A stretch of DNA of 32,000 nucleotides, from assembly GCF_000803625.1 (NCBI RefSeq), contig NZ_CP007496.1, positions 270,001 through 302,000 on the forward strand, in the 5' to 3' direction. This document shows positions 1-32,000 of the stretch, piece by piece. This stretch comes from Candidatus Nanosynbacter lyticus (GTDB taxonomy: Bacteria > Patescibacteriota > Saccharimonadia > Saccharimonadales > Saccharimonadaceae). The notes below the pieces were generated by a model. That model saw only the letters and a list, made by a program, of their open reading frames with translations. It made no database searches and was not told the origin of the DNA. The position numbers were made by a program, and so were the translations under genes. Each line of letters opens with the position of its first letter. Positions within the stretch are counted from its first letter, which is position 1.

Positions 1-758
1 GCGAGGGCGAGGCGGTGGAGCTGCGCGGCCGTAACGGCGCCGGCAAGACGACGCTGATTCGGATGTTGTTGGGGCAGCGGCGAGGTTCGGACTCCAGTCT
101 CTCTGGCAAGTCGATGGTTTCGCGGACGGTGTTGCCGGACGCATTCGACTTGGAGGAGACGGCTGGAAGTCGAACCGCGGCAAGCGCTCCGCAGTCCTCC
201 GCCAGAGCACACTCTTCGCTCAAATCTCCACCGGAGATTTTTCGCAAGCGTTCGGCTGAAACGTCCGCTACTCGCGAACGTTCCACAGTCTCTGGCGTAG
301 AAGGTGTCGCACCTGCCGCTCCCATCCTTTACTCCGGCAACCTCTTCCTTGACCCGCAGGTGCGGGTGGGCGTGTATGAGCAAGAGATTGATGAGCGGTA
401 TTTGGCGGATCCGCTGCAGGCGTCGATTGAGAAGTTGTATCTCAGCCGCGACCTGCCGATTTCTGATACTAAGATTCGCCAACTACTGGCTGACTATTTG
501 TTCACCGAAGCCGATCGGATGACGCCGCTGGCTCGCCTGTCGGGTGGCCAAAAAGCGCGCTTTCAGATTATCGCTATGCTAGCAAATGACCCGCAGCTGC
601 TGATTTTGGATGAGCCGACCAACCATCTTGACCTGCCGAGCATCGAGGAGCTGGAGACGGCGCTGGCGAAATATTCTGGCGCTATCCTGTACGTTAGCCA
701 CGACAATTATTTCCGCCAAGAAATCGGCGGCGAGGTCGTGCAGATTGGCGCAGCATAA
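1..758 (+). CDS. ABC-F family ATPase, C-terminal ABC domain (5' end cut by window edge)
   Basis: Reading frame is open to the window start. Walker A GRNGAGKTT, ABC signature LSGGQKARF, Walker B LLILDEPTNHLD and H-loop YVSHD are present, with no TM segments. About 80 aa of Ser/Ala/Arg-rich sequence sits between Walker A and the Q-loop region. Confidence 0.85.
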   Translation, partial: EGEAVELRGRNGAGKTTLIRMLLGQRRGSDSSLSGKSMVSRTVLPDAFDLEETAGSRTAASAPQSSARAHSSLKSPPEIFRKRSAETSATRERSTVSGVEGVAPAAPILYSGNLFLDPQVRVGVYEQEIDERYLADPLQASIEKLYLSRDLPISDTKIRQLLADYLFTEADRMTPLARLSGGQKARFQIIAMLANDPQLLILDEPTNHLDLPSIEELETALAKYSGAILYVSHDNYFRQEIGGEVVQIGAA

Positions 759-783
759 AAATCCCGCCACTGTTAGGCGGGAT
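756..783 (-). terminator. Intrinsic terminator hairpin between convergent genes
   Basis: 8-bp stem ATCCCGCC/GGCGGGAT (761-768 / 776-783) with a 7-nt loop. On the minus strand it is followed by a T-run (complement of the A-run at 757-761). It lies downstream of the glutaredoxin-like gene and abuts the ABC-F stop codon. Confidence 0.6.
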
Positions 784-806
784 AATTACTCGTTCAAGTG
801 TATATT

Positions 807-1094
807 CTAGTCAGCCAATAAGCCGTTCTTGCGCAGCAAGTCTTGCAGCTTTGGTCGGTCAAAGCCAAGCACTAGTTCCCCGTTAATGTCGGTGACTGGC
901 ACGCCTTGGAAATTGCCACCGTTTTTATTTAGCAATTCTTCCTTAGCGCTAGGATCGGCCTCGATATCCTTAGAAACAAAATCAATACCCAACTTTTTCA
1001 GCCATTCCATTTCCGTGTGGCAAAACGCACACCAGCTGGTGCTATATACAACAACTTTTGTGTCTTGGTGGTTGTTTGTCGTGTCTTCGCTCAT
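807..1094 (-). CDS. Glutaredoxin-like protein (YruB/NrdH-like thioredoxin fold)
   Basis: 95 aa with the redox motif WCAFC followed by the GVPV...G-F pattern typical of small glutaredoxins. A purine-rich GGGGAG lies just upstream of the ATG. Confidence 0.8.
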   Translation of the reverse strand: MSEDTTNNHQDTKVVVYSTSWCAFCHTEMEWLKKLGIDFVSKDIEADPSAKEELLNKNGGNFQGVPVTDINGELVLGFDRPKLQDLLRKNGLLAD

Positions 1095-1145
1095 ATACTC
1101 CCCTGTTTAATAACAATCTCAATTATAGCATATTGGCTACGCTTA

Positions 1146-1367
1146 TTAAGAATTCTTAGAAGTCAGGTGCCAGCCTTTGCACCATTCGCAGCGATATACG
1201 TCAATGGATAAATTTGAGTTGACTAGTTCTTGGGTGTCCGCGGCTTGGCGTGCTTTTACTTCTGTCGAGAAGTGTCGCTTTTTCTGACAATTAGCCAGAC
1301 CAGTAATTGACATCAATGATGTTTTCTGTGATTTTTGACTATTTTTTGGATAATTTCGCCGAGGCAT
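1146..1367 (-). CDS. Hypothetical small basic protein with C-terminal CxxCxGWH motif
   Basis: 73-aa ORF with a Lys/Arg-rich N-terminus and the C-terminal sequence YRCEWCKGWHLTS. A TGT-TATACT box lies 10 nt upstream of the ATG. No family recognised. Confidence 0.4.
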   Translation of the reverse strand: MPRRNYPKNSQKSQKTSLMSITGLANCQKKRHFSTEVKARQAADTQELVNSNLSIDVYRCEWCKGWHLTSKNS

Positions 1368-1368
1368 C

Positions 1369-1398
1369 TTGCAAAATAGTATAACAGATTGATATAGT
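1369..1398 (+). promoter_or_regulatory. Putative promoter of the ATP synthase operon
   Basis: TTGCAA (1369-1374), 18-nt spacer, then TGa-TATAGT (1393-1398). The first operon ATG (1410) lies 11 nt downstream. Confidence 0.45.
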
Positions 1399-1409
1399 GA
1401 TAAGTAATC

Positions 1410-1667
1410 ATGAAGGAAACTGATACTTCTGCTAGTAAAACAGACGACTTTAATGCGGCAACGCTTTTGACTAAGACGATGATTGGTACGACGTGGCGGA
1501 TGTTTTTGCCGACAGTTGGTTTAACTTTGTTGGGATTGTGGCTGGATGATAGAACTGGACTAAGGCCTAAGTTGACGCTTATGGGGATTGTCATTGGCGT
1601 GATTGTTGCGGCTGTTCTGGTGTTTTTGCAAATTGCTAAGATTAAGCGACAGGAGTCGAATAAATGA
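1410..1667 (+). CDS. AtpZ/AtpI-like small membrane protein of the ATP synthase operon
   Basis: 85 aa with two hydrophobic helices and a GLWLDDRTG..P motif as in the AtpZ/ATPase_gene1 family. It is the first gene of the operon and overlaps atpB by ATGA. Confidence 0.7.
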   Translation: MKETDTSASKTDDFNAATLLTKTMIGTTWRMFLPTVGLTLLGLWLDDRTGLRPKLTLMGIVIGVIVAAVLVFLQIAKIKRQESNK

Positions 1668-2500
1668 TTAATTACATAGCAAGTGCTGGTCCGCACATTT
1701 CGGTAAAAGTTGACGAAGTTTTTAATATAGCTGGCGTATCAATAACTAATTCTCATCTGGTTGGGATCTTAGGTTTGGTGGCGCTAGTATGGCTAATGTT
1801 CCGCACGCGAGTAGCAGTTTTAGGGAAAAAGAAGCATAATTTTGCAACCATGTTGGCCCAGTGGACTTTTGATGGACTATATAATACTGTTCATCAGGTT
1901 ATTCCTGACGAGAAGTGGGCGCGTAAAGTAGCGCCGTTATGTATTACCCTGTTCTTCTTTATTGTCGCACAGTACTGGCTGGGACTTTTGCCGATTGTTG
2001 GTCCAATTACCATCGGCGAGCATCACACTCCCCTGTTCCGTGGCGGCGTAGCGGATCTTAATATGACATTTGGATTAGCAATTGTGACAATTGTCGCCGC
2101 ACAAGTTTATGCCTTTAAATACTTAGGTTTTAAGGGGAATATGGGACGATATTTTGTTAATCCACTGCGCGACCCAATTATGGCGTTCGTTGGTATTTTG
2201 GAGTTGGTGGCAGAGTTTTCGCGAATGCTAGGTCTGAGTTTTCGCTTGTTTGGTAACGTTTTGGCTGGCGAAATTCTATTGGCTATCATTGCTTATATGA
2301 CGCAATTTATGTCACCAGCTGCACTGCAGCCTTTCTATTTCTTCGAGTTATTTATCGGCGGCATTCAGGCATACATTTTCTTTATGTTGTCAACGGTGTT
2401 TATTTCCCTGGGGCTGGCTCACCACGATTCACACGAGCCACTTGATGATGTTCACTCCTCTGTTGAAGCTAAGAAATTAGTGACGGCAGAAAGTGATTAA
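1664..2500 (+). CDS. atpB: F0 ATP synthase subunit a
   Basis: Polytopic membrane protein carrying the conserved SFRLFGNVLAGE motif with the essential Arg. It sits in operon position before subunit c. The acidic/His-rich C-terminal tail is extra. Confidence 0.95.
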   Translation: MINYIASAGPHISVKVDEVFNIAGVSITNSHLVGILGLVALVWLMFRTRVAVLGKKKHNFATMLAQWTFDGLYNTVHQVIPDEKWARKVAPLCITLFFFIVAQYWLGLLPIVGPITIGEHHTPLFRGGVADLNMTFGLAIVTIVAAQVYAFKYLGFKGNMGRYFVNPLRDPIMAFVGILELVAEFSRMLGLSFRLFGNVLAGEILLAIIAYMTQFMSPAALQPFYFFELFIGGIQAYIFFMLSTVFISLGLAHHDSHEPLDDVHSSVEAKKLVTAESD

Positions 2501-2535
2501 ATTAGTTAACAATTAATTAAAGGAGAATATTAAAA

Positions 2536-2748
2536 ATGGAAGCATTATCATTTGCACTTACCTACGCAATCCCAGCTGCATTTGCGGCAATCGGCGCTGC
2601 AATCGTTGGCGCAGCTGCTATGAACGCCGCTGGTCGCAACCCAGAAAAAATCAACGACCTACGCACAATGATGATTTTGGGTATCTCTTTCATCGACGCG
2701 ATTGCTATTATTGGTTTCGTCGCAGCAATCGTCGGCAAAGTTATGTAG
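2536..2748 (+). CDS. atpE: F0 ATP synthase subunit c
   Basis: 70-aa hairpin protein with a Gly/Ala-rich helix 1 (AIGAAIVGAAAM), an RNPEK loop and a carboxylate in helix 2 (FIDAIAI). The SD AAAGGAG lies upstream. Confidence 0.95.
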   Translation: MEALSFALTYAIPAAFAAIGAAIVGAAAMNAAGRNPEKINDLRTMMILGISFIDAIAIIGFVAAIVGKVM

Positions 2749-2763
2749 TTTTCGGAGTAAATT

Positions 2764-3306
2764 GTGGAGAGAATATTAACACAATTTGCCAATTCTGGCG
2801 CGTCAGAGAAGGCTGATTTGCTGAGCTCGCTAGGGATTGATTGGACATTGCTAGCACTTCAGACAGTAGCGTTTCTGATTCTGCTTTTCGTGCTGCGTAA
2901 GTTTGTCTATCCGCCAATGATGGAGATGCTTGTTAAGCGCGAGAAAGACCTTAAGGCTGCGGACGCGGCGGCGAAATCAGCCAAAGAAAATGCTGATAGA
3001 GCCGAAGAGATGACTGCCGAGATGGTGCGAAAAGCCCGAGTTGAAGCTAGTAATATCGTAGCATCAGCTCGAGAAGAAGCAGCCGAGGTTGTTGAGGAAG
3101 CGGCTAAAAAAGCCACCGCCAAGTCGGAGGCCTTGATTAAAGAAGCTCATAATACAATTGCCCAGGAAGTTAAAAACGCTAAGAAAGAATTGCATAATTC
3201 AACTCTGGAATTGGTAGCTGAGGCGGCTGGCAAAGTCTTAAACGAGAAGATTAATTCTAAAAAGGATGCAAAGCTAATCTCGACCGCGCTAGAGGAGGCT
3301 GAATAG
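2764..3306 (+). CDS. atpF: F0 ATP synthase subunit b
   Basis: GTG start preceded by GGAG. One N-terminal TM helix is followed by a long Ala/Glu/Lys-rich coiled coil. Operon position fits subunit b. Confidence 0.85.
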   Translation: MERILTQFANSGASEKADLLSSLGIDWTLLALQTVAFLILLFVLRKFVYPPMMEMLVKREKDLKAADAAAKSAKENADRAEEMTAEMVRKARVEASNIVASAREEAAEVVEEAAKKATAKSEALIKEAHNTIAQEVKNAKKELHNSTLELVAEAAGKVLNEKINSKKDAKLISTALEEAE

Positions 3307-3705
3307 ATGCGATTGGTGTCCAGGCGAAAGTTGGCAAAATACGCAGCTGAGCAGATTATGGCTGGCAATGATACGATTATGGAAGAAATTGCTAGTTTGT
3401 TGGTTCATGAAAAACGCCAGCGAGAGATTGAGTTGTTAGTGAGGGATGTCGAAGCAGAATTGGCTGAGCATGGTGAAATCGTGGCGTCAGTTGAAAGCGC
3501 AAGGAAGCTTGATGTTGATACAAAGCGAGAGATAGAAAAATATCTGATGTCTGCAGTGAGCGCCAATAATAATAAGTCGAAGGTGACGCTGAAGGAATCA
3601 ATTGACCCAACGCTAATTGGTGGCTTCAAGCTACGAACGCCAACCGCAACGCTGGACGCGACGATTGCCAAGAAATTAAACGACTTGCGGGCGAAGAAAA
3701 TCTAG
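3307..3705 (+). CDS. atpH: F1 ATP synthase subunit delta (short form, 132 aa)
   Basis: The C-terminal sequence [29 protein letters not shown] matches the OSCP/delta C-terminus. The ATG directly abuts the atpF stop. The protein is about 45-50 aa shorter than typical delta subunits. Confidence 0.75.
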
Positions 3706-3713
3706 GAGGAAAA

Positions 3714-5240
3714 ATGAGCAAGATTGATGTGACAGAACTAGCCAAAAGCCTGCGGGAAAAAATCGCGCAGCTGGAGGCGACGGAAGGACTAGAGGACGCT
3801 GGTGTGGTCATCCGCGTCGGTGACGGCGTGGCATGGGTGCACGGCCTCAGTAAAGCTGGCTACAGCGAAGTGCTAGAAATTGAAACTGATGGCGGCACAG
3901 TGGAAGCCTTTGCGCTGAACTTGATGGAAGATGAAATCGGTGCGGTGATCCTCGGCGGCGAAGAAAAAGTCAAGGCTGGCGCCAGCGTTCGCCGCAAGGG
4001 TGCGGTGCTGGACGTGCCGGTTGGCGAGGAACTGCTCGGCCGCGTGGTTGACCCGCTCGGTCGGCCGCTCGATGGCGGACCAGCTATCAAGACGAAGCAG
4101 CGTGGGCTGATTGAACGGCCAGCCATCGGCGTGATGGGCCGCAAATCGGTGCATGAACCATTGATGACCGGTATCATGTCAATTGACGCCATGTTCCCAA
4201 TCGGTCGCGGGCAGCGTGAGTTGATCATCGGTGATCGCCAGACCGGAAAGACCGCTATTGCCATCGACACCATGATCAACCAGGCACGGCAAAAGACCGG
4301 CGTAGTCAACGTTTACGTAGCGATTGGACAGAAATTATCAAAGATTGCCAGGTTGGTTGACCGCCTGAAAGAAGAAGGCGTGATGGAGCAAACCATCGTG
4401 GTGGCGACTAGTCCGTCGGACGCGGCTTCCCTGTTGTACCTGGCGCCATATGCTGGTACGGCCATGGGTGAATATTTCCGCGACAACGGTGGCCACGCGC
4501 TGATGATTTATGACGATTTGACCAAGCACGCCGTGGCTTACCGCCAGATGTCGCTCTTGCTCCGTCGTCCACCGGGACGAGAGGCGTATCCTGGTGATGT
4601 CTTCTACTTGCACTCTCGTCTGCTGGAGCGTTCAGCTAAGTTGTCGGACGAATTGGGCGCCGGTTCACTGACTGCCCTGCCGATCATCGAGACACAGGCT
4701 GGCGATATTTCGGCGTACATCCCGACCAACGTGATTTCCATCACCGACGGCCAGATTTTCCTGGAAACTGACTTGTTCTACCAAGGTATTCGCCCGGCGA
4801 TTTCTGCCGGTCTATCAGTTTCCCGCGTAGGTGGTGCTGCCCAGACCAAGGCGGTTAAATCAGTTGGTGGTAACTTGAAGCTCGGCCTTTCACAGTTCCG
4901 TGAATTGGCATCGTTTGCTCAATTTGGCTCGGACCTGGATGATGCGACCAAGGCACAAATTGACCGTGGTCAACGTTTGACTGAGCTGCTCAAGCAGCCG
5001 CAGTACCAGCCGATGAGTGTCTGGGAACAATTTGTCAGTATCCATGCGGTGACCAGCGGTGCGTTTGACAGTGTGCCAGTCGCCAAGATCAAGGAAGCAC
5101 AGGACACTCTGTTGACACAGCTTTGGAAGAATAACAAAGACGCAATGCGTGAACTAAACAAGGGTGACAAGCCGACTGACGAACAACTGAAGCTGATTGA
5201 TGAGGCAACGCAGGCAGTGGCGAAAGGATTTGAGGAGTAA
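3714..5240 (+). CDS. atpA: F1 ATP synthase subunit alpha
   Basis: Walker A GDRQTGKT plus [20 protein letters not shown] and other alpha-subunit signature stretches. The SD AGGAGG lies upstream. Confidence 0.98.
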
Positions 5241-5243
5241 TTC

Positions 5244-7591
<2,348 letters not shown>

Positions 7592-7593
7592 CC

Positions 7594-8019
7594 ATGAAAT
7601 TGTCATTGGTTACACTTGTTGGCACGAAGGTTGACGAAGAGGTTTATTCGCTGTCAATTCCAACCATTGACGGCGAAATATCCGTCTTCCCTAGTCATGA
7701 GCCGCTAGTGACGATTGCGCGGGACGGCGTCATTACTGTGCGCCGCCATAAAGAAGATCTGGATAGCCAATTAGAGTATTTCGCGATCTCCGGCGGCGTG
7801 GTGAAAATTGATTATTCATCGGTGCAAATCCTAGTGGACGAGGCTGACCATGGCGACGATATCATCGAGGCGGAAACGCAGGCGGCACTAGAGCGCGCCA
7901 TCAAAGCCCGCGACGAAGCCGGCGACCAAGTCGAGCGCGAGAAAGCCAAACAGATCATCGACCGGCACATGGTAAGGTTGAAGGTGGCGGATCTTCATCG
8001 GCGCAAGCGACGGCGCTAG
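7594..8019 (+). CDS. atpC: F1 ATP synthase subunit epsilon
   Basis: The N-terminal beta-sandwich pattern (V.LP...GE..V...H.P) and operon position fit epsilon. The C-terminus ends in RRKRRR. Confidence 0.9.
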   Translation: MKLSLVTLVGTKVDEEVYSLSIPTIDGEISVFPSHEPLVTIARDGVITVRRHKEDLDSQLEYFAISGGVVKIDYSSVQILVDEADHGDDIIEAETQAALERAIKARDEAGDQVEREKAKQIIDRHMVRLKVADLHRRKRRR

Positions 8020-8035
8020 GATTGAAAGTACAATA

Positions 8036-8070
8036 ATAAGACCTCCCGCCATCATGAGGTCTTATTTTGT
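8036..8070 (+). terminator. Intrinsic terminator of the atp operon
   Basis: 10-bp stem ATAAGACCTC/GAGGTCTTAT with a 10-nt loop, running into TTTTGT. Confidence 0.75.
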
Positions 8071-8107
8071 AATTATGATTGCAATCTCTTGATATGGCGT
8101 CTACGAT

Positions 8108-8878
8108 CTAGTAATCGGATAGAAATGATTTTATAGAACCCATTCCTTTCCTGTATAGCAAGGATCCTTCTTGTTCTGAGACAATTTCACAAAGAGGCCG
8201 TACGAAGAATTCTCTAAATTGGTAGCCCGTAATCCCTTGTCTTACGAGGTCTCTATAATAAATCTCCATAGTTCTGTAAACCACGTCACCTTCATCCAGA
8301 CTTCGAACTGATCTTTGGTCATCTATTACTAGTGTGTCTTTGTGGCTACGTATATGTTTAGGGTCAAATGTTGCACATATTAATCCGTAAGCGCCCAGAA
8401 TTTTGGTTATTTCTAGCAATCCGCTAAGACATTCTTTTGCTTTTTCGTCGTCTGCTTTTCTGCCACGTGTAATATCAAATTTATCATAATAACTAGCACT
8501 ATCGGGTGCGGGACTCCAAACAACAATACTAGAACCCAGTACTCCTAGTGCTTTAATGACGCGCACTCGAGATTGTTCTGAATTAAGTTTTGTTACCTCT
8601 TGTGATCTCTCTCTTATCTTGTCTAGTTCATAAGGGTTAAGGTAAGGATCAGAAGAGAAGTCGACTGCTAACTGGTCACCGTTTGGCAATATTAGGATTC
8701 CAGGTGTTTTTGACTCGTCGTCTTTTATCGTTTGTGTGTCATTGCTGATTACTATTCTTGATTCTGGAGTTAATTCTTCAGGTGTTTTATGAAATAAAGT
8801 TATAGTATTATCCGTAGGAAGTTCTTCATAGTCGTTGCTCTCTGGCAGGTATATCGCTTCAGTAGGTAAATCTAACAT
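8108..8878 (-). CDS. Hypothetical protein (256 aa, acidic disordered N-terminus)
   Basis: Long ORF in a visibly AT-rich segment between the atp terminator and dus. TGG-TATAAA lies 7 nt upstream of the ATG, with no SD. No recognisable domain. Confidence 0.6.
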   Translation of the reverse strand: MLDLPTEAIYLPESNDYEELPTDNTITLFHKTPEELTPESRIVISNDTQTIKDDESKTPGILILPNGDQLAVDFSSDPYLNPYELDKIRERSQEVTKLNSEQSRVRVIKALGVLGSSIVVWSPAPDSASYYDKFDITRGRKADDEKAKECLSGLLEITKILGAYGLICATFDPKHIRSHKDTLVIDDQRSVRSLDEGDVVYRTMEIYYRDLVRQGITGYQFREFFVRPLCEIVSEQEGSLLYRKGMGSIKSFLSDY

Positions 8879-8900
8879 GTATCATTTTATACCATAGTAA

Positions 8901-10031
8901 CTATATATCTTCAAGTATCTGGCGAACTTCGTCTGTATTTGTGGTATGCATCAACTGTTCACGCAGTTCTTTGGCGCCGTCAAAGTCGCGGATGTAGATT
9001 TTGAAGAAGCGTTTGAGGGTTTCATAGGGGCGGCTGAGGGTTGGTTGGTAGCGGTCAAAGAGGTCGAGGTGGTAGTGTAGTAAGGCGATTAGTTCAGATT
9101 TGTGATGAATAGTTGAACCATCCTCTGCCTCGGAGTACTCTTTACGGGTGGCTTCGCCAGCCCGTGGCGTTCGGCTGACGGGGCTTGACGTGTCCACCGC
9201 AGCCCCCAATTTAGCGTACGTGTTGCCCATCTCTCGGGTATCGTCATAAAATAATCCGGGACCCGCTAAAGCCAGCCCAGATTTTTTCTGAGATACCGCT
9301 CGAGATGCTCGAAAACAAAACGGATCGCTAAATACTCCCCGCCCGATCATGATGCCGTTGAGGCCTGGGTGGGCTGCAAATAGTTCTTCGCCGTGGGCAC
9401 GGTCGCGGATGTCGCCGTTGATGGTTAGTAGCGTCTGTGGGGCGATTTCATCACGCAGTTTAATGATATCGTCGATGAGCTCGTAATGCGCCGGGACTTT
9501 ACTCATCTCCTTTTTGGTGCGCAGGTGGATGGTCAAATTAACTATGCCTTGCTGCAAAATAGTTGTCAGCCACTCTCGCCATTCGTCAACATACGTATAG
9601 CCTAACCTAGTTTTGACGCTGACTGGTAACCCGGCAGTTTTAGCGGCGGCGATGGCGGCAACTGCTATGTCGGGCTGGCGGATCAGTGCTGCGCCACCTG
9701 ATTTGATGGCGGATTTGGCGGGACATCCCATATTGATATCAATTCCGTTAAAACCAAGTTCCGCGCAGTGCTTCGCGAAAGCTTCCATGTCCCCTGGCTC
9801 ACCACCCCAGATTTGGGCGATCAGCGGATGTTCGTCGTCTGTTTTAATCAACCGTCCAGCGATAGCCTTATCGCCAGCATGCACCCAGCCGGTGGCATTG
9901 GCAAACTCGGTGAAGAACACGTCGGGTGCGCCTGCCTGTTTCACGACATGACGAAACACCACGTCAGTGACGGCTTCCATGGGCGCCAAGATGAAAAATG
10001 GCTGCGGTAAATCATTCCAAAATGATGTCAT
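8901..10031 (-). CDS. tRNA-dihydrouridine synthase (Dus family)
   Basis: Motifs FILAPMEAVTD and GIDINMGCPAKS (catalytic Cys) indicate a TIM-barrel Dus. I place the start at ATG 10031 because the track start 10067 lies inside the upstream terminator stem, and TGA-TAAAAT lies 7 nt upstream of 10031. The protein contains an extra Ser/Ala/Gly/Thr-rich insertion of about 55 aa. Confidence 0.9.
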   Translation of the reverse strand: MTSFWNDLPQPFFILAPMEAVTDVVFRHVVKQAGAPDVFFTEFANATGWVHAGDKAIAGRLIKTDDEHPLIAQIWGGEPGDMEAFAKHCAELGFNGIDINMGCPAKSAIKSGGAALIRQPDIAVAAIAAAKTAGLPVSVKTRLGYTYVDEWREWLTTILQQGIVNLTIHLRTKKEMSKVPAHYELIDDIIKLRDEIAPQTLLTINGDIRDRAHGEELFAAHPGLNGIMIGRGVFSDPFCFRASRAVSQKKSGLALAGPGLFYDDTREMGNTYAKLGAAVDTSSPVSRTPRAGEATRKEYSEAEDGSTIHHKSELIALLHYHLDLFDRYQPTLSRPYETLKRFFKIYIRDFDGAKELREQLMHTTNTDEVRQILEDI

Positions 10032-10047
10032 CTCTGTTATTTTATCA

Positions 10048-10085
10048 CAAAAAGGAGAAAACCCCATCTCGTCATTGAGATGGGG
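10048..10085 (-). terminator. Intrinsic terminator ending the upstream RNA locus
   Basis: The minus strand reads CCCCATCTC-AATGAC-GAGATGGGG (9-bp stem, 10085->10062) followed by TTTTCTCCTTTTT. Confidence 0.75.
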
Positions 10086-10297
10086 TGTGGCGGGCTCAAG
10101 CGGTTCTGCTCGGAATCGTCCTCTGCGTTGAGGATGACTCTACGAGTGAATCTCGCGAACCCGAAAGTTGGAAAACATCAATACTTCCACGTGCCGGCTC
10201 ACGTTGCTAGGCGTCGTTGTCTAGCGGGGAAATATTGATGAACCTGAACGCCGCTAGGCGCTTTCGGCGTTGTGTCCCAGGTTTTTCGATTGCCGGA
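10086..10297 (-). ncRNA. Unclassified, densely structured RNA (~210 nt) between the tRNA-like element and the terminator
   Basis: Several long helices pair by eye: AACCTG/CAGGTT plus AACGCCG/CGGCGTT, a 13-bp helix closing two hairpins, and GGTTC/GAACC closing two hairpins. There is no credible ORF. The segment is bounded by an encoded CCA on the 5' side and an intrinsic terminator on the 3' side. Confidence 0.4.
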
Positions 10298-10372
10298 TGG
10301 CGGACATGGAGGGAGTCGAACCCCCTATCCAGCCTCTATCTAGAGATAGAGGGGTTTCCGATTTACATGTCC
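10298..10372 (-). ncRNA. tRNA-like element (acceptor stem + T arm + encoded CCA, no anticodon arm; tmRNA-TLD-like)
   Basis: The minus strand reads GGACATG TAAATCGGAAAC CCCTCTATC-TCTA-GATAGAGG CTGGATA GGGGG-TTCGACT-CCCTC CATGTCC G CCA. It has a perfect 7-bp acceptor stem and a canonical T-loop, but one 8-bp helix with a tetraloop replaces the D and anticodon arms. Confidence 0.55.
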
Positions 10373-10422
10373 CTTGATTCTTTCCCGGATTACCGGCTGG
10401 GGAATCAGACCCAGGGGCAGGC

Positions 10423-10569
10423 TTAAGCCTTTTTGCCGCAGTTCGGGCAATGGAATTTCCATGACTTAAGCTTCGAGGGGTCCACGTAGAAAACGCTTCC
10501 ACATTTACTACAGGTTTTCATTGTAGTGTACAGACCCGTGGGGGTGTTCTTTCCATAATATTTGAACAC
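10423..10569 (-). CDS. Small zinc-ribbon protein (48 aa from GTG; core 32 aa from ATG 10521)
   Basis: Two CxxC pairs, CSKC...17 aa...CPNC. The SD GAGGTG (10580-10575) lies 5 nt upstream of GTG 10569. The longer 68-aa track ORF has no SD. Confidence 0.5.
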   Translation of the reverse strand: MFKYYGKNTPTGLYTTMKTCSKCGSVFYVDPSKLKSWKFHCPNCGKKA

Positions 10570-10667
10570 CGTCTCACCTCTTTCCTGAAAGAAAAGAGCC
10601 GACCTCCCAACTGTGCTCCTAGAGAGCACAACTTAGAAAAGTCAGCTCCACTAACAAAGCGTTTATT

Positions 10668-10696
10668 ATAATAACACTAACTATAAAAAAATGCAA
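10668..10696 (-). promoter_or_regulatory. Putative promoter for the zinc-ribbon ORF / tRNA-like RNA transcript
   Basis: TTGCAT (10696-10691), 17-nt spacer, then TGT-TATTAT (10673-10668). It lies immediately downstream of the helicase stop codon. Confidence 0.45.
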
Positions 10697-10714
10697 CAAT
10701 ATACTAGAATATTT

Positions 10715-13700
10715 TTATATCTCCCCTGTCAGAAGGTCGTTTTCAAATTGTAGCATCCCCTTATAATCCGCCGAATAGCCAGAAACGTCTGGCAGATCTA
10801 GGGTGGTGATTTTTCGCCAAATAATCTCAATCAGTTGCGTAAATTCAGACAATTCTTCTCTGGAGAATGTGTCTTCCAAGCTAAGAATATCGCCGGTCTT
10901 CATGTCTGGCTCGACAAATTGTAGTCGCCCGCCAGTAAACGTGAAATTGCTATAATCGCGTGAATGCTCGACCAGCAGCTGATAGAACATCAACTGCTGA
11001 CGATATTTATGAAGTTTGATTTTCTCGTAATCAGCCGAGCCTTTCCAAGAATGAGATGGTTTACCAGTTTTATAATCTGTTACAAATATAGTTTTATTCT
11101 GTTTATCAATGTCGACGACATCAAGTTTACCAGTTAATTTGGCTTCCCCTATAATTACGCCTTGATTAGAAAAGTCCAATTCCGCCAAATCCGTGTCATG
11201 AAAATCAGAGGCCTTGGTGTTTAAGAATGTGGTCAAAGCCGACTTCCCTTTATCCAAGTACAATTGAAAATCATCCGCAGGTAAGTGTTGGTCCTCTAGC
11301 GACTTTTGGAAAAACTGGAGGATTTGTTCAGTGCTTGGCAATTGGTGATCTGTGCTTAATAGATAATGTGCTTGTTGAAGACTGTTGTGAATCGCGGTTC
11401 CGTAAGATGCGGCGGAATTTTTGGCGGCTGGGAAATGCAGCAAATTGTTCAATAAGAAATTCTGTGGCCCGCCGCGCGAAACATCGAGGAAATTATTAAG
11501 ATGCGTTACCGAGAGTTTGTAGGTTTCTAGGTTTGGAGCTAGTAAGTCTTTTAGCTCTGGAATAATCGGTGAAGTCAAGCGTTCCGACCAACTGGTCTTG
11601 GCAATTTCAATCTGTTCTGTTGGATTTTCGATGGCGGGAATAATAGTTGGCGTGTGATTAGTGAGGAAGCTGGCAATTATTGTGTCGCTGCCAGAATCGT
11701 TGGTCTGCGAGTAAGTCATCGTCAAGGTGTTTTTGGCGCGGGTCATCGCCACGAAGAACAGACGAAGTCGCTCGTCGTAGGTTGCTCCAGCTGGCTGAAG
11801 TTGGAGATTTGCGGGATAGCGGATTAGTCGACTGCGCGTACGAACCTTCTCTCCCCAAGCGCTGTCAATTGCCCCGACAACAAAGACGTGTGGGAATTCT
11901 AGCCCTTTGGACTTGTGGGCGGTCATTAGGTTAATGGCACCGCGGATTGAACTGGCGTACGGTCGGATTTGTGTTAGGCGGGTTTTGGTTGATATGTGAA
12001 GATCTATAAACTCCAGAAAATCTTCCAAGGTTGGATTTTTATCGGTAATTCGGTCACGGAGTTTTTGGCGTAGAGTGCGCAGACTCTCTAAGGTCGTTAA
12101 ATATGTATCGGGGTTTTTCTCTAGCTTGTCTGGTGAAAAATAAAAGTTGGCGATAGAACTCGTCGAGGTATTGTAATCTTTATTGTCAACGGTTAATCCT
12201 AATAGATTATCCAACTGCTCTTCTAGTGGTAGATTTGGTACGTCCTTGGCACGGTCCAGTAGCCACTCGCCAAATTCCTTAAATGTGCTATTTGCCAGCA
12301 TACTTTCCAGCCACAATTGTCTATTTTTATAAGCGTGAAGGCTTAATTTCCAGATGTCTGACGTTGAAAAACCGAATGCTGGATGAGCGATAATCTCTGG
12401 AAGGAGGCTATTGGCTAGGCTTAAATCATTTTGGTGAATTGCCACGATGACTCGCGCTAGCTTATCTAAAATCTGGATAATGTCTTGTTCTAAAATGTCG
12501 TCGTGTCGCTCGTAATTAACCGCGATATTTTCTCTATAAAGATACGGAAGTATCTCGATTAATTCTTTGTGATGGCGCGCAATGATCGTGATGTTTTCTG
12601 GTTTTTCGCCGCTTTTTATTAGCTCGGCAATTTGCTTAGCCACTCCCGCTCGCTCTTCGCTGGCAGAAGAAAATTCTTGGATTTCAACACGCGATCCTTG
12701 GCTGTCTGCGTGCGCTGTCAACTGCTTAGACAGTCCGTCAATGGTATTTTCTAGTCGATCTGAACCTTGGGTGATTACTTGTCGCGCTGACGTTAAAATA
12801 TTTTCAGCCGAGCGATAGTTATCCGTTAGAACGATGATTTTTGGATTGTGATAATGTTGGCGGAAACGCTGGATATTACCTACGTCCGCACCCTGGAAGC
12901 TGAAAATCGCTTGATCATCATCACCGACGGCCATGATATTTGGATTGTCGTCGTTGTCGCTGGTTAAATTGAATAGCAATCGAAGCTGTGCTAAGTTGGT
13001 GTCCTGGAATTCATCGACCATGATGAATTGGAATTGCTCTTGGAGATTTGCACGCAATTCTGGGTGAGATTCGCAGGCTTGAATAACGGATAAAATCATG
13101 TCGTCGTAGTCAAATAACGAGCGCTCGGATAAAATATTTACGTATTTTTCGTAAACGTCGATTACGGCGGATAATTTTTCTGCGGCTGCCGAGTCTTTCA
13201 GGACAAATTCGCCATTGGCATTTTTTTCGCACCATTTATTTTTCCAAGCAGTCAGCGGCTTGGTGGAGTTGGTGTCAATTGCCTCCTGAGCAGCATGCGC
13301 GACGCTAAGCGCTAAGACGTTGGCGTACGGAGTGACGGAAGATGGTAAATTAGAATTTTCTTTTTCGGGATTTTTATCAATTGACTCGGCGATTCTTTCA
13401 GCCATTGGCGCAAATAATTCTATGGTTTTTTTAGATATTTTGGTGGCAAAAATCTGCTGAATGTCTGGCGCAATTTCATCTATAATGCGCTGATTATCCG
13501 CAATAATTGTCTTTAGTTCTGCTGGAGTTAAGCCGCTTTGCTTGAATTCGGAAATAACTCGAATTAGTTCTTTGATATAAACAAATTCCCCGCTATTTTT
13601 CACAGTTAATGGATTTCGCCAATCAAGATTTTCAAGAATTCCAGAGATAATTTGGTACTGTGTTAACTCGTCAACAGGCTGGGCGTCGGCGCCACGGAAA

Positions 13701-14014
13701 AAATATTCTCGATGTTGATTGATAATTTCTGTGCCAAAGCTATGAAATGTATGGATGGCAATTTTATATGCATCCTCGCCAATAATCTGACGAAGGCGTT
13801 GGCGCATGTTGGTGGCGCCACTTTCAGTAAAGGTCAAACATAAAATACTATTCGGTAAAGTATCGGTCTTCTTAAGTATTTGAGCGGTACGCATGCTTAG
13901 CAGCTCGGTTTTGCCTGTTCCTGGTCCAGCAATCACCAGAAGTGAGCCGTGGATATAATCAACAGCTTGGCGCTGATTATCATTTAACTTTGCGTAGCGA
14001 GTATTGAAATCCAT
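10715..14014 (-). CDS. UvrD/PcrA-type superfamily 1 helicase fused to a C-terminal PD-(D/E)XK (RecB/AddA-like) nuclease
   Basis: Walker A GPGTGKT, DEFQDT (motif II), and TAHKSKGLEF plus VAMTRAK (motifs V/VI). The C-terminal GKLDVVD...VTDYKTGKP...YRQQLMFYQLL forms a D..D-x-K plus QxxxY nuclease signature. Confidence 0.9.
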   Translation of the reverse strand: MDFNTRYAKLNDNQRQAVDYIHGSLLVIAGPGTGKTELLSMRTAQILKKTDTLPNSILCLTFTESGATNMRQRLRQIIGEDAYKIAIHTFHSFGTEIINQHREYFFRGADAQPVDELTQYQIISGILENLDWRNPLTVKNSGEFVYIKELIRVISEFKQSGLTPAELKTIIADNQRIIDEIAPDIQQIFATKISKKTIELFAPMAERIAESIDKNPEKENSNLPSSVTPYANVLALSVAHAAQEAIDTNSTKPLTAWKNKWCEKNANGEFVLKDSAAAEKLSAVIDVYEKYVNILSERSLFDYDDMILSVIQACESHPELRANLQEQFQFIMVDEFQDTNLAQLRLLFNLTSDNDDNPNIMAVGDDDQAIFSFQGADVGNIQRFRQHYHNPKIIVLTDNYRSAENILTSARQVITQGSDRLENTIDGLSKQLTAHADSQGSRVEIQEFSSASEERAGVAKQIAELIKSGEKPENITIIARHHKELIEILPYLYRENIAVNYERHDDILEQDIIQILDKLARVIVAIHQNDLSLANSLLPEIIAHPAFGFSTSDIWKLSLHAYKNRQLWLESMLANSTFKEFGEWLLDRAKDVPNLPLEEQLDNLLGLTVDNKDYNTSTSSIANFYFSPDKLEKNPDTYLTTLESLRTLRQKLRDRITDKNPTLEDFLEFIDLHISTKTRLTQIRPYASSIRGAINLMTAHKSKGLEFPHVFVVGAIDSAWGEKVRTRSRLIRYPANLQLQPAGATYDERLRLFFVAMTRAKNTLTMTYSQTNDSGSDTIIASFLTNHTPTIIPAIENPTEQIEIAKTSWSERLTSPIIPELKDLLAPNLETYKLSVTHLNNFLDVSRGGPQNFLLNNLLHFPAAKNSAASYGTAIHNSLQQAHYLLSTDHQLPSTEQILQFFQKSLEDQHLPADDFQLYLDKGKSALTTFLNTKASDFHDTDLAELDFSNQGVIIGEAKLTGKLDVVDIDKQNKTIFVTDYKTGKPSHSWKGSADYEKIKLHKYRQQLMFYQLLVEHSRDYSNFTFTGGRLQFVEPDMKTGDILSLEDTFSREELSEFTQLIEIIWRKITTLDLPDVSGYSADYKGMLQFENDLLTGEI

Positions 14015-14031
14015 AGTTTTATTTTACCATG

Positions 14032-14060
14032 TTGACTAGTTTTAATAGGGTGTGTAATAT
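14032..14060 (+). promoter_or_regulatory. Putative promoter of the secreted-protein gene
   Basis: TTGACT (14032-14037), 17-nt spacer, then TAATAT (14055-14060). The ~80-nt leader contains a 7-bp hairpin GCTAAGG/CCTTAGC. Confidence 0.45.
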
Positions 14061-14145
14061 TAGGGTATCGTGCTAGTTCCTTGCGCGTTTCAGTTAGCTA
14101 AGGGACGCACAGTACCTTAGCGATTTCTATCCTGGAAGGAGAATC

Positions 14146-14490
14146 ATGAGCAAGAGGATTATTTCCGTACTTGCCATCGTCATGCTCACCGCTGGGTCGC
14201 TATTCGTGACTCAGAGTAGCGCCAAGGCATATCCTGGCAACTGCTATTCGGAAGTGACGCCTGATCTCAGAGGGCACGCTAGCTGTCATTCCGGCACGGG
14301 GTATTACCGTGTTAGTGTCAGTTGCGCAGCAGTCTGGACGTTTGGATATGCCTTTGGGGTGTATAGCCCCTGGGTTGCCGTAGGGTCCAGGAATGACGAA
14401 GCCTGGGTATCGTGTCCTCCTGGAGCGTGGCTATGGAAGCCTGCTGGACAGGCTCACTATTACGCGTTCCTCGAGAGGAGAAATCCCTGA
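14146..14490 (+). CDS. Small secreted Cys/Trp-rich protein (hypothetical)
   Basis: Sec-type signal peptide with an AKA|Y cleavage-like site. The mature part of about 86 aa has 4 Cys and many Trp/Tyr. The SD GGAAGGAG lies upstream. The gene is visibly more GC-rich than both flanks. Confidence 0.65.
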   Translation: MSKRIISVLAIVMLTAGSLFVTQSSAKAYPGNCYSEVTPDLRGHASCHSGTGYYRVSVSCAAVWTFGYAFGVYSPWVAVGSRNDEAWVSCPPGAWLWKPAGQAHYYAFLERRNP

Positions 14491-14494
14491 GATG

Positions 14495-14530
14495 AGCCTC
14501 AGAGTCGCTCTTTGGAGCGACTCTGAGGCT
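14495..14530 (+). terminator. 16-bp perfect inverted repeat (terminator-like hairpin)
   Basis: AGCCTCAGAGTCGCTC-TTTG-GAGCGACTCTGAGGCT lies directly after the stop codon, followed by AT-rich sequence with a T-run about 15 nt later. Confidence 0.6.
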
Positions 14531-14562
14531 AAGATTTATAATATTTTTTAAGGAGGGCGTAA

Positions 14563-14880
14563 ATGAAAAACTTAAAAAAGATAAGATTTAGTCATATATA
14601 TATGTTTGTGCTGACGATTGCGTTGATTTTTCTGAGTTATCAAGTCTACTGGCTGAACGAAAAAGGATATCGAAGATCAGTCCAGTCTTCCATCGATTAT
14701 CTTGAAAACGCCCAAAGCATTAAGCGACTTGAGTTTTGTGTTAATCATGCCATTAAAGATTGTACTGAAGAAAATGTCGCTGCCTGGAATGAAAAACATC
14801 CAGAAGACGCGTTTAAGGGTAAAAGCCACTTGGATATTTCCCGTCAAGCAGTTGAATCGGTCAGACAAGTTGGTTATTAG
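14563..14880 (+). CDS. Hypothetical membrane-anchored protein (105 aa)
   Basis: One N-terminal TM helix (IYMFVLTIALIFLSYQVYWL). The SD AAGGAGG lies 6-7 nt upstream. The gene is AT-rich. No family recognised. Confidence 0.55.
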   Translation: MKNLKKIRFSHIYMFVLTIALIFLSYQVYWLNEKGYRRSVQSSIDYLENAQSIKRLEFCVNHAIKDCTEENVAAWNEKHPEDAFKGKSHLDISRQAVESVRQVGY

Positions 14881-14935
14881 ATTTCACATCTTTGCCATCT
14901 CGCGCACCTCATAAAAAAATGGTAAAATATTATCT

Positions 14936-15424
14936 ATGAATAAGGCGACGTACGACGAGCTGGCGCTGGAGCGAATTGCTAAGGAAAAATTTGGTTTTCC
15001 AATTGATGTTCAATCGATAATTTTGTGGCACGCTGATGTTAGTCGCACTGCTAAGGCGTCGGTTTTTTTGACGAATAAAAAGCAGCTGATGATGTACCTG
15101 GAAGCGACCTCGCCGTTAATCTTATCTGATGTTAAAAAGATAATTTCACGAATGGGTATGCGAGCGGAGCTATTTTTACCGCCGAAGGGGCAGCCGCGAT
15201 ATTTTACGGATATTGGTAAGCAAAAATTTCGTGAGGTTTTTCCTGGGCGCAAGCATGTAACTGATGAAGATTTGCACTTTTATAAAACTTTGGCGCCATA
15301 TAATCCTGCTCTGGTGCTTATTTCTGAAGTAAAAAATGGTGAAATATATCAATTTGATTCTGATGCATATGGCAATTGGAGGGTGGGTGCACGCTTCCGC
15401 TACAGAAGGATACAGACAAGCTAA
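14936..15424 (+). CDS. Hypothetical cytoplasmic protein (162 aa), translationally coupled to a P-type ATPase
   Basis: The ORF has TGG-TAAAAT (14920-14928) 7 nt upstream of the ATG and no SD. Its stop overlaps the ATPase start as TAATG (15422-15426). Confidence 0.6.
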   Translation: MNKATYDELALERIAKEKFGFPIDVQSIILWHADVSRTAKASVFLTNKKQLMMYLEATSPLILSDVKKIISRMGMRAELFLPPKGQPRYFTDIGKQKFREVFPGRKHVTDEDLHFYKTLAPYNPALVLISEVKNGEIYQFDSDAYGNWRVGARFRYRRIQTS

Positions 15425-17739
15425 TGCGTGACTATCTGGATATTATTAAACGAAATTTGCTTTCTCCTATTGTCGTGGTTGTTTTTTTGCTTGCTGGTGC
15501 GCTGGTGTATGTGCGTGAGTATCGCGATGCTTGGTTTATTTCTGTGGTGATTGTCGTAAACTCGACAATTGGTATTGTCCAAGAACTTAGAGCTAAGCGA
15601 GTTTTGCGTCAATTAGAGCTGATGAGCGCACCGAAGGCTCGATTGTTGAGAGATGGAAACGTAGTTGAAGTGGACTATGATGATCTGAAGATTGACGATG
15701 AAATTCTTATTCAGGCCGGTGATGAGCTGCCGGCTGATGCGAAAGTTATTGAGTCAAAAGGCCTGGAATTGAATGAGAGTATGTTGACCGGAGAGTCGGC
15801 TTCGATTGAAAAGAAGAATGGCGATGTTGTATTGGCGGCGACAACTGTTTTGGCTGGTGAAGGTATGGCGCGAGTAATTGCTGTTGGCGACGACACGAAG
15901 GCTGGCGCTATTAGCCAAGTTCTGAAGCACTATAAGCCAGAATTAACACCTCTACAGCTAGCGATTTGGCGAGCAATATATTTCTTGACATATGGCGCAA
16001 TTATCTTATCTCTGTTAATTGCTATAGTCTATTATTTCTCCGGTGATAATGTAGTTATTATTTTAAAGACAATTACTTCAGCGGCGGTTACGGTTGTGCC
16101 AGAGGGTTTGTTATTGGCAAGCTCATTACTGCTGGCGTTTGGCTCATTACGGCTAGCTCAAGCAAAAGTCTTGCCACAGAAGTTGTCGGCAATTGAAGCG
16201 ATGGCGCTGCTGAATTTGCTGGCGGTGGATAAGACTGGCACTCTGACCAGCGATGAAGTGTCGCTGGAAAAGGTAGCGTCGTTTGGAGATGATTTTTCGA
16301 GCTCGGATGTGGCTAGCTTTGCGGCTTTGATTGCCCATGAAACTAGTGGCGGGAATATTACTGGCCGTGCTATTCTAGCAGAAGCTACCCCGCCAAAGGA
16401 TACGGAAATAGTTGATGTTATGGCGTTTTCGTCTGCGCGTAAAATGGCGGGCGTGAGAGCTAGGGTCAACGGTACGGTGCGAACCTTAATAATGGGTGCG
16501 CCGGAGTTTGTGTCGAAGTTGGCGCCTATTGATAAGGAGACTCGAAAGAAATTGAATGATTGGGCGGATAAAGGTCTGCGCGTATTGATGATGGCGGAAT
16601 TTGCGGACGAAAAAACCAAAATAAAAGATTTAAAAGAGGGCTCTGGTATGGCTATTGGCGCGGTTATTTTACGTAATTCCCTGCGTCATGGTGTAGTTGA
16701 GACGGTAGATTTTTTGCAGCGCCAAGGTGTAACTATCCGAGTAATTTCTGGTGACAATCCGCGCACGGTTCAATATATCGCACGTGAAGCTGGCATTAAG
16801 CATCCAGAAAAAGTGATTTTAGGGGCTGATTTGGCGAAGCTAAGTGATAACGAATTTAATGAAGCCGCTGACACTTATACAATTTTTGCCCGTGTTCTAC
16901 CCGATCAGAAAGAGCGTTTGATTGCCAGGTTTCAACAATCAGGCAAATTTACTGGCATGGTCGGCGATGGTGTTAATGACGCGCTGGCTCTGAAAAAGGC
17001 AGACCTCGGCGTGGCTATGTACGCTGGCGCCCCAGCCTCACGGCGGGTTTCTGATATTATTTTGCTTAACAATTCCTTCACTTCTCTACCTATGGGAATG
17101 AAGCTGGGCAATCAAATTATGCAGGCGATTGAAGTAATTGCTATCCTCTTTTTCCATAAAATTATTTACGGCGTGACACTTCTTCTTACGACAATTCTGA
17201 TCAATATGAACTATCCGTATTCACCGCGACATATTACGTTTATGAATATTTTTCTGGTGACTATGCCGACGCTTATGTGGACGCTTTTTCCTCCCATGCC
17301 GAAACATCGCATAAATCCTAAGCGTTTTTGGCGTGATACATTGCTGGCGGTATTGCCGATTGCACTACTAACTGGCTTAACGGTAGCCTTTACCTATTGG
17401 ATTATGTCCGTAGTCTTCCCTGGTCACGCCGCTGAAGTTGCAACTATGACGGTGTTGACGGCAACGTTCTTTGGTGTATATTTGGTATTTTTGGTTGGAA
17501 TTATGCTGGATGTCACTATCGATAAAGCCGCCAAGCGCGCCCGACTATTATACTTATTGTCGGTGGTTGTTGTGGCGGCAGGTAGCTTCGGCTTTGGTTT
17601 CTTGAGAGATTTCTTCGACTTTACGGTGCCTAATTTATTTATCATGTGGCCAGCGATTGGCGTGATTATTCTCGCGACGCTGACTCAACTATTTATCGCT
17701 CGACGTGTCGGACGAAGAATTTCCACTTCTGTCGGGTAA
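15424..17739 (+). CDS. Cation-transporting P-type ATPase (771 aa)
   Basis: Motifs TGES, the TM4 motif PEGL, the phosphorylation site DKTGTLT and the hinge GDGVNDALAL. I place the start at ATG 15424 (MRDYLDIIK...) rather than track start 15376, which overlaps the upstream gene. Confidence 0.9.
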   Translation: MRDYLDIIKRNLLSPIVVVVFLLAGALVYVREYRDAWFISVVIVVNSTIGIVQELRAKRVLRQLELMSAPKARLLRDGNVVEVDYDDLKIDDEILIQAGDELPADAKVIESKGLELNESMLTGESASIEKKNGDVVLAATTVLAGEGMARVIAVGDDTKAGAISQVLKHYKPELTPLQLAIWRAIYFLTYGAIILSLLIAIVYYFSGDNVVIILKTITSAAVTVVPEGLLLASSLLLAFGSLRLAQAKVLPQKLSAIEAMALLNLLAVDKTGTLTSDEVSLEKVASFGDDFSSSDVASFAALIAHETSGGNITGRAILAEATPPKDTEIVDVMAFSSARKMAGVRARVNGTVRTLIMGAPEFVSKLAPIDKETRKKLNDWADKGLRVLMMAEFADEKTKIKDLKEGSGMAIGAVILRNSLRHGVVETVDFLQRQGVTIRVISGDNPRTVQYIAREAGIKHPEKVILGADLAKLSDNEFNEAADTYTIFARVLPDQKERLIARFQQSGKFTGMVGDGVNDALALKKADLGVAMYAGAPASRRVSDIILLNNSFTSLPMGMKLGNQIMQAIEVIAILFFHKIIYGVTLLLTTILINMNYPYSPRHITFMNIFLVTMPTLMWTLFPPMPKHRINPKRFWRDTLLAVLPIALLTGLTVAFTYWIMSVVFPGHAAEVATMTVLTATFFGVYLVFLVGIMLDVTIDKAAKRARLLYLLSVVVVAAGSFGFGFLRDFFDFTVPNLFIMWPAIGVIILATLTQLFIARRVGRRISTSVG

Positions 17740-17862
17740 ACTATTTAATATAGCTTCTAGAGCCAAGTCTCTGACTGTCACTTCTCCTGGTACCTCTGGA
17801 TTTTCAATTTCTGGATTTATACATCCCGAACGTTCTCTTGTGGTTGGATTATCATAAAGCAT
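17689..17862 (-). CDS. Putative leaderless small ORF (57 aa), antisense to the ATPase 3' end
   Basis: ATG 17862 lies 6 nt after a consensus promoter. The product MLYDNPTTRERSGCINPEIENPEVPGEVTVRDLALEAILNSLPDRSGNSSSDTSSDK is below the ORF-track size cutoff. Coding status is uncertain. Confidence 0.25.
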   Translation of the reverse strand: MLYDNPTTRERSGCINPEIENPEVPGEVTVRDLALEAILNSLPDRSGNSSSDTSSDK

Positions 17863-17868
17863 GTTATT

Positions 17869-17897
17869 AATATACCAAATATTTTACATTTTGTCAA
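17869..17897 (-). promoter_or_regulatory. Near-consensus sigma70-type promoter
   Basis: TTGACA (17897-17892), 17-nt spacer, then TGG-TATATT (17874-17869). It lies between the methyltransferase stop and the ATPase stop and points into the ATPase 3' end. Confidence 0.55.
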
Positions 17898-17913
17898 TGC
17901 TATGTATTCTTAT

Positions 17914-19224
17914 TTACTTTTTATCAAGTACCACCAAATGCTCAATATGCGGCGTCCTCGGGAAGAAATTGTAGCCTTGATGATGTGTGATTTCGTATTT
18001 TTCCTGAAGTAGACTGACGTCTCGGGCTTGGGTGACGGGGTTGCAGCTGAGGTAAATAATTCGTGGTGGCGTAGTTTCCAGTAGTCTCCGAACGACATCT
18101 GCGTGCAGCCCGGCGCGTGGTGGATCGACGATGACGATTTGTTCGCCCGTTATATATTCCAGAGATTTTTCACTTGGCGCTAAAATCGCCTTGGCGTTTG
18201 CTCGGTTTAATTTGGTGATGTTTCTTTGCATTTCCGCGACGGCGTGTTCGTTAATTTCGACTAGTGTAATATCATCGCCGCCAATTGTCAGCCCGATTGT
18301 GCCAACTCCAGAGTAAAGGTCGAGGGTTGGTAAATTATTCTCATGGTCTATCCAGTCGCGCATGTCGCTTAGGGCTTTCTCGTAAACTGGAATATTAACT
18401 TGGAAAAATCCTTCACAGGCATAATTAAATGTGACGCCCAAAATTGTGTCGGTTAGTGTTGTGCCACCAAATTTATTCAGACGCTCAGTGACTCGGCTGG
18501 CTGGGCTTTTCGGGTCGGAATAGATTATCTCGCTGCCTTTGGCTGACAGTTGGGTTGCCTCTTCTTTGGAAATGAGGTCTGCGAGTCGGTCTTTTATGTA
18601 TAATTGCCAGACGGCGTTTCCTTGTTGGTCTGTGCGGATCAAGAGGGTTTTTAATTGTCGGGCGGTAACAGGTTTGGTTCGCAGGAGGTTGCGAATTTCA
18701 ATTGCCAATTTGTTGATATTTGGATGAGCCAGACTAGTCCCTTCGACAACGACTTTACCCTTGCTACCTCGCTTGAAAAATGCCAAATCTAAAGTTTCTC
18801 TCGTGCCGTTATCTGTCTTATCGCCAAACCAGCTAAACTCGACCTTATTGCGATAGTTAAATTCTACGCCGTCAGTAAATACGTCAATTTTCTCTGGTAA
18901 CATAACGCCATGAAGTCGGAAAGCTTCTTCGATTAAATTCGCTTTATATGTCTGTTCGCTGGAGAGCGGCATGATTTGCCAAGGGCTAGTACTGAGATAG
19001 CTATTCTCATCTCGCGGCATAATTCGCTCTGGACTTTTTTCAAGAACTTCTGTCACCACGCCTTCGACGAAGTGCGATTTTTTCTTAGTTATACGAATTT
19101 TCACCAATTCGCCTGGTAGCCCGCCCCAAACGAACGCCTTGCGCCCATCATTCATAGCACCAAGCGCCTGGCCGCCACCAACGATTTTCTCTAGTCTTAA
19201 AGTCTCAAAAATTTGTTTTCCCAT
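17914..19224 (-). CDS. RNA (uracil-5-)-methyltransferase, RlmD/RumA/TrmA family
   Basis: N-terminal TRAM-like domain, SAM-binding DLYSGVGTIGL, and C-terminal DPPRAGL plus YLSCNP (catalytic Cys) motifs. Confidence 0.85.
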   Translation of the reverse strand: MGKQIFETLRLEKIVGGGQALGAMNDGRKAFVWGGLPGELVKIRITKKKSHFVEGVVTEVLEKSPERIMPRDENSYLSTSPWQIMPLSSEQTYKANLIEEAFRLHGVMLPEKIDVFTDGVEFNYRNKVEFSWFGDKTDNGTRETLDLAFFKRGSKGKVVVEGTSLAHPNINKLAIEIRNLLRTKPVTARQLKTLLIRTDQQGNAVWQLYIKDRLADLISKEEATQLSAKGSEIIYSDPKSPASRVTERLNKFGGTTLTDTILGVTFNYACEGFFQVNIPVYEKALSDMRDWIDHENNLPTLDLYSGVGTIGLTIGGDDITLVEINEHAVAEMQRNITKLNRANAKAILAPSEKSLEYITGEQIVIVDPPRAGLHADVVRRLLETTPPRIIYLSCNPVTQARDVSLLQEKYEITHHQGYNFFPRTPHIEHLVVLDKK

Positions 19225-19297
19225 TAGAGTGTATTATACCAGGACTTGTGGATTTTTTCTGGCCAGCGTGTTATAATCATCATGGTCCTGGCTATAT

Positions 19298-19372
19298 TGG
19301 GACGTCGCCAAGTGGTAAGGCACTGGGTTTTGGTCCCAGCATTCGCAGGTTCGAATCCTGCCGTCCCAGCCA
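19298..19372 (+). tRNA. tRNA-Gln (anticodon UUG), CCA encoded
   Basis: Full cloverleaf: acceptor TGGGACG/CGTCCCA (U1:A72, G73), D arm GCC-AAGTGGTAA-GGC, anticodon arm CTGGG-TTTTGGT-CCCAG, T arm GCAGG-TTCGAAT-CCTGC. It is very close to the E. coli tRNA-Gln layout. TGT-TATAAT lies at 19269-19277. Confidence 0.95.
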
Positions 19373-19381
19373 AGAATTTTT

Positions 19382-19401
19382 GCACCTAAGGGGTGTTTTT
19401 T
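19382..19401 (+). terminator. Weak terminator after tRNA-Gln
   Basis: Short stem GCACC/GGGTGT (4 GC/AT pairs plus one G.U) followed by TTTTTT. Confidence 0.35.
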
Positions 19402-19406
19402 ATTTG

Positions 19407-19862
19407 TCATGTATCAATTCGCGTTATGTTTGCCAGGGCTTTATTGTAATACACAACATCGTCGCCTTCCTCTGGTGTTCGCGCTGTAAATCCTAGCTTC
19501 TCCCAGAATTTTTTAGCCCCATCATTGCTATTGAATACTAGCAATGCAACCTTATTAATGCCTTCTTCGCTTAAGGCCTTTAGTGCTGATTCGGCCAATT
19601 TTCGGCCAATTCCCTGTCTCTTATATTGCTCGGCGACCGCGGTATGATAAATATAGCCGCGCCTACCGTCGTGACCGGCTATAATCGCTCCGGCGATCTC
19701 TCTTTCTTCTGTTGCTACAAAACATGTTGTCGGGTTGCGGTCTAAGAATCTGCCAATTCCCTCTTCTGAATCATCCAGGTTATTTAGGCCCATGCCTGCG
19801 CTTGATGTCCAAAGTTCATAGACTCCAGGATAGTCGGTAATTGTCATTGGTCTGATTTCCAT
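19407..19862 (-). CDS. GNAT family N-acetyltransferase
   Basis: 151 aa with the acetyl-CoA binding motif QYKRQGIGRKL (Q/RxxGxG/A). The SD AGGAGGAGG lies upstream. Confidence 0.85.
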   Translation of the reverse strand: MEIRPMTITDYPGVYELWTSSAGMGLNNLDDSEEGIGRFLDRNPTTCFVATEEREIAGAIIAGHDGRRGYIYHTAVAEQYKRQGIGRKLAESALKALSEEGINKVALLVFNSNDGAKKFWEKLGFTARTPEEGDDVVYYNKALANITRIDT

Positions 19863-19886
19863 AATTGTCCTCCTCCTGAGGGAATA

Positions 19887-22403
19887 TTATAACACTCTGT
19901 CAGTTAATTTTTGTCTGGTCCACCACTTATGAATCTCACTGGTGGCAATTGGAATAATTAGCGAAGCTAGACCAATGGTAGTCATGTGGTGTGTGGCGAC
20001 TTTGTGGATGTGTAGTAGTTCACCGAGCGGCCCAAACAGTACCAGGGCTTGCAAAATTAACGACATTGCTATTCCAATGTAAAAGCTACGATTCATCACT
20101 TTTAGGCGTGTAAAGACAGAATCTTCATCACTCCGGGCGTTAAAAGCATTTGCCCATTGGCTAACTACCAGAGATATAAACGCCAACGTTTGCGCGTAAT
20201 CATGACCGTAATGCTTTTCGAAGAACACATATGTAATTAGTGCAATTGCTGCCATTGTGCCGGCAGCTACAGCCATTCGCCAAATCATAATCTTATCTAA
20301 AATTGGTGTGCCAGGACTTCTGGGTGGTTGTTTCATGACATTTTTCTCAGCTGGCTCCAGACCAAGCGGAATCACCATTGACGTGTCAGTCACCAAATTT
20401 ACCCATAAAATTTGCACTGGTTCCAGCGGCGTTTTAATGCCAATCAGCAGCGCGCCGATCATTGTAATCAGCTCGCCTGTATTGGTAGATAAAAGATAAA
20501 ATAACATCCGCTTGACATTGGCGATAATTGTCCGGCCTTCTCGCATGGCGTCGATAATTGTTTTGAAATTGTTGTCTAGCAGGATTATTGCTCCGGCGTC
20601 TTTTGCGATGTGTGACCCTGAGCCCATAGCAATCCCAACATCAGCACCAGACAGCGCTGGTACATCGTTAACACCATCTCCAGTCATGGCGGTAATATTG
20701 TGACGCTTTAATATGGTTAAAATCCGGTATTTTTGTTCTGGAATAACGCGCGAAAACACTTTTGTCCGTTCGATTATTGCGTCCAATTGGTCGTCAGTCA
20801 TCTTCGACATTTCTCGGCAATCAAAAACCTCTTCTCTGCCTTCAATCATACCAAGTTGTTTGCCAATTTGATATGCCGTTTCGAAGTGGTCGCCAGTGAT
20901 CATGCGTACCGAAACGCCTGCTGAAATTGCTGATTTTATAGCACGAGAAGCCTCTGGTCGCAAGACGTCGGCTACCGCCACAAGCCCTTTAAATTGCAAT
21001 TTCTGACGCGATATTTTAGAGAAGTCAGTCGGAATTTCTGCATCGTCGCTGATTGCCAGACCAACTACACGGTATCCCTTTGAGGTTAATTCGGTAATTG
21101 CTTGCTTGGCGCGTTTGGATTCTGTGGCTGGTAATTTGCAGCGCTTGATAATTTCTTCTGGGGCGCCCTTGTAATATATTTTATAGCTCGCTCCATTATG
21201 CCAAACGGCAGCTGACATCGAGAAGTCTTGATTAAATGGCAATTCTGCTGCTGGTAGCCCGCGGACGCCAGTACCATTTTTTCGAGCAAAATTGTCCAGT
21301 GCTATATCTAGCGGGTCGTGACTTTTGCTGTCGCCGCGATTAACAAAATACGCTATGGTTTTTGATAGATTATTACGCTTCTCTGGAGTCCAGATATCCT
21401 GGACAGTCAATAAATTTTTCGTTAGCGTGCCGGTTTTATCTGTAGCGATAGTGTTAATTACGCCAATGGTCTCAATTGCCCTCATTTGATGGACTAGCGC
21501 CTTTTTCTTGGCCATTCGGCGCATTCCCAGCACTAAAACTACGGAAATTGCAATTGGCAGACTTTCTGGCACGGCGCTTACGGATAGCGCAATCACAAAG
21601 CGTAAGCTGTCTAAAACATCCATGCCGCGCAGCAGGCTTAAACAAAACGCCACAGTCGCCACTGCACTAACGACAGCGATAATTTTGGTAATTAATTTAT
21701 CGATTTTCTGCTGGACTGGACTTTTGGCGATTTCTTTTTTTGACAGTGCGGCCAGATTACCAAACTCTGTTTGATTGCCAGTTGCTGTGACGACACCTGC
21801 TCCAGTGCCAGATACTATGAACGAACCTTGAAATAGCATATTGGTGCGCTCGTAAATCTGCTGCTCACCCTCTAATTTATCACTATTTTTGCCAATTGGG
21901 ATTGATTCGCCTGTCAGCTGAGACTCATTGATACGGAGGTTTGTGGCTTTAATTAGCCTAATGTCAGCTGGTACTTTTTCGCCTTCGGAAAGATTGACGA
22001 TATCACCGGGGACAAGCTTTGCGCTGTCAATAGAAATAATTTTTCCCGCTCTTAAAACGTCAACTTTTTGCGCATCATGGCGCGACAAGCTCCTGAGTAC
22101 TCGGTCGGTTGAGAAGCGCTGGACGTAAAAAATTACAGCAGAAATTATTAAGATGATTAGGATAATGACGGCATCAATTATTTCGCCATGAATGAGACTG
22201 ACTATTGTAGCCAAAATCAGTACTAGTGAAAAAATATCCATAAATGGTTCAATGATTTTTCGCCAAAGTGGTTCGGATTGGAGTTTAATAACGTTTTCTC
22301 CAAATTTTTTCTGGCGCTTTTTTACTTCACTCATCGCCAGTCCCTCTCGTCGCGAGCCTAATTTTTTCAATGTTTCATCAATTGATAAATTATAAAAAAG
22401 CAT
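19887..22403 (-). CDS. Cation-translocating P-type ATPase, type II-like (838 aa)
   Basis: N-terminal cation-ATPase-N-like segment (GL..SEVKKRQKKFGEN), TGES, the TM4 motif PESLP, DKTGTLT, TGDHFETA and TGDGVNDVPAL. TATAAT lies 6 nt upstream of the ATG. Confidence 0.92.
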   Translation of the reverse strand: MLFYNLSIDETLKKLGSRREGLAMSEVKKRQKKFGENVIKLQSEPLWRKIIEPFMDIFSLVLILATIVSLIHGEIIDAVIILIILIISAVIFYVQRFSTDRVLRSLSRHDAQKVDVLRAGKIISIDSAKLVPGDIVNLSEGEKVPADIRLIKATNLRINESQLTGESIPIGKNSDKLEGEQQIYERTNMLFQGSFIVSGTGAGVVTATGNQTEFGNLAALSKKEIAKSPVQQKIDKLITKIIAVVSAVATVAFCLSLLRGMDVLDSLRFVIALSVSAVPESLPIAISVVLVLGMRRMAKKKALVHQMRAIETIGVINTIATDKTGTLTKNLLTVQDIWTPEKRNNLSKTIAYFVNRGDSKSHDPLDIALDNFARKNGTGVRGLPAAELPFNQDFSMSAAVWHNGASYKIYYKGAPEEIIKRCKLPATESKRAKQAITELTSKGYRVVGLAISDDAEIPTDFSKISRQKLQFKGLVAVADVLRPEASRAIKSAISAGVSVRMITGDHFETAYQIGKQLGMIEGREEVFDCREMSKMTDDQLDAIIERTKVFSRVIPEQKYRILTILKRHNITAMTGDGVNDVPALSGADVGIAMGSGSHIAKDAGAIILLDNNFKTIIDAMREGRTIIANVKRMLFYLLSTNTGELITMIGALLIGIKTPLEPVQILWVNLVTDTSMVIPLGLEPAEKNVMKQPPRSPGTPILDKIMIWRMAVAAGTMAAIALITYVFFEKHYGHDYAQTLAFISLVVSQWANAFNARSDEDSVFTRLKVMNRSFYIGIAMSLILQALVLFGPLGELLHIHKVATHHMTTIGLASLIIPIATSEIHKWWTRQKLTDRVL

Positions 22404-22416
22404 AAGCTTATTATAT

Positions 22417-22446
22417 GAAAAAAAGCCCTCACCCGCCAGTGAGGAC
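22417..22446 (-). terminator. Intrinsic terminator after the greA-like gene
   Basis: The minus strand reads CCTCAC-TGGCGG-GTGAGG followed by GCTTTTTTT. Confidence 0.7.
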
Positions 22447-22472
22447 TAAACTGTTGTGGTGGACAATCCAAG

Positions 22473-22931
22473 TTAGCGAATATTAACTACCTGTAGTTGC
22501 CTGGTGGCTAAGCCGTTTTTCCAGGAAACGGTTTCGGACTTTTTATGGTTAAGCAGGCTCTTCCCTAATGGACTATCCACAGAAATCCTGCCGTCTAGTG
22601 GATTAGCTTCCAAGCTATTGACTAGTGTGTAGCGGAATATTTTTCCCTGTTGATCCATTAAATCCACCACTGAGCCAATAGCGATTCTCAGACGATCCCG
22701 TTTTCGCGGTAGAGGCTTAGCATGGCGTAAAATATCCTTCTTCGTGAAAATTTTTGATTGAATATTTTCTAGTTGTGTAATGACGTCGTTACGATGGAGC
22801 TTGTCGTCGCGGGACTTGGCGCGTCCTATTTCCTTTAGCTCGGCGATCAGCGACTTCTCTTCCATCTCCAAACGCGAGATTTCCTTATGCAGTTCCTTAA
22901 ATCCTTTTTTACTTAAAAATGTTGTACTCAT
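22473..22931 (-). CDS. GreA/GreB-family transcript cleavage factor-like protein
   Basis: N-terminal coiled coil (GFKELHKEISRLEMEEKSLIAELKE) and a C-terminal GreA-type domain (IAIGSVVDL...ISVDSPLGKSLL). I place the start at the internal ATG (MSTTFLS) because AGGGGA lies just upstream; the track start 22958 is a non-ATG codon. Confidence 0.8.
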   Translation of the reverse strand: MSTTFLSKKGFKELHKEISRLEMEEKSLIAELKEIGRAKSRDDKLHRNDVITQLENIQSKIFTKKDILRHAKPLPRKRDRLRIAIGSVVDLMDQQGKIFRYTLVNSLEANPLDGRISVDSPLGKSLLNHKKSETVSWKNGLATRQLQVVNIR

Positions 22932-23008
22932 ACTTCCCCTTTCAGACTGGCAATCCAACCAATCAATAATCCCATTACAACATCCAATTCTGAAAATTAG
23001 CTGAAAAT

Positions 23009-23959
23009 TTAAATAATAGGTAAAGAAATTGTAAAAATGGTTGAGGTTTTAGCGGTGCTTACGGATATTTGACCGCCTAAAGCCTTGGCTAATTGTTCGG
23101 CTAGTGGTAGTCCTAAGCCGTAGCCTTTTGTTTGTTGATTGCCGCGAAAAAATTGCTCGAACACGTGCGGCAGATTCTGCTGGGAAATTGCGCCGTCGTT
23201 AGTAAAATGCACGGTGATATTCTGTTTCGATGGCAGTACCTGGATTTTTACCGGCGAATTCTTCGGGCTGTGTTTTAATGCATTGTCAAGTAAAATCGCG
23301 CACAGCTCCCGCGTTGCGGCTTGGTGAAGAGAGATATTTGTGTGTTCCGGGCAATTCATTTCCGTGCGGGTTTCGGCTTTTCGTTCGCGGATGAGATTGG
23401 ATATCAATTCTGCCAAGTCGAAGCTTTTATCTTCCAGCGCCAGCCTGTTCTCTGTTCGCGACAATTCTAAAAGCATGGCGGTCAGCTCGGTCAATTTGTT
23501 AATTTCCTCCAAATTGCTTTCCAGCGTTTCCGTTAGTTCCGCCCGCGGCGTTTTCGGGTTTTTCAGCGCCAGTTCGGTCTCTGCTTTCATAATTGCCAGC
23601 GGCGTGCGCAGTTGATGACTGGCGTTGGAGACAAACCGCGACTGGGCTTTATGCGCCGCCTCAATCGGCCGCAGCGTAATCCTGGCCAATAAATACGAGC
23701 AAGCGCCGCCCGCCAGCAGCACGATGAGATTGATATAGCCCAAGCTAATCAGCAGATTGCGCGTCGAAATATCCATCCGTTCCGACAAATCAATGCTAGG
23801 AAAATCGTTGCCGCGCTGAATGATAATTTTATGGATTTGCGCGTCAACTTCCGAGCGCGCCACTTGAAAAATAATACTGCTAAACAGCAGGCTGACGATC
23901 ATTAAAATCAGTAAATACCAGCCCGCCAATTTAATAGTTGCCGAGGTAAAAATTTTCAT
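23009..23959 (-). CDS. Sensor histidine kinase (HisKA/HATPase_c)
   Basis: Two N-terminal TM helices, H-box FVSNASHQLRTPL, N-box LDNALKHSP and G-box GYGLGLPLA. It overlaps the response regulator gene by 4 nt. Confidence 0.9.
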   Translation of the reverse strand: MKIFTSATIKLAGWYLLILMIVSLLFSSIIFQVARSEVDAQIHKIIIQRGNDFPSIDLSERMDISTRNLLISLGYINLIVLLAGGACSYLLARITLRPIEAAHKAQSRFVSNASHQLRTPLAIMKAETELALKNPKTPRAELTETLESNLEEINKLTELTAMLLELSRTENRLALEDKSFDLAELISNLIRERKAETRTEMNCPEHTNISLHQAATRELCAILLDNALKHSPKNSPVKIQVLPSKQNITVHFTNDGAISQQNLPHVFEQFFRGNQQTKGYGLGLPLAEQLAKALGGQISVSTAKTSTIFTISLPII

Positions 23960-24624
23960 GCTTCAATCCGGTAACCGAAGCCGCGGACGGTTTTTATCAA
24001 TTGTTTTTTGAACGGCTTATCGATTTTTTGGCGCAAGTTTTTTATGTACGCCTCGACATTATTCGGTAAAATATCGGCATCAAAATCCCAAACATGGTCG
24101 ATTAGCATTTCCTTGCTGAGAATTTGGTTCGGGTGCTGCATCAAATATTCCAGCAACGCGTATTCTTTACTAGTCAAGTCGATAGTTTTTCCGGCGCGCA
24201 TCACGGTTTGCTGCTGCTTATCAATCGTCAAATCGGCAATTTTCAGAACATCCGGCCGCTGAATTGGCGGCCGGCGCAGTAAGGCTCGGACTCGCGCCAG
24301 CAGCTCGTCAATAGCGAACGGCTTAACCAAGTAATCATCCGCGCCCGCGTCCAGCCCGAAGGTTTTATCCTCGGTGGCACCCAGGGCTGTGAGAAATAAA
24401 ATCGGCATGCTTTTACCGTTTTTCCGCAGTTTTTTAACAATTTCCACACCCTCCATACCCGGCAGCATCCGGTCAACGATTAGTAAATCGTACGGCTGGC
24501 TGTCCGCCAAATTAAAGCCCTCTTCGCCGTCATTAGAGATATCAACGGCGTATTTTTCGCGCTTGAGAGATTCGGAAATCACCCTTGCTATTTTTCGTTC
24601 ATCCTCGATGACTAATAGTCTCAT
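23956..24624 (-). CDS. OmpR-family response regulator
   Basis: Receiver domain (DLLIVDRMLPGMEG with the phospho-Asp, plus a conserved K in YLVKPF) and a winged-helix output domain (LTSKEYALLEYL...VRGFGYRI). Confidence 0.93.
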   Translation of the reverse strand: MRLLVIEDERKIARVISESLKREKYAVDISNDGEEGFNLADSQPYDLLIVDRMLPGMEGVEIVKKLRKNGKSMPILFLTALGATEDKTFGLDAGADDYLVKPFAIDELLARVRALLRRPPIQRPDVLKIADLTIDKQQQTVMRAGKTIDLTSKEYALLEYLMQHPNQILSKEMLIDHVWDFDADILPNNVEAYIKNLRQKIDKPFKKQLIKTVRGFGYRIEA

Positions 24625-24644
24625 ACTGTATCTATTATACCCTT

Positions 24645-24673
24645 TTTACGTTTGTTAGGGATAGTGCTATAAT
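24645..24673 (+). promoter_or_regulatory. Putative promoter of the ABC exporter operon
   Basis: TTTACG (24645-24650), 17-nt spacer, then TGc-TATAAT (24668-24673). The SD AAGGAGG lies at 24688-24694. It sits back-to-back with the regulator's TATAAT box on the minus strand (24639-24634). Confidence 0.5.
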
Positions 24674-24697
24674 TTTATTCAAAAGAAAAGGAGGTAT

Positions 24698-25447
24698 ATG
24701 TCCGGTAATAAAAAAATTGTTGAGATTCGTCATTTTAAGATGAAGTTTGGCGATAAAACAGTTATTAAAGATTTGAGCTTTGATGTTTTTCAGGGTGAAG
24801 TGTTTGGTTTTCTCGGTAGTAATGGCTCAGGAAAAACCACGACTCTTCGAGCTTTGTTGGGACTATATGAGCCAGCGGCTGGTGACCTACTAATTAATGG
24901 CAAGCCGTATGCCGTGGAGAATCAGCTGAGCCTCGGTTACCTACCAGAAGAGCGCGGGCTGTATAAAAAGGAAAAAGTGCTGGACGTGATGATTTATTTT
25001 GGTCAATTGAAAGGTCTAAATCGTAATGAAGCTAAAAAATTCTCTTTGAAATTTTTAGAGCGCGTTGGCTTAAGCGACAAAGCAAATATGCGATTAGATA
25101 AATTATCAGGTGGGCAACAGCAAAAAATTCAGCTGGGTGTAACAATTATGGGCGACCCAGAATTGCTGATTATGGATGAGCCGACCAAGGGTTTTGACCC
25201 GGTGAATCGTCGGTTGCTGATGAATATCATTGAAGAGCAGCGAAAAGCTGGCACGACGATTATTTACGTCACGCATCAAATGGAAGAGGTTGAGCAATTG
25301 TGTGATCGACTGATTTTATTAAAGGAAGGTCAAGCAGCGGCGTACGGCACGCTGGCAGAGGTGAAAAAGCAGTTCGGTGGTGCTTCAATGGACGATATTT
25401 TTGTCAAAGTGTATGGCGGCGAAGATAAGGAGTTAGGTGATGAGTAG
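24698..25447 (+). CDS. ABC transporter ATP-binding protein (ABC-2/NatA-like)
   Basis: Walker A GSNGSGKTT, Q-loop, signature LSGGQQQK, Walker B LLIMDEPT and H-loop YVTHQ. Confidence 0.92.
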   Translation: MSGNKKIVEIRHFKMKFGDKTVIKDLSFDVFQGEVFGFLGSNGSGKTTTLRALLGLYEPAAGDLLINGKPYAVENQLSLGYLPEERGLYKKEKVLDVMIYFGQLKGLNRNEAKKFSLKFLERVGLSDKANMRLDKLSGGQQQKIQLGVTIMGDPELLIMDEPTKGFDPVNRRLLMNIIEEQRKAGTTIIYVTHQMEEVEQLCDRLILLKEGQAAAYGTLAEVKKQFGGASMDDIFVKVYGGEDKELGDE

Positions 25448-26672
25448 AATGCATAATTTAGGTACAGTCTTCAAATTTGAGACGATCCGAGCTTTGAAAA
25501 AGCCAACTTTTTGGCTGATGGCATTGGGTTTCCCTCTGATGATAGCGGTGCTTTACGGCATCATGTTTTGGTCACAGAGTACGACAATTCAGGCATCAAA
25601 AGAATTGGACAAGCAAGAATTCTCATTAGAAATTACCGACGATTCAAAGTTAATATCTTCAGAGCTACTCGCAGCAGTTAAGGCTAAGCCAGCTCAATCA
25701 AAAGAATCTGGCATTAATGACGTAAAAAATAACAAAGTAGATGCTTATATTTATTTTCCAAAAGACATAAGCCAGCAAAAAGTTGAAGTTTACGGTAAAG
25801 ATGTCGGTCTGTTCCAGAACGGTAAATATGGCGCAGTGGCGCAGAGCCTGCTGAGTAAATCGGTAACTAATAACATTAGTCCAGCAGAAGTCACTATTCT
25901 TCAAAACAAAGTCCAATTATCGTCAACTACTTATCTTGATGGTAAGGAGCATGGCGGCATTAATGAAATGATAGCGCCAGGACTATTTCTAGTGATTTTG
26001 TTCATGCTGATTAGCTTCTTTGGCAATCAAATGCTAACCAGTACTACTGAAGAAAAAGAAAATCGCACAGTAGAGATGTTGCTGACGACGGTTAAAACTG
26101 ACACATTAATTACAGGAAAAATATTATCACTGATGGTGCTGGCCTTGATTCAGATATCGATAGTTGTTTTGCCTGTCGTGGCGGGATACCTGGCGTTTGG
26201 GTCAAAGCTACAATTGCCGAATATGGATTTGAGCGTACTTGTATTTGATCCTGTGAGGATTAGCTTGGCGATAGTAATTTTCTCAGCCAGCTTCATGCTG
26301 TTTACGGGCATGCTGGTGACTTTGGGCGCAATGATGCCGACCGCTAAGGAAGCGAGCCAATGGTTTGGCTTGGTGATGATGTTATTTGTTGGACCACTTT
26401 ATGGCATTACAGTTTTTGTGTCGTTCCCTGACTCGTTCTTTGTTAAGTTCCTATCGCTATTTCCGTTTACTGCGCCAATTCCGTTATTGTTAAGAAATGC
26501 AGTCGGCAATTTGCCAGTCTGGGAAGCATTGCTGGGCGCGACAATTTTGGTCGTTACGGCAGTGTTTGTCATGTGGCTATCGGTGCGCGTTTTCCGCTAC
26601 GGTGCTATGTCGTATGATAATAAACTATCCCTATCAACATTGCGGATGAAAAGGAAAGCTGGTAAGGTTTAA
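25440..26672 (+). CDS. ABC-2 type transporter permease (NatB-like)
   Basis: One N-terminal TM helix, a large extracytoplasmic loop, then 5 C-terminal TM helices. ATG 25440 is favoured because AAGGAG (25427-25432) lies 7 nt upstream; the track start 25437 is GTG. Confidence 0.8.
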   Translation: MSRMHNLGTVFKFETIRALKKPTFWLMALGFPLMIAVLYGIMFWSQSTTIQASKELDKQEFSLEITDDSKLISSELLAAVKAKPAQSKESGINDVKNNKVDAYIYFPKDISQQKVEVYGKDVGLFQNGKYGAVAQSLLSKSVTNNISPAEVTILQNKVQLSSTTYLDGKEHGGINEMIAPGLFLVILFMLISFFGNQMLTSTTEEKENRTVEMLLTTVKTDTLITGKILSLMVLALIQISIVVLPVVAGYLAFGSKLQLPNMDLSVLVFDPVRISLAIVIFSASFMLFTGMLVTLGAMMPTAKEASQWFGLVMMLFVGPLYGITVFVSFPDSFFVKFLSLFPFTAPIPLLLRNAVGNLPVWEALLGATILVVTAVFVMWLSVRVFRYGAMSYDNKLSLSTLRMKRKAGKV

Positions 26673-26674
26673 AT

Positions 26675-27808
26675 ATGAAAGTACGTATTGAAATAGACAC
26701 AAAAACGTTCGTGCGGTTTTGGCTAGTAGTAATGGGTTTTGGCCTGGCTGGCCTAGCAATTTACTCCGCAAAGGATGCGCTTATCTTGTTGGGGATTTCC
26801 TTATTCTTAGCGCTAGCCTTGAATCGACCAGTAGCAGCTATTGCTAAAAAACTACCAGGTAAAAGTCGATTGGGCGGCACAGCGCTGGCTTATACGACGT
26901 TAGTCCTTTTATTGGGCTGTGTGGCGTGGTTTGTGGTGCCGCCAATCGTCCAGCAATCCGCCAAATTTGTTGAAAGTGTACCGAGCTTGATTGACCAAAC
27001 TGGCTCACAGTGGCATGGATTTAATGAGTTAATTGATAAAAACGGTTTACGTCCGCAGGTTGACGCGACGTTAAATAACCTGAAGCAACAGGCTTCGTCT
27101 TGGGCTGCTAGTGCTGGTACTAGCTTGATCTCAAGCGTAGGTTCATTGGCAGCATTTCTGGGGTCATTATTCTTGGTGCTAGTCCTGTCATTCTTGATGC
27201 TACTGGAGGGACCGATGTGGATGAAACGGCTATGGGGTCTTTATAACGACCAGGAAAAAATGGAGCGACATAAAAGACTGGTTGGGCGCATGTATAACGT
27301 AGTCACGGGATATGTCTCTGGCCAATTAACAGTTTCTGGAATTGATGCGATACTGTCGGGATTTGTGGTGTTCGTGCTCAGTCTGGCATTTCCGGCTATT
27401 GATTCAAACTTGGCGATGTTGACCGTCATGGTTACCTTCGTGTTGACGCTTATCCCAATGTTTGGCGCAACATTGGCTGGGTTGCTAATTGCGCTACTGC
27501 TGTTCTTCAACAACGTCACTGCTGGTGTGATCTATGCCATATATTTCATCGTCTATCAGCAGATTGAGAACAATTTCATCGCACCGTCAATTCAGTCAAA
27601 GAAATTAGAACTATCGGCGCTGATGGTGTTGTCGTCAGTGACAATCGGTCTCTATGTTGGCGGGCTTTTGGGAAGCTTGATTGCCATTCCGACGGCTGGC
27701 GTAGTTAGGGTGTTGCTGGAGAATTATTTGGAACAGGCTCGACTAAATCGTATTGAGAGTGAAAAACCGCTGAATAAATTAATGAAGAAATTGAAAAACG
27801 AAAGTTAA
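26675..27808 (+). CDS. AI-2E family transporter (PerM/YhhT-like permease)
   Basis: About 8 TM helices, with IPMFGA...Y...QQIENNFIAP, a pattern typical of the AI-2E/UPF0118 family. Confidence 0.85.
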   Translation: MKVRIEIDTKTFVRFWLVVMGFGLAGLAIYSAKDALILLGISLFLALALNRPVAAIAKKLPGKSRLGGTALAYTTLVLLLGCVAWFVVPPIVQQSAKFVESVPSLIDQTGSQWHGFNELIDKNGLRPQVDATLNNLKQQASSWAASAGTSLISSVGSLAAFLGSLFLVLVLSFLMLLEGPMWMKRLWGLYNDQEKMERHKRLVGRMYNVVTGYVSGQLTVSGIDAILSGFVVFVLSLAFPAIDSNLAMLTVMVTFVLTLIPMFGATLAGLLIALLLFFNNVTAGVIYAIYFIVYQQIENNFIAPSIQSKKLELSALMVLSSVTIGLYVGGLLGSLIAIPTAGVVRVLLENYLEQARLNRIESEKPLNKLMKKLKNES

Positions 27809-27827
27809 TTAAATCCAGAATGAAAGT

Positions 27828-27853
27828 ATAGCCCGTTGGATTCAGCGGGCTAT
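27828..27853. terminator. Hairpin between convergent AI-2E and cysS genes
   Basis: 8-bp stem ATAGCCCG/CGGGCTAT with a 10-nt loop, overlapping the cysS stop codon. There is no clear U-tract on either strand. Confidence 0.4.
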
Positions 27854-29283
27854 TTCCATGCCCAAATGCTGCCGCTTGGCGTATCGCGAATGGTGATGTC
27901 AGCGACCAACAGCTCGTCGCGAATGCGGTCAGACTCTTGCCAATCTTTTTCAGCACGGGCGTTGCGGCGTTGGATGATCAGTCTCTTCAAGTCGTCGGTA
28001 ATATCAGGGGTCGATTCCGCCAAGTCTAGGCCCAAAACCTCGTCAATAATCTCAATCAATTGCGACAAACCACCGCGATGGATTTTTTCTAACGGCGCGT
28101 GATCTAGTAGTGAAAACGCCTCATCAATCAGCGCCAACGCCCCTGGCGTATCCAAGTTATCATTCAACTTTTCAACCAGCGCCTGCCGCGCCGCCAGCAG
28201 CGACACCGTACCCTCCTGCTCATCTTTCTCGTCATCATCATCCAGCGTGTCGTGCGTCTGGTGTCGCAGAGCCGCATAGCCGCGCCAATGATCCAACCGC
28301 GCCTGGGCTGCTTCCAAAATCTCCCAGGTAAAATTCCCCTCGGTTTGGTAATGCTTGCTGAGGATTGCCAGCTTAAAGGCCATCGGACTGAATCCGCGCG
28401 CCGTGATGTCGCTGAGGGTGATGATATTACCCAGCGACTTACTCATCTTTCGGCCGTCGACCTTGATGTGGTTATTGTGCAGCCAAATTTGAGAAAATTG
28501 TTTTCCAGTCAGGCTCTCGCTTTGGGCAATCTCGTTGGTGTGATGTACTGGAATGTGGTCAATGCCGCCGGTGTGAATGTCTATTTGGTCGCCCAAAGTT
28601 TCACGAGCAATTGTACTACACTCCAAATGCCAGCCCGGAAAGCCAACGCCCCACGGGCTGTCCCATTCCATGTCGCGCTTGGTGTTGGTCGGTGAAAATT
28701 TCCAGACGGCGAAGTCGGTGATGTTGCGCTTACCTGCCACGCTGACTCGCGCGCCCGCTTCTAGGCCCGCCACGTCTAGCCGCGCTAATTTACCATAATC
28801 TGCTAGCCGCGACGTATCAAAATACATGCCATCGCCATCAATCTTGTATAACAATCCCTTCTCGTCTAGTCCGCGGGCAAAGTCGATTTGCTGCTGGATG
28901 TAGTCCGTTGCCCGCACCAAATGGTCGGGCTGCACTAATTTCAACACCTCGTAGGCTTCGTGCTCGGCGATGGCGATGTACTGCTTGGCCACGTCCCAAG
29001 CGGTTTTACCCTCGCGGCGCGCCCCCTTCTCCATCTTATCCTCACCACCATCATCATCGCTAGTCAAATGCCCAACGTCGGTGATATTTTGCGTGCGAAT
29101 CACTGGAATATCTTGCCAGCGCAGTAACCGCACCAATACATCCCAATAGATATAGCCGACCCAGTTGCCAATGTGCGGCTGCGAATACACAGTCAGCCCG
29201 CAGGTGTACATGCGAACCGTCTGCCTGTCGAGCGGCATCAGTTTGTCTTTGTGGCGAGTAAGAGTGTTGTAGAGCTGTATCAT
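27850..29283 (-). CDS. cysS: Cysteine--tRNA ligase
   Basis: N-terminus MIQLYNTLTRHKDKLMPL...MYTCGLTVYSQPHIGN (HIGH-type motif, here HIGN) and the KMSKS motif RKMSKSLGN. I place the start at ATG 29283; the track N-terminal extension overlaps the promoter TTGAAA-17-TACAAT. Confidence 0.93.
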   Translation of the reverse strand: MIQLYNTLTRHKDKLMPLDRQTVRMYTCGLTVYSQPHIGNWVGYIYWDVLVRLLRWQDIPVIRTQNITDVGHLTSDDDGGEDKMEKGARREGKTAWDVAKQYIAIAEHEAYEVLKLVQPDHLVRATDYIQQQIDFARGLDEKGLLYKIDGDGMYFDTSRLADYGKLARLDVAGLEAGARVSVAGKRNITDFAVWKFSPTNTKRDMEWDSPWGVGFPGWHLECSTIARETLGDQIDIHTGGIDHIPVHHTNEIAQSESLTGKQFSQIWLHNNHIKVDGRKMSKSLGNIITLSDITARGFSPMAFKLAILSKHYQTEGNFTWEILEAAQARLDHWRGYAALRHQTHDTLDDDDEKDEQEGTVSLLAARQALVEKLNDNLDTPGALALIDEAFSLLDHAPLEKIHRGGLSQLIEIIDEVLGLDLAESTPDITDDLKRLIIQRRNARAEKDWQESDRIRDELLVADITIRDTPSGSIWAWK

Positions 29284-29290
29284 CAACTCT

Positions 29291-29319
29291 ATTGTACGGT
29301 ACGCGGGTTGGTTTTTCAA
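29291..29319 (-). promoter_or_regulatory. Putative cysS promoter (leaderless configuration)
   Basis: TTGAAA (29319-29314), 17-nt spacer, TACAAT (29296-29291), then 7 nt to ATG 29283. Confidence 0.5.
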
Positions 29320-29437
29320 AATTGATATAAAAATAACCCCGGATGGGTCTTGATAACAATTTCAGGGAATAGCGACAAGCAGCCTTTATAAAAAAGAACA
29401 ACTTGCCGCTATTGCATGCCGAGTAGGACTCGGATTA

Positions 29438-29971
29438 TCAGTCTTCGGCTCCCTGCTTACACATCAGCATATGATAGAAGTGCTCGAGGTACTGGTTGTG
29501 AAGTGCCACTGTAACCTCTTCAAGCACAAACTCGTAAGCTAAGGCCATGAAGAGAGCGAGCCGAAGGCATACAATGCCGCCGATGCCTTTGTTAGCTACA
29601 TTTTCTAAGACGGGTATCTCAATACGATCCCGCAAAATGCGCTTAACATAGGCTGACGTGATGGATAGGTCGTTTGAGTTTGTACTTTCAATCTCTGGAC
29701 ATCCTCCTCCGATCTGTCGATATGCGGCCATAGTAAAGATTGCACATTCGAATTCATCCAGCGCACTAGACAAGTCGTGCTTGTCGGCGGGTCCGAACGC
29801 TCTACCGTAAGATTCGACTAATTGTTCAGTAGCCTTGTCTATAGATTCAAGCATTCCCCAGTATTCCTCGTTAACGAAGATCGTCGTTAGGGTCTTAGTG
29901 GGGGATTTTGAAAGAGCGTTGGTCAGGACGTATCCTTGACACTCCCCTGTAGAAGGGTTGATGAGCTTCAC
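29438..29971 (-). CDS. Hypothetical protein (177 aa)
   Basis: GTG start with the strong SD GAGAGGAAAGG upstream. No recognisable domain. It is flanked by long non-coding segments on both sides. Confidence 0.6.
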   Translation of the reverse strand: MKLINPSTGECQGYVLTNALSKSPTKTLTTIFVNEEYWGMLESIDKATEQLVESYGRAFGPADKHDLSSALDEFECAIFTMAAYRQIGGGCPEIESTNSNDLSITSAYVKRILRDRIEIPVLENVANKGIGGIVCLRLALFMALAYEFVLEEVTVALHNQYLEHFYHMLMCKQGAED

Positions 29972-30154
29972 GGTCTTGCCTTTCCTCTCATCCCCACGTG
30001 AATGTGGCTAAGTGTTGTTCTTTAATACAGGACGAGATTCCATTCCTCTTTCTATTTTCTCCTCAAAAAAAGGAATAAAACCTCATCCTGTGCTAGGCTG
30101 CTTGTCAAAGTACGCTTTCGGACAAGGATTTACTCAACTAGTCAACAAAAGCTG

Positions 30155-30166
30155 ATATATATATAT
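30155..30166. repeat. (AT)6 dinucleotide repeat
   Basis: The sequence gATATATATATATc overlaps the -10 region of the putative promoter of the 177-aa gene. Confidence 0.9.
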
Positions 30167-30188
30167 CACTAATAGAATAAAATGTCAA
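30160..30188 (-). promoter_or_regulatory. Putative promoter of the 177-aa orphan gene
   Basis: TTGACA (30188-30183), 17-nt spacer, then TGa-TATATA (30165-30160). This implies a 5' UTR of about 180 nt. Confidence 0.45.
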
Positions 30189-30269
30189 GCGATTTTGTCA
30201 AAAATGTGGTGTAATATTTTTATCAACTCTGTTGCGATCTTGGTGTGTTATATAGTAATTGTAAAAGCT

Positions 30270-31256
30270 TTAACTCTGCTCTGCTTCTTTCAAGGCCTTA
30301 TCCGTCGCCGTTACCAATTCCCGCACAACCTCGTCATAATTCTCGTATACACGGAATCCTGACGCATATGGATGACCGCCACCACCGAAGTAGCCAGCGA
30401 CCGTGTCGGCGATTGGGAGGTTGCCGCGTAGGCGGGCGGTCAGTTTGCCGTCGGGATAGGTTTTGATGACACAGCTGAGCGCCACGCCTTCGACTAGTCG
30501 TAGTTCATCACCAATCAACGCGCCGGGGTTATAGGCGTCGCTGTAGGCTTGAATTTCCTCAAATGGCACGTGTACCAGCGCCAATTGTCCGTCCAGTAAA
30601 TATTCGATGCGCTCAATCAATTTACCTTTGTACGCCAAAATTTCCGGCGATTTCTTCATAAATTCGCGCCGTCGCTCTTCGATTTCGGCATTGGAGGCGC
30701 CAAGCTCGGTCAATTCACCAGCGACGTGAAAGGTCGCCGCGGTGGTATTTGGCGTAGTTAAGCCAAGGCTGTCAGACATAATGGCGATTAGCAAATTCTC
30801 CGCCGCTTGCCGGTTGATAGTCCAACCAGCGTGGGTGAACAATTGGTACAATAATTCCCCGGTGGCCACCACCGTATCAGATAGTATGGTGTGCTCAAAA
30901 CTCAGCGTTGACTCGGCGGTATGGTGGTCAATAACCAGTACCGGATGTGTTTCCAGAAAATGTCTTACTCCAGGTGTTTCTAGTACCTTGCTAAGCAATA
31001 CGTCGGCGCTAGTGTCGACAATAATAGCGGCGTCGGCCTGTGTTGGAAAATCACCAACTACCCTATCCCAGCCGCGTATGTAACGTAGGTATTTGGGGGT
31101 GTCGACCGGACAATATAATGTGACGGACTTTCCCAGGTCGCTCAGCACTTCTTCCAGTGCCAAGCTAGAACCCAGACTGTCGCCGTCAGGGTTTTCAGCT
31201 TGTATAATAACTATATTATTTGCAGATTGGATAAATTGTTTAGCTGTATCGAGCAT
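30270..31256 (-). CDS. DHH/DHHA1 family phosphoesterase (NrnA-like oligoribonuclease/pAp phosphatase)
   Basis: Motifs DGDSLGS, IVDTS, VIDHH and the DHHA1 motif GGGGHPYASG. TGT-TATAAT lies 6 nt upstream of the ATG. Confidence 0.85.
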   Translation of the reverse strand: MLDTAKQFIQSANNIVIIQAENPDGDSLGSSLALEEVLSDLGKSVTLYCPVDTPKYLRYIRGWDRVVGDFPTQADAAIIVDTSADVLLSKVLETPGVRHFLETHPVLVIDHHTAESTLSFEHTILSDTVVATGELLYQLFTHAGWTINRQAAENLLIAIMSDSLGLTTPNTTAATFHVAGELTELGASNAEIEERRREFMKKSPEILAYKGKLIERIEYLLDGQLALVHVPFEEIQAYSDAYNPGALIGDELRLVEGVALSCVIKTYPDGKLTARLRGNLPIADTVAGYFGGGGHPYASGFRVYENYDEVVRELVTATDKALKEAEQS

Positions 31257-31375
31257 ATATTTATTATAACAAATAGTTTTTATGTCTTTGGTGAGGATTT
31301 TAGGGGCTTAATTTATAGCTATATAGAGACGTTTAACAGATACACTAAAAACGTAAACATTTTTATAAATTATTA

Positions 31376-31404
31376 TTGACAAAATATAAAAATTGTGCTA
31401 GTAT
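31376..31404 (+). promoter_or_regulatory. Near-consensus promoter of the terminal secreted-protein gene
   Basis: TTGACA (31376-31381), 17-nt spacer, then TGc-TAGTAT (31399-31404). The SD AAAGAGGAG lies at 31434-31442. Confidence 0.6.
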
Positions 31405-31447
31405 GGGAACATAAAGCCCGAATATTGGGCTGGAAAGAGGAGTTTTT

Positions 31448-32000
31448 ATGAACAAATTTAAGAAAATCGGCATCGCTATTTCTCTGGGAATCGCTTTGTT
31501 CGGTGGAATTTGGCTAGCATCGCCTTCACAGGCTGCCGGCTGTAACAAATTTAATGTCGTTTACTGCGGCACCAATTCTATGTCAGAATTGCAATCGGCA
31601 TATAGCCGTTCGGAGATTAAATCTCTATATAGCCAATGGTATATTACTGAAACCATGATTCAGGGTGGCTCAAACATGCGTGAAGGTGTGGTTGATGCAA
31701 GCGGTAATATTACAGTTGACGGTCGAGTTGTGGCTACAAACGCCGTAACCGTACAGTCTAAGGCTGGTACTCGTCAGCCTACCCCACAGCGTACATATAG
31801 CGCGGCTGGTTATACTTACTACCAGTACACAACTGGCCAGAGCTTTGTGGATGGCCCTAAGAGCTACCGAATCTATGCATGGTTTGATGACAATGGTAAG
31901 TTCATCACCGGTGTTATTAAGGATTGTGGTAACCCAGTTTGGGGTCCACCAACAACACCTCCAGCAAAGCCAGCGCTAACATGTGACGTCCTGCAAGTAG
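31448..32000 (+). CDS. Secreted or surface hypothetical protein (3' end beyond window)
   Basis: The ORF is open from ATG 31448 to the window edge and is absent from the track because it has no stop. The signal peptide is MNKFKKIGIAISLGIALFGGIWLASPSQAAGC. A Pro/Thr linker (PPTTPPAKP) lies near the window end. Confidence 0.65.
   Translation, partial: MNKFKKIGIAISLGIALFGGIWLASPSQAAGCNKFNVVYCGTNSMSELQSAYSRSEIKSLYSQWYITETMIQGGSNMREGVVDASGNITVDGRVVATNAVTVQSKAGTRQPTPQRTYSAAGYTYYQYTTGQSFVDGPKSYRIYAWFDDNGKFITGVIKDCGNPVWGPPTTPPAKPALTCDVLQV

Follow-up and report, generated by a model that had tools for sequence, protein, structure and literature searches.

The window analyzed here is a 32,000-nt stretch of the Candidatus Nanosynbacter lyticus genome. 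Its minus strand carries an RNA gene of ~370 nt that extends approximately from 10414 to 10049, with the 250-nt segment 10048-10297 forming the 3' two-thirds. The gene order on this strand is a small zinc-ribbon ORF, the RNA, the RNA's own intrinsic terminator and dus. Pfam analysis of the neighbouring genes identified a UvrD/PD-(D/E)XK helicase-nuclease, the zinc-ribbon ORF and Dus; no integrase or mobile-element genes flanked the locus.

The small ORF (10423-10569, minus strand; from the ORF list) encodes 49 aa plus a stop codon and has a strong Shine-Dalgarno sequence, with a GTG start 5 nt after GAGGTG. Pfam returned only zinc-ribbon matches. Its match to the Cas12f1-like TNB family was weak (24.4 bits, below the cut-off), and a TnpB remnant was rejected in favour of a generic zinc ribbon. 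The RNA directly follows the ORF, probably in the same transcript; no separate promoter was evident ahead of the RNA. In relatives the small ORF is either a zinc-ribbon or a ~55-aa helical type and stops ~10-20 nt before the RNA. These two kinds are unrelated, and the RNA is conserved behind both.

At its 3' end the gene is closed by an intrinsic terminator (10049-10085, minus strand; CCCCAUCUC-AAUGAC-GAGAUGGGG plus U-run) comprising 10 pairs (6 G-C), a 6-nt loop and then UUUUCUCCUUU. The terminator scan identified it on the minus strand only, in agreement with the first-pass annotation, which had placed the U-tract on that strand alone. A terminator was present in all homologues with varying sequence, while the hairpin preceding it (the rod, described below) was invariant. 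Downstream, a putative extended -10 element of dus was read from the sequence at 10039-10047 (minus strand; TGATAAAAT), ~8 nt before the ATG at 10031. The stretch at the dus start, GUGAUAAAAUAACAGAG-AUG, was conserved in nearly all loci and replaced by TGTTATAAT in the L056 clade. The extended -10 element, if it acts as a promoter, would mark the RNA as a unit separate from dus, and the RNA's own terminator together with this conserved element argues that the RNA is independent of dus.

Folding of minus-strand 10048-10297 gave a minimum free energy (MFE) of -96.4 kcal/mol compared with a shuffle mean of -68.5 (z = -5.9), and 0 of 200 shuffles were as low. The helices quoted in the first-pass annotation were all present at the positions given there, and the MFE fold reproduced the hairpin termed alpha here, the 13-bp helix with its GCUAG and ACGUG hairpins, and the terminator. 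Since the plus strand also folded well (z = -4.2), the strand call rests on the terminator, the gene order and the many G-U pairs in covarying helices; the earlier assignment to the minus strand was upheld.

Homologues of the RNA gene in Saccharibacteria

Loci were collected via Dus, and a homologous RNA gene was found upstream of dus in them. In total, more than 90 Saccharibacteria loci (oral and gut) carried a homologue at the same position just upstream of dus, in most loci directly and on the same strand. An unrelated gene separates the RNA from dus in three loci (L006, L012 and L032), and in the L056 clade a second RNA bearing a tRNA/tmRNA-like domain (TLD) is the one adjoining dus. The rod and the other modules were kept across 70-94% Dus identity. 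Conservation in relatives was confirmed for the segment first annotated, whose helices alpha and beta re-fold in divergent sequences using different base pairs.

From 5' to 3' the modules are an H-type pseudoknot, the TLD 2-3 nt further on, a variable middle and a near-invariant 71-nt hairpin. The middle consists of one hairpin (hairpin B) alone, of an M module or of larger inserts. TLD cassettes of different kinds and differing middle modules have recombined among strains, and this cassette-like variability sits between conserved flanks. Judged from comparative sequence data, the gene is single-copy, Saccharibacteria-specific, multi-module and non-coding, and it apparently represents a new, undescribed family.

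The 5' pseudoknot and the tRNA/tmRNA-like domain

Pair counts in 26 distinct homologues identified the H-type pseudoknot at 10375-10414 (minus strand). Stem S1 is formed by CUGGG (10410-10414) and CCCAG (10397-10401), and S2 by pairing of the loop UGAUUC (10402-10407) with GAAUCA (10375-10380), located 3' of the hairpin CCGGUAAUCCGG (10385-10396) and of GAAA. Compensatory changes were found in S1 and the inserted hairpin (e.g. CUGGC/GCCAG, UCGGC/GCCGA and CGGGG/CCCCG). S2 was 90% paired in the 26 distinct homologues and reads UGAUC/GAUCA in L032. For pseudoknot and TLD together, pairing amounted to 95.9% and 13 pairs had changed on both sides; 0 of 500 shuffles reached the observed values. In all Nanosynbacter-type loci, 2-3 nt separate the end of the pseudoknot's 3' strand from the TLD; a different closing helix, GACGG/CCGUY, which ends 3 nt before the TLD, was found in the L056 clade.

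The TLD (10298-10372, minus strand) was identified with the Rfam tmRNA model and by covariation in 26 homologues. It contains a 7-bp acceptor stem (GGACAUG/CAUGUCC, strands at 10366-10372 and 10302-10308), a D-region with GG present and no D stem, the hairpin CCUCUAUC-UCUA-GAUAGAGG, a T-arm (10309-10325; GGGGG-UUCGACU-CCCUC) directly 5' of the acceptor 3' strand and a terminal G plus CCA (10298-10301). The tmRNA match covered the TLD only (17.7 bits, E 5e-5, threshold 47), and its alignment skips 286 consensus positions. The interior that separates the T-arm from the 5' acceptor strand is only 41 nt long. Higher scores were obtained in relatives (L032, 36.8 bits, E 3e-11; L039, 30.7 bits; L021, 25.5 bits). 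The acceptor stem was 100% paired in the 26 homologues with compensatory changes in 5 of 7 pairs, and the T stem covaries. Pairing of the two acceptor strands is local, across ~60 nt, and their covariation is mutual and does not extend to any downstream strand.

Every TLD keeps the T-loop UUCRANY and a 7-bp acceptor, and the interiors are unrelated between types. One type possesses a D-arm and scores 40.9 bits with the Rfam tRNA model; another is tmRNA-like (36.8 bits, E 3e-11). Two TLDs were present in some loci and none in four (L020, L030, L031 and L041), and one middle module was found with four different TLD types. Neither the Rfam tRNA model nor ARAGORN called the window TLD, which has no tRNA cloverleaf with 7-nt anticodon loop and no conserved anticodon identity, and the anticodons that ARAGORN assigned in relatives were arbitrary (Ser, Val, Arg, Trp, Phe, SeC or undetermined). 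The window TLD has A3-U70 and G73 and so is without the alanine identity pair. A GGGUGUG...CACAUCC-A type in ~30 relatives has G3:U70 and A73, both lost in variants such as CACACUC-G and CACACCC-G; G3:U70 varied between TLD types and within the tmRNA-like type itself. The first-pass annotation had taken the encoded CCA as a landmark. This trinucleotide (10298-10300) turned out to be confined to the sub-family with the window-type middle module; in other sub-families the acceptor is followed by ACUG, GCUG, GCCG or GCUA. The TLD appears to be conserved as a shape and not as a sequence.

An optional middle module and a near-invariant 3' hairpin

The M module (10176-10297) is optional and lineage-specific, and this segment was absent or replaced in close relatives. 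It contains the helix alpha hairpin (10241-10283, minus strand; AACCUG/CAGGUU plus AACGCCG/CGGCGUU in the MFE fold), which was kept in 9 distinct window-type homologues and has a counterpart, AACUUGGG/CCCGAGUU, in the divergent module of the L003/L028 type. The helix beta domain (10176-10240, minus strand; MFE fold and alignment of homologues) consists of a 13-bp helix, CAUCAAUAUUUCC/GGAAGUAUUGAUG, enclosing hairpin B (10206-10225, loop C-AACGAC-G) and hairpin gamma (10189-10204). The alignment revealed one G-C to A-U compensation in hairpin gamma, and the same architecture is built from other sequence in L003 (CAUUG..CUUCUC/GAGAAG..CAAUG) and L028. Minimal forms of the gene contain hairpin B alone. 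A pyrimidine-rich linker (10163-10175, minus strand; UUUUCCAACUUUC), unpaired in the MFE fold, precedes the 3' hairpin, and relatives have a C/U-rich linker of 9-13 nt at the same position.

No Pfam match was found in the four ORFs overlapping segment 10048-10297, in line with the earlier reading that it holds no credible ORF. We also examined by eye the frames through GCUAGACAACGACGCCUAGCAACGUGA, ARQRRLAT* (frame 1) and LDNDA* (frame 2). Frame 1 has an early UGA in L048 and frame 2 carries the replacements N>D, D>G and A>V; among close relatives the frames gain stops or change length, with no conserved tag ORF, and minimal relatives have only a 25-nt hairpin in their place. A tag ORF in the M module was therefore rejected, its frames not being conserved and the module being absent from many relatives.

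The 3' hairpin, or rod (10092-10162, minus strand; 71 nt), is near-invariant, with one copy per locus. A covariance model built from it (R1) scored 88 bits on the window and, in 93 of 97 sources, detected a single copy in each locus; a single locus, L046, is without a rod. The pairings are GGGUUC/GAGCCC (acceptor-like, 7 bp counting G-U), GCG/CGC, G(A)UUC/GAAC and CUCG/CGAG, which close a variable hairpin at 10113-10142. Overall, 93.7% of cells were paired; the outer stem and CUCG/CGAG had undergone compensatory changes, and the invariant CAGAACCGC (10100-10108) was exact in 72 of 80 loci. The outer stem GGGUUC (10157-10162)/GAGCCC (10092-10097) had 6/6 pairs in 45 and 5/6 in 23 of 71 distinct homologues, with compensatory changes, and is GAGACU/AGUCUC in the L056 clade. 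It fits better than the pairing originally proposed, GGUUC (10157-10161) with GAACC (10102-10106), which was fully complementary in only 22 of the 71. CUCG (10143-10146)/CGAG (10109-10112) likewise carries compensatory changes (CG in 63, UA in 7) and competes with the previously described hairpin CGAG-AUUCA-CUCG, a pairing that is possible in all sequences. The inner rod helices lack covariation at a divergence where the TLD stems covary freely; their invariance could also reflect alternative pairings.

Two further pairings involving the rod were rejected. In a T-arm-like hairpin, CGAGC-AGAACC-GCUUG, the change CGAG>CGAA/CAAA breaks the pairing, yet it is compensated by CUCG>UUCG/UUUG. The long-range closing helix of the whole-region MFE fold, GGCUUAAGCCUGC/GCAGAACCGCUUGAGCC, clashes with the covarying rod, and its 5' partner is absent in relatives.

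GCCA lies directly 3' of the rod's acceptor-like stem, just before the terminator (10088-10091, minus strand; read from the sequence). This second N-CCA had been missed in the first-pass annotation. Of 71 distinct homologues, ~30 (~42%) have N-CCA after the rod and the others NCCC, NCCG or CUCC (the last in the L056 clade). The CCA of the window's tRNA-Gln is encoded in its gene. The segment first described as one stand-alone RNA of ~210 nt between CCA and terminator resolves into the optional M module and the conserved hairpin at 10092-10162, and both belong to a longer unit that starts with the pseudoknot and the TLD.

Searches for known RNA families

Rfam 15 (gathering thresholds and E<=10) assigned no family to the RNA. 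RNase P, SRP and 6S RNA gave no match in 9950-10750 at E<=10 with permissive filters, nor in L021 3300-4010 (E<=10) or L048 3560-4000 (E<=1). The earlier failure to place the segment in a known family was thereby upheld, the sub-threshold tmRNA match lying on the neighbouring TLD only. ARAGORN called nothing in the segment, and no tmRNA in the window or 40 loci. The permuted tmRNA model RF04321 had no match in the window at E<=10 and a weak one in L021 (17.4 bits). No match was found in phage or plasmid collections, and viral contig matches were attributable to chance. A degenerate pattern run against metagenome and viral collections likewise gave mostly chance matches, as expected from its information content; among the matches listed, at least 16 were true, all of the same Saccharibacteria types.

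Several specific candidates were also rejected. RNase P RNA was suggested by GCAGAACCGCUU, which resembles CR-V by eye, and GGAAAGAAUC, which resembles CR-I, but there was no Rfam match and no covarying P4 partner. SRP RNA was suggested by hairpin size and an AGCAG motif, but there was no GNRA tetraloop, the conserved loops lie far from the apex and Rfam gave no match. A permuted tmRNA was rejected because covariation supports the upstream 5' strand, and the candidate strand found downstream lacks complementarity in relatives: 5 of the 7 positions of GGGACAC pair, the sequence is GGAGGCA in L029, and covariation is absent. An integron attC-like or att-site DNA element did not fit the symmetry, and no integrase was found.

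Discussion

The explanation that we favour, with a confidence somewhat short of an even chance, is that the gene encodes a processed multi-module non-coding RNA, in which tRNA-maturation enzymes would use the TLD as an exchangeable handle and the functional product would be the invariant hairpin. The primary transcript would be cut by the tRNA-maturation machinery: RNase P may cut 5' of the TLD and perhaps also 5' of the terminal hairpin, and RNase Z or exonucleases may act on the 3' side. The pseudoknot could then accommodate the 3' end of the upstream piece, an arrangement like that of MALAT1/mascRNA. Two prerequisites of a tRNA-like processing signal were seen, namely the conserved acceptor/T-arm/elbow shape and an upstream structure ending 2-3 nt before G+1. 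The TLD would in that case be a swappable processing handle selected only for this shape, and the replacement of one kind of cassette by another would be accounted for. The hairpin would most likely be recognised sequence-specifically by a protein, as suggested by inner helices that do not covary where the TLD stems do. Also in favour of this explanation are the single-stranded pyrimidine leader of the rod, its outer stem of 6-7 bp and the N-CC(A) that follows; against the explanation, N-CCA is found in only ~42% of distinct sequences, L046 has no rod, and every cleavage step is one that we infer. Base-pairing of the leader up to -3 also agrees badly with the contacts that the protein of bacterial RNase P makes with leaders. 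CCA acts as an RNase Z anti-determinant in Bacillus-type systems; since the window-type TLD carries CCA, processing cannot be uniform across the family. Possible, though doubtful, is that the gene defines a new Saccharibacteria-specific ribonucleoprotein RNA class, in which the 71-nt hairpin and not the TLD is active as a tRNA-mimicking adaptor or decoy for a tRNA-binding enzyme or the ribosome, and the tmRNA-derived domains only load the precursor onto the tRNA-maturation pathway. With its GCCA the rod is ~75 nt and tRNA-sized.

Alternatively, the RNA might be tmRNA-derived and still function in ribosome rescue, its TLD binding SmpB and entering stalled ribosomes without tagging, or it might be a piece of a multi-piece tmRNA. 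The match to tmRNA as the only Rfam family (in the window, L032, L039 and L021), the GGGUGUG...CACAUCC-A type with G3:U70 and A73, the pseudoknot-like structure in which the middle regions are rich, a gene end of N-CCA plus terminator as in ssrA genes and the weak permuted-tmRNA match in L021 all point this way; a tagless role has been proposed likewise for ORF-less mitochondrial tmRNA, and in the multi-piece version the other pieces would be the downstream modules. However, the acceptor strands pair and covary locally with no downstream partner, the alanine identity pair is missing from the window TLD and not kept elsewhere, there is no conserved reading frame, and four loci have no TLD. Furthermore, a standard tmRNA gene is already present in most Patescibacteria genomes (5252 genes in 6765 genomes in a phylum-wide count; PMC11915505, Supplementary Table 2). 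We consider this reading unlikely. It is similarly improbable that the RNA is a long structured 3' UTR whose sole role is to stabilise or end the small-ORF mRNA, with the downstream modules as functionless by-products. The RNA does always start 6-20 nt after the stop of an ORF with a strong Shine-Dalgarno sequence and has no evident promoter, and a pseudoknot beside the TLD would protect a processed 3' end. Against this, the RNA is conserved behind two unrelated kinds of small ORF, and the rod, which lies farthest from the ORF, is near-invariant over 90 loci, which is hard to explain for a by-product.

Regulation of dus in cis or trans, through a tRNA mimic that titrates or senses Dus or through control of terminator read-through, would account for an RNA lying immediately upstream on the same strand in most loci and for the second TLD-bearing RNA of the L056 clade adjoining dus. 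Bacterial tRNA-like Y RNAs are also reportedly Dus substrates, a finding attributed to Chen et al. in 2014. Nevertheless, a strong terminator is followed by the conserved extended -10 element and a near-leaderless dus start, no conserved anti-terminator pairing was found, terminators vary while the rod is invariant, an unrelated gene intervenes in three loci, and the window TLD lacks a D-arm, the Dus target; we regard such regulation as quite improbable. Finally, tRNA and tmRNA genes are common integration sites (PMC11915505), and the cassette-like variability between conserved flanks might suggest decaying tRNA/tmRNA gene debris from integrating elements, or fortuitous pairings. Each TLD, however, has both acceptor strands with compensatory changes, the rod and modules are conserved at 70-94% Dus identity, and neither flanking integrase or mobile genes nor phage or plasmid matches were found, which leaves debris or chance a very slim prospect.

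Saccharibacteria have ~0.7 Mb genomes with very little non-coding DNA, yet they keep a structured RNA gene of 300-500 nt in a fixed place with an almost invariant core. No validated small RNAs were reported for them in the literature searched (bioRxiv 10.1101/2022.03.25.485537). If the processing model is correct, this RNA would be a bacterial case of a tRNA-shaped element used as a swappable processing handle in a longer non-coding transcript, and would offer a view of tmRNA/tRNA parts recycled into new RNAs. The invariant hairpin would be a concrete target for a new RNA-protein partnership in the candidate phyla radiation. Saccharibacteria are genetically tractable via natural transformation (PMC10633639), which makes the role of the RNA directly testable.

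Among known systems, the RNA resembles tmRNA (SsrA; RF00023) in its 7-bp acceptor, canonical T-arm and D-loop analogue without a D stem, in the G3:U70/A73 of relatives, in its pseudoknot-rich surroundings and in the N-CCA and terminator at the gene end. In tmRNA, however, the RNA's own 5' and 3' ends form the acceptor, with the pseudoknots and the tag ORF inside it, whereas the present TLD closes locally, over ~60 nt. There is no tag frame, the window has A3-U70/G73, the score is 17.7 bits against 47 with no ARAGORN call, and nothing in tmRNA corresponds to the conserved core, the rod. Permuted two-piece tmRNAs (RF01849-51, RF04321) similarly have an internal T-arm, acceptor 3' strand and CCA followed by more structured RNA in one precursor, but their 5' acceptor strand lies downstream of the CCA, whereas here it lies upstream and covaries. 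The ORF-less mitochondrial tmRNA (RF02544) shows that a TLD without an ORF can persist. Transcripts such as MALAT1 and MEN-beta, with mascRNA, and the plant-mitochondrial t-elements also hold a tRNA-shaped element within a longer transcript with an interior free to vary, and, as in MALAT1/mascRNA, the new 3' end left by RNase P would be held by a structure just before the element, which here is an A-rich H-type pseudoknot. Those systems are eukaryotic or organellar and have no sequence relation to this RNA, for which cleavage is only inferred and the pseudoknot is not a demonstrated triple helix. YrlA and other bacterial Y RNAs (RF02553) are likewise non-coding and combine a tRNA-mimicking module with a separate protein-binding helix, but the YrlA ends leave from the anticodon-stem side and not, as here, from the acceptor stem, no rsr (Ro60) gene lies nearby, and the Rfam score was 14.3 bits against a threshold of 69 (L021). 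OLE, GOLLD and ROOL are also highly structured and lineage-restricted with optional modules, GOLLD and ROOL often adjoin tRNAs, and the function of these RNAs is unknown or only recently approached; the RNA described here has no Rfam match, is far smaller and carries its tRNA-like element inside the RNA and not beside it.

Locus organization and folding of the RNA

The row of minus-strand genes at this locus begins with a UvrD/PD-(D/E)XK helicase-nuclease gene (10715-14014) followed by a hairpin with a U-run. It continues with a zinc-ribbon ORF of about 50 aa identified from the ORF list and Pfam (GTG at 10569, stop at 10423), a stretch of ~370 nt without a credible ORF, an intrinsic terminator present on the minus strand only (10049-10085), and dus (start at 10031; Pfam Dus, E 4.5e-48). 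The first-pass annotation had described 10048-10297 as a densely paired, noncoding minus-strand RNA; none of the four short ORFs overlapping this segment had a significant Pfam match, in agreement with its noncoding call. A promoter-like TTGCAT-17-TATTAT sequence (10668-10696, minus strand) was observed upstream of the long U-run hairpin (10587-10649), and the Shine-Dalgarno sequence of the zinc-ribbon ORF comes only after this hairpin, which is either an attenuator or the terminator of the helicase gene, in the latter case located within the following transcription unit.

Every helix previously listed is present in the sequence. Folding of 10048-10297 (minus strand) alone recovered helix alpha (AACCUG/CAGGUU plus AACGCCG/CGGCGUU, 10241-10283) and the 13-bp helix beta around the GCUAG and ACGUG hairpins (10176-10240), together with a long irregular 3' hairpin and the terminator. 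The fold energy was -96.4 kcal/mol compared with -68.5 +/- 4.7 for shuffled sequences (z = -5.9). The opposite strand likewise folded well (z = -4.2), as is usual for complements, and the strand was therefore assigned from the minus-only terminator, from the order of the genes, and from the covarying helices, whose many G-U pairs would turn into A-C if read from the complement. These data upheld the minus-strand assignment.

Comparison with known RNA families

The proposed Rfam scan (Rfam 15, gathering thresholds) of the whole 32-kb window revealed tRNA-Gln (19298-19369) as the sole match, and thus assigned no known family to the segment. When permissive filters were applied to 9950-10750, the only relevant match was tmRNA (17.7 bits, E 5e-5, threshold 47), restricted to the acceptor stem and T-arm at 10298-10372 with 286 consensus positions skipped; no RNase P, SRP, 6S, permuted tmRNA, ribozyme or riboswitch was detected. 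The earlier failure to match tmRNA, SRP, 6S or RNase P RNA was thus borne out. ARAGORN called no tRNA or tmRNA at the locus, and no similar sequence was found in phage and plasmid collections. Full-text searches of the literature turned up no report of an RNA of this kind from Saccharibacteria, and one paper reports no validated small RNAs for TM7x (bioRxiv 10.1101/2022.03.25.485537). The family is apparently undescribed.

Several specific candidates were rejected. For a standard tmRNA, the acceptor pairs locally, the window lacks alanine identity, there is no conserved tag frame and the score is sub-threshold. For a permuted tmRNA, the downstream candidate 5' strand GGGACAC pairs at 5/7 positions and is replaced by GGAGGCA in the homologous locus L029. 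The conserved anticodon arm of a tRNA is missing. YrlA has the opposite topology, scored 14 bits and has no rsr gene nearby. RNase P, SRP and 6S RNA gave no model matches, and resemblances seen by eye failed on comparison. A mobile element was dismissed on the absence of integrase among the neighbours and the empty phage and plasmid searches; viral pattern matches were chance, in coding DNA.

Conservation upstream of dus

To place the segment among relatives, 80 Saccharibacteria loci were fetched via the Dus protein (69-94% identity) and compared by nhmmer. Two parts were kept upstream of dus in nearly all loci, namely the surroundings of the tRNA-like element (10441-10296) and the last ~160 nt (10201-10040), the latter including the 3' part of the segment for which a homologue search had been suggested. 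The length between them ranged from about 25 to about 270 nt. The 9-mer CAGAACCGC (10100-10108) occurred exactly, and once, in 72/80 loci. The segment is a genuine structured RNA within a larger, lineage-restricted family with a tmRNA/tRNA-like domain; the first-pass outline was right, but it erred in its boundaries, in the role given to the CCA and in how the 3' hairpin was folded.

Among strains, the ORF preceding the RNA (10423-10569) is of two unrelated kinds that share a strong Shine-Dalgarno region. One is a zinc ribbon whose N terminus carries the motif F(K/A)YY(G/A)K.(T/S)P.GLYT, the other a helical protein of ~55 aa rich in Ala/Lys/Arg. At the other end, a putative extended -10 element, TGATAAAAT, was kept upstream of dus in all loci (10031-10049), with TGTTATAAT as its counterpart in the most distant clade. 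It lies only about 8-12 nt from the ATG and no Shine-Dalgarno sequence is present, which suggests a leaderless or near-leaderless dus mRNA with a -35 region overlapping the terminator U-run of the RNA. In L012 and L032 (~3070-3990), the RNA and dus are separated by an ORF of ~300 aa that, from its HPFxDGNGR motif, looks Fic-like by eye; their adjacency is therefore not obligatory. The most distant clade also carries a second RNA gene between the terminator and dus (L056 3600-3990; also L042, L058, L060, L067, L069, L071, L073, L074 and L076-L080), with its own TTGACA-17-TACAAT promoter. The tRNA-like domain of this second gene scores 35 bits with the Rfam tRNA-Sec model, has a D-arm as well as a long 'anticodon' arm (loop C-AAUGGA-G), and precedes a GUGAGC...GCUCAC domain and a terminator.

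A pseudoknot and an exchangeable tRNA-like domain

Two elements of the same gene lie outside the originally described segment. An H-type pseudoknot (10375-10414, minus strand) is formed by S1 (CUGGG/CCCAG), whose loop UGAUUC pairs with a GAAUCA that comes after a small inserted hairpin and an A-rich strand; its 3' end stops 2-3 nt short of an acceptor stem. This stem belongs to the tRNA/tmRNA-like domain (TLD; 10298-10372, minus strand), which comprises a 7-bp acceptor (GGACAUG/CAUGUCC), a stemless GG-containing D region, an 8-bp hairpin and a canonical T-arm. The acceptor stem was 100% paired in a comparison of 26 distinct homologues, with compensatory changes at 5/7 pairs, and the T stem covaried. 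S1 and the inserted hairpin also covaried, and S2 is UGAUC/GAUCA in L032. The pairing and covariation observed for pseudoknot and TLD were reached by 0/500 column shuffles, and slid controls were 34-54% paired.

The TLD types have unrelated interiors. One combines a true D-arm with a long 'anticodon' hairpin (L039, Rfam tRNA 40.9 bits), one is tmRNA-like (GGGUGUG...CACAUCC-A, with G3:U70 and A73; L032, Rfam tmRNA 36.8 bits, E 3e-11), and several, including that of the window (A3-U70, G73), are D-armless. Anticodons assigned by ARAGORN to the TLDs of relatives were arbitrary, and about a dozen loci carry two tandem TLDs. What is kept in the TLD is a shape and not a sequence. In the L043/L048 type (L048 3647-3729), AUUCUGGA lies directly 3' of the 5' acceptor strand, where E. 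coli tmRNA has the identical 8-mer; for this type the Rfam tmRNA model gave 7 bits, from the T-loop only.

L020, L030, L031 and L041 have no pseudoknot or TLD, and carry instead an unrelated, highly structured module X of ~230 nt (CUAUACCUCCGCUACAGGCGAC...GCUGCCGUUC, L020 3680-3870), which follows the TLD in L021 and L034. The region holding it (L020 3595-3990) had a fold z of -7.7, and module X had no Rfam match. Most relatives also have three extra hairpins 5' of the pseudoknot (L004 ~3645-3720, L038, L043); their place is taken in the window, as in L029 and L059, by the zinc-ribbon ORF. In the relatives that have these hairpins, the loop of the third one (GGGCG-UCCGUC-CGCCC) offers a CCGUC complementary to the GACGG at the 5' terminus, a pairing that appears to covary (GACAG/CUGUC, GGCAG/CUGUC).

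The optional middle module

The middle helices in the first-pass description were recovered by folding, but belong to an optional module (10176-10297) and are not a fixed part of the RNA. The window-type module was represented by nine distinct sequences, too alike for much covariation. Among the 31 predicted pairs there were a single G-C to A-U compensation and several switches between G-U and G-C. The same architecture, hairpin alpha and then helix beta around a hexaloop hairpin and a second hairpin, was predicted independently between the TLDs of L003- and L028-type loci, a region of far greater divergence in which helix beta is CAUUG..CUUCUC/GAGAAG..CAAUG or CAUUGG..CCUC/GAGG..CCAAUG. Minimal genes have hairpin B alone between TLD and the conserved 3' hairpin. 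The window-type module was paired with four different TLD types, indicating recombination of modules between strains. By locus, the acceptor stem is followed by ACUG, GCUG, GCCG, GCUA or GCCA; GCCA occurs exactly in loci with the window-type module (5' end CCAUCCGGCAAU). The encoded CCA that had served as a landmark thus belongs to the module junction, not to the family.

The conserved 3' hairpin

A covariance model of the 3' hairpin, or rod (10092-10162), was built from 36 sequences and run on 97 sources. Exactly one copy per locus was found in 93/97; the others were two truncated loci, L022 (different upstream gene) and L046 (module absent). The window scored 88 bits at 10087-10163. The outer stem pairs GGGUUC (10157-10162) with GAGCCC (10092-10097), and GCG/CGC, G(A)UUC/GAAC and CUCG (10143-10146)/CGAG (10109-10112) close a variable hairpin; 93.7% of alignment cells were paired. 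Compensatory changes were identified in the outer stem (GGGCUC/GAGCCC, GGACUC/GAGUCC; GAGACU/AGUCUC in the most distant clade, CCGGGC/GCCCGG in L040) and in CUCG/CGAG (UUCG/CGAA, UUUG/CAAA), and the inner helices showed zero variation. In L020, L021, L030 and L034 the internal loop becomes a Watson-Crick helix (GUUUCUA/UAGAAC), which supports the fold. The GGUUC/GAACC pairing first suggested was fully complementary in 22/71 distinct sequences, compared with 45 for GGGUUC/GAGCCC (plus 23 with 5/6 pairs). The CGAG-AUUCA-CUCG hairpin is possible everywhere through G-U pairs, but without compensatory change; the RNA may alternate between the two folds.

Counting G-U, the outer stem has 7 bp and is followed in the window by GCCA (10088-10091) and the terminator. 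About 42% of distinct homologues have N-CCA after the rod, and most of those of the Nanosynbacter type have N-CC there; CCA is encoded in the tRNA-Gln gene of the window. A class of C-G-closed hexaloops, roughly A-(A/G)-N-G-N-N (AACGAC, AACGAU, AAUGGC, AAAGGC, AGCGUU, AACGCA and others), was noted in the window (10206-10225, 10113-10142) and many loci, capping hairpin B, the rod's variable hairpin, the 'anticodon' hairpin in TLDs of the D-arm type and a hairpin of the larger inserts. In a crude scan, ~35/95 distinct 6-nt loops closed by C-G were of this class, which may recur as a site of protein binding or tertiary contact.

Possible function

We tentatively favour, at somewhat below even odds, a precursor that would be cut by tRNA-maturation enzymes, with the TLD as a swappable handle and the rod as the conserved product. 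The TLD features under selection (acceptor/T-arm helix, T-loop and GG elbow partner) are the very ones that RNase P, RNase Z and the CCA-adding enzyme recognize, and TLD cassettes with unrelated interiors, tRNA-like and tmRNA-like included, replace one another. The upstream structure always stops 2-3 nt before G+1, as the pseudoknot in Nanosynbacter-type loci and as a GACGG/CCGUY closing helix in its place in the L056 clade. The rod has a single-stranded, pyrimidine-rich leader, an acceptor-like stem and often N-CCA. Together these features favour cleavage by tRNA-maturation enzymes, and the invariant inner helices point to sequence-specific recognition of the rod by a protein. The processing reading is weakened by the non-universal N-CCA after the rod, by a leader paired up to position -3, by the absence of the rod from one locus, and by the CCA on the TLD of the window sub-family, which should block RNase Z, as established for Bacillus-type systems.

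Among other explanations, a rescue RNA derived from tmRNA is unlikely; an additional canonical ssrA is likely in these organisms, given the 5252 standard tmRNA genes counted across 6765 genomes of Patescibacteria (PMC11915505). Similarly improbable is a mere 3'-UTR stabilizer of the small ORF. Regulation of dus by the RNA seems more doubtful still, as the RNA ends at a terminator of its own and dus has a conserved, putative extended -10 element and a near-leaderless start, and we give very little credence to debris or chance. Under the favoured processing model, cleavage would leave the upstream small-ORF piece with a structure-protected 3' end, and it is in this protected end that we propose a likeness to MALAT1/mascRNA.

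Follow-up and report, generated by a model that had tools for sequence, protein, structure and literature searches.

A tRNA-shaped element without an anticodon inside a predicted small-protein/non-coding transcript of Nanosynbacter lyticus

What does a 75-nt, tRNA-shaped sequence without an anticodon do upstream of dus in the oral epibiont Candidatus Nanosynbacter lyticus (the TM7x species)? The element lies on the minus strand at positions 10298 to 10372 of the window, i.e., the whole 32,000-nt stretch of DNA that was analyzed (contig NZ_CP007496.1, positions 270,001 to 302,000). A previous sequence-only reading had described a self-contained tRNA-like element with an encoded G73-CCA and no anticodon arm. 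Among the roles that it offered, the evidence presented below agrees best with a handle for processing of the downstream RNA; a re-purposed tmRNA and an aminoacylatable minihelix are possible but weaker.

The minus-strand sequence quoted in that reading (10372 to 10298) matched exactly on re-reading, and the architecture was borne out by both the sequence and the MFE fold. The latter consists of an acceptor stem, an 8- to 10-bp hairpin, and a T arm (-29.6 kcal/mol; z = -3.1), and equally stable folds were obtained for 2 of 200 shuffles. A strict structural scan (a 5-bp T stem, a TTCGA-type loop, a perfect 7-bp acceptor closure, and C74) found two sites in the window, namely, the element and a real tRNA-Gln. 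Dinucleotide shuffles scanned in the same way contained a mean of 0.045 closures per window, with at least one site in 9 of 200. The cloverleaf of RF00005 (a 7-nt anticodon loop on a 5-bp stem, plus a D arm) is absent, with a single capped hairpin replacing both arms (Table 1). Neither ARAGORN nor Rfam at gathering thresholds made a call at the element in the window.

Table 1. Features of the element and of its predicted host transcript, in window coordinates
Feature	Position	Strand	Basis
Promoter-like TTGCAT-17 nt-TATTAT, opening the conserved 5' block	10668..10696	-	Putative, from sequence; block 83-95% conserved
Long conserved 5' hairpin	10595..10649	-	Fold of the whole intergenic region; inside conserved block 1
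Shine-Dalgarno AAGAGGUGA, 4 nt before GUG start	10574..10582	-	GAGGT/AGGAG motif conserved; small ORF follows in most loci
48-aa zinc-ribbon small protein gene (MFKYYGKNTPTGLYTTMKTCSKCGSVFYVDPSKLKSWKFHCPNCGKKA)	10423..10569	-	Codon-level substitution pattern
Block 2, hairpins CUGGG-UCUGAUU-CCCAG and CCGG-UAAU-CCGG	10385..10414	-	Near-universal in lineages, with any element class
Single-stranded, A-rich leader GAAAGAAUCAAG, abutting the element on its 5' side	10373..10384	-	Nearly invariant in alignments
Acceptor stem 5' strand GGACAUG	10366..10372	-	Sequence, fold, covariation
D-loop-like linker UAAAUCGGAAAC with GG	10354..10365	-	GG within 16 nt of the body's start in 57/57 distinct relatives
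Capped hairpin CCCUCUAUC-UCUA-GAUAGAGG in place of D and anticodon arms	10333..10353	-	MFE fold
T arm GGGGG-UUCGACU-CCCUC	10309..10325	-	T-stem pairs covary
Acceptor 3' strand CAUGUCC, G73, and CCA	10298..10308	-	Sequence, covariation; C74 in 57/57
Lineage-specific downstream RNA: conserved 3' flank, hairpin, three-way junction	10176..10297	-	77-84% identity in 10 related loci
Block 3, irregular rod-like hairpin GGGUUCGCGAGAUUCACUCG...CCGAGCAGAACCGCUUGAGCCC	10092..10162	-	In all lineages; outer helix covaries
Intrinsic terminator, 10-bp stem and U tract	10049..10086	-	Conserved with covariation
dus promoter-like extended -10 TGTGATAAAAT (dus ATG at 10031)	10039..10049	-	Conserved in most loci; candidate promoter

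The element is real and conserved, and its structure has been selected in place. It is identical base for base in 10 near-identical strain contigs. A covariance model that constrains only the acceptor and T stems yielded 67 matches in 63 of the 81 sources, and all of them occupy one syntenic site, flanked by a UvrD/PD-(D/E)XK helicase gene and dus. The position upstream of dus was constant in all 78 informative loci. Across 57 distinct sequences, stem pairing reached 99.0% (86.4% in shuffles), and two-sided changes were seen in 9 of the 12 pairs (106 cells), a level attained by 0 of 500 shuffles; slid registers lowered pairing to 43 to 65%. Where the body is identical within a group, each change preserves pairing (e.g., U6-A67 > U6.G67 > C6-G67). 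The sequence-only reading had pointed to the dus-upstream region of related genomes as the place to look for compensatory changes, and they are found there.

Conservation is concentrated in the stems and in a few single positions. A perfect 7+5 bp was kept in 115 of 123 distinct elements, despite bodies that have diverged beyond alignment; a single T-stem mismatch occurred in 8 of the 123 and a single acceptor mismatch in 7. The body between the stems (23 to 57 nt) cannot be aligned between classes and is unrelated from lineage to lineage. G1:C72 is present in 55 and G2:C71 in 54 of the 57 distinct sequences, C74 in all 57, a purine at position 73 (G or A across lineages) in 56, and the T loop TTCGAYT in 43. 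CCA is encoded in full in only 12 of the 57; both genuine tRNA genes that were inspected encode it. The A3:U70 pair emphasized in the sequence-only reading is present in the window copy but is not a fixed trait. Pair 3:70 is A:U in 26 sequences, G.U in 21, and G:C in 10, and its combinations with the discriminator base are A:U with G73 (24 sequences), G.U with A73 (21), and G:C with G73 (9). Two contigs (L154 and L185) carry the same element with G3.U70 and retain G73. In four species the element is missing, and an unrelated module occupies its position.

Some relatives look closer to conventional tRNAs. Degenerate cloverleaves with an Ala-type loop, UUUGCAA, were observed, along with a UAC variant in a nearly identical sequence, and the acceptor stem and T arm of class D are those of the genuine tRNA-Gln. 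Some relatives score above the Rfam tRNA cutoff (class C, 43 bits; L075, 30.2 bits), and across many MAGs ARAGORN labels many as "tRNA" and assigns them arbitrary anticodons, SeC among these. We dropped the derivation of class C from tRNA-Ala as a firm claim; its UAGCUC..GAGC D arm is generic, and E. coli BLAST was uninformative. The element shares the acceptor stem, T arm, and elbow GG with canonical tRNA (RF00005). Unlike in tRNA pseudogenes, its stems are maintained by compensatory change and are not decaying. Larger RNAs that incorporate tRNA mimicry include plant viral 3' TLSs, which are 3' terminal with a pseudoknotted acceptor stem, and bacterial Y RNA (YrlA) with its tRNA-like domain; the ends of YrlA lie in a Ro-binding stem, and it has no CCA end. 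The present element is likewise joined to a larger RNA; unlike a viral TLS, however, it is internal and its acceptor stem is an ordinary helix. Neither the viral TLS nor the YrlA layout was found in the element, and there was no Rfam match.

The layout is nearest to that of the tmRNA tRNA-like domain (TLD). In permissive mode, the Rfam tmRNA model aligned with the element end to end (1-374) with its middle deleted (17.7 bits against a cutoff of 47; E = 8e-5), which supports the proposal in the sequence-only reading of a TLD minus the mRNA-like domain. Sister elements of class B reached 36.2 bits, still below the cutoff, and their 3' half has the tmRNA consensus sequence, which genuine phage tmRNAs share without a difference. 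As in the TLD and in the TLD-only mitochondrial tmRNAs of jakobids, an acceptor stem and T arm are combined with a D-loop-like GG linker that lacks a D stem, and one helix, here closed by a tetraloop in the fold, occupies the P2 position. Class B also shares G3.U70 and A73 with the TLD, and the genome encodes SmpB. In contrast to the TLD, the window copy carries A3:U70 and G73, so the AlaRS identity set (G3.U70 with A73) is absent from it; G3.U70, which a TLD-only tmRNA of the alanylated jakobid kind would keep, is found in a third of the relatives. Also unlike the TLD, the element is internal to a longer predicted transcript, varies in identity, and is missing from the four species mentioned above.

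On these sequence features, the element is not a tmRNA. The mRNA-like domain (resume codon, tag frame, and stop) is absent from its unit, and the downstream frames are not conserved. A full-length or permuted tmRNA was rejected because ARAGORN, RF00023, and RF04321 show only TLD-like ends and the candidate tag frames are broken by indels in relatives. The permuted model RF04321 gave no match, and ARAGORN made no tmRNA calls in 1.66 Mb of loci. The earlier statement that this is not an ordinary ssrA therefore holds, with neither an overlooked 5' strand nor a tag ORF. A tmRNA-like identity is not conserved in the family, since 3:70 and N73 vary. CCA is encoded in a minority, and four species do without the element. 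An intact smpB encoding a 158-aa SmpB (PF01668) lies ~13 kb from the element, ~2.5 kb past the left edge of the window, so a true ssrA should exist in the genome. A canonical ssrA was not found in the ~52 kb read of the ~705-kb genome, which reached beyond both ends of the window, or beside smpB in relatives; a normal ssrA is probably located elsewhere in the genome.

Rather than a stand-alone gene, the element appears to be one module of a predicted ~630-nt promoter-to-terminator transcript that also contains a small-protein ORF and a conserved 3' structured RNA. The promoter-like site was not flagged by a simple consensus scan. Two points qualify the sequence-only description of the ORFs: the mechanically called ones that overlap the element are not conserved, and a real 48-aa ORF stops 50 nt upstream of it. 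With substitutions biased to third positions, an excess of synonymous over nonsynonymous changes, and four Cys residues invariant across clades, this ORF is, judged by its substitution pattern, a genuine coding gene. Its protein matched only generic zinc-ribbon profiles, below the cutoff, and neither the protein collection nor an exact look-up yielded a homologue. The sub-threshold match to the Cas12f/TnpB zinc ribbon merely reflects this generic signal, and a TnpB/omega-RNA locus remnant was accordingly discarded.

The segments flanking the element are also structured. The first stem of block 2 covaries (CTGGG/CCCAG, CTGGC/GCCAG, and TCGGC/GCCGA). In the window, ~210 nt of RNA separate the CCA from the terminator hairpin, and in several lineages two elements enclose an RNA segment of ~210 nt. 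Indels break the candidate reading frames of the lineage-specific downstream RNA. The RNAalifold consensus of block 3 is a rod and not tRNA-like, and no Rfam family matched it. We rejected block 3 as a second tRNA-like (acceptor-CCA) module on the grounds of this irregular rod and of a trailing CCA that is missing in the deepest clade. RNase P, SRP, and 6S RNAs were rejected as well, as the reminiscent motifs (GGAAAGUCC and CAGAACC) occur in different structures with no Rfam match at E <= 1-10. The predicted small-protein/non-coding transcript is previously undescribed: the unit was found in no RNA family database and no paper, and a search of the literature on tmRNA or tRNA-like RNAs in Saccharibacteria, TM7, and CPR returned nothing on the locus.

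The unit is built from exchangeable parts. Between otherwise identical loci (L015 and L037), the element and its trailing hairpin are exchanged as a ~110-nt cassette whose breakpoints fall exactly at the A-rich leader on the left and at block 3 on the right. At least five element classes and at least eight ORF families, the 48-aa zinc-ribbon ORF among them, replace one another within conserved flanks, and elements and ORFs assort independently. Such exchange with sharp breakpoints fits the natural competence of Saccharibacteria (PMC10187176). Assemblies break at the edges of the element, a sign of within-sample polymorphism. Neither the sequence in the window itself nor block 3 was present in 2.9 million viral contigs, and a phage attachment site was rejected because the 3' half of the element and block 3 had no counterpart there. 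The viral matches of classes B and C are tmRNA or tRNA-like genes carried by phages and not Saccharibacteria DNA. Two phage contigs (L225 and L226) contain short tRNA-like elements that have the same acceptor.

The element is best explained as a member of the tRNA/tmRNA-TLD lineage that lacks an anticodon and is embedded in the ~630-nt unit. We tentatively propose, as a possible rather than a probable role, that it acts as a tRNA-like module for RNase P and associated processing and not as the tmRNA of the cell. The transcript would run, in order, through the promoter, the 5' hairpin, the Shine-Dalgarno sequence and ORF, two hairpins, the A-rich leader, the element, the structured RNA, block 3, and the terminator. 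Selection would keep only the determinants of tRNA processing, i.e., a 7-bp acceptor on a 5-bp T stem, the T loop with the GG elbow, G1:C72, G2:C71, a purine at 73, C74, and a single-stranded A-rich 5' leader. Because only determinants of this type are conserved, we infer a cut by RNase P at G1; a 3' tRNA-processing activity may trim at or after position 73-76. The predicted products are an upstream small-protein mRNA ending in two protective hairpins, a structured RNA downstream whose 5' end is defined, and a CCA-ended by-product of ~75 nt. The body would drift freely because any tRNA-shaped module would serve, and homologous recombination in the conserved flanks would let these naturally competent bacteria swap whole modules.

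Several observations are consistent with this proposal. The window copy has a 12-bp acceptor/T coaxial stack, a T loop-GG elbow, a purine at 73 with C74, and an unpaired 5' leader, and this A-rich leader is conserved immediately 5' of G1. On sequence grounds, the element stands between one promoter-like site and one terminator, with the ORF on one side and the conserved RNA on the other. Paired elements around a ~210-nt segment are as expected for punctuation. Determinants of aminoacylation are not conserved, as the varied 3:70 pair, the 12 of 57 encoded CCAs, and the A3<->G3 strain polymorphism attest. The locus is also unusual: 94% of the genome is coding (PMC10768705), and here a non-coding gap persists, 612 to 1973 nt long among relatives. 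The four species without a tRNA-like element count against processing by such a module, as processing there, if needed, must differ. A pure processing role also leaves unexplained the full AlaRS identity set and the tmRNA-consensus 3' half of class B, as well as the near-invariance of G1:C72 and G2:C71 against freely varying pairs 3 to 7. Moreover, the deep divergence among co-existing cassettes could mean diversifying selection and not neutrality.

tRNA-shaped processing elements inside longer transcripts are known from the mascRNA of MALAT1/MEN-beta and from organellar and bacterial tRNA punctuation. The present element resembles them as a non-decoding, tRNA-shaped module between RNA segments that keeps only RNase P/Z determinants and would leave a small CCA-ended by-product. 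It differs in being a bacterial element tied to a small-protein mRNA and in that its cleavage is predicted. We know of no mascRNA or tRNA-punctuation system in which hypervariable modules are exchanged as cassettes.

Alternatively, the released CCA-ended RNA would be a non-decoding minihelix, charged by an anticodon-independent synthetase and used as a TLD-only rescue partner of SmpB, in the manner of jakobid mitochondrial tmRNA, or as a non-translational amino acid donor. We consider this unlikely. The enzyme would be AlaRS for the G3.U70 forms and possibly SerRS for the G1-G2-A3/G73 forms, the latter set being one that we take to match the acceptor identity of tRNA-Ser. G3.U70 is always accompanied by A73 in class B (21 of 21), whose 3' half and tmRNA-model scores (up to 36 bits, aligned end to end) speak for charging, as does the near-invariance of the first two acceptor pairs. 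However, the identity set flips between lineages, strains, and otherwise identical loci, and the 7-nt anticodon-like loops of relatives mutate freely while G3.U70 is kept. The window copy encodes G73-CCA and its strain variants carry G3.U70, yet 45 of the 57 distinct sequences do not encode CCA, though the real tRNA genes seen do. A neighboring smpB with no canonical ssrA found nearby is suggestive of a partnership, but an essential partner of SmpB is hard to square with the four species that do without the element, and a normal ssrA probably exists in the rest of the genome. We regard as more doubtful still the extended form of this idea, in which oral Saccharibacteria would keep a family of dedicated non-decoding aminoacyl-acceptor RNAs ("TLD-only"), accepting Ala in the G3.U70/A73 forms and another amino acid in the G1-G2-A3/G73 forms, for tag-less SmpB/EF-Tu rescue or non-translational donation, with identity switched by cassette swap.

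In another reading, the tRNA-like RNA and the adjacent small protein would be diversifying modules of a cassette for conflict or recombination, and frequency-dependent selection would maintain their polymorphism. The RNA might then serve as a decoy or an antidote against enzymes that attack tRNA acceptor ends, or as a tRNA-like recombination or attachment site. The independent replacement of element and ORF within conserved flanks, the sharp breakpoints, the within-sample polymorphism, and the same-acceptor elements of the two phage contigs all agree with this scenario, which we nevertheless judge improbable. Integrase, toxin, nuclease, and defence genes were not found in the locus, the small proteins match only generic zinc ribbons and no defence or phage family, and the window sequence and block 3 have no counterpart in the 2.9 million viral contigs. 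Introgression among co-resident competent species accounts for the swaps without selection.

There is likewise little chance that the elements are functionless relics, i.e., decaying duplicates of tRNA-Ala or ssrA whose stems are intact through recent copying. The degenerate cloverleaves with Ala-type and near-identical UAC loops, the acceptor and T arm that class D has in common with tRNA-Gln, the loss in four species, and the occasional stem mismatches would fit such decay. Yet the great majority of elements keep perfect stems around unalignable bodies, changes within identical-body groups are compensatory, and conservation extends to the T loop, the GG, and C74. The site also persists in a genome of which 94% is coding (PMC10768705). 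Least credible is a cis-regulatory tRNA mimic that binds a tRNA-recognizing protein, e.g., Dus, to control dus or the small ORF: the constant position upstream of dus, the U and GG of the D-loop-like linker, and the terminator between element and dus suit it, but dus has its own conserved promoter-like element beyond the terminator, a separate transcription unit (in the deepest clade) or whole protein genes (in L020 and L026) intervene between the RNA unit and dus, and the linker and body, the would-be target of Dus, are the least conserved parts.

Among cultivated members of the Candidate Phyla Radiation, TM7x serves as the model. With its 94% coding genome (PMC10768705) as a backdrop, a non-coding unit of ~0.6 to 2 kb that persists and combines the covarying tRNA-like module, a small zinc-ribbon protein missing from annotations, and the conserved rod of block 3 is likely functional. 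The mislabelling of such elements by ARAGORN makes tRNAs look more numerous than they are and can hint at suppressor tRNAs that do not exist. TM7x transcriptomes exist (PMC10768705; bioRxiv 10.1101/2022.03.25.485537) and Saccharibacteria are transformable (PMC10187176), so the readings considered here are open to experiment; natural A3:U70 and G3.U70 alleles of one element already offer a test of AlaRS identity. Charging, if it occurs, would make the element the first counterpart of a TLD-only tmRNA in a free-living bacterium. A role in processing, which we tentatively prefer, would give bacteria a clear example of punctuation by a tRNA-derived signal without decoding and would show how freely such a module evolves once only its shape matters.

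The element has, on re-reading, exactly the sequence and layout that the sequence-only reading had given it, namely, GGACAUG / UAAAUCGGAAAC / CCCUCUAUC-UCUA-GAUAGAGG / CUGGAUA / GGGGG-UUCGACU-CCCUC / CAUGUCC / G / CCA. In isolation, it folded into an acceptor stem, a capped hairpin, and a T arm (-29.6 kcal/mol; z = -3.1). A strict scan of the window for tRNA-type closures returned this element and a genuine tRNA-Gln, against a mean of 0.045 in dinucleotide shuffles. At curated thresholds, ARAGORN and Rfam called only the tRNA-Gln in the window. In permissive mode, the Rfam tmRNA model aligned along its full length (positions 1 to 374) with the middle deleted (17.7 bits versus a cutoff of 47; E = 8e-5). 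The likeness claimed to the tRNA-like domain (TLD) of tmRNA is thus real but weak. The absence of an anticodon arm ruled out membership among tRNAs. An ORF crossing the element on the plus strand reads "...RESNP..." over the T arm, and a 62-aa ORF antisense to the element is called in some assemblies; these antisense ORFs are almost certainly spurious.

A protein-anchored scan yielded 80 species-level loci, all from Candidatus Saccharibacteria/Nanosynbacter, with the gene order helicase (UvrD/PD-(D/E)XK), a gap of 612 to 1,973 nt, and dus in 78 of 78 informative loci. This gap stands out because 94% of the TM7x genome is coding and its intergenic regions are short (PMC10768705). As a whole, it folds much more stably than shuffles (z = -7.8). 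Compared with relatives, the unit comprises three conserved blocks with variable segments between them. The rod of block 3 (GGGUUCGCGAGAUUCACUCG...CCGAGCAGAACCGCUUGAGCCC) occurred across all lineages as well as in at least 120 metagenome contigs, with no match in Rfam and none in viral contigs. Searches of Rfam and the literature found no earlier description of the element, of block 3, or of the whole unit.

Features of the promoter-to-terminator unit and other features of the window
Feature	Position	Strand	Description
Block 1	10574-10696	-	Promoter-like TTGCAT-17-TATTAT, long 5' hairpin, Shine-Dalgarno
Small ORF	10423-10569	-	About 45 to 60 aa; differs between lineages
Block 2	10373-10414	-	Two small hairpins, the first covarying; unpaired A-rich leader abutting the element
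tRNA-like element	10298-10372	-	Found in the sequence-only reading
Lineage-specific RNA	10176-10297	-	Structured; confined to the window's lineage
Block 3	10092-10162	-	Conserved irregular rod; outer helix covaries
Terminator	10049-10086	-	Strong, intrinsic
Antisense ORF	10217-10426	+	Crosses the element
dus	10031 (start)	-	Called gene, 376 aa; mechanical ORF begins at an ATG within the terminator (10067)
256-aa protein	8108-8878	-	Directly downstream of dus; synteny with dus kept in all strain contigs; no Pfam match
tRNA-Gln	19298-19372		Genuine tRNA

Relatives carry tRNA-like elements of several classes upstream of dus. Class A, the window's type (70 to 83 nt), has a single capped hairpin and G73; class B (71 to 79 nt) has G3.U70 and A73, often with a 7-nt anticodon-like loop; and class B' (about 71 to 74 nt) has G2.U71. 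Class C (90 to 95 nt), often found ~210 nt upstream of a class B element, has a true D arm and a long capped stem in place of the anticodon loop. Class D (102 to 108 nt), with which class E (62 to 76 nt) is listed, has its acceptor stem and T arm in common with tRNA-Gln (UGGGAUG...CAUCCCA-G). In the D/E clade (contigs L056 and L070 to L094), the 102- to 108-nt elements lie in a separate unit just upstream of dus (e.g., L092, 3735-3836) and have a D-arm-like hairpin and a long branched stem in the anticodon-arm place. No tRNA-like element is present in the intergenic region of L034, L044, L045, and L055, in which the slot after GGGCGTCCGTCCGCCCC is taken by another structured module of ~200 nt that lacks a T arm.

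A covariance model whose only constraints were the 7-bp acceptor stem and the 5-bp T stem matched 67 sites, spread over 63 of 81 sources and all inside the helicase-dus gap on the dus strand; the element (63.4 bits) was its sole match in the window. Among 57 distinct sequences, 99.0% of stem cells were paired (86.4% in shuffles), both sides had changed in 9 of 12 pairs (106 cells; reached by 0 of 500 shuffles), and slid registers gave only 43 to 65% pairing, in an alignment that is biased toward the structure on which the model was built, a bias partly offset by a sequence-only alignment and a within-body test. The body (23 to 57 nt) is unalignable from class to class. Within groups sharing an identical body, every stem change keeps pairing (e.g., U6-A67 to U6.G67 to C6-G67), so the covariation was not just inherited from different source tRNAs. 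The presence of the element in related genomes with compensatory changes, on which the sequence-only reading had staked its proposal, was thereby borne out. The near-invariant features were G1:C72 (55/57), G2:C71 (54/57), C74 (57/57), a purine at 73 (56/57), GG in the 5' linker (57/57), and the T loop.

These comparisons indicate that selection preserves the shape and a few nucleotides read by tRNA-processing enzymes, and nothing that decoding or a fixed amino-acid identity would require. Within the unit, the element is preceded by a small-protein mRNA and followed by a conserved structured RNA; some lineages have a pair of elements enclosing an RNA segment. Because processing-enzyme determinants are kept, those for decoding and identity are not, and the element sits between RNA modules, the best-supported mechanism, which we put forward tentatively, is that of a tRNA-like processing/stability module that would be transcribed and cleaved. 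Cleavage by RNase P would fall at G1, and that by a 3' activity at or past positions 73 to 76. The cuts would part the downstream RNA from the small-protein mRNA, which would terminate in the two hairpins of block 2, and, made at both ends of the element, would release a ~75-nt by-product. The closest known systems would be mascRNA-type or punctuation tRNA-like elements in proposed working and the tmRNA TLD in looks; mascRNA, viral TLS, YrlA, and jakobid tmRNA served as background for the comparison.

Several observations favor a tmRNA reading. The tmRNA model scores class B elements as high as 36 bits. The 3' half of these elements (CGCGGGUUCGAyUCCCGCCACAUCC-A-C) has the tmRNA consensus sequence and is shared without change by genuine phage-encoded tmRNAs on contigs L224 (96 bits) and L223 (78 bits). 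An intact smpB (158 aa; PF01668) was found about 13 kb from the element, on contig L215 (3157-3633, minus strand), about 2.5 kb past the window's left edge; no ssrA was adjacent to smpB in this genome or in relatives, or present in the ~52 kb examined. However, no tag frame is present: the P2-position helix is closed by a tetraloop, and candidate downstream frames are disrupted by indels in class A and class B lineages, in agreement with the earlier claim that this is no ordinary ssrA. ARAGORN found no tmRNA in 1.66 Mb of loci, and the standard and permuted Rfam models matched nothing past the TLD-like ends. Conservation does not extend to the AlaRS identity set (A:U+G73, 24/57; G.U+A73, 21/57; G:C+G73, 9/57). 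The A3:U70 pair singled out at first reading is present in the window copy but polymorphic, with the single change A3>G giving G3.U70-G73-CCA in contigs L154 and L185. Only 12 of 57 elements have an encoded CCA, a feature of both genuine tRNA genes inspected, and four species hold the unrelated module instead. With tag domain, alanine identity, and curated score all lacking, membership among tmRNAs was rejected; a canonical ssrA likely lies elsewhere in the genome, outside the ~52 kb. An aminoacylatable TLD-like minihelix, possibly a partner of SmpB, is an unlikely reading; G1-G2-A3/G73 may match seryl identity.

The SmpB is 100% identical to a Candidatus Nanosynbacter lyticus protein whose NCBI record is mislabelled "single-stranded DNA-binding protein." On this identity, the window is assigned to the TM7x species or a very close relative. 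The complete permuted and standard tmRNAs of L223 and L224 have the acceptor stem GGGUGUG/CACAUCC in common with an anticodon-less tRNA-like gene on IMG/VR phage contig L225 (~491-600, minus strand; GGGUGUG, 55-nt body, T arm, CACAUCC-A, terminator). IMG/VR phage contig L226 (8716-8852, minus strand) carries an anticodon-less 137-nt tRNA-like element with large insertions.

Contigs L015 and L037 are 100% identical over intergenic positions 1 to 446, small ORF included, about 50% identical over about 447 to 558, which span exactly the element and its trailing hairpin, and 93 to 100% identical downstream, beginning with block 3. This confined drop indicates that the element was replaced as a ~110-nt cassette, for which blocks 2 and 3 act as homology arms. 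ORF family and element class assort independently across lineages. L010, whose ATP synthase epsilon protein is that of the window, has a class C element instead. Assemblies, Logan and ENA contigs among them, tend to stop at the element's edges: L215 stops 11 nt short of it, and L002 to L004 begin 157 to 160 nt upstream of dus. The sharp swap and these contig ends suggest that single oral samples contain several coexisting alleles. The natural competence of Saccharibacteria (PMC10187176) offers a mechanism for the exchange. That the element is itself a conflict or recombination cassette seems improbable to us. We give no more credence to its being a relic; perfect 7- and 5-bp stems occur in 115 of the 123 distinct elements from all 215 sources.

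The small ORF of the window, an unannotated gene behind a conserved Shine-Dalgarno, encodes a 48-aa zinc-ribbon protein. Between L070 and L081, 22 of 26 differences in the small ORF fall at third codon positions (20 synonymous versus 4 nonsynonymous codons), and the four cysteines of the zinc-ribbon protein are invariant across clades whose DNA is no longer alignable. On this third-position bias and cysteine conservation, the 48-aa ORF is judged to be genuinely coding and its family to be under purifying selection. Other lineages (L015 to L094) have at least seven different unrelated families at this position, with at least 8 across lineages, including zinc ribbons, DnaJ-like CxxCxGxG proteins, and helical hydrophilic proteins. 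None of these proteins, the window's included, is in the protein database, and none matched a known family except generic zinc ribbons. The dus gene has its own conserved extended -10-like element after the unit's terminator; a second transcription unit lies between terminator and dus in the deepest clade, as do whole protein genes in L020 and L026, an arrangement that makes the RNA unit independent of dus. Least probable of all is that the element regulates dus or the small ORF.

ARAGORN assigned arbitrary anticodons to the elements (Ala, Val, Arg, Leu, Phe, Ser, Trp, SeC, and "???"), and those called "tRNA-Ala(UGC)" have 3-bp D stems and two anticodon-stem mismatches. Contig L135 has a near-identical element with UAC for UGC, G3.U70 and A73 being kept, a switch that a decoding tRNA could not tolerate; the anticodon-like loops are thus relics. 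Labels of tRNA-SeC(tca), Arg(tcg), Trp(cca), Leu(taa), and Ala(tgc) occur in many MAG loci (e.g., L022, 3755-3825; L050, 3754-3825; L023, 3572-3643). Automated annotation of Saccharibacteria MAGs therefore produces spurious tRNAs, apparent opal suppressors among them.
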